Shown here: piece after piece, positions 1 to 64,000 of the stretch
How the letters are laid out: each line of letters starts with the position of its first letter
Numbering within the stretch: position 1 is the stretch's first letter
NCBI GenBank assembly: GCA_013239625.1
Contig: MU053629.1
Location: 282,676 to 346,675 of the forward strand
Length of the DNA: 64,000 bases
Direction: 5' to 3'
Source: Lama guanicoe
Lineage: Eukaryota
Made by a program: the position numbers and the translations under genes
The notes under the pieces: model-generated
Database searches by the model: none
Told to the model about the DNA's origin: nothing
Seen by the model: only the letters and a program-made list of their open reading frames with translations

Positions 1-452
1 GTAAACAGGGAAACAGCTTCGCCCTGGTGCCCTGGCAACCCCACAGGCAAAAGCTTGAACAACAGCTTATCCGAGTCTTGACATAATGCCTTAGGGTACT
101 CCCAGAACAGGAGAGGATGGGAGGCTTGTGAGAAGTTCAAGGCAATCTCTCCTGGAAGACCCCACTTCATCAGAATAGGGTTGCAGAATATAAAACCTCA
201 GCTATAGTCTAGAATTGGCTCCTTAGCAGTGGAGTTTCCCATATTTTACATCACAATCATCCAGCCCCTCTGGTCTCTGTATCATGCTTTGTGGCAAGAA
301 CCACGGGGCAAGGACCACGGGGAGCTGGCATCTTTGGTTTATTCTTCCACTCACTACCTACATAAGTAATTGTCTAAACTGAAAAGTGGCTCATTGTATC
401 CTTACAAGTTGAATCATGCAGGCCTTGGCTTTGTCTGGTGTGTGAACCTGAC
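1..452 (+). mobile_element. ERV-type LTR, 5' part outside window
   Basis: TATA-like tataaaa near 189, U5-like end terminating in ...acctgaca at 452; family not assigned. Confidence 0.55.
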
Positions 453-454
453 AA

Positions 455-1545
455 TAAGTACATAATAAAAGCTCAACTTCTTTGGTTATCAGGGAAATGC
501 AAATAGAAGCCACAGTGAGACGACACCACTACACACCTATTAGAAAGGCTAGAATCAGAAAGACTGACCATACCTAGTATTGGAGAGGATGAGCAACTAA
601 AACGCCCAGAACTTCAGAGGGTATACAAAATAGTAAAACTATTTGGGAACAATATTTTGGCAATTTCTTAAAAAGTTAAACATACACCAACCATATGACC
701 CAGCCAGTCTGCTCTCAGCTCTCAGCTGTTGACCCAAAAGCAATGAAAGCATATGTCCACACAAAGACTTCTATAGCAGCTTTATTTGTAATAGCTAAAA
801 ACTGGAAATAACCCAAATGTCCATCAACAAGTAAATGGAAAAAACAAAGTGCAGTACATTCAAATAAAGGAATATTACCCAGCAATAAAAAAGGATCAAA
901 CTATTGATAACAGAATGAAATCATTAAACCATACCAAAGATAGTACATGTTACATAAGTTCATTTATATAAAATTCTAGAAAATGCAAACTAATCTACAG
1001 TGACAAAAAACAGATTGGTGGTTACTTGGGGATGGGAGGTGAAGGAGGGAAGTTTGGATTACAAAGCATCATGAGGAAACTTAGAGTGATACCTTCATTA
1101 TCTTTTTTTAACATTTTTTATTGATTTATAATCATTTTACAATGTTGTGTCAAATTCCAGTGTTCAGCACAATTTTTCATTCATTCATGGACATATACAC
1201 ACTCATTGTCACATTTTTTTTTCTCTGTGAGTTATCATAACATTTTGTGTATATTTCCCTGTGCTATACAGTGTAATCTTGTTTATCTATTCTACAATTT
1301 TGAAATCCCAGTCTATCCCTTCCCAACCTCCACCCCCCTGGTAACCACAAGTCTGTATTCTCTGTCTGTGAGTCTATTTCTGTCCTGTATTTATGCTTTG
1401 TTTTTGTTTGTTTGTTTTTGGATACCTTCATTATCTTTATTGGAGGGATAGCTTCATGGATGCATACATATGTCAAAACTCATCAAATTGTACACTTAAA
1501 ATGTGCAGTTTATTGTATGTCAACTATAAATTAAGCCATACAAAA
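455..1545 (+). mobile_element. Old L1 (L1MB/ME-like) ORF2 end and 3'UTR, interrupted by a young L1 fragment
   Basis: Hallmarks atcagggaaatgcaaat, ccatatgacccagc, cccaaatgtccatcaaca, aactcatcaaattgtacacttaaa. Confidence 0.85.
1106..1420 (-). mobile_element. Young lineage-specific L1 3' fragment (~315 bp)
   Basis: Perfect 18-bp TSD gataccttcattatcttt (1088-1105, 1421-1438); similar to copies at 19292 and 26966. Confidence 0.92.
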
Positions 1546-1559
1546 ATGCAACCTCATCT

Positions 1560-1750
1560 AATTTAAGTCACTCTGGCTTCTGTGAGAAAGGCCCGGGGGT
1601 TGGGGGAGGCAGGTAAGAGCAGAAGCTGGGTGGGGGTCGTTAGGAGGCTGGTGCAGTCATCTGGGTGACAGATGCTGATGGCTGTGGTGATAGTGGAAAT
1701 GGAGGGGAGTAGACAGATTTAAGACATATTTTGAGACTTAGAAAGACTTG
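1560..1750 (-). mobile_element. L2 fragment
   Basis: ttaggaggctggtgcagtcatc...gtggaaatggaggggagtagacagatttaagacatatttt resembles antisense L2. Confidence 0.6.
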
Positions 1751-2059
1751 CTATTTTCTCTCTTGAGACACATACCTTCTAAGCTAGCTATGAGGAACCC
1801 TGAGCCACATATATGGGTTTCAGCTGACAACTCCTGCTTCATGGAGGTGACATGATAGGAGAGAAACCCAGGGCACTCAAGGTGGTGGACCTAATAACAC
1901 TCTACCCCCATAAAATTTGGACCCCAAAAGCGAATGGAAGGTCCACAGAAGCACTACCACTTCCCAACAGACGGCAAAGCAAACTGCCTCCCTTAAACTG
2001 CCTCTTCTGAAGGGGAAGGAGAACATCCCTTGAGGATTCATAACCACAAGCATTCCTCA

Positions 2060-2870
2060 TGAGGTTTGAAGCCCCCACACCACGCTCCCTCCCTCCCTCT
2101 CCCTCCCTCCGGCCAGGAGCCTGGGACCTGGGCTGTGAGTAAAGCCCTAAACAGGGTCTCCAGCGACCAGCAGCCTCCTCTCCCCATGGCCGAGGTCTCC
2201 CAGGGCAGTCTAGCCCCCCTCCCCCCGGCCTGTGCCCTGCCCCGCTGCAAACCTGGGGCCCCCGCGAGGCTGAGGGCTCTGGCCTTGGCGGGGGAAGTTG
2301 GACTGTGGCTGGGCCGCCCCCTGGAGAGAACCCCTCCTCCTGCCTTTGTCCAAGGCCAGGCGCGTGGGGCCAGGCGCTGGGGGGTGAGCGCGGCCACTGT
2401 GAGAAGCGTGTAATTTCCACCCGCCCCCGCCCCTCCCCAGGCGCCTGGCTCTCCAGCTGTTTTCTTCCTCTGGGCTGCGGAACCTTCTGCAGATCCTCTC
2501 CCAGGACGAGGAAAGCAGATGTCGCTCTCCCCAGCAGGCCCCCGAACACCCTCCCCTCCCCCCACAGGGCACCTGGCTCTCTCCCTGCTTAATTCTCCAG
2601 TGGCCGCTGCCCTTCACTGCAGCTCGGGGGTCGGGGTCGGGAGCAGGGTGACCTGGCCCCCAGCTGCCCTCTCTGGGCTCAGGGCCTGTGTCTGGGGAGG
2701 GGAGGCTGGGTTCCCCTGGGGAGGGCCCGGCTGCCCAGCCGAGGGGTCACCAGGCGGGCTTGCTGGGGCCTGGCCTGTGTCTGAGGAGGCTGGGGGCTCA
2801 GAGGCCTCTGTGTGCGGGCAGGGCTGGCTTGCAAAGTCACAGGGCACACGTGCAGGGCCCCTCGCCAGCA
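2060..2870. promoter_or_regulatory. GC/CpG-rich island-like element 1 (candidate promoter/enhancer)
   Basis: High GC, locally elevated CpG, GC boxes (ccgccc near 2315 and 2421), G4-type run 2626-2648, possible donor GGG|gtgagc near 2384. Confidence 0.55.
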
Positions 2871-3964
2871 TTTTCAAAGTGCTTTCTCTCCACCTGGACA
2901 GTGGATTTCAGGCATCTCCGTCATATTTTCAGGAAAATGGGGGTGGGGTCCCTTGGGCTCAGAGAAATGAAGCCACTTGACCAGGGTCAGAGGGCAAGTG
3001 GGAGGGGTGGGACTGGAGTCTCAGAGGGGACAGGACTAGCGGGCGGCCCCCTCTCGGCAGTGGATCCGGGCTTCAAGTGGGGCTTCAGTGGGACCACGAG
3101 GGCTCAGGCTTGCCCGGGAGCTCATCTCCTCTGTCTGGGGAGATGTTTCTGCCACCTTTTTCTCCACAGTGCTGGGCTGGGCCTCCTTTAAGCCCCCAGA
3201 ACAAGGTGGGTCACCTCCAATCACCCAGCCCGGTTCCTCTCATTGGAAAGGCGTGCCCTTTGGTGAAGGGGAGGATGCATTTTTGAGGTGAAATATTGTA
3301 TACAGCCAGGAACAGAAAACATTAAAAGACCATGGATGTCAGCAAGGTTCGCACCAGGGCCAGAAAGTTCAGGAAAAAAGACAAAGCTTCCTTGCAATGA
3401 AGGATCAGCCAGGCGGTCCACACCCTGTGTCCCAGGCTTCCTCCATCTTCAGGGTTAGAACAAGCCTTGTCTGGGCCTGGGGAAGGTCCCAGGGTGGTGA
3501 CCTCAAGAAAGAGTTGCCAGATATGCAGAAAATATGCATATCCTGTATATGCAGAATATGCCCCATATGTATATGCAGCATATGCATATATGCATAATAT
3601 GTCCCATATAATTTTGCCCTGCATCTTATATTGACCTTGTCAGAATGCCCTAAATGTCTCGTATTCAGCTTTTTTTCCAATAAATTGCAAGAGTTTGGCA
3701 ATTAGAGCTTTTTTTCTGCCACGGTTACTGGTGCTTGCATCACTTAAATGGCAGCACTGGTTAAAAATCACACACATCCTTCCTAAATAAAGATCTGGAC
3801 CACTCTTTATGTTCTCTCCTGCAGACTTAGCTGTGGGAGCATCAAAAGAGGGGACTGGCAAGTGTAAGCACTTACTTTTATATTCAAGAAAGGGAGAAGC
3901 TATTCTTTAACCAAAATCCCAAGTCAAGAACATAACCACTGTTAATTAGAAGTGACTTGGGTCT

Positions 3965-4430
3965 ATACACAAGGAAAGTCTGAGAAACCGTCACATTCAG
4001 TAAGGGTCTGAGCAGACATGATGACTATAATGTGCTGTCCTGGATGGGATCGTGGAACAGAAAAAGGACTGGGTAAAAATTAAGGGAATTTGAATAAACT
4101 ATGGCCTTTAGTTAATAACAACATATCAATATTGGTTTGCTGACTGTGACAAATACACCATATGAATGTAAGATGCTAATAATAGAGGAAAATGGTTATA
4201 TGGGGACTCTACTATCTTCATAATTTTTTTGTAAATCTAAAGCTATTCTAGGGGGAAGGGTTTAGCTCAATGGTAGAGTACATGCTTAGCCTGCACGAGG
4301 TCCTGGGTTCAATCCCCAGCACCTCTGTTAAAAAAAATTAAATTAAATAAATACATAAATAAACCTAATTACCTACCCCCCCAAATAAATAAGTAAAACT
4401 ATTCTAAAATTTTAAATGTATTTTCAAAAA
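3965..4430 (+). mobile_element. L1MC-like 3' end, interrupted by a SINE
   Basis: tcctggatgggatcgtggaacagaaaaaggac...tgtgacaaatacacca...tgtaaatctaaa..tattcta. Confidence 0.8.
4251..4394 (+). mobile_element. tRNA-derived SINE (vic-1-like, long form)
   Basis: Box A tagctcaatgg, box B ggttcaatcc, AT-rich tail with aaacctaattacc; TSD aaagctattcta/aaaactattcta (4239-4250, 4395-4406). Confidence 0.92.
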
Positions 4431-4710
4431 ATCCCTTGGGCACAGAGACACTAATGGCTTTCCCTGGGCAAGAAATTGCATACATTTACCAGGGGAGGAG
4501 CGGATTCCGTGTCAGGAAGAGAGCATAGGGAAGCCGGCACAGTGATTCTTCCAGACTCCACTGGGGTCTTTTCCCCTTATGACCTGGCCATGTATTCCTA
4601 GCATGACTCTATGACAAGTCTTAGTGATGAACACAACTAAACGCTGAGGCCCATGAGTTCTTCTAGCAAACTTCTGAGTGTGGGGGAGGTCTTGCAGACC
4701 CCTGACTCAG
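4431..4710 (+). mobile_element. LTR 3' part, MER21/MER77-like
   Basis: ggctttccctggg...ccagactcc...cttttcccctt...gtgggggaggtcttgcagacccctgactca; 5' part probably ~3880-3965. Confidence 0.65.
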
Positions 4711-4711
4711 T

Positions 4712-5535
4712 TACCATTCAGGATTCTGCAATTCTCTATCGTTCAAACCCTGTTGGCTCCCTTTAACAAATGCAGTTGTGAGAATGCCAGTTTATTTGAA
4801 GCATTGAAGGAATGGTTAAATGCTGAAGAAAAGGCTCCAGTAATCCACTGAGTGAAGACCACTTATTTCTTGTTCATAATTTTCAGTATCTCGTTAGCAA
4901 TAGGATTATGTATGTTGAAAGAAGAGAAAATAGCTTTCTTATAGAACGCCATTATTTATAGGAATGTGTTGAAGGCATTGAAGAAAGCATTGGCAGAAAA
5001 ATTTTTTGTCCTTTTCAGTGTTAAGGATGTTCTCAAAGGAAGATTATTTATAAACAGGTAAAGAAATTCCTACTTGACGTGGATAATTATTATGGCACTT
5101 ACCATGACTATCTTCTGAAATGGTTTCATCCCTAAAGAATTCCATTCTTTTACATGGAGTTACTAAATATTCTTCCAGCATGGGAGCAAGTAGAATTTTC
5201 ATGTGCAGTGTTGAAAAAGGGAATAGAGGTTGTTGACAATGCTCTTTTTTTCCCCAGTGGACATTTTAAAAAATCGTTGATCAAGAGATGCAGTGCAATC
5301 CTGAAGAATAGAAAATCAAATTAGACCTTGAAAGATGATATTATGTGTTTCTTCATATTTGAAGAGCAGGTCTCAGAGTTGTTAAATTTATATGCCAGTA
5401 TGTGCTCAGTAAACTGGCTCATAACACTAATGTTGAGTGTATTGGTTCATTAATAAATGTTCAATAGACAAAAGAATGCAATGAGTTCGATGTGGTCACT
5501 GTAGAAGCTATGCTAGAATGCAATGGAATTTAGAT
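4712..5535 (+). mobile_element. Degenerate hAT-superfamily transposase remnant
   Basis: Frameshifted translation CWLPLTNAVVRMP/LFEALKEWLNAEEKAPVI (TRWLS-type motif) near 4750-4850, and CQYVLSKLAHNTNVECIGSLINVQ*TKECNEFDVVTVEAMLEC (hATC dimerisation-type) at 5393-5521. Confidence 0.8.
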
Positions 5536-5539
5536 TGTT

Positions 5540-5858
5540 ACTGTAAGGAAATTTGCAAGGAATGGTCCAGTACCCCTAGGAAGTTACCACTCAAAGCTTG
5601 AAAGAGCAAGGCACAGGAACAGATCTTAGAATCCTGAGAAAGTATAGGGATGGATGCAGCCAATTCACAGCAATCTGGTCAGGAAGTACTCATACCCTAC
5701 CTCACTCTCCTCCTTCCCTTGAGTCTCCTGCCAGTGCTTCCCGCTAGAATCTGGAGGTCAAGGAGGCATTTGGGGGCAGTCTGTACAAGTTAACCTTCTG
5801 GTGCCCAGAATAGGATCAAGAATGGATCTGCAGAGACAAATCGAAGATACCCAGCACA
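5540..5858 (-). mobile_element. ERVL LTR (LTR33-like)
   Basis: Terminal gaatggatctgcagagacaaatcgaagatacccagcaca and tctcctgccagtgcttccc. Confidence 0.65.
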
Positions 5859-6139
5859 GTCATAAAGAGGATGAGATGAGATTCAGGTTAGAGAGGACCT
5901 ACGTAGGAAAGAGGCTGTGTTCATTCCCAGCCTGGTGGAAAATGTTATCTCAGTGTGACAGCTGTGCAGCAGGCCCACAGAGCCCCCCGTCTGGACTGGA
6001 GAAGGAAAACAGAGGTCTCTGGGTGGAAGGTCTTCAGGTTGGGTGTGAGTGAGAAGGAAAAAAAGAAATGGATAAGTTATCCGACCGGACTGAGCACATG
6101 GAAAAGTGAGAGGTTGTTGGGAGGTATTGGAAAATTAAC

Positions 6140-6258
6140 ATATATATATATATATATANNNNNNNNNNNNNNNNNNNNNNNNNNNNNNNNNNNNNNNNNN
6201 NNNNNNNNNNNNNNNNNNNNNNNNNNNNNNNNNNTATATATATATATACACACACACA
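6140..6258. repeat. (TA)n/(CA)n microsatellite spanning a 76-N assembly gap (6159-6234)
   Basis: Directly visible. Confidence 0.97.
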
Positions 6259-8794
6259 TTTTTTAACTAATAGTTGGGAGAAAGGGCACTCAATAATTCC
6301 AGAAACAGAAAGCTAGTGCAATAAAGGAAACAATTATAACCAGAACTCTAATCTCATATTTCTGTTATACAGGGCTCTACGGTGCTCATAGATTATTTAC
6401 AGACATGGTTCAACAACTCTATAAAGCAGGCAGAGTGGATTTTATCTCCATTTTACAGAGGAGGGACATAACCTCAGAAAGCTTATATGCAGCCATTATG
6501 CACTAGTGCAGTCATATCAGTTGATTTAATACTGAAATAACTGTAAACCAAGAGGTAAGTAGCTATTGCCCCAAGACTCCTAAGTGCTCCTCTGGCTCCA
6601 GGTGTCCTAGACCCTCCCCTAGGACCTCCTGGACTACAATCCACCGGGTAAAGATGAATGTTCAGCATGCAGGAAGTGTGAGGACCATCCGCTGTTGGGC
6701 CAGAGCCTGCCTCAGCTCAGCTGGGACATTTCTGAATGTCATCCCTGGTTATATGGCTGACCCGGGTCACATGACTAGATGACAGACATGGGAAGGAAAC
6801 TTAGATTTCGGTAAAAGATACAAAACTCTCAATTTAAAGGGGCAGAAATAGAGAATAAAACCTGCCTTAATCAGTGTTTAGCCTCCTTTAGTCTCTGTTT
6901 CACAACATTCTAACATGTGTGTATAAAGCGTCTGATGATAATCCATATTCTTTTAAACAAATCTTGACTGAAATATTCATACAGCCTCCCCTGTAGTTAA
7001 AAGCATAGTTCAAGAGTTAGAGCTGGGCTGTCCCTTTCACCTCATCTGAGTTAAAGGCTTTGAAATTCCAATTTTTATTAAGTCTCTTGGGAAAACATGT
7101 ACATGTTTAAGGAATTACCCTGGAAGTCAAGATGTCAGGAGCTACCAGGTCTGCTCACAGGCATTTCTGATGCTCATAGGCAGGTATGAGTGATAGATCA
7201 TATGCACCCACAAGAAGAAAACATCATCAAACGAGACCTGAAAGAACACCTATGTCTGAACTACGGGTGAAGACCACATGACCACTTCCCTCTCAGGAAT
7301 GCCTCTGGCTTATCACAGTGTCTGGATTATTATGATGATGGAAGGGGAACCTCACTAGGATGAGATTGTAAGATGTATTCAGTCGGAAATATGTAAGGGT
7401 TCCCATTTCTCTATATCCTCAGCAACATTCGTTGTTATCTACCTTTTTCATTACTGGCTGAAAGTCTTTAAGGTACAGACAAAATCCCAGATTCCCTCTG
7501 CTAATCCGGCAGAAGACTAAAGGACTAAGATGCGCTCTCTGGAAAATCTAAGCCAGAGAGACTGTGTACAGGGCCATCTTTCAATCTACTGTTACAGTTT
7601 CTGGGAAATACAGGAGGATAGCAAAGCAGATTTTAAAACATCAACAGGATACAATCAGATGAATCTAGAATGTGAAACATCTCATAATCTGTAAAACAAC
7701 TGTCACAGTTTCTTCAAGAAGTCAGTGCTGTGCCATTTTTTTTTTAAAGGAGGCAGACTCTCTCCTTGATTAAAAGAGACTAAGGAGACAAAACAACCAA
7801 ACACAATGCATGAGATTTCACTGGATCCTAATTTGATGGGAAATGTCTTTAAAAGACATTTTGGGAGCACATATAGAAAGATAAAGCAAATATAGCAAAA
7901 TACTAGCAACTGTTGGGTCTTGGTATTACAGAAATGCACATTCATTGTACTATTCTTATACATTCAAGAAGTGTTACTAATAAAATTGGAATGAAAAATG
8001 CAATTTGGAAAAAGACTAAACATTTCTATATCAAATATCATACCCTGCTGGGCAGAAATATCAAGAAAATTATCTTTGGTCAACTTATATAGCAGCCTAC
8101 ACTTCTGTCACTGACATTTCCTAATTCCTCTTCTAGTTATTAATGCCTTCTTGTTGGTAACATCCTTCTTGGAACCCTGGGGATAAACAGTGTCACAACC
8201 ACTGATCCTCCTTTCCTCTCTCATTGTTTGAGAACTTGTAGACAATTTAAGATGACAAATGGTGACTAAGCAAAGATAAGCTAGATAAGCTTCTCTATTT
8301 AAAATCCTCTCCCCAATAACCCCCTGGGAGAGGATTTTGAAGAGATCTCTTCCACATCAGAGTGCAGGGCTCTAGTTTAGAATCCATAGCTGAGAGTTTC
8401 ACATTCAGCGTATGTTCCCTGTCCTGTTGAACCTTAGGCACAGAATTCACTGCGTTTTATGTATCTGTCTACCTCATCCCTCTCCAACCTCCATGTCAAG
8501 GGAATTCATCTTCAAATCCCCTGTAGCACTCAGCATATGTGCTTTACAAAGAGTAGGTGCTAAATCTTCCGAGTGAATGAATGAGTGAATGGGTGAATGA
8601 AAACCTGAAGTTGAGAGAGGACTTAAAAAGATCAGAGTGGGTAACAGAAAAAGCTGATGTAAAGAGATTGATTTTTTTCTGAAGACATCTGAAGGTACCA
8701 TCTATGAACACAGATCTTAAATTTGGCAACCACAAGGATACTGAGAGCCCTTGGAAATCATTAACCCTTCTTGCCCACCCACAGCACAGCTTAC

Positions 8795-9203
8795 CTTATA
8801 AGCTCTTTCAGTGCAGTGAGAAATATCCCTTTCTTGGCCTTGAGGACAACGATTATTTTTCCCCGTTCATTAAAAGTGCATACGCCTGCAAAAAGCAATT
8901 CTTCGGAAACGGTGCAGTCAGGCTAGGAGCACTACTGAATTGCTCCTGCTGCTGCTAATTAGAATGAATTCATCAGCACTGAGGGCCAAGCTGGAGATTA
9001 GGACACTAAAGAGCTCAGTGCCAACAGCTCTGGCTTCCTGCTTCAACATCTTTTTGTTCTCAAAGACCTAAAAGGAAAAGAAAGGATGCTTAATTGAACG
9101 CAGTGGTTTTGCAGGAAAAGTCTCTCCCCAAATTTCAGGTGCTTCGCTCACCACTCACCTGGAAGAAAGGTGTCCAGTTTCCTGAACTCCACGGAAACGT
9201 ATC
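8795..9203 (-). ncRNA. Two candidate spliced exons (9203-9159 and 9067-8795) of an unidentified, probably non-coding transcript
   Basis: Acceptor ccatgtttccattttgag|, donor CAG|gtgagt, 91-nt intron ending ctttcttttccttttag|, donor AAG|gtaagc; no frame stays open through both exons. Confidence 0.3.
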
Positions 9204-9759
9204 CTCAAAATGGAAACATGGAAGGGACAGCCAAAAAACCCCACTTCTTACAACATTCTTTTGAAAACTCCACCATCTGGGTCAGACGACAACAGTTCTA
9301 ACTTAACCCGTGTACACAGGTAACACCCCAGCCTTCCCTACACCTGGCTACCCTGTCTGGCACAAGACTCAAGCCCTCCTCTTTAAAGGCCCTGCGAGCC
9401 AGACGTTAGGAAAGAGCCCACAGCCTTCTTTTGTAAGACAAGCAGAGCCACCTTGTGGTCGATTTAGAAAATTGTGTTTGAGGCTGCCGTCTTGCAGAAG
9501 CAGCATTAAATGGGGATGCCCTGGAGGAAGGAGATAGAAACAAACAAACAAATAAAAACAGGAAAGCAGGCTTCATTATTAAGGAAATTTGGAAGAAGAG
9601 ATATTTATTGTGTTTCTTTAAAAAAGTACAGTTACATTGGCAATTAAGTTTAGGAAATGCTGAGTTAAAGTTAAAAGAAATTTATACTCCCACCCCCTAA
9701 TATGTCCTGATTGTGAATCGGTCAGAGGAGTATATCATGCAGTATTTAAAGTTGCTCAA

Positions 9760-10063
9760 AATCAGACTCACAGACATAGAAGACAAACTTATGGCTACCC
9801 AGGGGTGGGGTGGGGAGGGATAAATTGGAAGTTCGAAATTTGCAGATACTGACTGGTATATACAAAACAGATAAACAAGTTTATAGTGTATAGCACAGGG
9901 AACTATATTCAATATCTTGTAATAGCTTACAGTGAAAGGGAATGTGAAAATGAATATATGTATGTTCATGTATGACTGAAGCATTGTACTGCACACGAGA
10001 AATTGACCCAGCATTGAAAACTGACTATACTTCAATAAAATAAATAAATAAAAACTTTTTTAA
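9760..10063 (+). mobile_element. Lineage-specific L1 3' fragment (~304 bp)
   Basis: TSD aaagttgctcaa (9748-9759, 10064-10075); A-rich tail. Confidence 0.92.
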
Positions 10064-10379
10064 AAAGTTGCTCAATCATTTTTATATGAAATTTCTCAAG
10101 GATTGGCATTTTGTGACCTAAATTTGATAAACAGTTTAGAGCCACGTGGTGAATGACACAGAAACCACACCTTTCAGTATGTGGAAGAATTCTTCCAACC
10201 TTACAGAAATCTAATTATTAGAGAACAACAGTGGTTGTTAATGATAACACTAACCACTAAAGGATTAGGGTGCGGAATCTTTCAGTCGGACGCTTCCTTC
10301 GAGTACATTTGTAATAACCCAAAGCAGGGCATCCCCTTCAAACATGCCTGAAAGATGGGCACAGCCAGTGTTTGACGTG

Positions 10380-10960
10380 GCCTCAGGTCTCAGCGTCCTT
10401 GGAGCTCAGCAGTCTGAGGTAACTCATTCCCTTTCTGTTTGACTCTATAAGCAAATATTTTCTTCTACTGGGCTGAAGTTAGCCTCTGCACTTTCCACTA
10501 ATTGGTCTTAGTTCTGCTGTTTGAAGCTCCACAGAGGGCCTGATGTTTTTTCTCCATGACAGTCTCTCACAAATCTGAAGAGTTACTATTTCACCTCCAA
10601 ATCTCTTCCAAGGAAAGCTTCCCCCAGACCTCCCACCATCTGGTAACATGAGGTGGTTTTCAGACCCCTCAGGCTCACGGTCACCTTCCTAAAAATCCTT
10701 CCTTTGTATCAATCTCCTGCTTCATGAGTATGCAGTTTGGAATTGGATACAGCACTTCAGAGCTCATCTGACCAGAGCGATGGATGATCTGGATACTATA
10801 CAATACAAAAAATATTTATGTTAATGAGATCTAAAAATGTATTGGGGTTGAGTTTTTTGAGTAGTAATATCCTCAGTCAGTGAAATCTCTCAGGTCAAAA
10901 AAGACAACAAAAAATATTGTTGTTAAGCCAAGATTCTCACATCCTATACCTTGATAAATG
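10380..10960 (-). mobile_element. Ancient CR1/L3 LINE fragment
   Basis: ttggtcttagttctgc, ttccatgacagtc, aattggatacagcacttcag...tctgaccagagc resemble antisense CR1/L3. Confidence 0.55.
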
Positions 10961-11399
10961 TGCTTTTTTTTTTATAATAGAAAGATCACACTTCATTCAG
11001 TCTCAATAAATTTATTTTAGCTGATGTTAGCTCATCATTTTGCTTGTTCAGATACTCTTCCCTTCCACCCACCTGTTGGTTCATCCTTCTGTTCATTCAA
11101 TAAAGATTTATTGAACAACTTTTATGTTTTGGTCATTTGTTAAGATTTGTTGGTCATTCTGGGGATTCAGAGACATTGTCTTTGTTCCACAGGAGCTCAC
11201 TGTCTCATGGAAGGACATTGATAATCATTTTCACAGTATCACAGCCCTGTGGTTGTCATGAGAAATGATCCTCCAAAATTGGATTGACCCACAAGTCAAC
11301 ATTGTTCGGCTGGGATGGTCCTATCAGATGATAACTTTCTATAAAATTATTGGGAGAAAGTTATCAGGTGTCTTGTTGAAAATAAGATATGGCCTACAT

Positions 11400-13890
11400 T
11401 ATTAAGCCAAGAAATATCTTCCACATTCAAAAATCAAATTAAATTTAAAAGGAAAAATCAAGCTTTAAAATTAAATAGACACAAATTAATTCAACTGTAT
11501 ATCAAATTGCTAACACAACACCAGAGAAAAATAATTCAAGTAGTTACTGAAAACAATGTAATCTGACTGGGTTAAAAAGATCCTGAGGACAAAAAGAACT
11601 ACAAAAAACCTTGAATTTACTCAGTAGGTTTGTTGTTGGTAAAGCAACCAGTTTTAGAAATTCTGAAACTATTTTGTGAATATTTGTAGGGCAGAACAAA
11701 TAAGTAAATATATTGATATCTTTGGAACCAAAGTTCTCTCTGTGGGAAAATTTGAAATGTGAAACTGAGAAGAAGACTGTGGTAATGGATTTAATTGGAG
11801 GTGTCAATATAAACTCAATATTGTTTTTTAAAATACAGTATATATTCCAGGTCTGCCCACTCCAGGGGCTTAGAAACAATAACACTCTGGTAGCTACAAT
11901 GCCCAGATTTTGTTTCTTAAACAGCACTCCTCACTAAAAGGAACCGGGGCTCCTTAGAAAAACAACTGATTCCAGGGACGTGTAAGATGAGCCTAGAAAT
12001 GTTTTTTGTTCCCAAAATCACAATCATGCTCAAAGACTGCCAGTGACATATCAAAGGGACACAGGAGCCAGCTTGGAGAGGCTCCCATGGTCAAATCCAG
12101 GACAATGTGAGCATCAAAATTAATAGTGACTGTAATGGATTATAATGGACTATATAAAAAAGCATCTATTTGTGTACATGCTGAAACCAGAGAGATAGAG
12201 AGGGAGAGGAAAAGGGTGGGGGGGAGAAACTCTCTTTTACAAAATAATATCCATTAATGAATGTAGAAAAATAATGAAATTTCCTGAAATCACTATTTTG
12301 CCAATGTATCACCAGTGTAATAATTAGTAAGCATTAAGTGATTCAGGAAAATTTCATCAATAAACGCCAAAACCATTAAGTGAAAAAAAACATGTGCATG
12401 ATCTCTAAGTATCACCTACAAATTACTGACTAAAGACAAAGGGGGAAAGGAATGGTTACAATGGAGAGACGTTACGGACACCGCCTCACCACATAATTGA
12501 AGTTGGCATCACCCTACCATGAGATCCTACTACACAGCTACTAAAATAGCTAAAGTTAAAAGACTGACAACACCAAGTACTGCCCAGGATGTGACGGAAC
12601 TAAAATTCTCATACATTACTGGTGGGAGTGAAAATGGTACAGTCACTTTGGAAAGAGTTGGGCAGATCCTTACAAAGCTAAGCACACACTCATCCAGACA
12701 ACACAGCAGTTCCATTCCTGGATATTTACTCAAGAGAAATATAAAGAAGTCCACACAAATGTTCACAGCAGCTTTATTCATAATAGCTAAAAGCTAGAAA
12801 TAGCCCAAATATCCATCAACTGATTAAGGAATAAAAAGTGATTGCTATATCCATACAAAGAAATGCTAACCAACAATAAAAAGAAACTGTTTGATACATG
12901 CAACAACATGGATAAAACCCAAAAGCATTATGCTAAGTGATAGAAGCCAAACACAAAAGCCTGTAAACTGTATGATTCCATTTATTTTACATTCATAATA
13001 GGCAAAACTACAGTGACAGAAATCAGATCTATGACTGCTAGGACTTGGGGCTGGAGAAAGAGAGGGAGTCCAAGGGACATGCGGGAACTCTGGGGGATGA
13101 TGGAAACTCTGTATCCAGATTGAAGTGGTGGTTACATAACTGTATACCTTTTATACAATTTATGCAAAACTAATGTATACATTTACACTAAAAGGTGAAT
13201 GGTACTATATGTATATTATACTTTAATAAACCTCATCAAAGAATTAGCATCACCAATAACTGGTAGGAGGGGAAGATATCACGTGCTTCCTGATGTGAAG
13301 CAGGGGAAGTATCACCTCTGTAGAACTCTGGCTAAAAATAACCTCCATCTAATCATGGGGAAACAATCTGACAAACCCAGCTAACGGAACCTTCTACAGC
13401 ACAAGGGGCCTGGACTCTGAAAACGTCAAAGTCTTGAAAGACCAAGACAAGGGTAGGAGGAGGCAGCTGTTCAAAATGAAAAGGGGCTAAAGAAACACAG
13501 TAGCCAAATGCAATGGGAAATCTAATAACTTTTAAAAATGAAAACCAACTACAAAGGACACTTGAAAAATTTGAATATGATTTTATATATATATATGTTA
13601 GGTAATGCTGTTGAATCAATATTAAATTTTTCGATGTCATAATGGTGTGGTTCTTTAAGAAAATATCTTTGTTTTTAGGAGACACATGCTAAAACATATA
13701 CAGGTGAAGTGTTACGATGTCTGAAATGTATTTTCCATTGGTTCAACTAAAAAAAAATATGTAGGGTGAAGGGGAGGCAGACATGTCAAACATTTCTATT
13801 GGTGAACTTGGAAGAAGGTTGTAAATGTTTTATGTGCTTTCATTATACTATTTTTTCAAATTTATATAGGTTTGAAATTTTTCAAAATAA
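11400..13890 (+). mobile_element. Old L1 (L1MC/MD-like) 3'UTR with nested L1MB/ME-like 3' end (~12515-13235)
   Basis: tagctacaatgcccagattt...aaaggaaccggggctccttagaaa; inner ccatgagatcctactacaca...ctttaataaa; flanks ggcatcacc/agcatcacc resume the outer element. Confidence 0.75.
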
Positions 13891-14694
13891 AGGATAGGGA
13901 GAGGAAACAGTTAATTATTTTTAACGGTTAGACATTTAATTGGCCTGAACTTCAGTCGTGTGGAAAATCCATATATTTATATAGAACAATTTATTACAGA
14001 CAAATGAGGTTTTCCTTACCTGTTCACCCATTACTTACTTTAAAAAGAACTAGCTCAGCTGAGGTTTACCCATTTTTTCCATTTAAAACAGCCCAGGAGA
14101 ATCTGAAATGCTGACACCATCATTTTCTTGACCTCCACTCCATTTTTTAGGCCTGACTAACCTTTGCTGACCAGATAAAGCAAAAAATATAAACAGCAAA
14201 AATTGGCCGTCCCAGAGAAACTGACAAACTTGCCATCATAGTGGGAGACACTAATGTCCTTTTCTCAGTAACTGACAGATTAGACACACAGAAAAGCAAT
14301 CAGCTTTTATAGAAGATTTGGGGAGGACAATAAGATAGAACATTGTAACAACAAAACTGAGGAAAAGGCTTTTTGAATAAAAATTGCCCACGCAGTAAGC
14401 CGTAAAGCAAGTCTCAATAAATTGCAAAGAGTCAGTGCCTAACAGAACACATTCTCTAATCACAATGTAACTGAGATAGAGATTAATTTTTTAAAAGATA
14501 ACTTTTAAAATCTATACATTTGAAAATAGACACACATAAATAATTCAGAGGTCAATGCCCAAAAAAGTAAAAATTGAGGAAGTCTGAGAGCTCCCCTGTT
14601 CTGCCCCCTGCAAAAGATCCACAAGATGTGTTGAGACACAACTGACGGGCGTCCTCAGAAGAAAGCACTTAGCTGTAAAGGTTTATAAGAGGGT

Positions 14695-15030
14695 AAATGT
14701 ATCTTAGCCTGGGTTTCCCAGAAAGTGCAGCCAAATAAAACAAAGCGTTGTGTTGTAGAGTGTGATTCCCTGGGGCAAGAGTGAAAGAGGGAGTGAAGCA
14801 GGGAAAGAGGGAGAGTGAGGTAAGGATGCATTTTGTGTTAGGGGCGAGCCTCTATCCATAGGCTTCATCCACCATCAATCAGAGGCTTGCCCCAGAAGGT
14901 GCTAAGTCCTTCCATATTTCCAAATTGAGCATCCAGAGCAGGAGGTAAGAGGTAGTGCCACACACCTGAGTCAAGGCACTGTCAGGTGTCACTCACATTA
15001 AACCTGACTGGAATCCACACGTTCTCCACA
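14695..15030. mobile_element. ERVL LTR16-like
   Basis: tcttagcctgggtttcccagaaag...gtgaagcagggaaagagggagag. Confidence 0.55.
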
Positions 15031-15165
15031 AAATTAAAGTTGCACATACCTAGGACCCAGCATTTCCACCCCTAGGTTTACCCTAGAGAAGCTAAAAATT
15101 GTTCACCAAGAAAGCATCCATAAAAACTCGATTTGTAATTTCACAACATCAGAAACAACTTCAGT

Positions 15166-15303
15166 GGGGAGGGTATAGCTCAGTGGTAGAGTGAGTGCCT
15201 AGCATGCATGAGGTCCTGGGTTCAATCCCCAGTACCTCCATTAAAATAAACAAATAAATAAACCTAATTATCTTCCCCTCCAACAAAACAAAACAAAGCA
15301 AAA
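15166..15303 (+). mobile_element. tRNA-derived SINE (vic-1-like) within an old L1 3' fragment (~15030-15780)
   Basis: ggggagggtatagctcagtggtagag...gggttcaatccccagtacctcc; TSD agaaacaactt (15151-15161, 15304-15314). Confidence 0.93.
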
Positions 15304-16862
15304 AGAAACAACTTAAATCCCACCGAGACTAAAATGGATTTAAAATGATGGTATAATCACAGTGGAATAATGTAGTACAATGAAAATGAATGAACTGCTG
15401 GTAACATGTCTCAAAAGCAATGTTGAAAGAAAGAAAAAGCTGGTAACAGAAAAACGCAATGTGATTCGATTTCTTTGAAGGTCTACAACATACAAAGCTT
15501 AACCATATGTTACGAAAGTCTCCATCCATGTGTGTAAAGCCATAAGGAAAAGCAAAGGAATGATTGACACCGATTTCAGGACACCTGTTATGCCTTAAGG
15601 GAGAGGAAAGGATGCCGTGGGAGAGAGGAGAGGATTCAGAGGATCTTCCAAAGTGTTAGTATAATCTCTTTCTCATGCTGAGAGCAGCGTACACAGGGGT
15701 ACATGCCATTTTTATTCTTCAGATTATCACACATGCATTATACGTTCTCTGGTGTTCACTAAAACAATTTTTGAAAATAGTTTTTTTTTTAAAGATCTCA
15801 TGTCCTATTAACACCCTTATCTTTTTCCAACCTCACATTGAGCAAAAAAAATTATAAGCAATCATATCCACCTAGGGCTTTACAATTAACTTAGTCTAGA
15901 TTTCCTCACATTTTAAAAACAAAACCCTGTATTTTCAGCCCCAGGTACTTATTTCAGTTAAATTAACATCACATTCTTTATGCTTCGGTCCCAGGCTACT
16001 TAAAATAAATGTGAATTGATTCACTGATTCAGACTTTTCAACTTCTACCATATTTTCTCACTTGTGCCTCAAGGTATAAATTGGTTATATTTCCTGCCCT
16101 GCTCAAGTCAAATGGGTTCCCTTTATATTCACTAAACAGTGCCTGTTTACACATAACTTTTAAAAATATATAACAGAGCAATATCATGTAGTTAAGAACC
16201 AAACACCTGTGTGCCTAGAGGAAAAGACCATTTGAAAGGGTTTTTTTTTCATTACTGCGATAGGCTATGCTTTTAAGAGAGTGTAAAACATTGCTAAAGT
16301 CATTTAAAGAATACAGCCTTGAACTTCTAGTTTGCATTCTCATTATAGAGAGAATCAGAGTAATGGTTAAAAGTAGCCAGAAAAGTGGGCAGCTCTTTTG
16401 CTTTGAAATCACAGCCTAGAACCCTGACTGGCTGGCCTAGTGGTCCCCAGATAACTGACTGAGCCCTCCTGTGTGCAGGGACCCCACCTGTGTTCAGTAC
16501 CCCTGGGCAGAGGCAGCCCTGGGCAAAGGTCTTCTTTTAGCCTCCAACCCACAAAACCATCAGAGCCTCTGGCTGCTCCTGAGCTACTGCCCCACCCCAA
16601 CAAGACTTTCTTGGGAAGGTGAAAGAATGGCTGAAAAGTCATCCATCCTCAGCTCAGTTTTGTCAAGGAAAACACTTTAATGGAACTGCTCTTATTAAAT
16701 TATCAGAGCCAGCCTGTGCATGTCTTAAAGGCGCTACTCTACTCAGGGACACCTGGATTTTCAGAAGCAGACGCCAAGAGAATTCAGGTGCAAATGATGT
16801 ATTACCAAAGGGCTTCCAGAAGAAACTGGTAAAGAGAAGGGGGAACAGGACAGGGAAAGATG

Positions 16863-17344
16863 TGATGGGTTTCAGGGCACGCTACCCTTGGCATAGTGAG
16901 AAACCAGCAGAAGCAGGAAGGTCATTCTGACCTCAGCCTTCTTCCCTGAAAGCCGGGGATAAATCTCCCATGTGGAAGGTACCCTCCCTGTACCAGGAGG
17001 AAGGGGGACATCCTTATCACCAGAGACAGGGAATTTAGGGCCAGGAAGGCTGTCTAAACAAACTGTGTTATATCTTCACCATGTTACTATCTCAAACCCA
17101 AGCCCCTTTGTCTTGTCAATTCTTCACAAATTTGTTATTTTTGTCTAAAAGGTATAAAAGTTTTCTGGCCTGTTCACTTCTTTGTGTCTCACATCTTTGC
17201 GGAGCTCCCATAAGGTATATATGTGCATACGTAATTTAAATTGTTTTTCTCTTGTTCATGTATCTTTTATTAAGGGGGAGTTGGGGTAGGGTCTCAGCCA
17301 AGAACCTAGAAGGGTAGAGGGAGAATCGTATCTCCTCCCTGACA
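16863..17344 (+). mobile_element. Solo ERV1 LTR (MER34/MER39-like)
   Basis: TG...CA ends (tgatgggtttcagggcacgctacc ... ctccctgaca), tataaaag near 17153, 4-bp TSD gatg/ggtg. Confidence 0.75.
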
Positions 17345-19291
17345 GGTGCGAGCTCAGACAAAATCCTCCAGGAGGTAACTTCAATCTGATATTGCAGGGG
17401 AGCTCCGGAGGGTAAGTTGTGCCTCAGACTCTATCGTGACTTGAGACAAGGGAACCAGGTTCCAGAGCCATGGGCTCAGGGCCCGGGCTTTCCAAGCTCT
17501 CTGTGCAGGTGGGCAAATTCTCCAGTAGCCCAGGGCAGTCCTCCAAAGAAGAGTCACATGTGAGTCACAGGGACCTGAAGTCACAGCTCACAGAGGCTGG
17601 GGAGGAGCTCGTAAAACATCACATGGAGCCGCAGAGGTGTCCCACCCTGCCCTTGACGGCCTGACCTGAGAAGAAGAAGCGACAGGAGAATTCCAGGGCT
17701 GGGTCAACCGGCCAGGACCCTGAAGAGCCCTGTCTGTCCCTCGGCTATGATGCTGCCCTGACTGCTGGCTTCCCCCTGGAGGCCTTGGCCACGGCTGCCT
17801 GAAATCAGCGCTCCCTGAGATGTTCTGCCCACCTAAGGGGAGCAAGTGTGGAGCTCACCCTCAGGCCTGGGAGTGTGTGTGGTCTGTTTACCTCTGGTGG
17901 AGTCAGTAATGGTTATCAAGTTTCAAACCTGTTTGGGATTGCAGGATCAGAGGGTTTAAGAATACTACCTAGGTGGCCATATTTTCAAGAGAATTGTTGT
18001 TCACTCTGCCTTCTGCATGAGGCCGGATTCACTGGTGCTGAGGGAATCCAGCTAGTCCCTCGGAGGAGCCAAACCCCTCTTGCAAACGCAGCTAAACAGG
18101 CTTCGTCCCATCCTCACTCCTCTCCCAAACTCCCCCTGTCACTGTGGCTTCCCCTCCACCCACCCTCATTTTTGTCTTTCTACCCCTTTGCCCACCTCCC
18201 AGCCAAGTGACCAGTTGTTGGAGCTGGCACAACTGAGACACAGGTGGGGCCACCTGTCCGCGCCAGGCCGTTCTGCCCACCCGCCTCTGGCAGCTGCCGG
18301 CTTGTGGGCATTTCAGAGGCCCAGGCAAGGGGAGGGAGGCAGGAGGGGATAGGAGCAAGTCCTGCCAGGCCAGGCCCGAGTGCTGGCCAGCAGCCATCAT
18401 CAGCCTGTCCTGGAAAATTAGACAGAGAATTTTCAGCCAAATCCAAATAATGGCTCCTGTTAGGAATTGTCCAGATTCAAATTCCAAGTTATGTTTACAT
18501 CTCTGGAGCTGCAGAAGGTGCCAAAGCTTGTTCATACATGAACAAATTTAAAAAATCCTCTTTCCAACAGCTGATTTACCTTCTGCATTAAAAAAAAAAA
18601 AAAAGGAAGAAAGCGGCCTTTCCCCTGACGGTGCTGTGGTTCGATACTCGCCCTAGAAATATCGCAGGGGGCCTGAGATCGGAATGGAATCTGGCTTTGC
18701 TGGATGTGCTGGATACTCAGGAGGCCGCTTGGCACACAGGAAATTGTATTGCTCCAATCATTACCCTGCAGCGCAAAGCACAAAGACATTGCTGTGCTTT
18801 GCTTTTATTTCCTTGAGGACCTTGATTATTTTTATTTATCACATGAAGACCAGCGTTTGAATACAAACATGGGAAGCACCAAATAATTCTTCACTCCTAC
18901 CTCTTTCTGTGATTTAATCCCAGGACATTTTGTGAAGAAAAGCAGTTTCTAGGGGAGATGCTGTTAATCAGACTGTGTTGCCAGCACTGGCTAAGGGAAA
19001 CCACACATTTGCTCTTTATGCAATTTATACTGCACAAGGGGATGTTTATAATTAAAATACTAAGAAGTCAAATATGTTATAGAGTAAAAGGTATAAGGAG
19101 ATAGGCATAATGTGTGATGAACTATTTATCTTTTCACCTAACATTTCCTTTGATCCAAAACAGCAGCACTGGCCCTTTAGGAATAGTGATGAAAGTATGT
19201 GTGTGAGGATGTGCAGTCAACTAATATTTGACCAGGGAGCCAAAAATGCTCAATGAGGAAAGGATAGTCCCGTCAATAATGGTGTTGGGAA

Positions 19292-19588
19292 CAGATACAA
19301 ACTTGTGGTTGCCCGGGGGAGGGAGGTGGGAAGGGACAGACTGGGAGTTTGAAATTTGTAGATACTGACAGGTGTATATATAGAATAGATAAACAAGATT
19401 ATACTGTATAGCACAGGGAAATATATACAAGATCTTGTGGTAGCTCACAGTGAAAAAGAATGTGACAATGAATATGTGTATGTTCATGTATGACTGAAAA
19501 ATTGTGCTCTACACTGGAAATTGACACGACATTGTAAACTGACTATAACTCAATAAGATAAAATTTTCAATAAATAAATAAATAAATA
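19292..19588 (+). mobile_element. Young L1 3' fragment nested in the older L1
   Basis: 14-bp TSD aatggtgttgggaa (19278-19291, 19589-19602); (AAAT)n tail. Confidence 0.92.
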
Positions 19589-20406
19589 AATGGTGTTGGG
19601 AAAAGTGGATAATTGTCTGCAAAAGAATGAAATTGGCCTTCCATCTTAGACCATTCACAAAAATTAATTTGAAATGGGATTAAAGACTTAAATTTAAGAC
19701 CTGAAACTGTAAAACTCCTAGAAGAAAACATAGGGGAAATCTCTTTGACGTGGGTGTTGGCAATGATTTTTTTAATATGACACCAAAAGCACAAGCAACA
19801 AAAACAAAAATGAACAAGTGTGACTACAACAAATTAAAAAGTTTCTACACAGCAAAAGAAGCAATCAACAAAATGGAAAAGCAACCTATGGACTGGGAGA
19901 AAATATGTATAAATCATCTATCTTGATATTCAAGGAACACATACAACTCAATAGCCAAAAAAAAAAACCCAAATAATTCAATTTAAAAATGAGTAGAAGA
20001 CATGAATAGACATTTTCCAAAGACATCCAAATGGCTAACAGATATGTGAGTAGATGTCCAACATCATTAATCATCTGGTAAATCCAAATCAAGACTGCAA
20101 TGAGATCTCACTCACACCTGTGAGAATGGCTATTCTCAAAAAGCAAGTGTTAACAAATGTTGGTGAGAATGTGGAGAAAAGGGAGCCCTTGTGCCCTGTT
20201 GGTGGGAATGTAAACTGGTACAGCCACTATGGAAAACAGTATGGAGGTTCCTCAAAAAATTAAAAATAGAACTGCCATGTGGTCCAGCAATCTCACTTCT
20301 AGGTATATATCAAAGGAAATGAAATTACTATCTCAAACAAGTATCTGTACTTCCAAGTTCACTGCAATGTTATTCACAACAGCCAAGATATGGAAACAGG
20401 TGTCCA

Positions 20407-20546
20407 CTGATGAATGGTAAATACAATGAAATGTTATTCGGTCATGTGATATAAGGAAACCCTGACACCTGATGAATGAATAAAGTGTAGTATCTGTAAA
20501 TACAATGAAATGTTATTCGGTCATGTGATATAAGGAAACCCTGACA
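20407..20546. repeat. Local tandem duplication with a 51-bp perfect core
   Basis: gtaaatacaatg...aaaccctgaca at 20417-20467 and 20496-20546. Confidence 0.95.
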
Positions 20547-21179
20547 TTTGTGGCAACATAGAACTTGAGGCCATTATGTTTAGCGAAATAAGTCAGACAG
20601 AGAAAGACAAATACTGTATGATTTCACTTATATACTAGAAAATAACAAAATTCATAGAACAGAGAATAGAATGGTGGTTGCCCAGGACTGGGATGTGGAG
20701 AAATGGGAAGATGCTGATCAAAGGGTACAAACTTCCAGTTATAAGATAAATAAGTTCTGGGGAATCTAATGTACAGCCTGGTATTGTGTTACATACTTGA
20801 AAGTTGCTGAATGTTCTCACCACAGAAAGAGAGAAAACATATTTATGTGAGGTGGTGGAAGTATTAACTAAACTTACTGTGGTAATCATTTTGCAGTATT
20901 TGTGTATCAAATCATCATGTTACACATTTTAAACTTACACAAGGTTATATGTCAATTTTAAAAAAGAGATTTTGTGTGTTTGTATATGTTTGAAGCAATG
21001 GAGTAAAGAAAGTAATTCTTGCAAAATGCCTGGCCCACAATAAGTTCTAAAATTTGGTAGTTTACTATGGATATATATTTTTAAATCCCACGATCAATTG
21101 AATTTTGGAAAGTTTTATTTAAACAATATTAAGCAGGTATCTTTACTGCAGTATGTCTCAGAGTCAGTTATATGTTAAT

Positions 21180-22005
21180 TGCTATCTGCTGAATGTCTGT
21201 ATCTTCCCCAAATTCACTGTAGGAATCTTAATGCCCAGTGAGACAGTGGTAGGAGGTAGGGCCACTGGGAGAAGATTGGGTCATGAGGCTGCGGCCCTTC
21301 TGAACGAGATTAGTGTTCTTATGAAGGAAGCTCCACACAGTTCCCTAGCCGCTTCCACCAAGTAAGGACTTATCAAGAAGTTGGCAGTCAGCAGTCTGGA
21401 AGGGGGCCTTAGCAAGAACCCCACCATGCTAGCACCTTGACATTGCTGTACAGGAGAGCGAGCCTCCTGAAATGTGGTCCTTTTGCATGAGGATTACTTT
21501 GAGCTACAGGCAGTCAAGATCCTGGGGGTCAAAAGAAACCATTGCCCCTCCCTCAAGTGGAGGATGTTTCCTAGAAAACAGTTATGATGGAAAATAAATC
21601 GTATCTAAGTGGCCCCATCTATATGGCAGGCAAACATTCGTTACCAAACATCTGCCCTTCTTACCGTCCTGTGAGTGGCCCTCCTGTCCTTGGAAGCCCC
21701 CAGTCCTTAACCCACCCCTTAGCTCAGGATGGCAGGTACACCCCATTTTACCATTCTGTCTTGGGACCTCTCATGTATGTGGGGTTCCCCTACATAAGAA
21801 ATTAAATTTGATTTTCCCCCTTAATTTGTCTCATGTCAGTTTAATTCTTGGAACAGCCAGAAGACCCTAGAAGAGGGGAGGAAAGTGTTCTTCCTCCCCA
21901 ACACGGGACTCCAGCCCCCAGAACTGTGAGAAGTAAATTCCTGGTGTTTACGAGCTATCCAGTCAGTGGTGTTTGTAACAGCAGCCCTAACAGCTAAGAC
22001 ACTAA
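21180..22005 (+). mobile_element. MaLR MLT1A/B-like LTR split by an ERV1 MER34-like LTR (~21447-21903)
   Basis: tgctatctgctgaatgtctgt...gcaccttga | insert ending ttcctccccaaca | ggactccagcccccagaactgtgaga...agctaagaca. Confidence 0.8.
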
Positions 22006-22805
22006 AATACATTGTGAGTCTTGGAGAGGAGTAGCAGAACACCCTCTAAATGCCAGACTCCCACGAACACAGAGCCCCCATTTTCCTACGTAAAGACCAA
22101 CTCTTCTCTGGAACACACTCTGGAAACTTTATGCAACCCATTCAAAAGTGAAACTTCTTCCAGAAGTCAAACACATTTTAAAAGCCAGTATCTATCACTG
22201 CATATTTTATGAAAGGCAGATTTTTCACTCCCATTCACCTATTATCATTAGCTACCTTTATTTTATGTGCCTATTTCATTAGTTTACAATCAATTGCATT
22301 TTTGTACAAATTTTGGCAGAAGGAAGTCTTGTCATTGGATTTTAAAATATATTTTCAAGGGGTCTTTATTGGATATTAAAATGTAATATAATATATTCAG
22401 TGTATGTGTATATACATAATTGTACTGTATAATTATTATATACACACATACATACGATGTATTTGTATTATACATTTACGTCTATATGTATACATATTAT
22501 ATATTATACATATACACACACATATATATCCATATTTAAATAGGGTGTCAATATCAGTTTTTCTTCAGAATGTTTTTCTGATATGTACCTTGCCAAGTAT
22601 TTCAGAGACGATTTAATACAGGCAACTAGTTACTAAAATGTTGAAAAGGGTGGAAGAATTAAAAAGGCTGAGAGGAGATAGCCGCAAGTATTAGTAATCT
22701 GAGGAAACGCTGTCACTCGTAGGGCTGGGGAATCAAAGCTGGAGGAAGAGCCCCAGGTGTATCCTCTAGGTGAGGCTGCTGGGGGTGTCCTGTGGGGCAC
22801 TGGGA

Positions 22806-22819
22806 CCACTGGGTGGCGC
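22806..22819 (+). promoter_or_regulatory. CTCF-like motif
   Basis: CCACTGGGTGGCGC, one deviation from CCASYAGRKGGCRS, in a non-repeat GC-rich patch. Confidence 0.45.
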
Positions 22820-22938
22820 CCTCAGGCCAATGCCCAAAGTGCCCAGCCAGAGCCCTGGGCAGGGGCAGAAACCATGCAGGGGCTGCCTGGCGGGTGCTGG
22901 ACCACTGAGGCTGCAGGGTGAAGAAAAGGCTCCCGGCT

Positions 22939-22984
22939 TCAGCCGCTGGGAACGTCCTCAGCCGCTGGGAACGTCCTCAGCCGC
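22939..22984. repeat. 19-bp tandem repeat, 2.4 copies
   Basis: tcagccgctgggaacgtcc x2 plus tcagccgc. Confidence 0.95.
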
Positions 22985-24490
22985 AGGACCCTTGCACCTC
23001 TCTCCCACCTGCCTCCCAGACCTTCCTCACAGCTTCTGACAGGCAGAACCCAACAGAAAGTCAACGCACAAGGTGGGCTGGGAAACGAAGTTCCTAAAAT
23101 ACACAGCAGGAAACAGGAGGGAAGGAACAAGAGCTGAGGACCCACAAATGACCAGCATGATGGCAGTGAGAAATTTAAAAAGCAATCACACTGGTAGGTT
23201 TGAAGTAAAGCCCTTTCTTTTTTCCTCTCACGATCAACAGAGAAACTGGTCTCCTTTAACTTTGCAAATTTGAATTAATAATGAAGAGACTAAATTAGTA
23301 CTGAACTAAGGTAATTTGGGGGAAGTAAGAACATTTTAAAAAAAGGAAAATCCTTTCAACTCAGATTTGAAGGAATGATAAAACGAAATAAAATTTTCAT
23401 AGCTTATATGACGGGTCTTAAATTTCTTTAAAATATGAGCACTTAATTTGACTAAGCATGAAATTTTAATTGGCACTAAGTACTTCATCTCATGTCTCTC
23501 CTTTTTAATGTTTTTACCTTTTGCAAATTTCACCCCTTGCTCTGTCTTTAACCCTTAACATGCGGTACAGGCTCTTCACACTGCAGATACTACAGCCTGG
23601 TCATCAGTGGTACATATGTTTAGTCATTAAAACTACAACCCAGCTGTATAAAGCACAGTAAAAATTATGTCTAAATTATGAATCTGAGGCATTCAAAATC
23701 CTGAAGTTCTTTTGAAAATATTAAAGATTAAATCATGCCTGGTTAAATTTTTGCAGAGCATTTCCCAAAATACAGTGTGCAAAACCTCAGTTCCTCGGGC
23801 TGCTACCAGGGTGGCCAATCATAGGGTCTCTTTGGTCAAACAGGTCTGGAAAAATTGGTTTAAGTCAAACCTTTTCAAACTCTCTGTGATGAAGGATCAA
23901 CTTTCCTTTTATTTCAAATTTGTCTCATGCCATTTTTTGGAAAATATAATAAAAACAAATCACCAAATAAATGAAATTTAAAAGGTACACAAAGAGGCCT
24001 GATTTCCTTTATTATGATGATCAACAAACATTAAATTATTCTGTCAAATTTCTCTAAAGTTTCTAAACGCTTACTCTGTTCATTATAGTTCTTGTCAGAG
24101 ACCAAGAAGAAAACAGTTCAAACATTCAGCTGACTAACTCCACAGACTGTATTTTAAGTTTAAACAAAAGGCAGATGTTTCATTACCAAAGTACTTCTCA
24201 GAGATTTTCACATACTAACAGACACTGTGAATCTATAAGAGGTAGATTTCACGTGGAACACTTAGGACATTTTCCCAATTCAATAAGAGCACAGAATCTC
24301 TTCCTTTGGTTGACTGGTGTTACCAGCACATCCTGTGGAATCTGTGTTTCATGGGACATACTTTGAGAAGTACTTTGAAGTGTGTTTTGTTAAATTCTCA
24401 TTTCCTAAATATTGCATGCATGCCATGCAGGTTAACCTTTGCTTCCCAGCACATCTGTATTTCCAGACAATTCCATATTACCTAAATAAA

Positions 24491-24560
24491 GATGGATGGA
24501 TGGATGGATGGATGGACAGATGGAAAAGAAAGAGGAAGGAAGGCAGGGAGGGAGGGAGGA
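24491..24560. repeat. (GGAT)n followed by purine-rich (GGAA/GGGA)n
   Basis: Directly visible. Confidence 0.85.
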
Positions 24561-25844
24561 AACCCTATATATTTTGCAGGCAGCAGGCACTTAATTATAT
24601 AATTGCTAAAAAGAAAAAAATAGTCTGAAGGCTGAAAATTACTTGAAAGTTGTTTCTGTCATAAGGCAATTTTCTTTCCCAAGCACTTTTCTTTTTTAAA
24701 TTCTGAAAAGTAGGTGCCAGATACCCTGACATGTGGTGCTAAGCATAGAACCCACCAGAATACCATTGTTCCTGTTCTGAGAACGTGCTAACTCACGTAA
24801 CGAGTGGCAGCTCATTAGACTGATTCCTCATATGCTGAAGTTCAGGGGGCTCAAATGTGAGGGCAGGTAGCCAGACAGCCTCATGCATGCTTTCTACTTG
24901 CCTAGGCAACATCGTGGGTTCCTTTGCTGTCTTTTCCCCTAACTTTCCCACCTCTGAGACCTCAGAGATGGGAGCTGCCTACATCAGCTTGAGCAGCCAA
25001 GCTTGAAGTTATCTGGTACCGTGTTCCGACCTTCACCACTAAATGTGGTCTTCCTGCCACCCCTTGTGGTCTGCAGGTTCTTAAAAATTACATAAAGAAG
25101 ATGTAGGTGGGCATATCAAAGATGCCTCATTGGAACTATTTAAGGATGCAGACAGTGGAGAGCTCAGACGCCCTGGATTGCCTACACCAGCTGGTTCAGA
25201 GCACCTGGCCCATATGCCCAGAGCCCTCGGGCTGAGGTCTGGGTTCCGGCACAGCCTACAGGCTGTGTCTCCTTGGACAAGTCACTCACCCTCTCTGGAC
25301 CACAATTCTTCTTTAAAGTGTTACTAGATGACCTCTGCCGTTCTTCCCAGAATATAATTCTGTAATGCTAAATAAAGACACAACGCCTAGGGCAAACACA
25401 AGAATGATACTATCTAAACTCTCACCCGTCACATAGATGGATAGGCCTGGCTAGCACGTTCTTCATTAAGTGGATAATTCACAATCAAATTATGTATTTA
25501 GGCAGATGTGAAAGTGGAGGTTCCACGAAGAGTCATCTTTATGCAGAATTCAAGTTGACAACTGATGACGTGACTTCAAAAGCAGCCAGGAAGGTCTCCT
25601 TACATAAAATAAAAAGATATTTCACAATTGTTTGCTGAGGCTCCAAGCTCCTTTCAGAGGGCACACAGCCTCTCATTTGACAGAGCTCAGGATGGAACTC
25701 ATGCTATGGTGGAATTCCTGAAAGATAATCCTTCCTGAAAGGCTCTATTGTGGGGCCCAGCTCAGAAAGGACCTAGTTAGGAAAACTGATATTACCTGAA
25801 GTCTCACTGCTCAATAGGTCATCCAAGGACCAGAAGCATGAGTG

Positions 25845-25965
25845 TCTACTAGGTGCTCTTAGACATTCAGACTCTTGGGTACCACCCCAGCCCCACTGAA
25901 TCAGACTCTGCATTTTTACCAGATTCATGGGTGATTTGTTGGCACTTAAAGTTTAAGAAACTCAT
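25845..25965. mobile_element. MER5A-like hAT-Charlie MITE
   Basis: ccaccccagccccactgaatcagactctgcatttt...gtgatt...aaagtttaagaaac. Confidence 0.65.
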
Positions 25966-26965
25966 ATCTAACTGTGTGCTTTGCACATACAATTGTGAAT
26001 AAACTTTCATCATACAGCCTTAAGGGATTCTATTAAATCAAATTGATGGTGTTTGGGTAGAAGCCAATAAATTGAGAGGAGGGAAAATGCAGAAAGGGAA
26101 TCTGAGGGTGAACAGAGATAATTTACCTGCTACGTTTGCACAAAATTAGATCAGCTCTTTATGATTTTTCTTCAATTTGATTTTTAAATGGAGCCATTAT
26201 GACCAGGTCTAAGGGGCTCAGAGTCATCAACCAAAGTGGCACTAAGAGTTAAGAAGGCACCCCTTTCCTCTCCTTTAACTTTTCTTGTCTTGGGGGAAGA
26301 GGGAGATAGATTAAGGACATTTCAAATTGCCCCGAGGGGCCCTCAGTTGGTGGTCTGTGATCTGGGTGTGGGGTAGGGGAGATGTCAGGACTCTGGCATC
26401 CAGCTAGCCTGGGTTCCAATCTAAACTCTGCAGTTGTGTGGTTTTTGGGCAATTTAATCTCTGAGTGTCATTTCCTCTTCCATAAAATGAGAATACTGAT
26501 CCTTATAATGTCCTCAGGGGCAATTCAGAGATGTAAAGACTTGAAAGCATCTCCTCTGGGGTAGGTAACAATGTCACTGCAGCAAATGTGAATACCTTTC
26601 TCAGACCTAGTGTTTCAGGGAGCCTCAGCGCAATTAACCCCTCGCTCCCCATCCCCACCCCACCCCACCATCTTTGTGCAAGGTGACTTGACAAACATAC
26701 ATTGAGTGCCTCGCGTGAGCCAGGCAAGTGAGTACACACCAGAGCCTTCCCTGGGATGGCTTCATCTGGTAAGAGGTTACTATGGAGTTCAATGTTTTTG
26801 AGACTTTCAGATTTCACAGGTCATTAAAATCTCAAAACTAATTTAGGGCACTGATTAAAGGTGGCCAAATTTTTTTTTTTTGCTGTTGTTAAGAAAGTCA
26901 TTTTTAAACTTTCACTGTTTCTGAAAGAAAAACTTATTTTAACATCAAAAAATGGGACATTATGA

Positions 26966-27453
26966 TGTCCATCGACAGATGACTGGATAAAGAAGATGTG
27001 GTATATTTATACAATGGAAAACTATTCAGCCATAAAAACTGACAACATAATGCCATTTGCAGCAACATGGATGTCCCTGGAGAATGTCATTCTAAGTGAA
27101 GTAAGCCAGAAAGAGAAAGAAAAATACCATATGAGATCGCTCATATGTGGAATCTAAAAAAAAACAGAACATAAATACACAACAGAAACAAACTCATAGA
27201 CATAGAATAGAAACTTGTGGTTGCCAAGGGGGCGGGGGTGGGAAGGGACAGACTGGGATTTCAAAATGTAGAATAGATAAACAAGATTATACTGTATAGC
27301 ACAGGGAAATATATACAAGATCTTGTGGTAGCTCACAGCGAAAAAAATGTGACAATGAATATATGTATGTTCATGTATGGCTGAAAAATTGTGCTCTATA
27401 CTGGAATTTGACACAACACTGTAAAATGACTATAACTCAATAAAAAATGTAAA
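26966..27453 (+). mobile_element. Young L1 3' fragment (~490 bp)
   Basis: TSD aaaaaatgggacattatga/aaaaagtgggacagtatga (26947-26965, 27454-27472). Confidence 0.92.
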
Positions 27454-29354
27454 AAAAAGTGGGACAGTATGAAAGACAATCCTTTTATATCGAATAAATT
27501 GAACTCTTTGAAAAATGTTGCATTGTCCTTCTGTTTTCACAATATGAATAGACGAAAACCTTTGCACGGACGTGAGGCATTTGGTAACTGCTCCCATTTA
27601 AAACCTCAGAGGGCTAAGGGGATAGGTTTTGTCCAGGAGTTGCATAAAGTTGCCAGAAAGTCTGCTGACCGTACCCGAAGCCCTACCTCCATCTCCTCAC
27701 CCACAACAAGGTTGTAGCTGGGAAGTGTAACAGGACAGGACAGCTGAAAGGTTAGGCTACCCCAGGCATCTTCAATCTAAACGGTGTTTCATTTGAGTGA
27801 AGCAAAGCCTTCTCTGGGCCCTGGCTGCACTGGGCTCTGGGAAGACACTGAAGCGACAAGCAGATGGGAGTCGAAATGCAATTAGTTAATGCAATTGCGT
27901 TATTTAATGCACTTAGCAAATGTACATGTTTTTAAAAGAACTGAAAGCAACTGCATCCAAATGCAGGCGGATGTTATTGCTAGTTGGCTGGGATGACAGT
28001 TTATTTTTACGTGTTCTGAACTTTTCAGGATTTTCCAAGAAGATAGACTGTTTATATAATAAGAAAAGAGTTTATCTTGAAAAAAAGTAAGTACATAAAA
28101 AATTTAAACTGTGGGATTAGGGTTCCCAGGAGTTGTGCAGTGCACTACCTGCATAGCCATAGGCAATGTGCCTGCCTGAAATACATTTAGCTCCATTGTA
28201 TAGCCTCTGGTACCTTTTCAATTTTGTGCCTCAAGCATATATTATCTATTCAAAAAATAGTTAATTTTAAAAATGTTCAGAAGGCTGGAAAAGGAGTTCC
28301 TCCTGTGCTGTATCATTTTCTACCTACTCCCCAGCACAACCCCACCCCACCTGCTACCCCGTCTTTGGGCGCTCCCTGTGGCCACCCGGCTAGTTAGCAG
28401 ATGACATCCTATTAGGTAGAGTAGGTGGGATCATTTTCATCTGGCAGCTTGGTCTTGCCTGGCTTGATTGTTACAATTAGAATTGCAAACCGTGACTCAA
28501 AACAAAGACCACTTCAAAAATCCAGTGCTCACCAAAACATGATGCTATGATGAGAAATTTAGATGAGAAAATGAATACATAAAGAAAGAAAGGCTTTGTG
28601 CAACCAGACTTCAGGTGGACAGAGCTCTGGGGTCTTCTGGAGTCTGTCTCTGGCCTTTGAGGTAAGGTGAATATGCTTACTCATTAGTAAATATTTGAGA
28701 TGAAAGCTTTTTTGCTCACCTCCTAATTATCATTTTTCCAAAACATCTGCTTCTGGGAGACAATTAATTAGTTGGTTATTCCTGAAGGATAGATTTGAGG
28801 AGATCAAAGACCCTCAAAAATGTAACGGAGAGAGAACTAAACTGCAGAAATTTTTTCTGTGGAGGAATGAAGATCAGAATTCATTTGGGGAGTGTCACAG
28901 TGGACGAGGTTTGCTCTGTTTTTCTTTCTTTTCTTTCAGAAAACCAAAGCTCCTGCTGGGATACAAATATTTAACTCGTACTGTATTTTATTAGCCTTCT
29001 CTTTGAAGGGCTACCACTTAAAACTTCTCTCTCTTCCTCATTAGATAAACACATGAAAGACATGTTTCATCTAGGACTATACGCAGAAACTTATGCGATA
29101 CTGTGCAGTGAAAAATGAAGGTAAACCCTCAAGGATGGTTTCCTGATGTGCACTTCAGACATTCCCTCATTTGACTTTTTCCCGTATGATCTACACAAGT
29201 CAACCAACAAATAGATACTGATAAATCATGCAAGTTTATCTTACGTCCGTGCACAGACATGTTGGCATGGGGACTGGGCTTGCCAGTGTCCTTGTCCCCA
29301 CTCCCCAGGGGACTCTGCTGCTCCATAGCTTTTCCTTTCCTGTTTATGAAATCA

Positions 29355-29706
29355 TGGCTATAGAACGAATGTTTGTGTCCCACAAAATCCATGCGCTGAA
29401 GCCTAGTCCCCCAAGGTGATGGAAGTAGTAGGAAGTGGGGCCTTTGAGAGGCGATTAGGTCATGAAGGCAGAGCACCCCTGAATGGCATCAGTGTCCCTG
29501 TAAAACAGATCCCAGAGAGCTTGCCGGCCCCTTCTGCCGTGTTGAGGACTTGACGAGAGGACGGCCGTCTGTGAACCAGGAGGTGGTCTGTCACCAGGCA
29601 GTGAATCTGCAGGCACTTTGATCTTGGCCTTCTCAGCCTCCAAAACGGTGAGAAATAAATGCTTGTTGTTTATAAGCCATTCTGTCTGTGGTATTCTGTT
29701 AAAGCA
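29355..29706 (+). mobile_element. MaLR MLT1A/B-like LTR
   Basis: gaatgtttgtgtccc...ggcactttgatcttggccttctcagcctccaaaacggtgagaaataaatg. Confidence 0.85.
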
Positions 29707-31093
29707 TAGTTATTATACCTCTTACATTTTAATTTGATAACTAAATATAAATTTTAGAACACGTGGATGAACAAAGAGGAAAATTTAAATGCCTCGTAAG
29801 TCCCACACTCAAAGATAACTATTAGCATTTCATTAATCTGTTTCTCCAGCCTTTTTCTACTCATAAAAATACTCTTCTACATAAATAGACTCCTGGAGTA
29901 CACACTGTTTTCTAATTTGGTTTTTCTCCCCCCTCTTTGCTTTCCCACAACACTGGTCTATAACAGAATAGAGAGAAGAAAATAACTATTCTGACTGAGG
30001 TGGGTGTTGAAACGGTTCTGACAACGCTTGCCAATCACACTTCATCCAAAAATCATTCCACACTTAGCTAAGTGTTTCCATATATGTTGGCCATCAAAAT
30101 GCAGCCCACTCTGTGAGTCATCAGGACCCCTGGTGAGGAACCCCACCGCAGGGTTGCTCTATTCCACATCCGACACAGTCACATGTCTAGAAGTGATCTG
30201 GACACTGTAGACGGGCCTGGGCCCTGGGGGGGCCATGTAATGGATCTGCAGTGCCCCCAGCCCCAGAATTGGCCCTGGTGTAGTTCACTTTATCAAACTG
30301 GGAAACAGTGCCTTTCGCCCCTTCATCTGCTAATGAATAAAGGCACAGCTGAGATGTTGGCCACTTCAACTCAGAGTCTAAGGGCTGGGATCACGTTATT
30401 CTTTCCCTCCTGGCCCCCCCAAAACAGAATCATTTTCCAGAAATGCTCTGTTCATTGTTCAAGTCATCGGACCCTGTACCTAACCTTCAGCACTTGCAAC
30501 TGGGGACAACTTGTGACCCTGAGAACCTGAAATCTGCTCTAACTCCTTCAACCGCAGGTTGTAGGCAAAGGTCACCGCAGAAGAGTGTCATTTGGTGAAA
30601 GTTTGCAGGGATTTTGAAGTCAGAGGGCACTTGGGCAAGCCCAGGAGTGATATGCGGCAAAGATACGGGGTACGTTGGGAAGATACATCCTAATTAAGTC
30701 TGGATGCCACAGCAGGGTGATTCAAGCCAAGACTGATGTTACTATCGAGAGGAATTTTTGAAGTTAATGAATTGTGTTTTACCTGCAGGGTTTCCCACCC
30801 TGGCTGATCATCAGAATCATCTAAGGGGTGGTTTTTAAAATTCCACATTCCCAAGCAGGTTGCCAAGATTCTAATTTAACAGATCTGGGAAAGGGCATTT
30901 AATGTTCACTTGTTTCTCACTTTGAGCTATTTTCTAAAGTGTTTCATGCTTTTCTTTATTTTTTCCTGTCTGTTTCTTACGTTAAAAAAAATTGACCCTT
31001 TGTCAACTATTTTATTAAGCTGACGATTTAAAAAAAATGAATTGATGTATTAATTCAGACAATACCAGTTCAAATTGATTTGTCCGTTTACAC

Positions 31094-31290
31094 CAGTGGT
31101 TCTCAGACCTGACTGCACCTCAGAATCACCTGGGGAGCTTTTAGAACTCCTAATGCCCAGCCCCCCCCAACTCCCCCTAACTCATCAATTACATCAGAAT
31201 CTCTAGAGATGGAGCCATGGAGCCAAACATCAGTCTCTCAAAGCTCCCCGGGCAATTCCGCCATCAGCCCAGGCTGAGGATCCCTGGGTG
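31094..31290. mobile_element. MER5A-like MITE
   Basis: cagtggttctca...cagaatcacctggggagc...ggctgaggatccctg. Confidence 0.75.
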
Positions 31291-31964
31291 AGACCCCAAC
31301 TGAAGTACCAACCCAGGTAAGACCTCCCAATGAGGGAAATAGTGCAGCTCTGACCTAACAAAGGTGGTGGTGCTGACGGAAGGACCCTGTCACCCTAGTC
31401 GGCCAGATGTGCTCACAGCCAAGCTCTTGGGGTCTTCTAGAGAACCCATAAATTGATACCCCTAGTCAGCCTACTCAAAGAATGCCAGCTTCGCCTCTGC
31501 TAGCTGCCAGGAAACCAGTGTACTCAAAATGTGCAAACAAGAAAGAATCACTGTTCCCATACTTAGGCACCTTGTCCCGTTCCCCCCGTCCCCTCCCATC
31601 CTCTCCCCATCTTTCCCCTCCTGTTTCCTCCTCTCCCCTAATAACTGAGTCCTTCACATGTGAGTAAACAATTTGCATGTAAAATAAATATTCCTTAGTT
31701 ATTCCTTAACACTGATTGCACGGGCATATGTCTTAACTTTGATGTGATTTATTAACAGTAAGCCACCAAAAATGAAGCACCGCTAAATGCCAGACACTAG
31801 GCTGAGCACTCAGAGTCACAATCTCACTTAATTCTTACACCAAGCTTTTGAGATAAGTACTCTTATCATTTGTAATGCGTTGCTGAAGAAGCTGGAGCTT
31901 AGAGGGGGTAAGGGCTACACAGCTACCGTCTACACTGTGTTGTGATTCTGAGGGCTGGGACTCT

Positions 31965-32332
31965 GTGAACCTTCTTTCGGCTTTGCCTTGTCAGGCTCTG
32001 CCAACAGGGGGTAAAGGAGGAGGAGGAGGGACTTGCCCCTTCCCTTTGTTTCCGGTTCCTGTTGACATTCTCCCAGAGATGGCTCTTCCCTTCAAAGATC
32101 CAGGCTCCTGCTCCAGTGTCTCTCCTTCCATCTTCTGGATTCTGAGAACCCCAACTGCTTCTTTTGCCCCCAGCCCCATGGGAGACAAAACTGCTGCTTC
32201 CTGTAGTTCTACTGTGTACACGCTGGGTTGCCTTTTTGCTTTCTTAGTCTTCCAGCACCAATTTAAACAATTCCCTACATTAAATTCTCTCTGGTAAAAT
32301 AGCCAGTGGGTTTCTATTTTCCTGACTGACAA
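31965..32332 (+). mobile_element. ERVL-type LTR fragment
   Basis: Ends attaaattctctc...gggtttctattttcctgactgaca. Confidence 0.5.
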
Positions 32333-32592
32333 AGAAGTTAAATAAGTTACTCAAGGACACAGCAAGAAATGGCAAAATTGGGACTGAAACCTACTTCCCT
32401 CTGACTCCAGACTGCCTGCTCACTCCTGCCCCACTAACAGCATCTCTGCAATTGGCTTAGAATCTCGAGAAAAAAGAGACTTGCCTGGCCTTAGCTTTCT
32501 TCAAGAAAGCCTATTTCAGAAGATTAAAAAAACCCAAAACTCTTTACACCCTTTAAAAACAAATAACTTTAAAGAAAAATGACTACTGGTGT

Positions 32593-33770
32593 AGACACTA
32601 TAAAACTCCTAGAGGAAAACATAGGCAGGATGCTCTTGGACATAAATCACAGCAATATATTTTTTGAACCAGCTTCTGGAGTAATGGAAATAAAAGCAAA
32701 AACAAACAAATTGGATCTAATTAAACTTATAAGCTTTTACACAGCAAAGGAAACCATAAGCAAACAAAATGACAACCTACAGAATGAGAGAAAATATTTG
32801 CAAATGATATGGTTGACAAAGGTTTATTTCCAGAATATATAAACAGCCCATATCACTTAGTAACAAAAAACCAAACAACCCAATCCAAAAATGGGCAGAA
32901 GACCTAAGTAAGCAATTCTCCAATGAAGACATATAAATGGTCAATGGGCACATGAAAAAATGCTCAATATTGCTAATTATCAGAGAAATGCAAATCAAAA
33001 CTACCATGAGGTATCACCTCACACCAGTCAGAATGGCCACCATTCAAAAGTCCACAAATGATAAACGCTGGAGAGGCTGTGGAGAAAAGGGGACCCTCCT
33101 ACACTGCTGGTGGGAATGCAGTTTGGTGTAGCTATTATGGAAAACAGTATGGAGATTTCTCAAAAAACTAAAAATAGACTTACCATATGATCCAGCAATC
33201 CTACTCCTGGGCATATACCCAGAGAAAAATGTAATTCAAAAAGACACATGCACCACCCCCTCAACAATGTTCATAGCAGCATGATTTACAATAGCCAAGA
33301 CAGGGAAACAACCCAAATGTCCATCAACAGATGACTGGATAAAGAAGATGTGGTATATTTATATAGTGGAATACTACTCGACCATAAAAATGAATAAAAT
33401 AATGCCATTTGCAACAACATGGATGGACCTAGAGATCATCATTCTAAGTGAAGTAAGCCAGAAAGAGGAAGAAAAATGCTATATAACACTTATATGTGTA
33501 ATCTAAGAAAAATGACACAAATGAACTTATCTGCAAAACAGAAATAGAATCACAGACATAGAGAACAAACTTATGGTTACCAAAGGGGAAAGGAGGCGGG
33601 AAGGGATAAATGGGGAGTTCAAAAATTGTACCTCTTGAAGGGGTGATGGAAATGTCAACTATCTTGATTGTGGTGGTGGTTTCATGGGTGTATACATCTA
33701 TCAAAACTCATCAAATTGCACATCTGAAATATGTGTACTGTACAGGAACCATACCACAATAAAGGTGTTG
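32593..33770 (+). mobile_element. Chimeric L1 insertion: young L1 ORF2 end/3'UTR (to ~33628) fused to an old L1M-type 3' terminus
   Basis: ORF2 C-terminus [20 protein letters not shown]...[14 protein letters not shown] (32937-33131); 19-bp TSD with 1 mismatch (32574-32592, 33771-33789). Confidence 0.85.
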
Positions 33771-34266
33771 GAAAAATGACTACTGATGTGTGAAACAGAA
33801 AACTTTATGTCAAGTGCTTGATGGTAATTACTCTGAATGCTAATTAAAGTCCTGGATCCTTGAAATAAGAGTGTTTCATATAGGCCAGTACAGTCTTTGC
33901 AGGGGAAGTTGAATTTCAATACTTTAAAGGACAACTCACAACTTCATACTAATATATGTTTGTAGTATATTCCAGGTTGTGATTATTTGTCTGAAGGGGA
34001 AATAGCTTCAAGAACTACGTAATGGATATCACACAGCTTATCTCGCCTACACCCAGGTCATGTACTCCAGAGTATGGGGAACCTGGTGCAGCGTGGGGTC
34101 CTAGAAAAAAGCTCCAGCTTTTGTGTCATCTGGATCTGGACTGGGAGCCCCGTTCCCAGCAAGTCTGAAGCCTGTTTTTTCTCATCCCTAAATACCTGCT
34201 TCATAGTATTAAAGTGAGGCCTTTGAATAAACTGGGCAACACAGAGAAAGCGCATGGTATATTTTA

Positions 34267-34553
34267 TTTTTATTTTTCTAATTTTTTAATGCATTTATTT
34301 TCTTTGAAGCTTTTAAAATTCTTTTTTTCTTTTAGTGGAGGTACTGGCAATTGAACCTAGGACCTCGTGCATGCCGGACGTGTGCTCTACCACTGAGCCA
34401 TTATCCCCCATTTCTGTTTTTGTTTTGGGGGGTAGGTAATTAGGTTTATTAATTAATTAATTAATTTTTAAATAGAGGTACTGGGAATTGAACCCAGGAC
34501 CTTGTGCATGATAAATACACACTCTACCACTGAGATATACACCCCACACACAC
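34267..34553 (-). mobile_element. Tandem pair of vic-1-like SINEs
   Basis: Two tRNA-like heads (5' ends near 34410 and 34545) inside one TSD tggtatatttta (34255-34266, 34554-34565). Confidence 0.9.
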
Positions 34554-34581
34554 TGGTATATTTTAGAGTATTCTGTTCTTA

Positions 34582-34608
34582 ACACACACACACACACACA
34601 CACACACA
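34582..34608. repeat. (CA)n microsatellite
   Basis: Directly visible; further tracts at 35111-35130 (CA), 49746-49774 (TG), ~55727-55750 (GTT). Confidence 0.95.
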
Positions 34609-36889
34609 GATACCAGGGTAACCAAATGTTATTGGAAAGTATAAAAGTAATACTGAATCCCATGAACAGGATAAGAAGATAAATTATTCTAGAGATGACA
34701 ACTCTATCAAATTAATGTAGAGATTTAATGCCATCCCAATCAAAATTTCAAGGGGTTTCTATAGTACTCAGTGATATCATATTTGTGATTATAAAAAAAG
34801 CGTAAGAATTCTAAAAGTCATTAACCAAGATGGAAATATACAAAATAGAAAGAAGAAGGTCCTCTCTCATCCCATCTGCCAGAGGTCTCCACTGTGAAGA
34901 GACTGGTGGATACCCTTTGAGGTTTTCTCTGTGTGTACCAATACCCCTGGAACCCCAGTGCTCAGTGGCTAGTCTTGTGGGAGGGAGAGTTTGTTCAGTT
35001 TCTAACCATAGGCTTACTGCTAGGCCGCAAGCACATACACAGCATCCAGAGCAGTGAAGAGTCCTGAGTCCTGGATCTGGGTAGGAAACCCATAAACCTA
35101 GAAGAGTCTGCACACACACACACACACACATTTGTGGTACAGTGGCAACTTTCTGCTCCCAAGGGGAAATGGTGGACAATTTTTCCCCTGAGAGCAGTCA
35201 CTAACACAGGGCCAGGTCTTGGCTTTCCTGTCCTACTGATAAAAGCCAGTGCTCACTAACTCTGCAGGCTCATTTGCACAGTCTCCAGGTAAGAAATTTG
35301 GGGGTAACATTTCCCTTGAGATGCACTGTGTGCCAGTGTCAATACGGGCCAATAACCCTTACCATTATCTAGGTCAGGATCCTGGCAAGGAACAAAAAAG
35401 ACACTGTGCAAAGGGTAATTAAATAGCACACAACGAAAGGACCATCTTCAGAGGTGTGGCTGAGGTAAAGGGACAACAGCAGGGGTGGGGGGCACCCTGG
35501 GGCTTTTTCCTTCCCTCACACTGATTCTTGCCCTCAATCTCCCCTCTTTCTCATGCCTCTCTCTCCCTCTGCCTCTACTGCAGCCACTAGCCCAGAAATT
35601 GGATGTGTTGAATTAAATACAAACCTGCTGTAATTCCATTGCACCTCACAGCTACCTTATTGTTGTTTACCTCTCCTTCTTCTCCTTCATTTCTGGGGAA
35701 GCTGTGAATTTAAGCTGTGGAGCCCCAATTCCCTGACCACTCCCTCCCAGGGGAGGGTTAGTGGAGGTCTCAAGCTGCCTCGCTCAGCCTTCTGGATCCT
35801 ACTGTGCCAGCATCCCTTACTCGAGTTAAGAACATTTGCAGTGCTGCTCTCAGCCTGCTCGACACAGCAACGGGATGACGCTTGGGTACCAGCCATGGTT
35901 GGCTGCAGTGAGAGCCTGGAGCTGCCTTTCAGGGTTTGAACCTAGTGATAGCCGCAGACCCCAGACCCTTTTCACACCATTCCCTGCACATCTGCATTTC
36001 CCCAGTACCACAGAGGGTTTCCTCAGGAGGGGGGCCCTGGGCTGTCACCTGCCTATTCTGCCCACATCCATGTGGAAGGATGGAGCGGCTGGGAGCGTGG
36101 CCTGGATTTGCATGACACTCTAGTACAACGGCCAACACTTCACCTGTCTGATTATAGCCTTTTCTGGATTGGCTTTTGAGAAGTGCCCAGGTCCAGGAGC
36201 AAGCAGCCTGTCGTTCATCACCCTCTGTCTGAACTAACTGCCTTGGCGGAAAGGATTCCACCAGAGGAGAGGCAGCTGAGCCACCGTACCGGTCTCCTGC
36301 CAACACTGCATAGGCTGCAGCCAGTTTCCAGTCTAAGCCCTCCTTGCCTGCCTCGCTTGTTCAAATCTCATTCAAAAATTAGAAGTTGTCTCACCCACTA
36401 CTTTCCAAGTGGGCAAGAACGTGGGACACTTCTTCACTTTTTATCTTCCCAAATATCCTACCCAAAACCAATCCCAGACACACACCTGGTCAGTGAACTC
36501 TCTGCTTTCACCCCACCCAGCGCTCAGCAGAATCCTGTCAATTCTGCAGAGTCCACAGATGCATCCATCCCTGTAACGCTCCTCTAGCTGACTCCAATCC
36601 TTGCCACCTCCCCCTTTCCACGCCAATCCGGCATCCTTCACAGAAGCTTTTCATTCCTGGGAGCATCTCATGTGGCTTTCACCACCTGCTCCGCCTCCTG
36701 TCTCAGCACTTTAAAGTGGTGGCCCCCGTAGCTTTTGTCTGTTTTGGTCTTACTCGTTCTGATGCGTTGCTTGTGAATCTGCCTCCTCTCTCTAAGAGCT
36801 ATCCAACATTCCCATATAGCCTTTGTTTAACCACTCGAGAGTCAGTTGAAGACGTCTCACCTCTTTACCTTGAACTGTGTACTTCAGCG

Positions 36890-37225
36890 TGTATCTCAAC
36901 AAGGTTATTTTCTTACATAACGACAACACAAGCAACAGACTGAGGAAATGTAATACCATTCTATGATATAGACAGGATATTCAAATTTTAACATTGATCT
37001 CCATAATGTCCTCTTAGCATTCTTTCTCCTGATCCTGGTTCCAATTCCAGATCACCATTTTATTTAGATGTCATGTCTTTCTGAGTCTCCTTTATTCCAG
37101 GGCAGTTCCTAGCCTTTCTTCCTTCATGACGCTCACATTTTTGACGAGCACAGGCAGGGGTTTTGTAGGCTGTTCCTCAGTTTGAAGTTGTCTGATCGTT
37201 TCTTCCTGGTGAGACTCAGACTAGG
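36890..37225 (-). mobile_element. L1MC-like 3'UTR fragment
   Basis: ttcttacataac...tattcaaattt...tttagatgtcatgtcttt...tttgaagttgtctgatcgtttcttcctggtgagactcag. Confidence 0.65.
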
Positions 37226-38284
37226 GCGCACGGGCAGGAAGGCTACAGAAGGGCTATGGCTTCTCCACGTGTTCATCTCTGGCAGAAGTTTTGAAGAAAT
37301 TAATTTACCTTTTTCTCCCCATAGTTCCCCTTCTCTCTTCCCCCATCTGAGCAGGAAGAATAGAATAGAATGGAACTCTGATTCCTTGCATCAGTGGGGA
37401 TGTGGAGCAGGGCAGGAAGTGGTAGTTACTTCCTGGCTTTTATTTCCAACAGCGTAGGCCTATTGAGAAGAGATGGAGGGATCCGAAGGAAGCAGAGAGC
37501 AAGAGAGAGAGAGAGGAAGGATTGCCCCTGACCCAAAGGAAATTCAGGGGAGAAGGGTCAGGGATTTCCAGTAAGAGATAGGACCAGAATCCTGCTCCCT
37601 GGGAGAGCCCAAGGTGATGGCAGGACCTCGGAGGGAAGCATTGCCCAGAGAGGATTCCAGGCTTGGGTCTGGCTTGCCAAGATTCCCATGCTCCAAGTAG
37701 GGGAAGGACCAGCAGTTCCAGCAGACCTGAAGGTGTGATACAAACTAAGAGGTGGGTGCCTGCTCACAATACCTGGAGGGGTGTTGCCCCAGGAAGGACC
37801 CAGAACCTTTGTCCCACCTTCGGAAAGTGGCACAGGTCCCAGGAGTGATTGCCTGTCACAAGGAAGACTTACAGGTACAATTAAGTTTTGTCTGAAAATA
37901 GCAAAGGAAATGTCATCTTTTTCCTATGCCCAAGTTTGTGGCTGAGGTTCAGGACCGATGAACACTCACCACCCCCCCTCAACCCTGCCAGCCCCTCTAA
38001 CAGAGCCTAGCTCTCAGCTCTCAGGGACCCTTCCTCTTGGAACCCCTCCTTCACTGCCCCCTCCCCCTGCTCCATTTTAGCTTATTTCTCTCCTTTGCTC
38101 CTCCTCCTTCCAAAGGATCCTGCCTCTCCTTGTGGTCAGTCTCTGAGTGGACCATTGGTCATTTATCTCTGTCCATCTACTGCTGAATGGGGCCCATGCT
38201 CTGGCTCTGCAGATGGCAAGGGAAGGGGAAAGAAGCCATCATCTTGGCTGGACTCAGGGTAGAATATCTGTATGAGCTGTCTAC

Positions 38285-38680
38285 ACTATGTAACAAATTA
38301 CCCCTTCACTCCCAGGTTTACAACATTTATTATCTCATGGTTTCTATCTGTCCAGAATCTGTGTGTGGCTTAGGTAGGTCCTCTGTCATCAAGGCGTTAG
38401 GGCTGCAGAATTTTCAGGACTCAACTGGGAAGGTATCTCCTCCCAAGCTCATACATGAGGCTCTTGGCAAGATCTAGTTCTCATGGGCTGTGGGCCAGTG
38501 GCCACCTTCAGTTTCCTGCCACATGGACTTCTCCATAGGACAGCTCACAGGGATGATATCAGAGCCAGCCAGGGAAAGACAGCACTAGCAAGACAGAAGT
38601 CACAGTCTATTGTAACCTATTCTTAGAAGTGACATGTCACCACCTTTACAGCATGTTATTCGTTAGAAGCAAGTCAAGTA
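38285..38680 (-). mobile_element. MaLR MLT1-type LTR
   Basis: tgtaacaaattaccc...cctgccacatggacttctccatagg...gaagtgacatgtcaccacc...ttcgttagaagcaagtca. Confidence 0.8.
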
Positions 38681-40746
38681 TAGTGATTGAGAAACACTGA
38701 GAGAGAGAAATAGAAAGAATTTCTATTGGGATAACACCAAACTCATAGCCCAAACAAAATCTTTATTTTTTAAAGTTGTACCAAATCCATTTTAACTCTA
38801 TTATCAAAGTAGAGTGTATTATCAAATCCACCTTAACTCCGATGTGTGATCTTCAGCTACAGCCTGAAACCCCGCTTTCTGATCACTCTGCTAGAAGTCC
38901 AGCCCTGAGCCACGCAGTGAAATGGCAGCGTCTTTGGGAATGTGGCCACCCCTTTGCCTCTTGGCGGCCCCTCTCTTCCACCCACTGCCTGTGTGTCCTC
39001 TCCATTCCTCTCCTCCTTCTGAACCCCTTCTCAGGACAGTCCCTGATCTTGTACTTGGGCTGACCTGACACCCGGCCCGGGCCGTTGCTGGCTCTCTCAT
39101 GCTCACCCTTTGGCCTGTGAACAGCGAAGGACGCTTCCTGTAGGTGGCCGTCCTCCTGGTCCGATATGTCTTCCACACTGCATTTCCTCACTTTTCTGCC
39201 TAGTTTGGGCCCACACCTGGGCCCTTTGTCCTGTCCACAGCATCCAGGTTTTGGACAGTTTAACCTGGCATCTGTATTAGCAGGGTCCAGTTGGGAAATC
39301 TGCACCTGCTCTACATATTTCATGCAGAGAGCTGGCTGCAAGGGTATTGAGGGGGTAGGGAGGGCAGAGAGAGAAGGGATGACCCAGACGTCGGGATGCT
39401 GGAGCCCACTGACCCCAACCACTGCCACTGATGGAGCTGCTCGTCACCCTGGATGGGAGCCAGGAACCTACACTCCTGTCACTGCTAATGCTGCCAGAGG
39501 CCCCGCCAAGGGTGAGAGACGGTGCAGGCTGGTTTCTTCTGCTTTTGGCTACTTCCAAGAGGTAGACTCCCACCAAGAGCAGCTGGCAGGACACTCTGGG
39601 AAATGCAGTCAGAACACTGCCCCTGCCGCTGATGCCGCCCCCAGACCTGCCAGGCTGAAGACCCCTCAGAAGGTTGGGACTGGAGCTGGCGGCCCCCACA
39701 CAAAGCCACACAGCATCCTTCCAGACACAGGACCTGCCATCTGGCCCTTGGCCCTTTGCCTTAGCTGTTCAGAGAGCACCCTCCAGTCAGCCTCTCACCT
39801 GCAGAGGGTTTCAATGTTAACAAAGACCAAAGAAAAGAGAGGAATGAGAGGCACACCTGCACTGGAGGGGCAGGCTCAGGGCTCACCCAGAGCTCTGAAC
39901 TTGGGAAAGGCTGGCCTTACTCTGAGACTGGTACCCTGAGACAGGAGTTGGGGTGGAAACACTCCTGTTTCTGTGGCCAGAAATATCTGTGCTTTGTTTT
40001 TGTTTCCTTAGCCGCCTTTCGGTTTGGCTTCCATACATTTTTTCAGTTTCAATTCTTTCTATATTTCCTAGGAGATGTGGTAGAAATACTTGACTCTGGC
40101 ATTACACAAAACAGGAAATTGCATTTCACAGGATTTGATTATCTCTGGTTCCCATTTGGTCCTGGTGTGCTTCTAAGTCGAATGTCTGCCTTTGCACAAG
40201 TGGCAACTTTAGCAGTGATTCAGAGATATTTATTGAAAGTCTGCTACTAGCTTGACCCTGGATAACGAAGTGAAAAAAGAAGAAGGAAGCGTCCCAGTCC
40301 TCGCCTTTAAGTAGCTTATGGTTTTATTAAGGAGGGATGCTTATGCACATGTACTTTCAGGAAAGAAAAAGGTGGAGGAAGTTCTACAGTGTTACAGTCT
40401 GTGGTATTCACCGAGGGTTTCAGTTTAGAAGAGCTACGTTTCTCTCTAAAGAAGGGATTATATTCAGAAGGCAAAGGAGAAAGATAGGTGAGATCCTAGC
40501 ATGGGAAACTGATAGCAAAGGCGAGAAATGAATAGGTATGTGTGGGGAGGCAGTAAGATGGCTTAGCTGGATAGGAAAACATGGGTAATATTGTGGAGGG
40601 TCTCGAACATCTTTTGAGGAAACTGAACTTGATTCTCTAGCAGCCAACATATGGCCATGAAAAAAATGACAATTACAAGCCATCTTGTCAACATCCTGGT
40701 TCTACAGAATTAAAATATATAAGCAGCCTTAAAGATGCACTATCTT

Positions 40747-40847
40747 GGGGGCTGGGTATAGCTCAGTGGTAGAGCCTACGCTGAGCATGTGCAGGGTCCT
40801 GGGTTTAACCCCCAGTACCTCCATTAAAAAATCAAAAATCAAAAATA
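40747..40847 (+). mobile_element. vic-1-like SINE (short form)
   Basis: TSD aaagatgcactatctt/aaagatgcaatgtctt (40731-40746, 40848-40863). Confidence 0.92.
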
Positions 40848-41386
40848 AAAGATGCAATGTCTTAATAAACATGACTCAAGTAATAAATTTAATTTCATAA
40901 GCCTGGTAATTATATTTTTATAAAATACAGACTCATTGGTTATCAGGTGGAAAACATTTTATCATACATCTCAATGTATTTTTTTCTCCTAAAAGAGAAA
41001 GTAGAAATATCCCTCACCATTCTAACCCATTTGATTCCTGCCTTTGGAAAGTACATCAAGATAGAGAGGGATACTGTGATATTTCAATCTGTTTGATTCC
41101 CGAGTTCCTGAGTTAGGAAAGTACATTTACTTTGAGCCCTAACTCAAAAAAAAAAAAAAAAAAAGGATGCTTGTCTATTGAGTGCTTGGATTTGTAGTGT
41201 TAGGAGAGCAAGGGAGGTCTGGGCCAGATTTTCCAGGGCTCCCTCTCCGTCTTCTGCCCTCCCCCTGGCTCCTAGAGTCTGATCCAGTCTGCCAGAGTCA
41301 ACACTCAGGGCTCCAGGCCAGGTCAGCATCTTTTACCACCTGCTCTTGGGTGAGGACGCTGGTTATGAAGCCTTGACGCCCAGCCC

Positions 41387-41457
41387 TACACACACACACA
41401 CACACACACACGTTTTCAACACTCTCACACACACACACGTTTTCAACTATCTCACAC

Positions 41458-41488
<31 letters not shown>

Positions 41489-41495
41489 TCAACTC
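41387..41495. repeat. Compound repeat [(CA)n-CGTTTTCAAC] x3
   Basis: Directly visible. Confidence 0.95.
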
Positions 41496-42218
41496 AGAGA
41501 AAGGTCCCTCTAGTGGCCAATCTGTATAATACCCAGTGGAACAGGATGCCCCTGGAAGGCTGGTACCTGGCAGTGGCTGCTCTTTTGGTTTTCTGACAGG
41601 AAGGGGATGCAATGAAGAGGCTGGCTTCAGACAGACTGTGAAGGGGTTTCTGGCTGGACTAAAGACGTTGAGCTTTGCTTTATGGGCAATGTGAGACGTT
41701 GGGCAACACAAGTGTTAAAGGAGGGGGGGGACAAGTGACCAGTTCTCCATTTTATAAAGGCAGCGCTTGCCCTCAGCACTTGGGTAACTATCAGAGCATA
41801 AATGATGAAAATGAAACAGCTAGCTTAAGAAATAAAAAACTGAAATAAATTAAAACCTCGTCGCGTGTGCTTGGCTCGGGGCTAAGCCGAAGACAGGAAC
41901 TGCCATTGCTTTGCTGGCTGAGGGAGGTGAGCACAGAAATCAGCCCTCAGCAAGCCTGCCCTCCTCACCGCCTCCTGCTCCACCTTCTGCATCACGAGGG
42001 ACAGATACCCCCACCAAAGCTCCCCACACTTTGGCACTGGGAAAGTCTATTAAAACAAAGCTCAAGAACCCCTGGAAAGGGAAGAAAAGAGGCAGTTATC
42101 ACCAAAAGACACCTTGAAGACTGCATCAGTTACGATTAAGTTTGACTCTGGATAAGAATTTCAAAATAACAGTGATTTCAGCAGACAAAAATTTCTTTTC
42201 CCTCCTTACGTAAAAGCA

Positions 42219-42530
42219 CAGTGGTTGGCAAACATTTTCTGTAAAGGATCAGATAGTAAATAGTTCTGGCTTTGCTGGCCATACTACTACTCAGGTCTGC
42301 CATTGTAGAGTGAAAGTAACCACAGACAATGTGTAACCGCATGAGCGTGGTGTATTTTAATACGACTTTATTTCTGGACACTGAAATTTGAGTTGCATAT
42401 AATTTTCACATGTCATAAAGTATTATTATTCTTTGAATTTTTTTCAACCATTTAAAAATATAAAAACTGTTCTCATCTCATCTGGTGGGCCAGATTTGAC
42501 CCAAAGGCTATGGTTTACCTAACCGCTGCC
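42219..42530. mobile_element. MER58B-like hAT-Charlie element
   Basis: cagtggttggcaaacattttctgtaaagg..cagatagtaaata...ggtgggccagatttgaccc. Confidence 0.85.
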
Positions 42531-42624
42531 CTAAAAGATGAAGATGTAGGATAATCATTATAAATGATAATAGAGATGTCATATACAAATGACTGGGTCT
42601 GGCACACAGCTCAGCCCCGCACAC

Positions 42625-43700
42625 CGTCCTCACAATAACCCCATGATTAGGTTGCTTACGAGCCTGACTTTATAGATGAGAAACTGAGGCCCAGAGATGC
42701 TAACTAACTTGGCCAAGATAACAGAGCTAGCAAGAGTTTCGGGAGAAGAATGGAGAGTACAAGCAGGGGACACCCTGCAGCGTGGCTCACTGGCTGGATG
42801 CTGGAAGAGGACACAGAGGCAGGTGCCTGCCCAGAGGACCATGGAGGTTAAGGGTAGACTCTGGAGTGAGACCCAGGTTCAAATCCTCACCCCACCATCC
42901 AGTAGCTGTATGGACTTAAAGAAGTGACAGGACTTCCCTGAACTTTATTTCTCTCAGCTGAAAAATGAGGACAATGACATCACCTGTTTTGTGGAGTTGC
43001 GGGGAGGATATGTGTGAAGTGCTTGGCCTGTGTCAGGCGTGGGGTCACGTGATTTTTAAATACAGGCCCAGGAGTTTACTGTGGGATGAGGGCCAAGCAG
43101 CGTCTGGACCATCTGGAGGCAGGAGAAAAGGGGCTTTGGGGATAGCGTTGCTACTTCAGAAAGGATTCAAATACCAAAACAGAAGCCTTTTGGCCTTGGC
43201 TGGCAGGGAGGAAAGGGCCAGGGCACCTGAACCTGCCTTTTTGAGCCCCCATCATTCTCTCTGCTAGGGGTCAGGAGGGTTGCAGAGGAGCAGGGCAAAT
43301 GGACCCTGCCCATGGGAGCTGCCTGTCTGTGGAAGGATATAGTTTTGAAAACTTAGAGAGATGCCTGCAGCAGTACTTCATCATCTACTGCCTCCAGCCC
43401 TGTTCAGTCACAATCACAAAAACCCTGTTCAGGATATGAAACCCCCTACCTATAGCAGGCAGGACCCTGGGAGCGCCTGCTCCTTCAACAGGAGAACAAT
43501 TCTTGAGAACAATTCTATTAAGCACTTGTTGAGTGAAGGCACTGTCCTAGATGGGATTTGCACACTCCGTTCATTCTTTTCAAAAATTCCTCAGGGAGGT
43601 ACTGTCAGCCCCAATTTGCAGACGAGAAAACTGAGGCACAGAGCAGTTAAGACACTCTCCCAAAGTCACCCAGCAGAGGATTATAGCCCAAGCTTCCCAC
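42625..43700. mobile_element. Cluster of MIR fragments (~42625-42745, 42840-43040, 43510-43700)
   Basis: MIR core ttatagatgagaaactgaggcccagaga; cccaggttcaaatcc; other MIRs near 6400, 26400, 46750, 49050, 50350, 57800, 59650. Confidence 0.75.
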
Positions 43701-43734
43701 GCAGAGCCCACCTTCTCACACCCTATATAAGCTA

Positions 43735-43910
43735 TTGATTTGAGCTTCATTACACAACAGAACCCCTGGGCAGCTGGTTAAAAACATACAAACCTGGGTC
43801 CCATCACCCAGAGATTGTGATTCAGCAGGTGAGAAGAGCAGCCCAGGAATATGCGTGTTTACCAAATACCCTGGGTGATCCTGGAGCACTCTCAAGTTTG
43901 AGAAGCACCC
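43735..43910. mobile_element. MER5A-like MITE
   Basis: cctgggtcccatcacccagagattgtgattcagcagg...caagtttgagaagcac. Confidence 0.7.
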
Positions 43911-43929
43911 CTCTGTGGTGGTGGAGACC

Positions 43930-45600
43930 CTCGAATCGTGGTGCGAACAGGAGCCAGCTGCAGAGGCCTAGACCGCGATGCGGCTTCAGGAGTATCACAA
44001 AACAGATGCTGATTTCGTTTTTTTTTACTTTTGTTTAAAACGAATTCAACGAAACGGAGAGTAAACGCATCTATAACTGAAAGGAAACCCGATCTTAACA
44101 GGCTCTTGAGCCAGGGGTGGGAGCAAGGAGGCCCACAGGTCAGCCGTTCGGGAAGGAAGGCGTGCTGTTCCTTCTCAGCTGCGGGCGCCCCAGAGCGCTG
44201 AGGCCGTCAACTGTCCCCGCCCGCAGGGAGAGGCGCGGCGCGGCGAGCGCGCGGCGGGCCTGGGAGCCCCGCCCCTCAGGTGGGGGCGTGGCCTGAGCGC
44301 GGGCCTCCGCGGGAGGACCAGACGCGGCTTCGCTAAACCAGGCTGCAGGCTCGCCCACTAAAGCAGAACCTAAGTCGTGCACCTCACCAAAGATTCTGAG
44401 TCCCGGACTGACGTCCACTGGGTTCCACCTGATGCCTTGCCTCCCTCAGAGACAGCCCCTTGCTTCTGCAGAGCCCGTCCAGTCCAGGCGGGGAGGGCCC
44501 GTTTGCTCCAGCCCCCCTGCCCCATGCCTCCCTGTCACCCCCGGCTCGCCTCTTCTGTGCCTCAGACGTGCTTAAAGAGGTTCAAAGAAGAAGCATTTTT
44601 AAAAGTTGGCACCACGAGGAAAGTCAGCCTCCCTCTGAGGAGGATTAGCGGTACCTGTCTCTGTGGAGTTGTCCGACGAACCTCCGTCCGCCCGAAGTCT
44701 CCTCACGGCAGGCCCGCTTCCGGGAGCTGCCAGACTGACGGCGGGAAAAGCCCGGCCTCCGTGCGGCACCCAGGTGGGCGCGGGGCCCGGGGTGCGGACG
44801 GAGACGTGGGGGCGGGGCGGGGGGGCCGAGGGTCCCCGCAGGACGGGCGCTCAGGGGCAGAGGGCCTCCTGGCTGGTTTCGGGAATGGGGCCAAGAGCCG
44901 CCTCAGGGTAATGGCGAGGGCAGGGACACGGGCGACGGCAGCTTGAGCGGGGGACGTGGACTCCTGAAACCGGGACGGCCCGCCTGTGGTAGAGCTGAGC
45001 CTTCGGGCGTGCGGGCGCGGGTCCGGGGGACGCTGGGGTGCGCCCCGCCTGGCTTGTCCCGGGAGCGAGGGTAGAAGAACGGAGCAGTTGTTTCCCGGTC
45101 TCAGTGGAGGACTGGGTGGTGTCCCTCCTCCCTCTTCCTCGGGGGCCCGAGGCCCTGTTCTCTCTGGAAGGAGGCAGGGAGGCAGTTAAATGCCTGGGGC
45201 TAGAAAAGCTGCCGGAGAAACAAGTGGGGAAACATGGAGGCTGAGAGGCGGTAGGGCAGAGAGAGAGACCAGGAAAATAAGAGCAGAGAAGGAGAGCACA
45301 AAGGACAGGGAGATGGGGACCGACGCAGCGAAAAGGAGAAGGGGCCGGGACGGGTTAGACCCGCGGTGCCCGCCGCGCGCGTGTCCGCGTGGCGCTGCGC
45401 TTCCCGCCGCGCGTGGGGACCGCAGTCCGGCGCCGAGAGCCTTGGTCCTGGGACGCGGGGCGCGGCCGGAAGGGCGGCCGCCCCCTCGCCCGTCACGCTC
45501 CGCACGTTCGTGGGGAACGTGGTACTAAACCATTTCGGGGCGACCTGCTTTGGGGGGGTGGGGGTCGTACGTAGCAGAGCGGCTCCCTCGCTGCCATCTA
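43930..45600. promoter_or_regulatory. CpG island 2, candidate (possibly bidirectional) promoter
   Basis: Dense CpG; ETS cttccgg 44717-44723; tgacg plus E2F-type ggcgggaaa 44736-44748; GC boxes/G-runs 44808-44825; outward-facing splice donors at 44654 (-) and 44774/44908 (+). Confidence 0.75.
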
Positions 45601-45711
45601 TTGAAAATCAGCCGTTGGCACAAGGGTTTGCAGAAAAAAAGGAGGAGGAGGAGGAATTGAAAAAAGGAAAAAAATATATTAAAAAAGAAAGAAAAATTAA
45701 AGAAAGAGAAA
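45400..45711 (+). pseudogene. Retroposed 28S rRNA 3'-end fragment with A-rich tail (SINE28/LSU-rRNA-type)
   Basis: ggcggccgccccctcgcccgtcacgc..cgcacgttcgtggggaac..ctaaaccatt..cgacctgctt..tcgtacgtagcagagc.gctccctcgctgc.atctattgaaa.tcagcc..cacaagggtttg matches the mammalian 28S 3' terminus (roughly 85% by eye against recalled human sequence); ends at 45630, tail 45632-45711; 5' limit ~45360-45400. Confidence 0.93.
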
Positions 45712-46417
45712 GCAAGGCGATCAGAGTCACAATCTGACTCTCCTTCTATGTGGTCTCGCCGTGGGCTCTTTGGCCTCGCAGCGGCTTCCTTGGGAAAAGT
45801 CTGCCCTGGGCCAGAAGGGAGGGTCTTCCACAGATGGTGGAGGGATGTGCGGAGGCTGCTGGAATGTAGGACTAAGAGGCCCTTGCAGTCGGGGGCAATG
45901 GAGAAGGGGCTGAGACAATCCGTCCTCTCTCATGGTGGAGGCCAGGGGACCCATGTGCAATAGGGGTGACAGCACCTACCCCTAGGGGGACGGAAGATGG
46001 CGTAGTCACCTCAGCAGCAGTGCCGAAGGTTCGTTCCAAGAATAATGATGAGGGACTGCACCACTGAGGAGTTCGTAGGGACAGCAAGGTGTCCATCTCA
46101 GGGGTATTTACGTGGTGGAGTCCTTGCAGCTTGATTGACCAGCTGTAGAGGGAAAGGGAAAAAGGAAAACCAAAATCTATACCTGGGTTTCTATTTTGAG
46201 TAATGGGTGGATGATCATGCCATCAACTAACAGGGGATAAAGGAAATGCAGATTTTATGAGGAAGTCACTTCTGTTGTGCTATTCGTTTTTGTGCAGAAA
46301 ACAATAACTGGCCAATAAACATGGGAATATGCTCAACTCCACTATTAACCAAAGAACAGAAGTTAAAACAAGATCATTTTCTTATCAAACTCACAAAGAT
46401 ATAAGATTCAGAAATAT

Positions 46418-46515
46418 GGGGGTATAGCTCAGTGGTAGAGCACATGCTTACCATGCACGAGGTCCTACGTTCAATCCCCAGCACTGCCATTTAAAAAAGA
46501 GAAAGAAAGAAAAGT
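46418..46515 (+). mobile_element. vic-1-like SINE (short form) inside an old L1 fragment
   Basis: TSD agaaatat (46410-46417, 46516-46523). Confidence 0.9.
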
Positions 46516-47806
46516 AGAAATATTCAATATTGGCAGGGACATTGGCCATAGGAGCTCTCATGTGTTTTTGATGGGGGTATAATTTGTACAGTCATTTTTG
46601 TGGGCAATTTGGAAAGATGTATTAAAATGTTTAATGTGCTTTCTATTTGACTCTATCAGTCAACTTGAAATCATCTTTCAACAGCTTGCAAAAATAAAAG
46701 CTATGCACTGGAACATTGTATTAGCAAGAACACCCTAGTTGCTTCACTTTCCAGTTGTGTGATTTGGGGCAAATTACTTAACCTGCCTGTGGTCAGTTTC
46801 CTTATTTGTACAGTTGGAAATAATAGTGCTTACATCATTAACTGGTTAGGAGGATTAAAAGAAATAATGCAAACCAAGTGCTTAGCACGGTGCCTGAATC
46901 ACTGTCCAGCTGTGTAGCAAGCACATTCCCAGTGATAATGGGAATTCTGATGGCACATTGCTGGGAGGTCTGCTAGCATGGAAGCGAGTGGGCACAGGGA
47001 GAGCACTGCAGAGAAGCTGAAAGTCCAGAGCAGACAGAAAAGAAGATGAGTCTGTTTGAGAAGTGTATACCTCAATCACAGGAGAGAAGGAAGCAGGAGG
47101 CTCAGAACTGGCCTGGAAAGACCCGTAATAGTGGTTGGTGAAGGTGTCAACCAAAGAGCCCCAAGATTCCTGCTGAAAGTTACCAGCCTGGCAGGAGCCC
47201 TAGAGTCTCAGAGAGAACTCTTTGGTGCTCCCCTGCTGCACAAGTATGTCTGGACTTCCAGAACAAGCAGGGGTAGGGAGTGAGAGGGGCAAAGGACTGG
47301 AGCAGAGCCTTTCCATCTTGGTTGACATAGTGATGGGAATGTGGTTGAATAGTTCTAGGGTGACCCAGCCCCGCTCAGAGCCTCAGGCTTATCTGTGGGA
47401 ACTGGTCTTCAGTGTCCTGTACCTGACTATTCTCAGAGCTGTGCCTCACAGGTTAATTCACTGTCCCTACTCGAATCAGTCTCAGCTCCTTTGCATCCTA
47501 TCTGCCTACTTTTCATACTGTCACTGGGTCACTGGTCATGGGCTCAGAACTTGAATGATGTCCTGGGTCTGAGATGCCCAGGCATCCATGCTGTGGGGCA
47601 TCTAGAATGGAGTTTAAGAGTGAGCAGAGACCTTTATATTTATTTATATTATAAAACATATTTTGTGTGCCCAGAGTAGTTCTTGAACTTTCACTTTCCC
47701 AAAGGCCTATGTTTGGGGATTCCAAAGTATCCCTGACATGCACATTAAATAATTACTTATTAATTCACATCTATATGCAAATATATTTAATTCCTTTCCT
47801 TCCCCC

Positions 47807-48028
47807 TTAGAGTTAGGGATTTGCAGATATTAACTACTATACATAAAATAGATAAACAACAAGGTCCTACTGTATAGCACAGGCAACTACATTCAATACC
47901 TCGTAATAGCCTATAATGAAAAATAATATGAAAAGGAATATATACATATTTACGTATAACTGAATCATTATGCTGTACAGCAGAAATAAACACATTGTAA
48001 AACAACTTCAATAAAAATAAATAAATAG
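47807..48028 (+). mobile_element. Short L1 3' end (cetartiodactyl type)
   Basis: tagataaacaacaaggtcctactgtatagcacagg...aactgaatcattatgctgtaca; A-rich tail. Confidence 0.85.
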
Positions 48029-49742
48029 CTCTAAGTTACCAAACCAATTTAAAAAAAAACACACAGTGAGAGATTTGATGAAGTGAGGGAGAAAAGGTCT
48101 CAGCTTGTTGATGAGATTGGGGTTTCCCAGCTGGCTATTGCAGGGCACTGGATCCCCAAAAGGGCAGACAGCGTCTCCAAGATACACCTGGCCAGCTCTA
48201 CAGGGTGGTCCAAGGCTGAAAGAATGTTGCAATCCCAGGGCCTGGTGTTAGGAGATCTACATTCCTGTCTCACCTTTGCAACTTAATAGCTCCATGAACC
48301 CTGAGTTCCCATCCCTAATCCTTTCTTCTCTCAGCCATAAAGAAGGGTCAGTCATGCCTGCCCCAACCTGTCTGTGTGTGGCTGTGCTTTGAAAACTATT
48401 CCCCCTGCCATAAATAAAATAAACAAGTACATTTTATTATCATTACTAGTGGAAATGTCCCTTGGGGACTGGCCTCAGATGGGTCAGTATGACTGAGGTG
48501 AGGGGCTGGCCCTGCAGCCTTGGCTGCATGTCTCTCCAAGCCACACACAGAAGCACTTAAAATGAGCCATTCATCTTTGCTGAGATCAAAACCTGAAAGA
48601 GAACAAGTTCAGCTGATAACAGCTTTCTTCAGGGAGTTTCAAATGAACAATGCAGGGCCTGCTGATGCTGGGATAAGGTGGACAGAGAGCTCTGGGCTCC
48701 TGCTTCCGGCCTAGGGAACAGAGCTGCCAGTGCTGGCAGCATAGGACCAAGCAGTCAGGCAAGTGGGACTGTTTTCTAACTGCTTACTCTTAGGCCTGTC
48801 CACAGAGCCCAGATCCACCCAAGAGCAGCCTCCCAGGCCCACCAAAGAGATGTGGGATGTGGCCTGCACCAGGGTAAAGCAGATGTCTGCTGGAGGTGGA
48901 CAGGATGTGTGGGTACCATAAAGGAAATATGAAGGACTGATTCTGCCCATGCAGAAGGGAGGGATGACTTGGACACAGCAAGGATGGTAGCCATTTCATA
49001 AGTGGAGATGTGATGTGGGCTGAAGGAGCCTTCATGAGAAGTCAAACCTGGTTCAAATGCCTCTTCTGCCATCTTCACCTGTCTCAACCTCAGTTTCCTT
49101 ATCTGCAAAAATAGAGATGAGACTACCAGTGCTCTCTGATCCGCAGTTGTGAAGAGTTCTTGGTATTAGGGAGCACTGTACAAATAGCACATCATTAATA
49201 ATGATGTGCTATTTGTATTAGTGATACATTATTAATGATTCAAGTGCTGGAGGGAGCACCTCGAGGAAGTGGGTTAAATAGCAATTTGATCATCATATGA
49301 AGTCTATCGATAAGTATTTCTGAAGAACTTTTGGTTGAAGAACATTTGCTTGGTTTTACTTCAACCTCACAGGAATCACAGAGCTCAGAACTGAGGAAAG
49401 ATGGCTTAATCATCTAATTCAAGCATCTTATTTTACAGGCAAGCCCACAGAGGCAGAGATTCCATCTGATTTCTCTTTGCTTTATGCGAAGCTCCTGGCA
49501 CAGACCACGTGATCAGTAAGTACTTGTGAGACAGAACTGAATTCATTCCACTGCCTAAAGTTTAGTCAGTGCAGGCTGGGACCCTGCTGCACTGCATCAG
49601 GAGACAGAAGGAGAGAAATGAAGGATCTGGGATTCAAGGGTGCAGGTGCTTTTTTAGCAATCCTCAAGTCTGTGGAATATTTAAGGTGCCTTTTAGATAA
49701 CAGAATTCAATTGCATTATCCTATAAGTAAAATAATACATAC

Positions 49743-49776
<34 letters not shown>

Positions 49777-50444
49777 TTTGGGGGGGTTCTTGGGGGTAGG
49801 GATGAGGAATGAATAAGGCAATCATAATTCTTGCTGCTTCCATATCCTAACTGTGAGTTTTCAGATATTTTGATTCAGAGGTAGTTTCTTCTCTTGCTGT
49901 TGGAAAGAAAAATCCCTCAGTTGAAAATTAAATAACTTCTTATGGAAATATGGCATATGTATGCATGCATGCATGTATGTATGTATATATCTATCCCACA
50001 TAATTTGCATTTTTTATGGTAAAGCATTACCCTTACTAGCTGCAAAATATACATAGGTTTTATTGCAGTGCTTCAACATCCCCTTGCTTAGCTAATTCCT
50101 CAAATGACCTAGATACATTTTGATCCCTGGATAGGGTTAGCATGCCGCTCTGGGGAAGGTTTCCACAGTAGAAATTATTCAGGAGATCTGGGCTGCTTGT
50201 CAAGAGTCTGCTGTTCTTTATTTACGGACCTTGGTTTTCTTGTTGAGGTTGGGGAGGCAGGGGATGTGGGAACTAGAGTTAATTTATGAACATGTATGTA
50301 AGTCTTGTTCTTGGACAGAAACTTTTCCAAGTACTTATAAATACTAATTTAATTGATTCTCATAACCACCCTAAGAATGACTATTATTATCCTTATTTTA
50401 TAGATGAGGCTAAATCATTTGTCCAAATTCTGTAAGAATTTAGT

Positions 50445-50637
50445 GGGGGGAAGGTATAGCTCAGTGATACAGCACATGCTTAGTATACACAAGGTCCAAG
50501 GTTCAATCCCCAGTAACTCCATTAAAAAATAAAAATAAATAAACCTAATTACCTCCTGCCCCCCCTCAAAAAAACCTCCAAAATGAAAAACTCGGTGATT
50601 TAAATAAATTAATAAATAAATGAAATCTTAAAAAGAA
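50445..50637 (+). mobile_element. vic-1-like SINE (long form)
   Basis: TSD aagaatttag (50434-50443, 50638-50647). Confidence 0.9.
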
Positions 50638-50724
50638 AAGAATTTAGGAACTCTTGGAAGAGTCCTCTGCCAAGATTAACATCATTCTTAAACAAAAATG
50701 AAACTTACCTGATGGCCTCTCTGT

Positions 50725-50866
50725 TGGTTCTTAACTTTTAGGGGTCATACATCCCTTTGAGAATCTGATGAAAGCTATAGACCCCTTCTTTGGAAAATAC
50801 ACGTATGTTGATAAATTAATCTATATTCCAAAGCCGTCCATGGAGCCCAGCCAGGCTAAAAACTCT
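50725..50866. mobile_element. hAT-Charlie MITE fragment
   Basis: ggttcttaac...ggggtcatacatccctttgagaatctgatgaaagctatagacc. Confidence 0.6.
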
Positions 50867-51834
50867 TAAAAATAACAGAGGAATGCATGAGTTCTCTTTG
50901 GCAACTTCTCTCCCATAGGAGCCCTAAACCAGAGAGAGAGAGAAATTCTGGAATCTACTATCTGCTTTTTGTGCCATGTCCCTTCTTACTCAATTGCTCT
51001 AGATTAGAAATCACCTAGGTAAACTGATAGTCATAGTCGTTATTTATGGAGGGTGGAATGTCTTGGGTCCTTTCACATTCTTCATGATGTATTTCTGCAA
51101 TGTTTAAATATTTCCCTATAACCATGTGTCACTTTTGTCATCGAAAATGAAATGAAAGATTTTTTAAGGAATAAAACAAAAATTTGCATTACAGATTTAC
51201 TAAAAAATGTGCAAAGTTATGTACATACAGGGCTATTCATCACTACATTGCTTATAATCCTCCCAAATGGCTTCAGGAAAAAAGAGGCTAAATAAACTAT
51301 GTGCCTCCTTCGATGCATTGCTGTGTGGCTACTAAAAAACCTGCAAGGTAGCTCTACGTGAGGCTCTCTCAAACCTCAAGATCTACCATTTGGAGAATAA
51401 ACCAAGATACTGAATGGTATGGAGGGAGCTACAGCTTGGTGGAGAAATGAAGGAGGCAAGAAAATAGAATATTGGTTGGTGCATCTATTACCTCCAGGAG
51501 GATCAGAAAAACCTGTGGCAGTTACTTGTCTCTGGCAAGTCAGAGAGGAAGGAGAGACTTACTTTCACTCCATGCCCTTTCCTATTTTTGAATTGTATTT
51601 CATTTATGGATCACCCATTCGATAAATAAATACAATTTTTAAAAAGTAAAGGACCTTAAAGGTCATGGAGAAACGCCATCATCTGAGAGGTTTCTTCTCA
51701 CCATAGGACTTTGCACTGTCTGTCTTTCTTCCTGGAGCCACCTTCTCTACCCGCGCTCACCCTTTGGATCTCAGCTCAGTTGAGAGTTCCTCGTCAGTCT
51801 TCCCTGGCCTTCCCAACAAAGTTGAGCACTCTTT

Positions 51835-52332
51835 AAAAAAAATTTTTTTTTAATTAAAGTATATTTGATTTACAATGTTATGTTAGTTTCTGGTGTACAA
51901 CAAAGTGATTCAGTTATACTTACATATATTCTTCTTCATTATGATTTATTACAAGACATTGAACATAGTTCCCTGTGCTGTACAGTAGGACCTTGTTTAT
52001 CTATTTTATATATAGTAGTTTGTATCTGCTAGTCTAAATTCCTGATTTATCCCTCCCCCTACTTTCCCCTTTAGTGACCATAAACTTATTTTCTATGTCT
52101 GTGAGTCTGTTTCTGTTTTATAAAATAAGTTCGTTTGTGTCATATCTTAGATTCCACATATAAGTGATGTTGTACAATATTTGTCTTTCTCTTTCTGACT
52201 TACTTCACTTAGTATGACAATCTCTGTGTCCATCCATGTTGCTGCAAATGGCATTATTTCATTCTTTTTTATGATTATTATTCCATTGTGTATATGTACC
52301 ATATCTTCCTTATCCAGTCATCTGTCAATGAA
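51835..52332 (-). mobile_element. L1 3' fragment
   Basis: TSD agcactcttt (51825-51834, 52333-52342). Confidence 0.9.
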
Positions 52333-52614
52333 AGCACTCTTTTTATCTGTTCTTGTAATGCCATATGCCTTTCCATCCAAACACTTTTCCCAGTGGCAGT
52401 TCTACATGTATTTTTGTGATTATTCAATTCATAGTTGTCTTTTCCCACTAGGCACAAGTTCCTTTAGAAACGGGTCTTTGAATTTGCTCACCAGTATATG
52501 CATTAAATTGGGGATAGTAGGGTACCTGGTGTACTGGTACACAACAGGATAAATAGTGAATGAGTACCGCCACCACCCCTACATTTCTGCCGGCAGGTCA
52601 TCAGGGCTGTTCTT

Positions 52615-53301
52615 TTTTTTTTTTTTAACATATTTTTATTGAAGTATAGTCAGTTTCCAATGTTGTATCAATTTCTGGTGTACAGCAGAATACTTCAGTC
52701 ATACAGGAATATACATATATTCATTTTCATATTCTTTTTAACCATAAGTTACTACAAGATACTGAATATAATTCCCTTGTTGTTTATCTGTTTTATATAT
52801 AGTAGTTAGTGTCTACAAATCTCAAACTCCCAATTTATCTCCTCCCATCCCTTTTCCCCCCTGGTAACCATAAGTTTGTTTTCTGTGTCTATGAGTCTGT
52901 TTCTGTTTTGTAAGTAAGTTTATCTTTTTTTTTAGATTGCACATGTGAGTAATATCATATGGTATGGTTCTTTCTCTTTCTGGATTACTTCACTTAGAAT
53001 GACATTCTCCAGGTCCATCCATGTTGCTGCAAATGGCATTATTTTATTATTTTTTATGGCTGAGTAGTATTCCAATGTATAAATATACCACATCTTCTTT
53101 ATCCAGTCATCTATTGATGGACATTTAGATTGTTTCCATGTCTTGGCTATTGAAAATACTGCTGCTGTGAACACTGGGATGCATGTATCTTTTTGAATTA
53201 ATGTTCCCTTTGGGTATATGCCCAGGAGTGGGACTGCTGGATCATATGGTAAGTCTATTTTTAGTCTTTAGAGGAATCTCCATACTGTTTTCCATAATGG
53301 C
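52615..53301 (-). mobile_element. L1 3' fragment with poly(T) on + strand
   Basis: TSD tcatcagggctgttctt/tcatccggtctgttctt (52598-52614, 53302-53318); ORF2 end remnant 52932-53174. Confidence 0.92.
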
Positions 53302-55783
53302 TCATCCGGTCTGTTCTTAAACACTCAAGAAGCTGGACCTCACAATTTCTTCAAGCTGTCCATTATATCTTTAGATACCTCTCACTGTTAAAAATTTCAA
53401 CTTGATATTGTCATACTGGACTAAAATGAGCTTCCACCCATTGGATATAATTCCATCCTTAGTAACAAATAGAACAGGACTAATCCCTCTTCTGTATGAT
53501 GACTTTTCAAGAATGTGAGCATTTAGGGTCTTCGTTTTACCTAGCTACTCATCTTTTTTCAGCGTTACCAGCTATGATCTCCTTGAGGGCAGGAAGGGTA
53601 TCATTCATCTCTGTATATCTCAGGGCTTGTCTTCATGTATGTTACTTAAATAGAATCAGTTTTTGTATATGGCATCTATTTCTCACTTCTGAACATGCTC
53701 CACTTTGCCTGTGTACCTCTCACTGCACTAGCCAAAATTCTGAACAGATACCATACGTTTGATCTTCCCAATGCACTTCCCTCCTTCCATTGTTCATACC
53801 TCTAAGTGATGAGAACTAGGATCCCATGAACTCTGCGGGCAGCCACTGATGACACATGATGAGTCTTGTTTTTGTTGGTTTCCTTTTTTTCGTTTTGCAG
53901 CATTTCTGTCTCTACTCTAGAGCATTACTGTATATATGTCCTTATTTATTAAAATACTGCCCTCAACTGCTAATACTACAATGTTGCTTTGTTTCTCAGA
54001 CCTTCCAAAGCCAGACCAGCAGCTTCATGAAATACCATGAGTTCCATACCAAGAAGGATAACTCTGTTTAAAAATAGATCCACTTGGTGTGGTAAATACT
54101 GCCCGAGGCAGACCTACACTGTTGCCCTCGACACCACCTTCACCCAGTGTCTTCAGAGAGGAGAGAGAGGCTGTTGGAGCTTCAAGTGAGAATTTTTTAA
54201 AAGGCCAGCCTCTTTAATCATCAACTCTGATGCTCAAAACTGTCATTAGGTCCATTCTCAAGGGCTCTCAAAATGCTGAAGGTAAGCTCTTAGCACTAGA
54301 TAACTCCTGGGTAAATGCGAGTGTGGGCACATCATTGCTAAAGTGCACAGTGCTTGGCAGAGGGCCATAAGGCCCTCTCGTCAAGCAAAGCAGCTTCTTA
54401 GTCTTTTAGCCAAGATCACGAGGAGAACCAGCCCATCTCCAACATCGTCATAATTCCTCTGTGGGGAACACGTCCTGACCTGGTAACGGGATGGACACAG
54501 TGATTTAGTTTCTTTTTCTCATGTTCAGCTTTCATGAGCTATGTGACAAATGGGTAAAGGATCAGAGCATGCTGAGAACTAATGAACCAGGGGGAGAAAT
54601 TCACTTAATGACTTAAGTGTGCTTTGTCTAATGTGAAATATAGGTCAACTCACTGTAAATTTATTCATGGCGATTATTTGTCCTTAGCCTGATTACATGG
54701 CACATGTTGTGAGACTTCAGCCCTGTGTAAAGCAGAACAGACCCTCTCCATCCTTCTCCATCCCGTGCCATCCTCATCCTACCCTCCACCCCTCCACACA
54801 CACACACATGCTGGCAGGAATCTAGCAACATCCATCAATGCTTGTCTCAATTGAAAAACTGCATTTCAGACTATTCAAAAAATTGATTTGGAACTCTTTA
54901 TTACATTTTTGGAGACACTTGGAATAATCTAAAAGCTGAACACCTACATAGAAATTCAGATCTATTGCTGAGTTAGCATCCAAAACAAAGATGAGGCAAA
55001 AAGAAGAGTATTTCATCATTCCATGGGTCCAGCCGAGTATGTGTCACTAGAGAGACAAATATTTCAAATGCAGCAATCAGGGAATAATTTTATGATATTT
55101 GGCTAGCAACTCGTCAATTCTGATTTCTGAAAGCTGAGACAACAATTTTATGGGGCTCATTATCACCATCATTATTGTTATTTTATAAAATGAAAATTAG
55201 TGACAGGCCAGATTGTATGAGTGCCCGTTTAACTTCATTACCTCTTAGAATCAAAAAGAATTTTCAGTTGCTGGTCCTAAAAGACAAGCCAGTAAAGCAG
55301 TTTGAAGATTTGGACAAAAATTTAAGGAAAAATGTTCACTTGTTCAAAACAGGTGCCCACAACTTCCAAATTTTCAGAGGAAGGGATATGTGGGGGCCTA
55401 GTTCATGTTAGTAAGATTTGTAATTTGGTGCAGCAATGTGAAAAACCTGTGGTTGTCAAAAATCACCTTTCTGACTTGAAAAAGAGGAAAGTGGAATTTA
55501 AACTTCTTTTTCTTTTCTAATTTAAGCTTTAGGGTTAATTTGAGAAAGAAGATGTAAGGAAATACAAAGAAAGATTAATTTGACATTGAGCACTTAGCAA
55601 GATAAAGCCAAAAATTCCATACTTTCCCCCTAACCAATTTCATCTGTAAGACAGCAATGTGGCCTTTTAATGATTCTGTAAATTCCAATGAATTTTATAG
55701 AAAAGAAAAGAACATCACTTTTTGTTTGTTGTTGTTGTTGTTGTTGTTGTCTCTCTAGTATAAGAACAAAATTGTTAACTTAG

Positions 55784-56585
55784 ATCTTTAAAAAGTCCAC
55801 AAATGATAAATGCTGGAGAAGATGTGGAGAAATATTCTTATACTGTTGGTGGGAATGTAATTTGGTGCAGCCTCTATGGAAAACAGTATGGAAATTCCTT
55901 AAAAAACTAAAAATAGACTTACCATAAGATCCAGCAATCCCACTCCTGGGCATATATCCAGAGGAAGCTCTAGTTTGAAAAGATACATGCACCCCATCGT
56001 TCAGAGTAGCACTATTTATAAAAGCTAAGATACAGAAACAACCGAAATGTCCATCAACAGATGACTGGATAAAGAAGTTGTGAGATTATAGATAGATGAA
56101 TAGATAGATAGATAGATATCGATATACACACAATGGAATACCACTCAGCCATAAAAAAGGATGAAATAATGGATGGACATGGAGATTGTCAAACTAAGTG
56201 AAGTAAGTCAGAAAGAGAAAGAAAAATACCATACAATGTCACTTATATGTGCAATCTAAACAAAAAAAAATGACCCAAATGAACTTATTTATAAAACAGA
56301 AACAGACTCACAGATATAGAAAACAAACTTATGGTTACTGGGTGGGAAGGGATAAATTGAGAGCTCAATATTTGCAGTTACTAACTGCTATATATAAAAT
56401 AGATAAACAGGTTTCTACTGTATAGCACAGGGAACTATATTTAATATCTTACAGTAACTTATAATGAAAAAGAATATGAAAAGGAATATATGTATGTATA
56501 TGTATGACTAAAACATTATGCTGTACACCAGACATAACATTGTAAACTGACTATACTTTGGTTTTTTAAAAAAGGGAAAAAAACC
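55784..56585 (+). mobile_element. L1 3' fragment containing a (GATA)n tract near 56089-56118
   Basis: TSD tgttaacttag (55773-55783, 56586-56596). Confidence 0.92.
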
Positions 56586-57183
56586 TGTTAACTTAGGTTA
56601 AATACTCTCTCCTTATCTCCCCTGTGGAGCATTTGTATAAAATGAAGGATCCTAGAACAATCTCCAAAGTAACTTTTTAAGTCTCATAAAAAGGTGGTAT
56701 TAAATTGCATTGTTCCTGGAAGACCTGGCGTTGGAATATATGTAATAATAATGCCCTGTATTTGTTTGAAACTTTAGAGTTTATAGCATACTTTCACATG
56801 TACTATTTTATCTGATTCTCATATTGTCCTGTGATTCTTAGCAGAGCTTTATCTTTTATTGGGACTTGGGGTAGGTTGGGTTCTGTAGTCATCAGGAAGG
56901 GTCAAATCACATCTATTTAACATCTCCTGACCACACAGGACTAAACACATGGTGTGATGGCTATGTAAATAAGTTAGCTTGCCTTCAGAAACCTGGATAC
57001 ACCAAAACCCTCCATAACTTTAAGCCCAATGAGGGGCACTAAGACCAGAGACTGACTGGGGGTCCCATATCTCCCACTCACTACTCAATCGAGGACACTG
57101 GCTCATTAAGACGAATGGCCAGTGGAGTTGCCCATCTTATTTAATTCTTATTCTCTCCCTCTCTGTTTTGCCAAGTGTTTAGT

Positions 57184-57695
57184 TGCAACAGTCAGAGTCT
57201 CAGCAGGAAAACAGAAACCACTCTAGGTATTCAAATAGAGGGGTTTTAATATAGAGAACTGGTTACACAGATGATAGAAATGCTCAGAAGAGAGTGGAGA
57301 AGTCAGACAAAAGACAGTGAAGCTACCAACAGGTTCCCGATTTCTGGAAGCCTGTACCATCTCTTGAATGGAGGGAAACAGGAAGAGGAGATGTTATTAG
57401 GACCGAGGGGCTGGGATCACTGGGGTTAAACTGGAACGAGGTGGGCTAGGTCAGCAGGAAGTGGAGCCATAAAGGAGATGCCACCCGAGAAGAGAAGGAG
57501 AGGGAGAAATACCCTAAAGTGTCCGCCTTCCTGCCCACCAGTCTCCCACTAGCACCTCTCATTGCTGGAACAGAGCTGCAAGCCGGTGGACAAGGGAGCC
57601 CATCAGATGCAGCCTGCAGGGGTCAGTCCCCTTACACAGCGCAGGTAAAGAGTGAGGGATGGCACTGAGGACAAATAGAACCAGGGCTCGCATAA
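57184..57695. mobile_element. ERVL-type LTR (LTR33/41/50 group)
   Basis: cagtcagagtctcagcaggaaaacagaaaccactctaggtattcaa...gatgcagcctgcaggggtcagtcc. Confidence 0.6.
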
Positions 57696-58564
57696 TAACT
57701 AAACTTCTCTTGGTGCCAGTGGTAGCCTTGAGTTCCTGTGTGTTAAATGTGCATATGATGGGACATCACCGTGCATATTACGACTTCCAATTTACAGATG
57801 AGGAAGCTAAGAATCAGGTTAAATAATTTGCCCAGATTTACAAAGTTAAAAAGTGTTGGAGCCAGGTCTTCTGATTCTCATGTCTACTGCTTTGGCCATT
57901 GTCCCTGGTTCCTTCCATAAGAAAATGTTGGAGAAAGGCTGGGATTATCTGAGGTTTTAAAAACATTCATAGACGCTTAGAATGAAACTAGTCCAGGGCA
58001 TTTCATGTTATGGACCCTAGAGCTCTGAGGCCCACAGAACACCCCTAGACAGAGTCAACAGAATCCCAAACTTAACCCCTCACTGCAAACTTTGTGGAAA
58101 TATAGTCTTTTATGCATTGAGATTCTACTAAGATTTTACTTGAAGAAAAAGATTCTGCTAAAAGAGTCAAATAAAACTGTTCTAGCCTGTCTCCCTCAAA
58201 TGAAGTCACTAAGGCTCCAAGAGGGTCTAGCTGACAGCAGACTGCAAGCCAGACTTATACCCAGGTGTTCTGGCTTGTCACTTGGAGCTGTTGCCAGTGA
58301 ACCATGCTGCGTGTGTCTTGACCAGCTAAGCGAAAGCGACAGTGAGGCAGGGGAAAGATGGAGAAGTCAAAGGGAAAGGCAGGCAAAAGCCAGAGACCGC
58401 ACAGAGAAAGACGACTTAAGAAAAACCAGAGAATGAAATCCGTGTTCTCTTGAGGATGCTGCTTGAAGGCTTTAATGCCATTGTGACTCTGTGCTTGGGG
58501 CAAAAACAAGGATAATTCTGTTGGAAATCTGATCCATTCAAGGAGGGGCTCAGCAAAATCAAGG

Positions 58565-59005
58565 AGAATAGCTGAAACGTGGAAACAATTCAAATGTCCA
58601 TCAGCTGGTGAACGGATAACGCGTGGAGCATCCAAATAATGGCGTACTTACTATTCAGCAGTAAAGGTGCAGATGCCTGCTTCAACAGGAACCCACCGCA
58701 AAAACGTTACCCCAGGTGGAAGAAGCCAGACACAAACGACCACACGCTGGTGATTCCATTTATATGAAATGTCCCAAATAGGCACATCTATCAAGATGGA
58801 AAATAGATTAGTGGTTGCCTGGGGCTGGGCGTGTGAACAGTTAATGACTGCAGAAGGGCATGAGGTTTCTTTCAGGGGTGATGGGGAAGGTTCTCAGACT
58901 AGATTGTGGTGATGGTTGCACAACTCTATGCTAAACAGTTACTGAATGGTACACTTAAAATGAGTGGATTTTAGGGTGTGGTAATTTTACTTCAGTAAGC
59001 TGTTT
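58565..59005 (+). mobile_element. Old L1MB/ME-like 3' end
   Basis: caaatgtccatcagctggtgaacggata...gattccatttatatgaaatgtcc...gattgtggtgatggttgcacaactct. Confidence 0.85.
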
Positions 59006-59952
59006 TTTTTTTTTAAAAACAAACAAGAGAACTTAAGGGCTGACTCCAGCCTATGGTTTTGAGGGAACAAAAACTAACCCCCAAAAACACTCCTGAGGGA
59101 AAACAATCTTGCAGCATCATCTCAGGTGGGTGAGGTGCAGCCCTTCTCCCATTCCTGGGTTGGGTCACAGGACACCATCCATTACTTCCGGCCCAGTAAC
59201 AGGTCTGTCCCGTAGTGCAATCCTGCCCTGACATTGCCCGGCACTTGCATTTCCTGGGTTTACAGGTTATGAAAGCTACACAGCTGAAGATTTGAGATGA
59301 ATGTGATATGAGCATAAAACAATTTCTCACATGACTTCTCTGCACTTGGCACCCTCCCCCAATAAGTACCTGCTTCTAATCTGTATTCCTCTCTAGGCTG
59401 TAAACTCCGTGAGAGTAAGGATGGAAACCAGCCTTTTCACTGTTTCCTCCCAGCGCGCCACACAGGTCTGGCTCATGGTCCATTCTAAATGACTACTTGT
59501 TGAAAAAAATTAAAAAATTATCAGCAACCCTCTAAAAAAAGTCGAGACACAGATTCAACAGCCATGGATTAATCCAACAACCATGTATCGGGAACATACT
59601 AATTACATTCTCATACATCATTGTATTTGATCCTTACAACATCCCTGTTAGGTAGATGTTATAATTCCATTTTCCAGTTGAGAAGCTAAAGCTCAGAAAG
59701 GTTGAGTGATTGGTTCAAGGAGGCAAAGAGGGTTTTCAAACCGAGGTTTCCTGATACTAAGTCCCGGGCACTTTTATGACCCCTGAGTTTCATAAGGGCA
59801 GAATTGGGCTCCTGTTTTACCACCATATTTTGCTTTGGCTCTCTCTGATGATTTGTATCAGACGTACACAAAAGGACTATGTGTTTAAAGTTCAGTACTT
59901 TTAATTAAAAATGTGCCCTTAACTGCTTAGTGATTTTGAAAATGCAGAGATA

Positions 59953-60040
59953 TTTATGCTGTACACTAGCAATTGACACAACACTGTAGACTGACTATAC
60001 TTCAATAAAAATAAACAAATAAAACTAATAAAATTTTTTT
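59953..60040 (+). mobile_element. Very short (~88 bp) L1 3' insertion
   Basis: TSD aaatgcagagata/aaatgcatagata (59940-59952, 60041-60053). Confidence 0.85.
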
Positions 60041-61384
60041 AAATGCATAGATAAATAGAATCAAATGGTGAAGTGTACCACAAAGGTCTCAGATGAGTAG
60101 TTATCAAATGAGAGACAGTTTTGGTATGTCAGAAATCTGTTCTAGGAATAGATTGCACGAAGAATGACTACAGGTAAAAGCCCAAGCTTTGCTTTGATGT
60201 CTCTAAACTTTTGTTAAATTATCCTGTGGAAAGAAAATAAACTACAATGGATACTTTATTGACCAACTGACCAGCTTTCAATAAAAGTATGTAATAAACC
60301 TTCCACTGACCTCAGACATGGGTGAAGACGTGCAGGCTTCCAAAGGGAGTTTTAATTGCTCTGCACATTGTTCCTTTTGATTCCCCCCCTTGCTGCATGG
60401 TCATCACCATGCTTATAAGAGGGAAGACGCCTTCTTTGGCTCTTTCCAGAGTTACCTGCTTACTCAACCAGTGCCTGGAACGTGTTTATAATCCTCTCTT
60501 ACTTTCCTTCCCACCACTTCTTTCTCCTTGTCTACTGATTTCCCACTAGAGCCTTCAAACGCTCTTTGATCTTTGGGTAAGCTATTCAGGAATAGTGGGA
60601 CCCTTTGACATTATTACCCTTACTCAATGTGGAAGGAGAAAAGCATTGTCAACCATGTATCCTAAGGGACGAGCAAGGCCAGGGTGCCATACATAGTGTC
60701 CAGGGCCACATCAGATTAGAATTCCGGTCTGGAGAGCTCTGGCCCAGCATTTCGTTTCCTCCCATGTTCTTTCTTAGCTAAAGTAAATAGTGTATTGAAA
60801 GCCTAGATGCCCAGGGTTGAGGAAAACTTACAAATACAGGTTCTGATCCATTTCAAATTATATTTCCAACATGATAATCTCTACCTTCTATGCCTCTAAT
60901 TAAAAAAAGACTCCAGGAAAATTGGTCTCACAACCAGTTAATCTTGAATCTCAAAACATTCAGGCAAATTTAGGAGAGTATCCAAACCCAGGTATACCAG
61001 ATACACTATTGCATTTTTATACATAAAACATATTTCTCTGGAGAACTGAATATTTTTCCTTTCCCTCTTTGCTGACAGCCTTTTGTCACAGAGGCAAAAA
61101 AAGAAAGAGGTAACTTTTCCTGACTTTCCTCTTTTTTTTTAAATTTAATATTCCCAGTAGCTTTCTAGTGTGACTGTTGGTAAAAGGTTAGAAAAAACAC
61201 TAAACCACCTAAGACTAAAAACTTGAAAGCATGAATCTGAGGAAAGCTGCCAAAGTCCCTCTGAGTCCCTGATGGTCCCTTCATGCCTCTCTGAACAGGC
61301 TCTTACTGCTTGTTGCCTGGCCCAGCACGAACCCCATGCAACAAAGGGGGCTTTCCCTTCTGACGCTTTTATTCCTAGTCTTCA

Positions 61385-61834
61385 TACTCTTCCCACACTG
61401 AATAGAGAAGTGTGGAAATGGTGGAGTGTGACTTCACAAGTCAGGTTATAAAAGGCATGTGGCTTCAGTCTTGCCCTCTTGGGCCCCCCAACTCTGAGGA
61501 AGCCAGCTGCCATGTTGTGAGGACCCTCACGCAGTCCTTTGGAGACGCCCACGTGGGAAGGACCCGAGGCCTCCTGCCAACAGCCAGCACTAACTTGCCC
61601 GGCAGGTGAATGAACCACCTTGGAAGCAGCTCCTTCAAGCACAGTCAAGCCCTGGGTGAGCCCCGCAGCTCTGGCCGACATCTTGGCTGTCACCTCATGA
61701 GAGGCCTTGAACCAGATCACACAGTTAAGCTGCTCCTGGATTCCTGACCTACAGGAACTGGGAGTTAATAAATATTTATAGTTTGATCCACCAAATCCGG
61801 GATAATTTGTTATCTAACAATAGATAACTAACAC
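61385..61834 (+). mobile_element. MaLR MLT1F/E-like LTR
   Basis: gaagccagctgccatgttgtgaggac...cctgccaacagccagcactaacttgcc...aatagataactaaca. Confidence 0.85.
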
Positions 61835-62513
61835 AGAGAGTCGCCTGAATATGTGGCTAATAATGACATAGGTATGATCAGAAGATTAACTGCTGGATGC
61901 CAGCCCGTGAGCTGATTCCCAGAGTAGGGAGTCGGGAGATTGGGGTGAGAGGGAAGATCGGTATATTTTACATTAACTGTTTTTTTTAAAAGAATGCAAG
62001 TCTGTTCTTTGATTTTAGGTCTTGTTGCTGTCTTTTCTGTCTCCTACTTTCTTTCCTTAAATAGGATGTAAGCTGGTATTAGGTGGGGGCACAGCCCACT
62101 TGATTTAAGGCTGCGGAGTTATCACTGGAGAAGCACTTGAGTGTAAATAAAGAACAGAGGCATTTGCTTTCTTTTTAACATAAGAAACAACATTCTAATT
62201 CCAGACTCTACAAGAAAATAAAGTCAGCTTCCTCATAAGGACCTTAGTGTCTTTAAAAATAATTCCAAATTACAACCCCAGTAAGAAATGAGATCCTGTC
62301 ATGGGATCCTCCAGGGTAAAACTAGTTACAGCCACAAACACACTCAGAGAGGAAATTAATAGCCAATTTTCCAGGAGGAAAGGTTAATTGTGGAGACTAT
62401 TTCAAGGATAAGTCTCGGGAATTATGATCTATTGGACAAAAGGAAAATGAAATTATAACCAAGAAGATAAAATATTTTGGAGTAGCTAATTTTAATTATA
62501 AAATAATAAAGTT

Positions 62514-62710
62514 CAGGGGTTCTCAAATTTTAGTGCACGAAAGAATCACTTGGAGGGGGAAGGCTTGTACCAAACTCAGATCCCAAGGCCTCGGCCCCAG
62601 AGATTCTGATTTAGTAGGTCTAGGATTAAACCCAGGATCTATGTTTTAATGAGCACAGTGAGCTGTTTCCACTGTCAAAAGTCTGCCAACCACACTTGAA
62701 GAAATACTGG
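62514..62710. mobile_element. MER5-like MITE
   Basis: caggggttctcaaa...agaatcacttgga...ccccagagattctgatttagtaggtct...cacacttgaagaaatactg. Confidence 0.75.
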
Positions 62711-64000
62711 ATTAATATACATAAGATACGTAATCAAATGTTGTATTGGTTACAATTATGGCTGGAAGGAAGTCCAGAAATATGACGCACAGTTTGGTTA
62801 GCAAAGAAGAGAATGAAATGCCACCCTGACAAGTGCCCATCAAACATTTCCGCCAGACATTTCAATTGCTGTGAACCATCCTACATACTGTCCATCTCCT
62901 AAAATATAACTGTCTGGTTTTTAGCAGTTCAAAGTCTAATCATTATACACTGGCAATCAGAGAGAGTGTTTTAAAATAATTACAATATAAAGGAGCACGG
63001 CAAATGTTTCCGTGGGTTTTGATGGAATACTACACTCTTACTGTGAAATAGCATTGGACTTGCAAATTCTAAAATAAAAAGGAAAGAATTTAAAATCCTG
63101 TTTTAGAAGAAAATTAACTTTGTAGGTAAATGTTTTAAATGGAAAGAGGATGTAGGATATTACCATAAAAATCTTGGCTGTTCGGTGTGTGATTGGCAGA
63201 GTCAGTTTTACTGTTTATTAGTAACACATGCAGTTTGGAGAAGAAAACCCTAAGGACATCTGGGTTCAGCCCAGCCTCCCCGCTCTCAGCATGGGCAATC
63301 AAGTATTTCCAGTCGTTTCCACAGGTGACACGCTGACAATTGGATTTATGGAGCAGTGACCCAATTCAGTCATTCAGAGAGTTTAAAAAAAAACAAAACA
63401 AAAACATGTCACAACACGAGCAAAAATAGGAAAATGACAGTATGTGGAATCCGCTCATGAGAAAAGGAAGAACTTTAGGACTGTGGGGGATTATAAGGGA
63501 CCCCAGGTCCAGAACCTTCATTTTTTAGGTAGGGAATGGAGTCAGGAACAGATGGAAGCTTGTCTTTGACCTCGTGATGTCCTCGTGGATCTCAGACCTC
63601 TCAGCTCCCAGCTCAGCGGACCGAGGTTTATTTGGCTCATAATGATGGAGTGCTCACCTGCCCCCAGGACGGCAGCCTCTGGGCACCATCACTGCCTCTG
63701 GGGGCAGGCCTGGCTGCCCTGCTGACAGCACGCTGCCTTGAGTAATTACTTTTAAAAAATCACTTCTGTTATTCATTTAACTTATTGGGATACCTTTGCT
63801 TTTTTAAAAAAATAACTTTCTATAAGTCTCAAAATAAAACACTGTACACTGTAATCATAATGGGTTTTTTTCTTGTAACCTGCTTTTATCATTTCTTCTA
63901 TCATGAGTGTTCCCAGTGCCTTAGGTCTAATGGCTCAACTGTTTTCCCAGATGGGACCCTGTCTATTTTGATCGACATGCCTTTAGCACCATGTCTGGCA

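Follow-up and report, generated by a model that had tools for sequence, protein, structure and literature searches.

The window, a stretch of 64,000 nt from Lama guanicoe (contig MU053629.1), holds a native single-copy CpG island (43930–45130, ~1.2 kb, 100 CpG, GC 0.65, CpG o/e 0.79), followed by a purine-rich, CpG-poor gap of 185 bp (45131–45315, o/e 0.30). Beyond the gap lies a 5'-truncated retrocopy of the 28S rRNA 3' end of the SINE28 (LSU-rRNA) type, 272 bp on the plus strand (45360–45631, 40 CpG, GC 0.72, o/e 1.15). Its decayed A-rich tail (45632–45713, plus strand), 82 nt in length and 65% A, includes a short (GGA)n run and leads into a single-copy 3' shore (45714–46100), where o/e is 0.41, and then 0.22 beyond 46100. 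The initial annotation had called the copy contiguous with the island; the copy does sit at the island's edge, but the CpG-poor gap intervenes.

The native part has GC-box-like and CRE-like motifs. Its GC skew runs from −0.14 (44300–44700) to +0.30 (44800–45340), with the sign changing near 44600–44800, and a switch of such size is found in 2% of 545 regional windows. Since such skew has been associated with unmethylated island promoters (PMC3787257), the base composition makes it plausible that transcription of the plus strand could start upstream of the copy. Two G-quadruplex-like plus-strand G tracts (44808–44832 and 45005–45029) were seen in the positively skewed part of the island. On the other side of the copy, in the 3' shore, ETS-like and YY1-like motifs adjoin each other at 45991–46002; this pairing is common at start sites.

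Pfam searches returned nothing over the cut-off, either for ~180 of the 627 window frames of at least 45 aa, a search that small or non-Pfam exons could escape, or for 80 of the 1926 flank frames. A C2CD4-family gene, presumably C2CD4B by synteny, lies on the minus strand ~89 kb upstream of the island. Downstream, a second CpG island is found at ~30 kb, with talin FERM_f0 exons ~223 kb beyond it; human TLN2 lies on chromosome 15. The window island was considered as the talin promoter and rejected, as the second island fits the published distance instead: the 5' end of mouse TLN2 lies within a promoter island, in a layout that matches the second island and the talin exons (PMC2702505). Therefore, the window island is an orphan CpG island, and the talin-2-type promoter island lies 30 kb downstream of it. 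None of the 37 human SINE28 loci in Table 1 of Longo et al. 2015 (PMC4994717) is on chromosome 15. Elsewhere in the window, 2000–3300 is GC-rich (0.66) and CpG-poor, with no Pfam match, and is not an island by o/e; 6159–6234 is a run of 76 N.

Anatomy and identity of the retrocopy

Own-genome matches to 45360–45631 were obtained at 37 other places (72–88% identity, mostly 79–88%), and at least 48 SINE28-type copies were examined in the genome. Homology to the sister copies starts at 45360 and ends at ~45631, where other copies also stop before the A tail. Most of the 29 fetched sister copies end at that same base, and many carry perfect target-site duplications of 12–18 nt. Unlike most young copies, the window copy shows no exact target-site duplication of 8 nt or more. 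The best candidate for the 5' duplication, 45331–45342 on the plus strand, agrees with 45637–45648 at 11 of 12 positions, which does not exceed chance level, as 9 of 60 shuffles score as high.

Rfam gave no LSU match to the copy when the whole window and 45200–45800 were searched (none up to E 1). Its 28S identity was established indirectly, because the genome's rDNA contig, which Rfam recognises as LSU rRNA, agrees over its terminal 31 nt with the 5' end of one paralog (L002) at 31/31 positions. Taken together with the 5' truncation, the shared end, the A-rich tail and the dispersed copies, these alignments confirm 45360–45631 as a SINE28-type copy of the 28S 3' end, in agreement with the annotated match of ~230–270 bp to the 28S terminus and decayed tail of ~80 nt.

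Several family members deserve a remark. The only rDNA contig found (G000:C658, loci L031/L037) is gapped and ends before the 28S 3' end, and shows a few pair-breaking changes against the Rfam model. Two pairs of retrocopies are tandemly duplicated together with their flanks, lying 2.1 kb (L008/L011) and 3.2 kb (L064/L065) apart, and a near-copy in the latter group (L077) sits on a 533-bp contig. Another copy (L012, G000:C8365) ends ~47 nt before the usual end, without an A tail and with an 8-nt flanking duplication.

CpG retention and the reality of the divergence

Because the genome's own rDNA contig ends before the compared region, the majority consensus of 27 sister copies was used as the ancestor. 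Nine of these 27 have zero non-CpG differences from the consensus, so it should be close to the recent 28S. The compared core spans 229 nt, with 169 non-CpG sites and 29 ancestral CpGs. A first background, queried with the window copy, favoured young copies; older ones were added with a young-copy query, for which 40 of 86 candidates were scored. From 50 aligned loci, 47 paralogs were left after removal of the window copy, L083 (span under 60) and L077 (a near-duplicate of L064), the tandem duplicates L011 and L065 having been excluded before alignment. The paralog sets in the separate steps number 26, 48 and 47, and the old-paralog comparison set consists of 22 copies with at least 5% non-CpG divergence. 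BLAST still prefers copies with less decay, so that the CpG comparison errs on the conservative side.

The window copy carries 28 substitutions in the core and differs from the consensus at 20 of 169 non-CpG sites (11.8%), the third highest value of the 50 rows. Nevertheless, 22 of its 29 ancestral CpGs are intact, one has become TpG and six were lost otherwise. Decay to TpG/CpA therefore stands at 1/29, versus 221/406 in the 22 comparably diverged paralogs (p=1.4e-8, for a single locus chosen after the fact and with sites taken as independent). Among the paralogs, this decay amounts to 24/281 at divergences below 2%, 111/241 at 2–5%, 127/245 at 5–9% and 94/161 at 9% or more. Of the 26 copies that have 10 or more CpGs and are 3% or more diverged, the window copy shows the lowest decay (0.03), the next being 0.20. 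The annotation had described an old copy with most CpGs intact at ~12–15% difference, naming three changes (GGAAAGG>GGAAGGG, GCAGC>GCGGC and GTAGAC>GGGGC), all of which are present, and it had proposed a comparison of CpG loss with other 28S retrocopies, which places the window copy far below the background. That the copy is old rather than young is supported by its non-CpG divergence, its decayed tail and the lack of a perfect target-site duplication.

Retention is not conservation. Seven CpGs were lost from the core and seven gained, leaving 29 now against 29 ancestrally, so that CpG has turned over. Core GC rose from 0.67 to 0.70, whereas 21 of the 22 old paralogs dropped to 0.49–0.63. CpG sites have often undergone transversion (6 of 58 sites), as have those of the oldest methylated paralogs (7.5%). 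The flanks of the window copy are the most CpG-rich of the 50 loci, with an upstream o/e of 0.75 at GC 0.69 and an overall flank o/e of 0.65, the next being 0.57.

The substitutions are unevenly placed: 11 of the 28 are packed into the 29 bp of a plus-strand G-run cluster (45535–45564; P=0.006 for such clustering), which also holds 7 of the 11 A/T-to-G changes. This cluster may have arisen by slippage, complex mutation or assembly error. Altogether 16 changes are to G, many of them beside G runs, where such changes resemble platform error. The numbers of A/T-to-G and A/T-to-C changes are 11:1 (p=0.006), and 4:1 outside the cluster; the to-G bias therefore rests largely on 29 bp whose base-level status is unconfirmed. 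Both this strand skew and the six transversion-type CpG losses are unexplained. Amelioration toward the local GC skew was tried as a cause of the bias and rejected, as the paralogs do not track their flank skew (rho 0.00, 27 copies).

These features raise the alternative that the copy is younger than it appears, with its divergence, chiefly to G, produced by sequencing or assembly error, in which case the CpG retention would be trivial. A young 28S copy in the same genome (L007, G000:C5673) lends this some plausibility: its 17-nt duplication is perfect, but of the 10 changes in its core 9 are not deaminations, and it shows internal tandem expansion of a short unit, with possible assembly errors. 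The reality of the window sequence was examined with 239 sampled words of 43900–46300, scored for presence in sequencing runs under the assumption of random word sampling. The 232 31-mers that cover the diverged core are all absent from the paralogs and the consensus, and 0.93–0.97 of the 239 words are present in 14 DNA runs (8 studies, 4 organism labels, one a possible source), with 0.96 and 0.95 in runs from independent studies. Were all differences errors, ~23 words should be missing, which is rejected at P=0.002 for run X2 and 0.01 for run X3, the bound being weaker for labels B–D (P=0.06–0.14); the narrower proposal that all to-G changes are errors is rejected for X2 at P=0.007. Six RNA runs, with 0.10–0.22 of the words, were not used as evidence. 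The divergence is thus mostly real. The cluster is a different matter: even the best run lacks up to 8 words, and ~6 would go missing through the cluster by itself, so that word shares cannot vouch for 45535–45564, and it may be error. Without it, however, the result holds, with 12 of 146 non-CpG sites changed and CpG decay of 1/26 versus 196/350 (p=7e-8). Given this, and the decayed tail without a clean duplication, we regard the error reading as very unlikely.

Possible hypomethylation, gene conversion and co-option

The substitutions were fitted with a simple likelihood model using paralog-derived rates, which is rough in that counts are small and a single decay hazard is used. With the cluster, the negative lnL was 31.5 for an ordinary copy, 15.4 for an unmethylated copy, 11.7 for GC bias alone and 7.6 for both terms, the best joint fit having an age of 0.115, B of 1.9 and methylation of 0. 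Without the cluster, the corresponding values were 20.0, 10.0, 11.3 and 7.7. GC bias alone thus fits about as well as hypomethylation alone. Adding the unmethylated term to the GC-bias model gained 8.2 in 2xlnL with the cluster and 7.3 without it, while adding the GC-bias term gained 15.5 and 4.7, respectively. In these models, therefore, the unmethylated term is needed with and without the cluster, and GC bias is strong only with it. The annotated proposal of a copy unmethylated in the germ line is accordingly upheld at the level of the fit, where that term improves on GC-biased conversion alone. Judged from its substitutions, the copy is likely unmethylated in the germ line, although a plain unmethylated model does not predict frequent CpG transversions.

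The strongest competing account is a long-lived recombination hotspot, at which GC-biased gene conversion would raise A/T-to-G/C changes and purge TpG/CpA, whatever the methylation. Weak-to-strong and strong-to-weak changes number 12:4 in the window copy against 88:164 in the paralogs (p=0.002), and this account would also cover the rise in GC and the large gain from the GC-bias term. Much of the signal goes with the cluster, though, the ratio falling to 5:3 (p=0.14) without it, and the model continues to require the unmethylated term besides GC bias. Furthermore, GC-biased gene conversion is strand-symmetric, a symmetry at odds with 11 changes to G and one to C. A hotspot as the main cause is therefore in our view unlikely; some GC-biased conversion has perhaps acted all the same, alongside passive shelter of the copy.

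A second alternative reverses the roles of copy and island. In one form, the island would owe its origin or part of its length to the copy, which would now be retained as part of a regulatory element specific to the lineage, such as an enhancer or a CTCF boundary near the talin-2-type promoter. With its 40 CpGs the copy is the most CpG-dense part of the island, and one substitution improves a weak CTCF-like match in it (45590–45604, minus strand, 2 mismatches to the consensus), in a window that has 12 such matches where 5.7 are expected. The same change is, however, present in the decayed paralog L022. The native island is four times longer than the copy, is set apart from it by the gap and qualifies as an island without it; other CpG-rich copies did not resist decay alone. 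Moreover, the copy is among the three most diverged. Predicted stems cover 24% of the core and hold 6 of the 28 changes; of the 5 altered pairs, 4 can no longer form and compensatory changes are absent, so that no RNA-structure constraint was seen on the 27 confident predicted pairs of this small test. Nor was selection for new CpG seen, as the gains match random placement (P=0.47, or 0.12 without the cluster). By these sequence measures, the annotated co-option into the island is unsupported. The suggested extension of the island stands in part: by composition, the copy makes the CpG-rich stretch longer, with 40 CpG over its 272 bp, but the native island qualifies without it. We therefore hold seeding or co-option to be quite improbable. 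The fuller version, whereby an rRNA retrocopy nucleated or extended a lineage-specific orphan island and, now germ-line-active and GC-driven, is turning into G-skewed regulatory DNA that carries a new CTCF-like site, seems to us just as doubtful.

We consider it probable, on the substitution pattern and the surroundings of the copy, that this is an old insertion which evolves neutrally and which the neighbouring island shelters passively from methylation in the germ line. The anatomy of the family shows a tailed 28S 3' end copied into the genome, and L1 machinery would have reverse-transcribed it into this site. The insertion appears old, at 8.5–11.5% divergence in paralog units, which would correspond to ~35–55 million years at an assumed neutral rate. 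It would have landed ~230 bp from an island that was probably already present, because the 1.2-kb unique island has its own motifs and skew switch. Beside this likely promoter- or enhancer-like element, the CpG-dense copy would have stayed unmethylated, with C-to-T deamination at the ordinary rate, since only 1/29 CpGs decayed. Otherwise the copy would drift neutrally, with a mild bias toward G/C, its CpG losses equal to its gains.

Relation to known elements

SINE28 elements derive from the terminal ~500 nt of 28S rRNA, measure 65–437 bp and end in an A-rich or simple-repeat tail; their target-site duplications are at least 85% identical and absent in some members, with an L1 endonuclease hexamer at the site, and their transcription is RNA polymerase III-dependent (Longo et al. 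2015, PMC4994717). The window copy conforms in being a terminal 28S fragment within that size range, with an A-rich tail, and one of many dispersed copies whose origin seems to be within the lineage. It departs from them in its lack of a convincing target-site duplication, its place at a CpG-island edge and its kept CpG content. That paper also reports that copies are closer to their own lineage's 28S than to other species' copies. At a single site, with no other species compared, the window copy has T where its own consensus has T and the human primer (PMC4994717) has C.

Shelter at island edges is a principle already known from Alus. Those Alus at CpG-island boundaries that lack methylation in every tissue are rich in CpG and of low similarity to their consensus, with a CpG-rich flank on one side and a CpG-poor one on the other (Jorda et al. 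2017, PMC5204336), and element methylation is reported to mirror the flanking promoter sequence (PMC12582260). The window copy is alike in its high GC and CpG, its low similarity to the consensus, its proximity to an island and its flanks (o/e 0.79 upstream, and 0.41 then 0.22 downstream). It differs in being rRNA-derived rather than 7SL-derived, and its methylation state is deduced here, whereas that of the Alus was measured. By this analogy, the locus looks like the 28S equivalent of the island-edge Alus. A search of the openly accessible literature found no description of a SINE28 or 28S copy sheltered at a CpG island.

Two further systems bear comparison. Insertions or GC-biased conversion underlie the turnover of orphan CpG islands (Kocher et al. 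2024, PMC11170920); the window island is likewise intergenic, no coding exon having been recognised in it, and it too holds a retro-insert and an excess of weak-to-strong changes (p=0.14 without the cluster). At PPP1R26P1 in RB1 (PMC3839921, PMC4122923), an island inside an mRNA retrocopy reportedly acts as an imprinted promoter. The window retrocopy likewise contributes CpG-dense sequence, but most of the window island, unlike that one, is native.

The value of the locus is modest. Young sister copies give the ancestral sequence of the window copy almost exactly, so the copy serves as a natural reporter of how germ-line substitutions accumulate over long periods at the edge of an island, in a species for which epigenomic data are scarce. 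What it reports is deamination near zero, CpG held by turnover and a slight G/C bias. Should outgroups lack the island, rRNA would be a source of new CpG-island sequence, and the locus would matter more.

Other repeats were also seen in the window. Four tRNA-like Rfam matches (4256–4327, 15169–15240, 34473–34544 and 46418–46489), each followed by an A-rich tail, are probably tRNA-derived SINEs, and further tRNA-like elements were noted by eye near 40750 and 50450.

Follow-up and report, generated by a model that had tools for sequence, protein, structure and literature searches.

Can a single base change in an old copy of 28S ribosomal RNA create a binding site for CTCF, and would such a site mark the border of the CpG island beside which it lies? 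This question is raised by a locus in the guanaco (Lama guanicoe), within a stretch of 64,000 nucleotides (here called the window) that is mammalian DNA with tRNA-derived SINEs. A first-pass annotation of the window proposed that one substitution in a 28S retrocopy, at position 45595, had produced a CTCF motif on the minus strand. It further suggested that 28S-derived retrocopies may be proto-CTCF sites one mutation short of completion, and that this site could form the right border of the island. We have compared the retrocopy with natural 28S sequences and with known retroposon systems, scored the candidate site, and asked how much of what is seen would be expected by chance.

The retrocopy and its ancestral base

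SINE28 elements are tailed fragments from the 3′ terminus of large-subunit rRNA and are found in all mammals examined; according to the available text of the report they range from 65-437 bp, and in human, where the copy number is low, there are 27 loci, on average 86% like 28S (Longo et al. 2015, PMC4994717). The insert described here (Table 1) resembles them in being a 3′-terminal 28S fragment of a size within this range, with an A-rich tail directly 3′ and a likeness to 28S of 85-87%, but it differs in adjoining a CpG island, in having kept its CpGs, and in the indistinctness of its target duplication and endonuclease site. Camelids are absent from the genome list in the available text of that paper (PMC4994717).

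Table 1. Positions of the features discussed, numbered from the first base of the window
Feature	Position	Strand	Basis or remarks
Promoter-type CpG island, non-rRNA	44051..45100	.	GC 0.68, observed/expected CpG (o/e) 0.76, GC boxes, ETS motif, donor-like site (-)
CpG-poorer gap, native island to insert	45101..45345	.	o/e 0.37
Candidate 5′ target-site duplication	45331..45342	+	11/12 identical to 45637-45648; 55/300 shuffles with equal score, not significant
Retrocopy of 28S rRNA 3′ end, SINE28-type	45346..45632	+ (sense)	blastn to natural 28S end (L007), shared terminus
CTCF core-like match (predicted)	45589..45607	-	11.3 bits, p=2.5e-5, MA0139.1
G>C transversion	45595..45595	+	within rRNA CpG; puts G at position 10 of the core, in the triplet of ZF4
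Second 19-mer substitution, G>A	45607..45607	+	adds about 0.7 bits
A-rich tail	45633..45712	+	80 bases, 65% A, 90% purine
Candidate 3′ target-site duplication	45637..45648	+	partner of 45331-45342

Natural 28S 3′ ends were sought by a pattern scan of metagenome, genome and viral contigs. The metagenome contigs gave one match, L001, which carries an animal 28S 3′ end; the genome contigs gave 27, of which one was 28S (L007, a natural animal 28S 3′ end on a contig of 277 bases from a bacterial assembly) and 26 were due to chance, as were both matches in the viral contigs. L001 aligns to model positions 3295-3381 of Rfam RF02543 (LSU_rRNA_eukarya) with E=1.4e-6 and 34.6 bits, short of the gathering score of 50, and is identical to a tammar wallaby SINE28 probe across the 19-mer of the candidate site. 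As regards the public record, bases 1-277 of L007, the whole contig of a Mycolicibacterium assembly, are animal 28S 3′ end and likely represent contamination, while L001 (about 380-625) is likely a chimera, in which apparently bacterial sequence is joined to the animal 28S end.

The blastn alignment with L007 (188 columns, 76.6%, E=6e-32) begins at 45443 of the window and runs to 45630, and the retrocopy terminates at the same point as both L007 and the tammar probe. Its length is 188 aligned bases, or about 290 with a probable 5′ limit near 45346, which is drawn from the candidate target duplication together with a step in GC and CpG content rather than from an alignment. This candidate duplication opens with four A and is preceded by GCG, not TT, in a check for the L1 endonuclease hexamer at the 5′ junction. 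The retrocopy has a GC content of 0.71 and 42 CpGs (o/e 1.17, against a window mean of 0.26), with no excess of TpG/CpA, and Rfam scans of the window at two thresholds did not call it as rRNA. Immediately past the tail, at 45723-45741, there is an inverted repeat of seven bases around a loop of five.

Direct reading of the window gives C at 45595 on the plus strand, and both this base and the letters of 45588-45606 agree with the first-pass annotation, whose statement that 28S has G here is likewise borne out. The homologous base is G in five independent sources, namely L001, L007, a human 45S primer (PMC4822031), a mouse rRNA-depletion oligonucleotide (PMC12517755) and the tammar probe (PMC3576234), the last three as printed in the available text of their papers. 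A text search of the literature for the site sequence turned up 9 papers that print the G version and none that prints the C version. Since G is shared from marsupial to human, it is very likely that camelid 28S itself has G at this position.

The retrocopy is about 13% diverged from 28S: of the 71 columns with the same base in L001 and L007, the window has another base in 10 (3/45 plus 7/26), and a comparison by eye with the tammar probe shows 6 differences in 48 bases. With neutral rates of substitution, on which the age rests, this divergence suggests some 50-65 million years, with a wide error because changes to G make up 13 of the 23 positions at which the copy departs from L007. These 23 differences lie at 45524-45626 (plus strand), and the tammar probe indicates that two of them are lineage differences; the many changes to G could be a product of gene conversion, biased towards GC, in the neighbourhood of the island, which would inflate the age. 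Among the 10 differing columns, that at 45530 is probably a difference of lineage, as a human primer in the available text of the SINE28 paper shares the window's base (PMC4994717).

In 14 DNA runs, from four organisms and eight studies and with one run possibly the source, the share of words from 44000-46400 that was present was 0.93-0.97. As the insert makes up 12% of this region, all four organisms probably carry it. Six RNA or RNA-like runs gave word shares of 0.07-0.22, which is by itself no evidence of transcription.

The candidate CTCF site and its chance expectation

We scored both alleles, with a uniform background, against a CTCF matrix which we take to be JASPAR MA0139.1, its counts being self-consistent (column sums of 908-913). 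The C allele gave 11.3 bits (p=2.5e-5) and the G allele -3.8 bits (p=0.006). A CTCF-like match on the minus strand is thus confirmed, but its full 19-bp register is 45589-45607, one base rightward of the 45588-45606 that had been proposed. Four settings of background and pseudocount gave 11.0-13.9 bits (p=0.8e-5 to 3e-5), with p<1e-4 in all and p<1e-5 in one, and both substitutions within the 19-mer increase the score.

In the numbering of the CTCF core, 45604-45590 reads TCA ATA GAT GGC AGC and 45595 is position 10, so that the candidate site has G at positions 10 and 11 and departs from the consensus at positions 1 and 4. The pattern of contacted bases that Hashimoto and colleagues reportedly described in 2017 is matched exactly at this site only within the 64-kb window, where 0.32 matches are expected; 26 of 100 shuffles had at least one. 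In the available text of a structural study, Val454 and Met424 are too distant to contact positions 1 and 4, Arg368 (in ZF4) and Glu362 hold the base pairs either side of position 11, and the affinity measurements concern position 11 only (Yang et al. 2023, PMC10484683). We infer that Arg368 is the reader of position 10, the G supplied at 45595. Because the mismatches fall on bases without direct CTCF contact, the C allele is likely, on this structural reading, to bind CTCF better than the G allele in vitro. Positions 2-3 and 12-13, which are methylation-relevant in CTCF (PMC10484683), are CpA rather than CpG at the candidate site. The upstream motif read by ZF9-11, which has T at position -12 and C at position -10 from the core (PMC10484683 section 16), is absent at the four spacings considered, which have C/A, C/A, A/C and A/G at these two positions.

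Within the window this matrix finds 16 sites at p<1e-4 and five at p<1e-5, and the candidate ranks 8th, with seven scoring higher. The consensus used in the first-pass annotation, when two mismatches are allowed, matches 17 places in the window (16 besides the candidate), where 10.6 are expected. Compared with sites sampled from the matrix (mean 17.2), the candidate scores at the 10th percentile. From 43500 to 46500 it is the sole match at p<1e-4. Five stronger matches to the matrix (14.1-16.7 bits, p<1e-5) lie at 9443-9461(-), 22803-22821(+), 17767-17785(-), 57610-57628(+) and 41501-41519(-).

Neutral simulations of the L001 tail (5,000 per setting, five settings) reached at least 10.6 bits in 0.3-0.7% of cases and p<1e-4 in 0.7-1.6%, a low figure that is tempered by the candidate having been chosen post hoc out of the whole window. 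The window itself holds 9 sites of at least 10.6 bits per 64 kb, a rate per base no lower than that of neutral copies. Simulations from L007 gave 0.05-0.3%, which understates the mammalian case since the base of L007 at matrix position 3 differs, and for this reason L001 was used instead. The two changes in the 19-mer fit drift (P(<=2)=0.31-0.57), with no significant constraint; the surrounding block at 45565-45611, with 3 of 45 changed, has been preserved better than its upstream neighbour, with P=0.03-0.17 for a block picked post hoc.

For a random genomic match of like grade the odds of occupancy are roughly 2-6%, assuming 40,000-100,000 bound sites, 2.1 Gb and a uniform background. CTCF preferentially binds accessible sites (PMC11275995, available text). 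With the estimate raised for open chromatin, we put detectable CTCF occupancy of the candidate site in cells at about one in four.

28S copies as a proposed source of CTCF sites

The proposal that 28S copies are proto-CTCF sites holds in that natural 28S is one substitution from a 10.6-bit match and that G>C turns a non-site into a match at p<1e-4. It is not supported in treating them as special, since the 64-kb window holds 65 equal one-step proto-sites, 48 of 219 tiles of 290 bp contain one (10 of 19 among GC-rich tiles), and neutral conversion occurs in the 0.3-0.7% given above. Given the 27 human copies and a neutral chance of 0.3-1.6% for each, the expected yield from tens of 28S copies is under one site per genome.

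Known proto-motifs mature through CpG deamination (PMC8240256; PMC3228489, available text of both). The completing change at 45595 is a transversion rather than the C>T transition of a CpG: deamination here would place T at core position 10 and give 4.5-5.6 bits (p about 4e-4 only), so that the site requires the rarer change. Single-change births of CTCF sites in primates number 90 via deamination and 832 via other changes (PMC3228489). The locus is like the E-boxes of RSINE1 (Judd et al. 2021, PMC8240256) and the p53 and Myc sites of Alu (Zemojtel et al. 2011, PMC3228489) in having a near-miss motif, one substitution and a position beside regulatory DNA. However, RSINE1 and Alu have fast CpG deamination, many thousands of copies and binding data, whereas 45595 offers a transversion, tens of copies and a single predicted case. 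In RSINE1, the maturation of a proto-motif depends on context (PMC8240256).

A short retroposon that supplies a CTCF core is also known from rodent B2, the dog SINE (LYS) and opossum MAR_Mdo (Schmidt et al. 2012, PMC3368268), and the SINE-borne sites of dog and opossum have an M1-only core (PMC3368268). B2, LYS and MAR_Mdo differ from the 28S copy in that their motif is already complete and, as they spread, has reached bound loci numbering in the hundreds or thousands (PMC3368268). The motif is not in the 28S source, as L001 and L007 score -4.5 and -5.9 bits with the matrix used here, and no such repeat-borne expansion to many loci is seen, the C version having been printed in no paper that the text search covered. 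CTCF and rDNA-derived sequence also meet in the CTCF site of the rDNA repeat itself (van de Nobelen et al. 2010, PMC2993708), although its place there is upstream of the spacer promoter rather than at the 3′ end of 28S. The rDNA CTCF ChIP signal described in the available text is specific to the spacer promoter, which agrees with the G allele being a non-site (PMC2993708).

Our literature search, made in a collection with few subscription journals, returned no report of CTCF sites in 28S retrocopies. CTCF is not discussed in the available text of the SINE28 paper (PMC4994717), nor mentioned in bioRxiv 10.1101/2025.02.02.635956, and the word 'rRNA' is absent from the available text of Schmidt et al. 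2012 (PMC3368268). The repeat LSU-rRNA_Hsa is enriched in oestrogen-receptor peaks (PMC3478180, available text).

The right border of the island and competing readings

Within the native, non-rRNA island there is an ETS motif at 44723(-) together with a CRE half-site, and position 44656(-) has a donor-like site. These features suggest a first exon on the minus strand, and the open reading frame lists of the island region hold no recognisable gene. With its CpGs retained, the insert lengthens the island by about 290 bases. Its last CpG is at 45613-45614 and the next in the window at 45718, with 45615 to 45717 CpG-free. The edge that the candidate site had been suggested to mark thus coincides with the point at which the CpG-rich rRNA insert gives way to its A-rich tail, and since in any 3′-terminal 28S copy the motif lies about 25 bases from the tail, its position at the edge comes with the insert. 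The simpler reading, which needs no CTCF, is that the right edge of the island is where the rRNA ends. In the 3′ block, four of the eight CpGs of L007 have been kept. Retained CpGs in so old a copy point to an unmethylated germline setting, and promoter euchromatin is known to spread into nearby insertions (PMC3491417, available text).

We consider that the locus is best explained as an ordinary SINE28 copy in which a medium-grade, core-only CTCF match has arisen by drift, a reading to which we give a probability of roughly 0.7. Tens of millions of years ago, to judge from the biology of SINE28, the L1 machinery would have copied a polyadenylated 28S 3′ end into DNA flanking the promoter-type CpG island. 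Lying in an unmethylated zone, the copy would have kept its CpGs and so become the right-hand block of the island, with the consequence that the island ends where the rRNA ends. It has since drifted by about 13%, the G>C transversion at 45595 being one such change, which by chance supplies the G that ZF4 of CTCF would read at core position 10. In cells the resulting site would most likely be unoccupied or weakly occupied and without a selected role.

Several observations count against drift. The candidate is the sole local match at p<1e-4 and the sole contact-pattern match in the window, the neutral rate is only 0.3-0.7%, the mismatches are uncontacted, both changes raise the score, 45565-45611 is better kept, and the retention of CpGs suggests an open setting, of the kind in which CTCF preferentially binds. 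An alternative is a proto-motif that has matured into a site occupied by CTCF in camelid cells, in open, unmethylated chromatin by the promoter. The structural fit at every contacted position and the CpG o/e of 1.17 despite 13% divergence are in keeping with this reading, as are CpA at the methylation-relevant positions 2-3 and 12-13, the context-dependent maturation documented for RSINE1 (PMC8240256) and the hundreds of single-change CTCF births in primates (PMC3228489). Such a site would be a lineage-specific passenger of little effect and would not set the border. Nevertheless, with the low percentile of the score, the missing upstream motif and five sites at p<1e-5 elsewhere in the window, we regard it as unlikely, if deserving of some weight. 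It is also highly improbable that the C is a private variant or an assembly error, in which case camelids would have no fixed site that calls for explanation: although C is known from one sequence and the word shares of 0.93-0.97 in the DNA runs are too coarse for one base, the copy carries many other substitutions, among which one more old change is expected, and there is no homopolymer or gap at 45595.

A role for the site as a boundary seems to us highly improbable. By this account CTCF would block the spread of methylation from the right, or anchor a leftward loop over the promoter, and the site would be kept by selection. It lies at the right edge of the island, the motif block is slightly better conserved, and the motif is oriented towards the island, the orientation of CTCF motifs being subject to a rule for loops. 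Moreover, CTCF with H3K4me3 has been found between methylated ERVs and promoters (PMC3491417, available text). Most of the insert's CpGs do lie on the inner side of the site, yet the euchromatin of a promoter can by itself leave insertions close by free of methylation (PMC3491417). The end of the insert already explains the edge, and the 19-mer is without significant constraint. We are equally doubtful of the fuller version, in which a latent CTCF core, one substitution short in the final 45 bases that animal 28S conserves, has been completed, bound and kept as the right-hand insulator of the insert-extended island; if this were true, an rRNA fragment would have been exapted as a chromatin boundary. 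Were the site both bound and needed, rRNA retrocopies would join the sources of CTCF sites and the locus would offer a clean G-versus-C test of site birth, with the ancestral sequence persisting in rDNA. Even then it would count for very little in the genome as a whole, where chance matches of equal grade number in the tens of thousands. Under the preferred reading of drift, the locus at present stands as a further SINE28 copy that carries a look-alike of the motif.

Elsewhere in the window, tRNA-like matches at 4256-4327, 15169-15240, 34473-34544 and 46418-46489 are apparently the heads of one tRNA-derived SINE family, of which further copies lie at about 34340-34410, 40750-40820 and 50450-50520. 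At about 6159-6236 a run of 76 N falls within an AT dinucleotide repeat.
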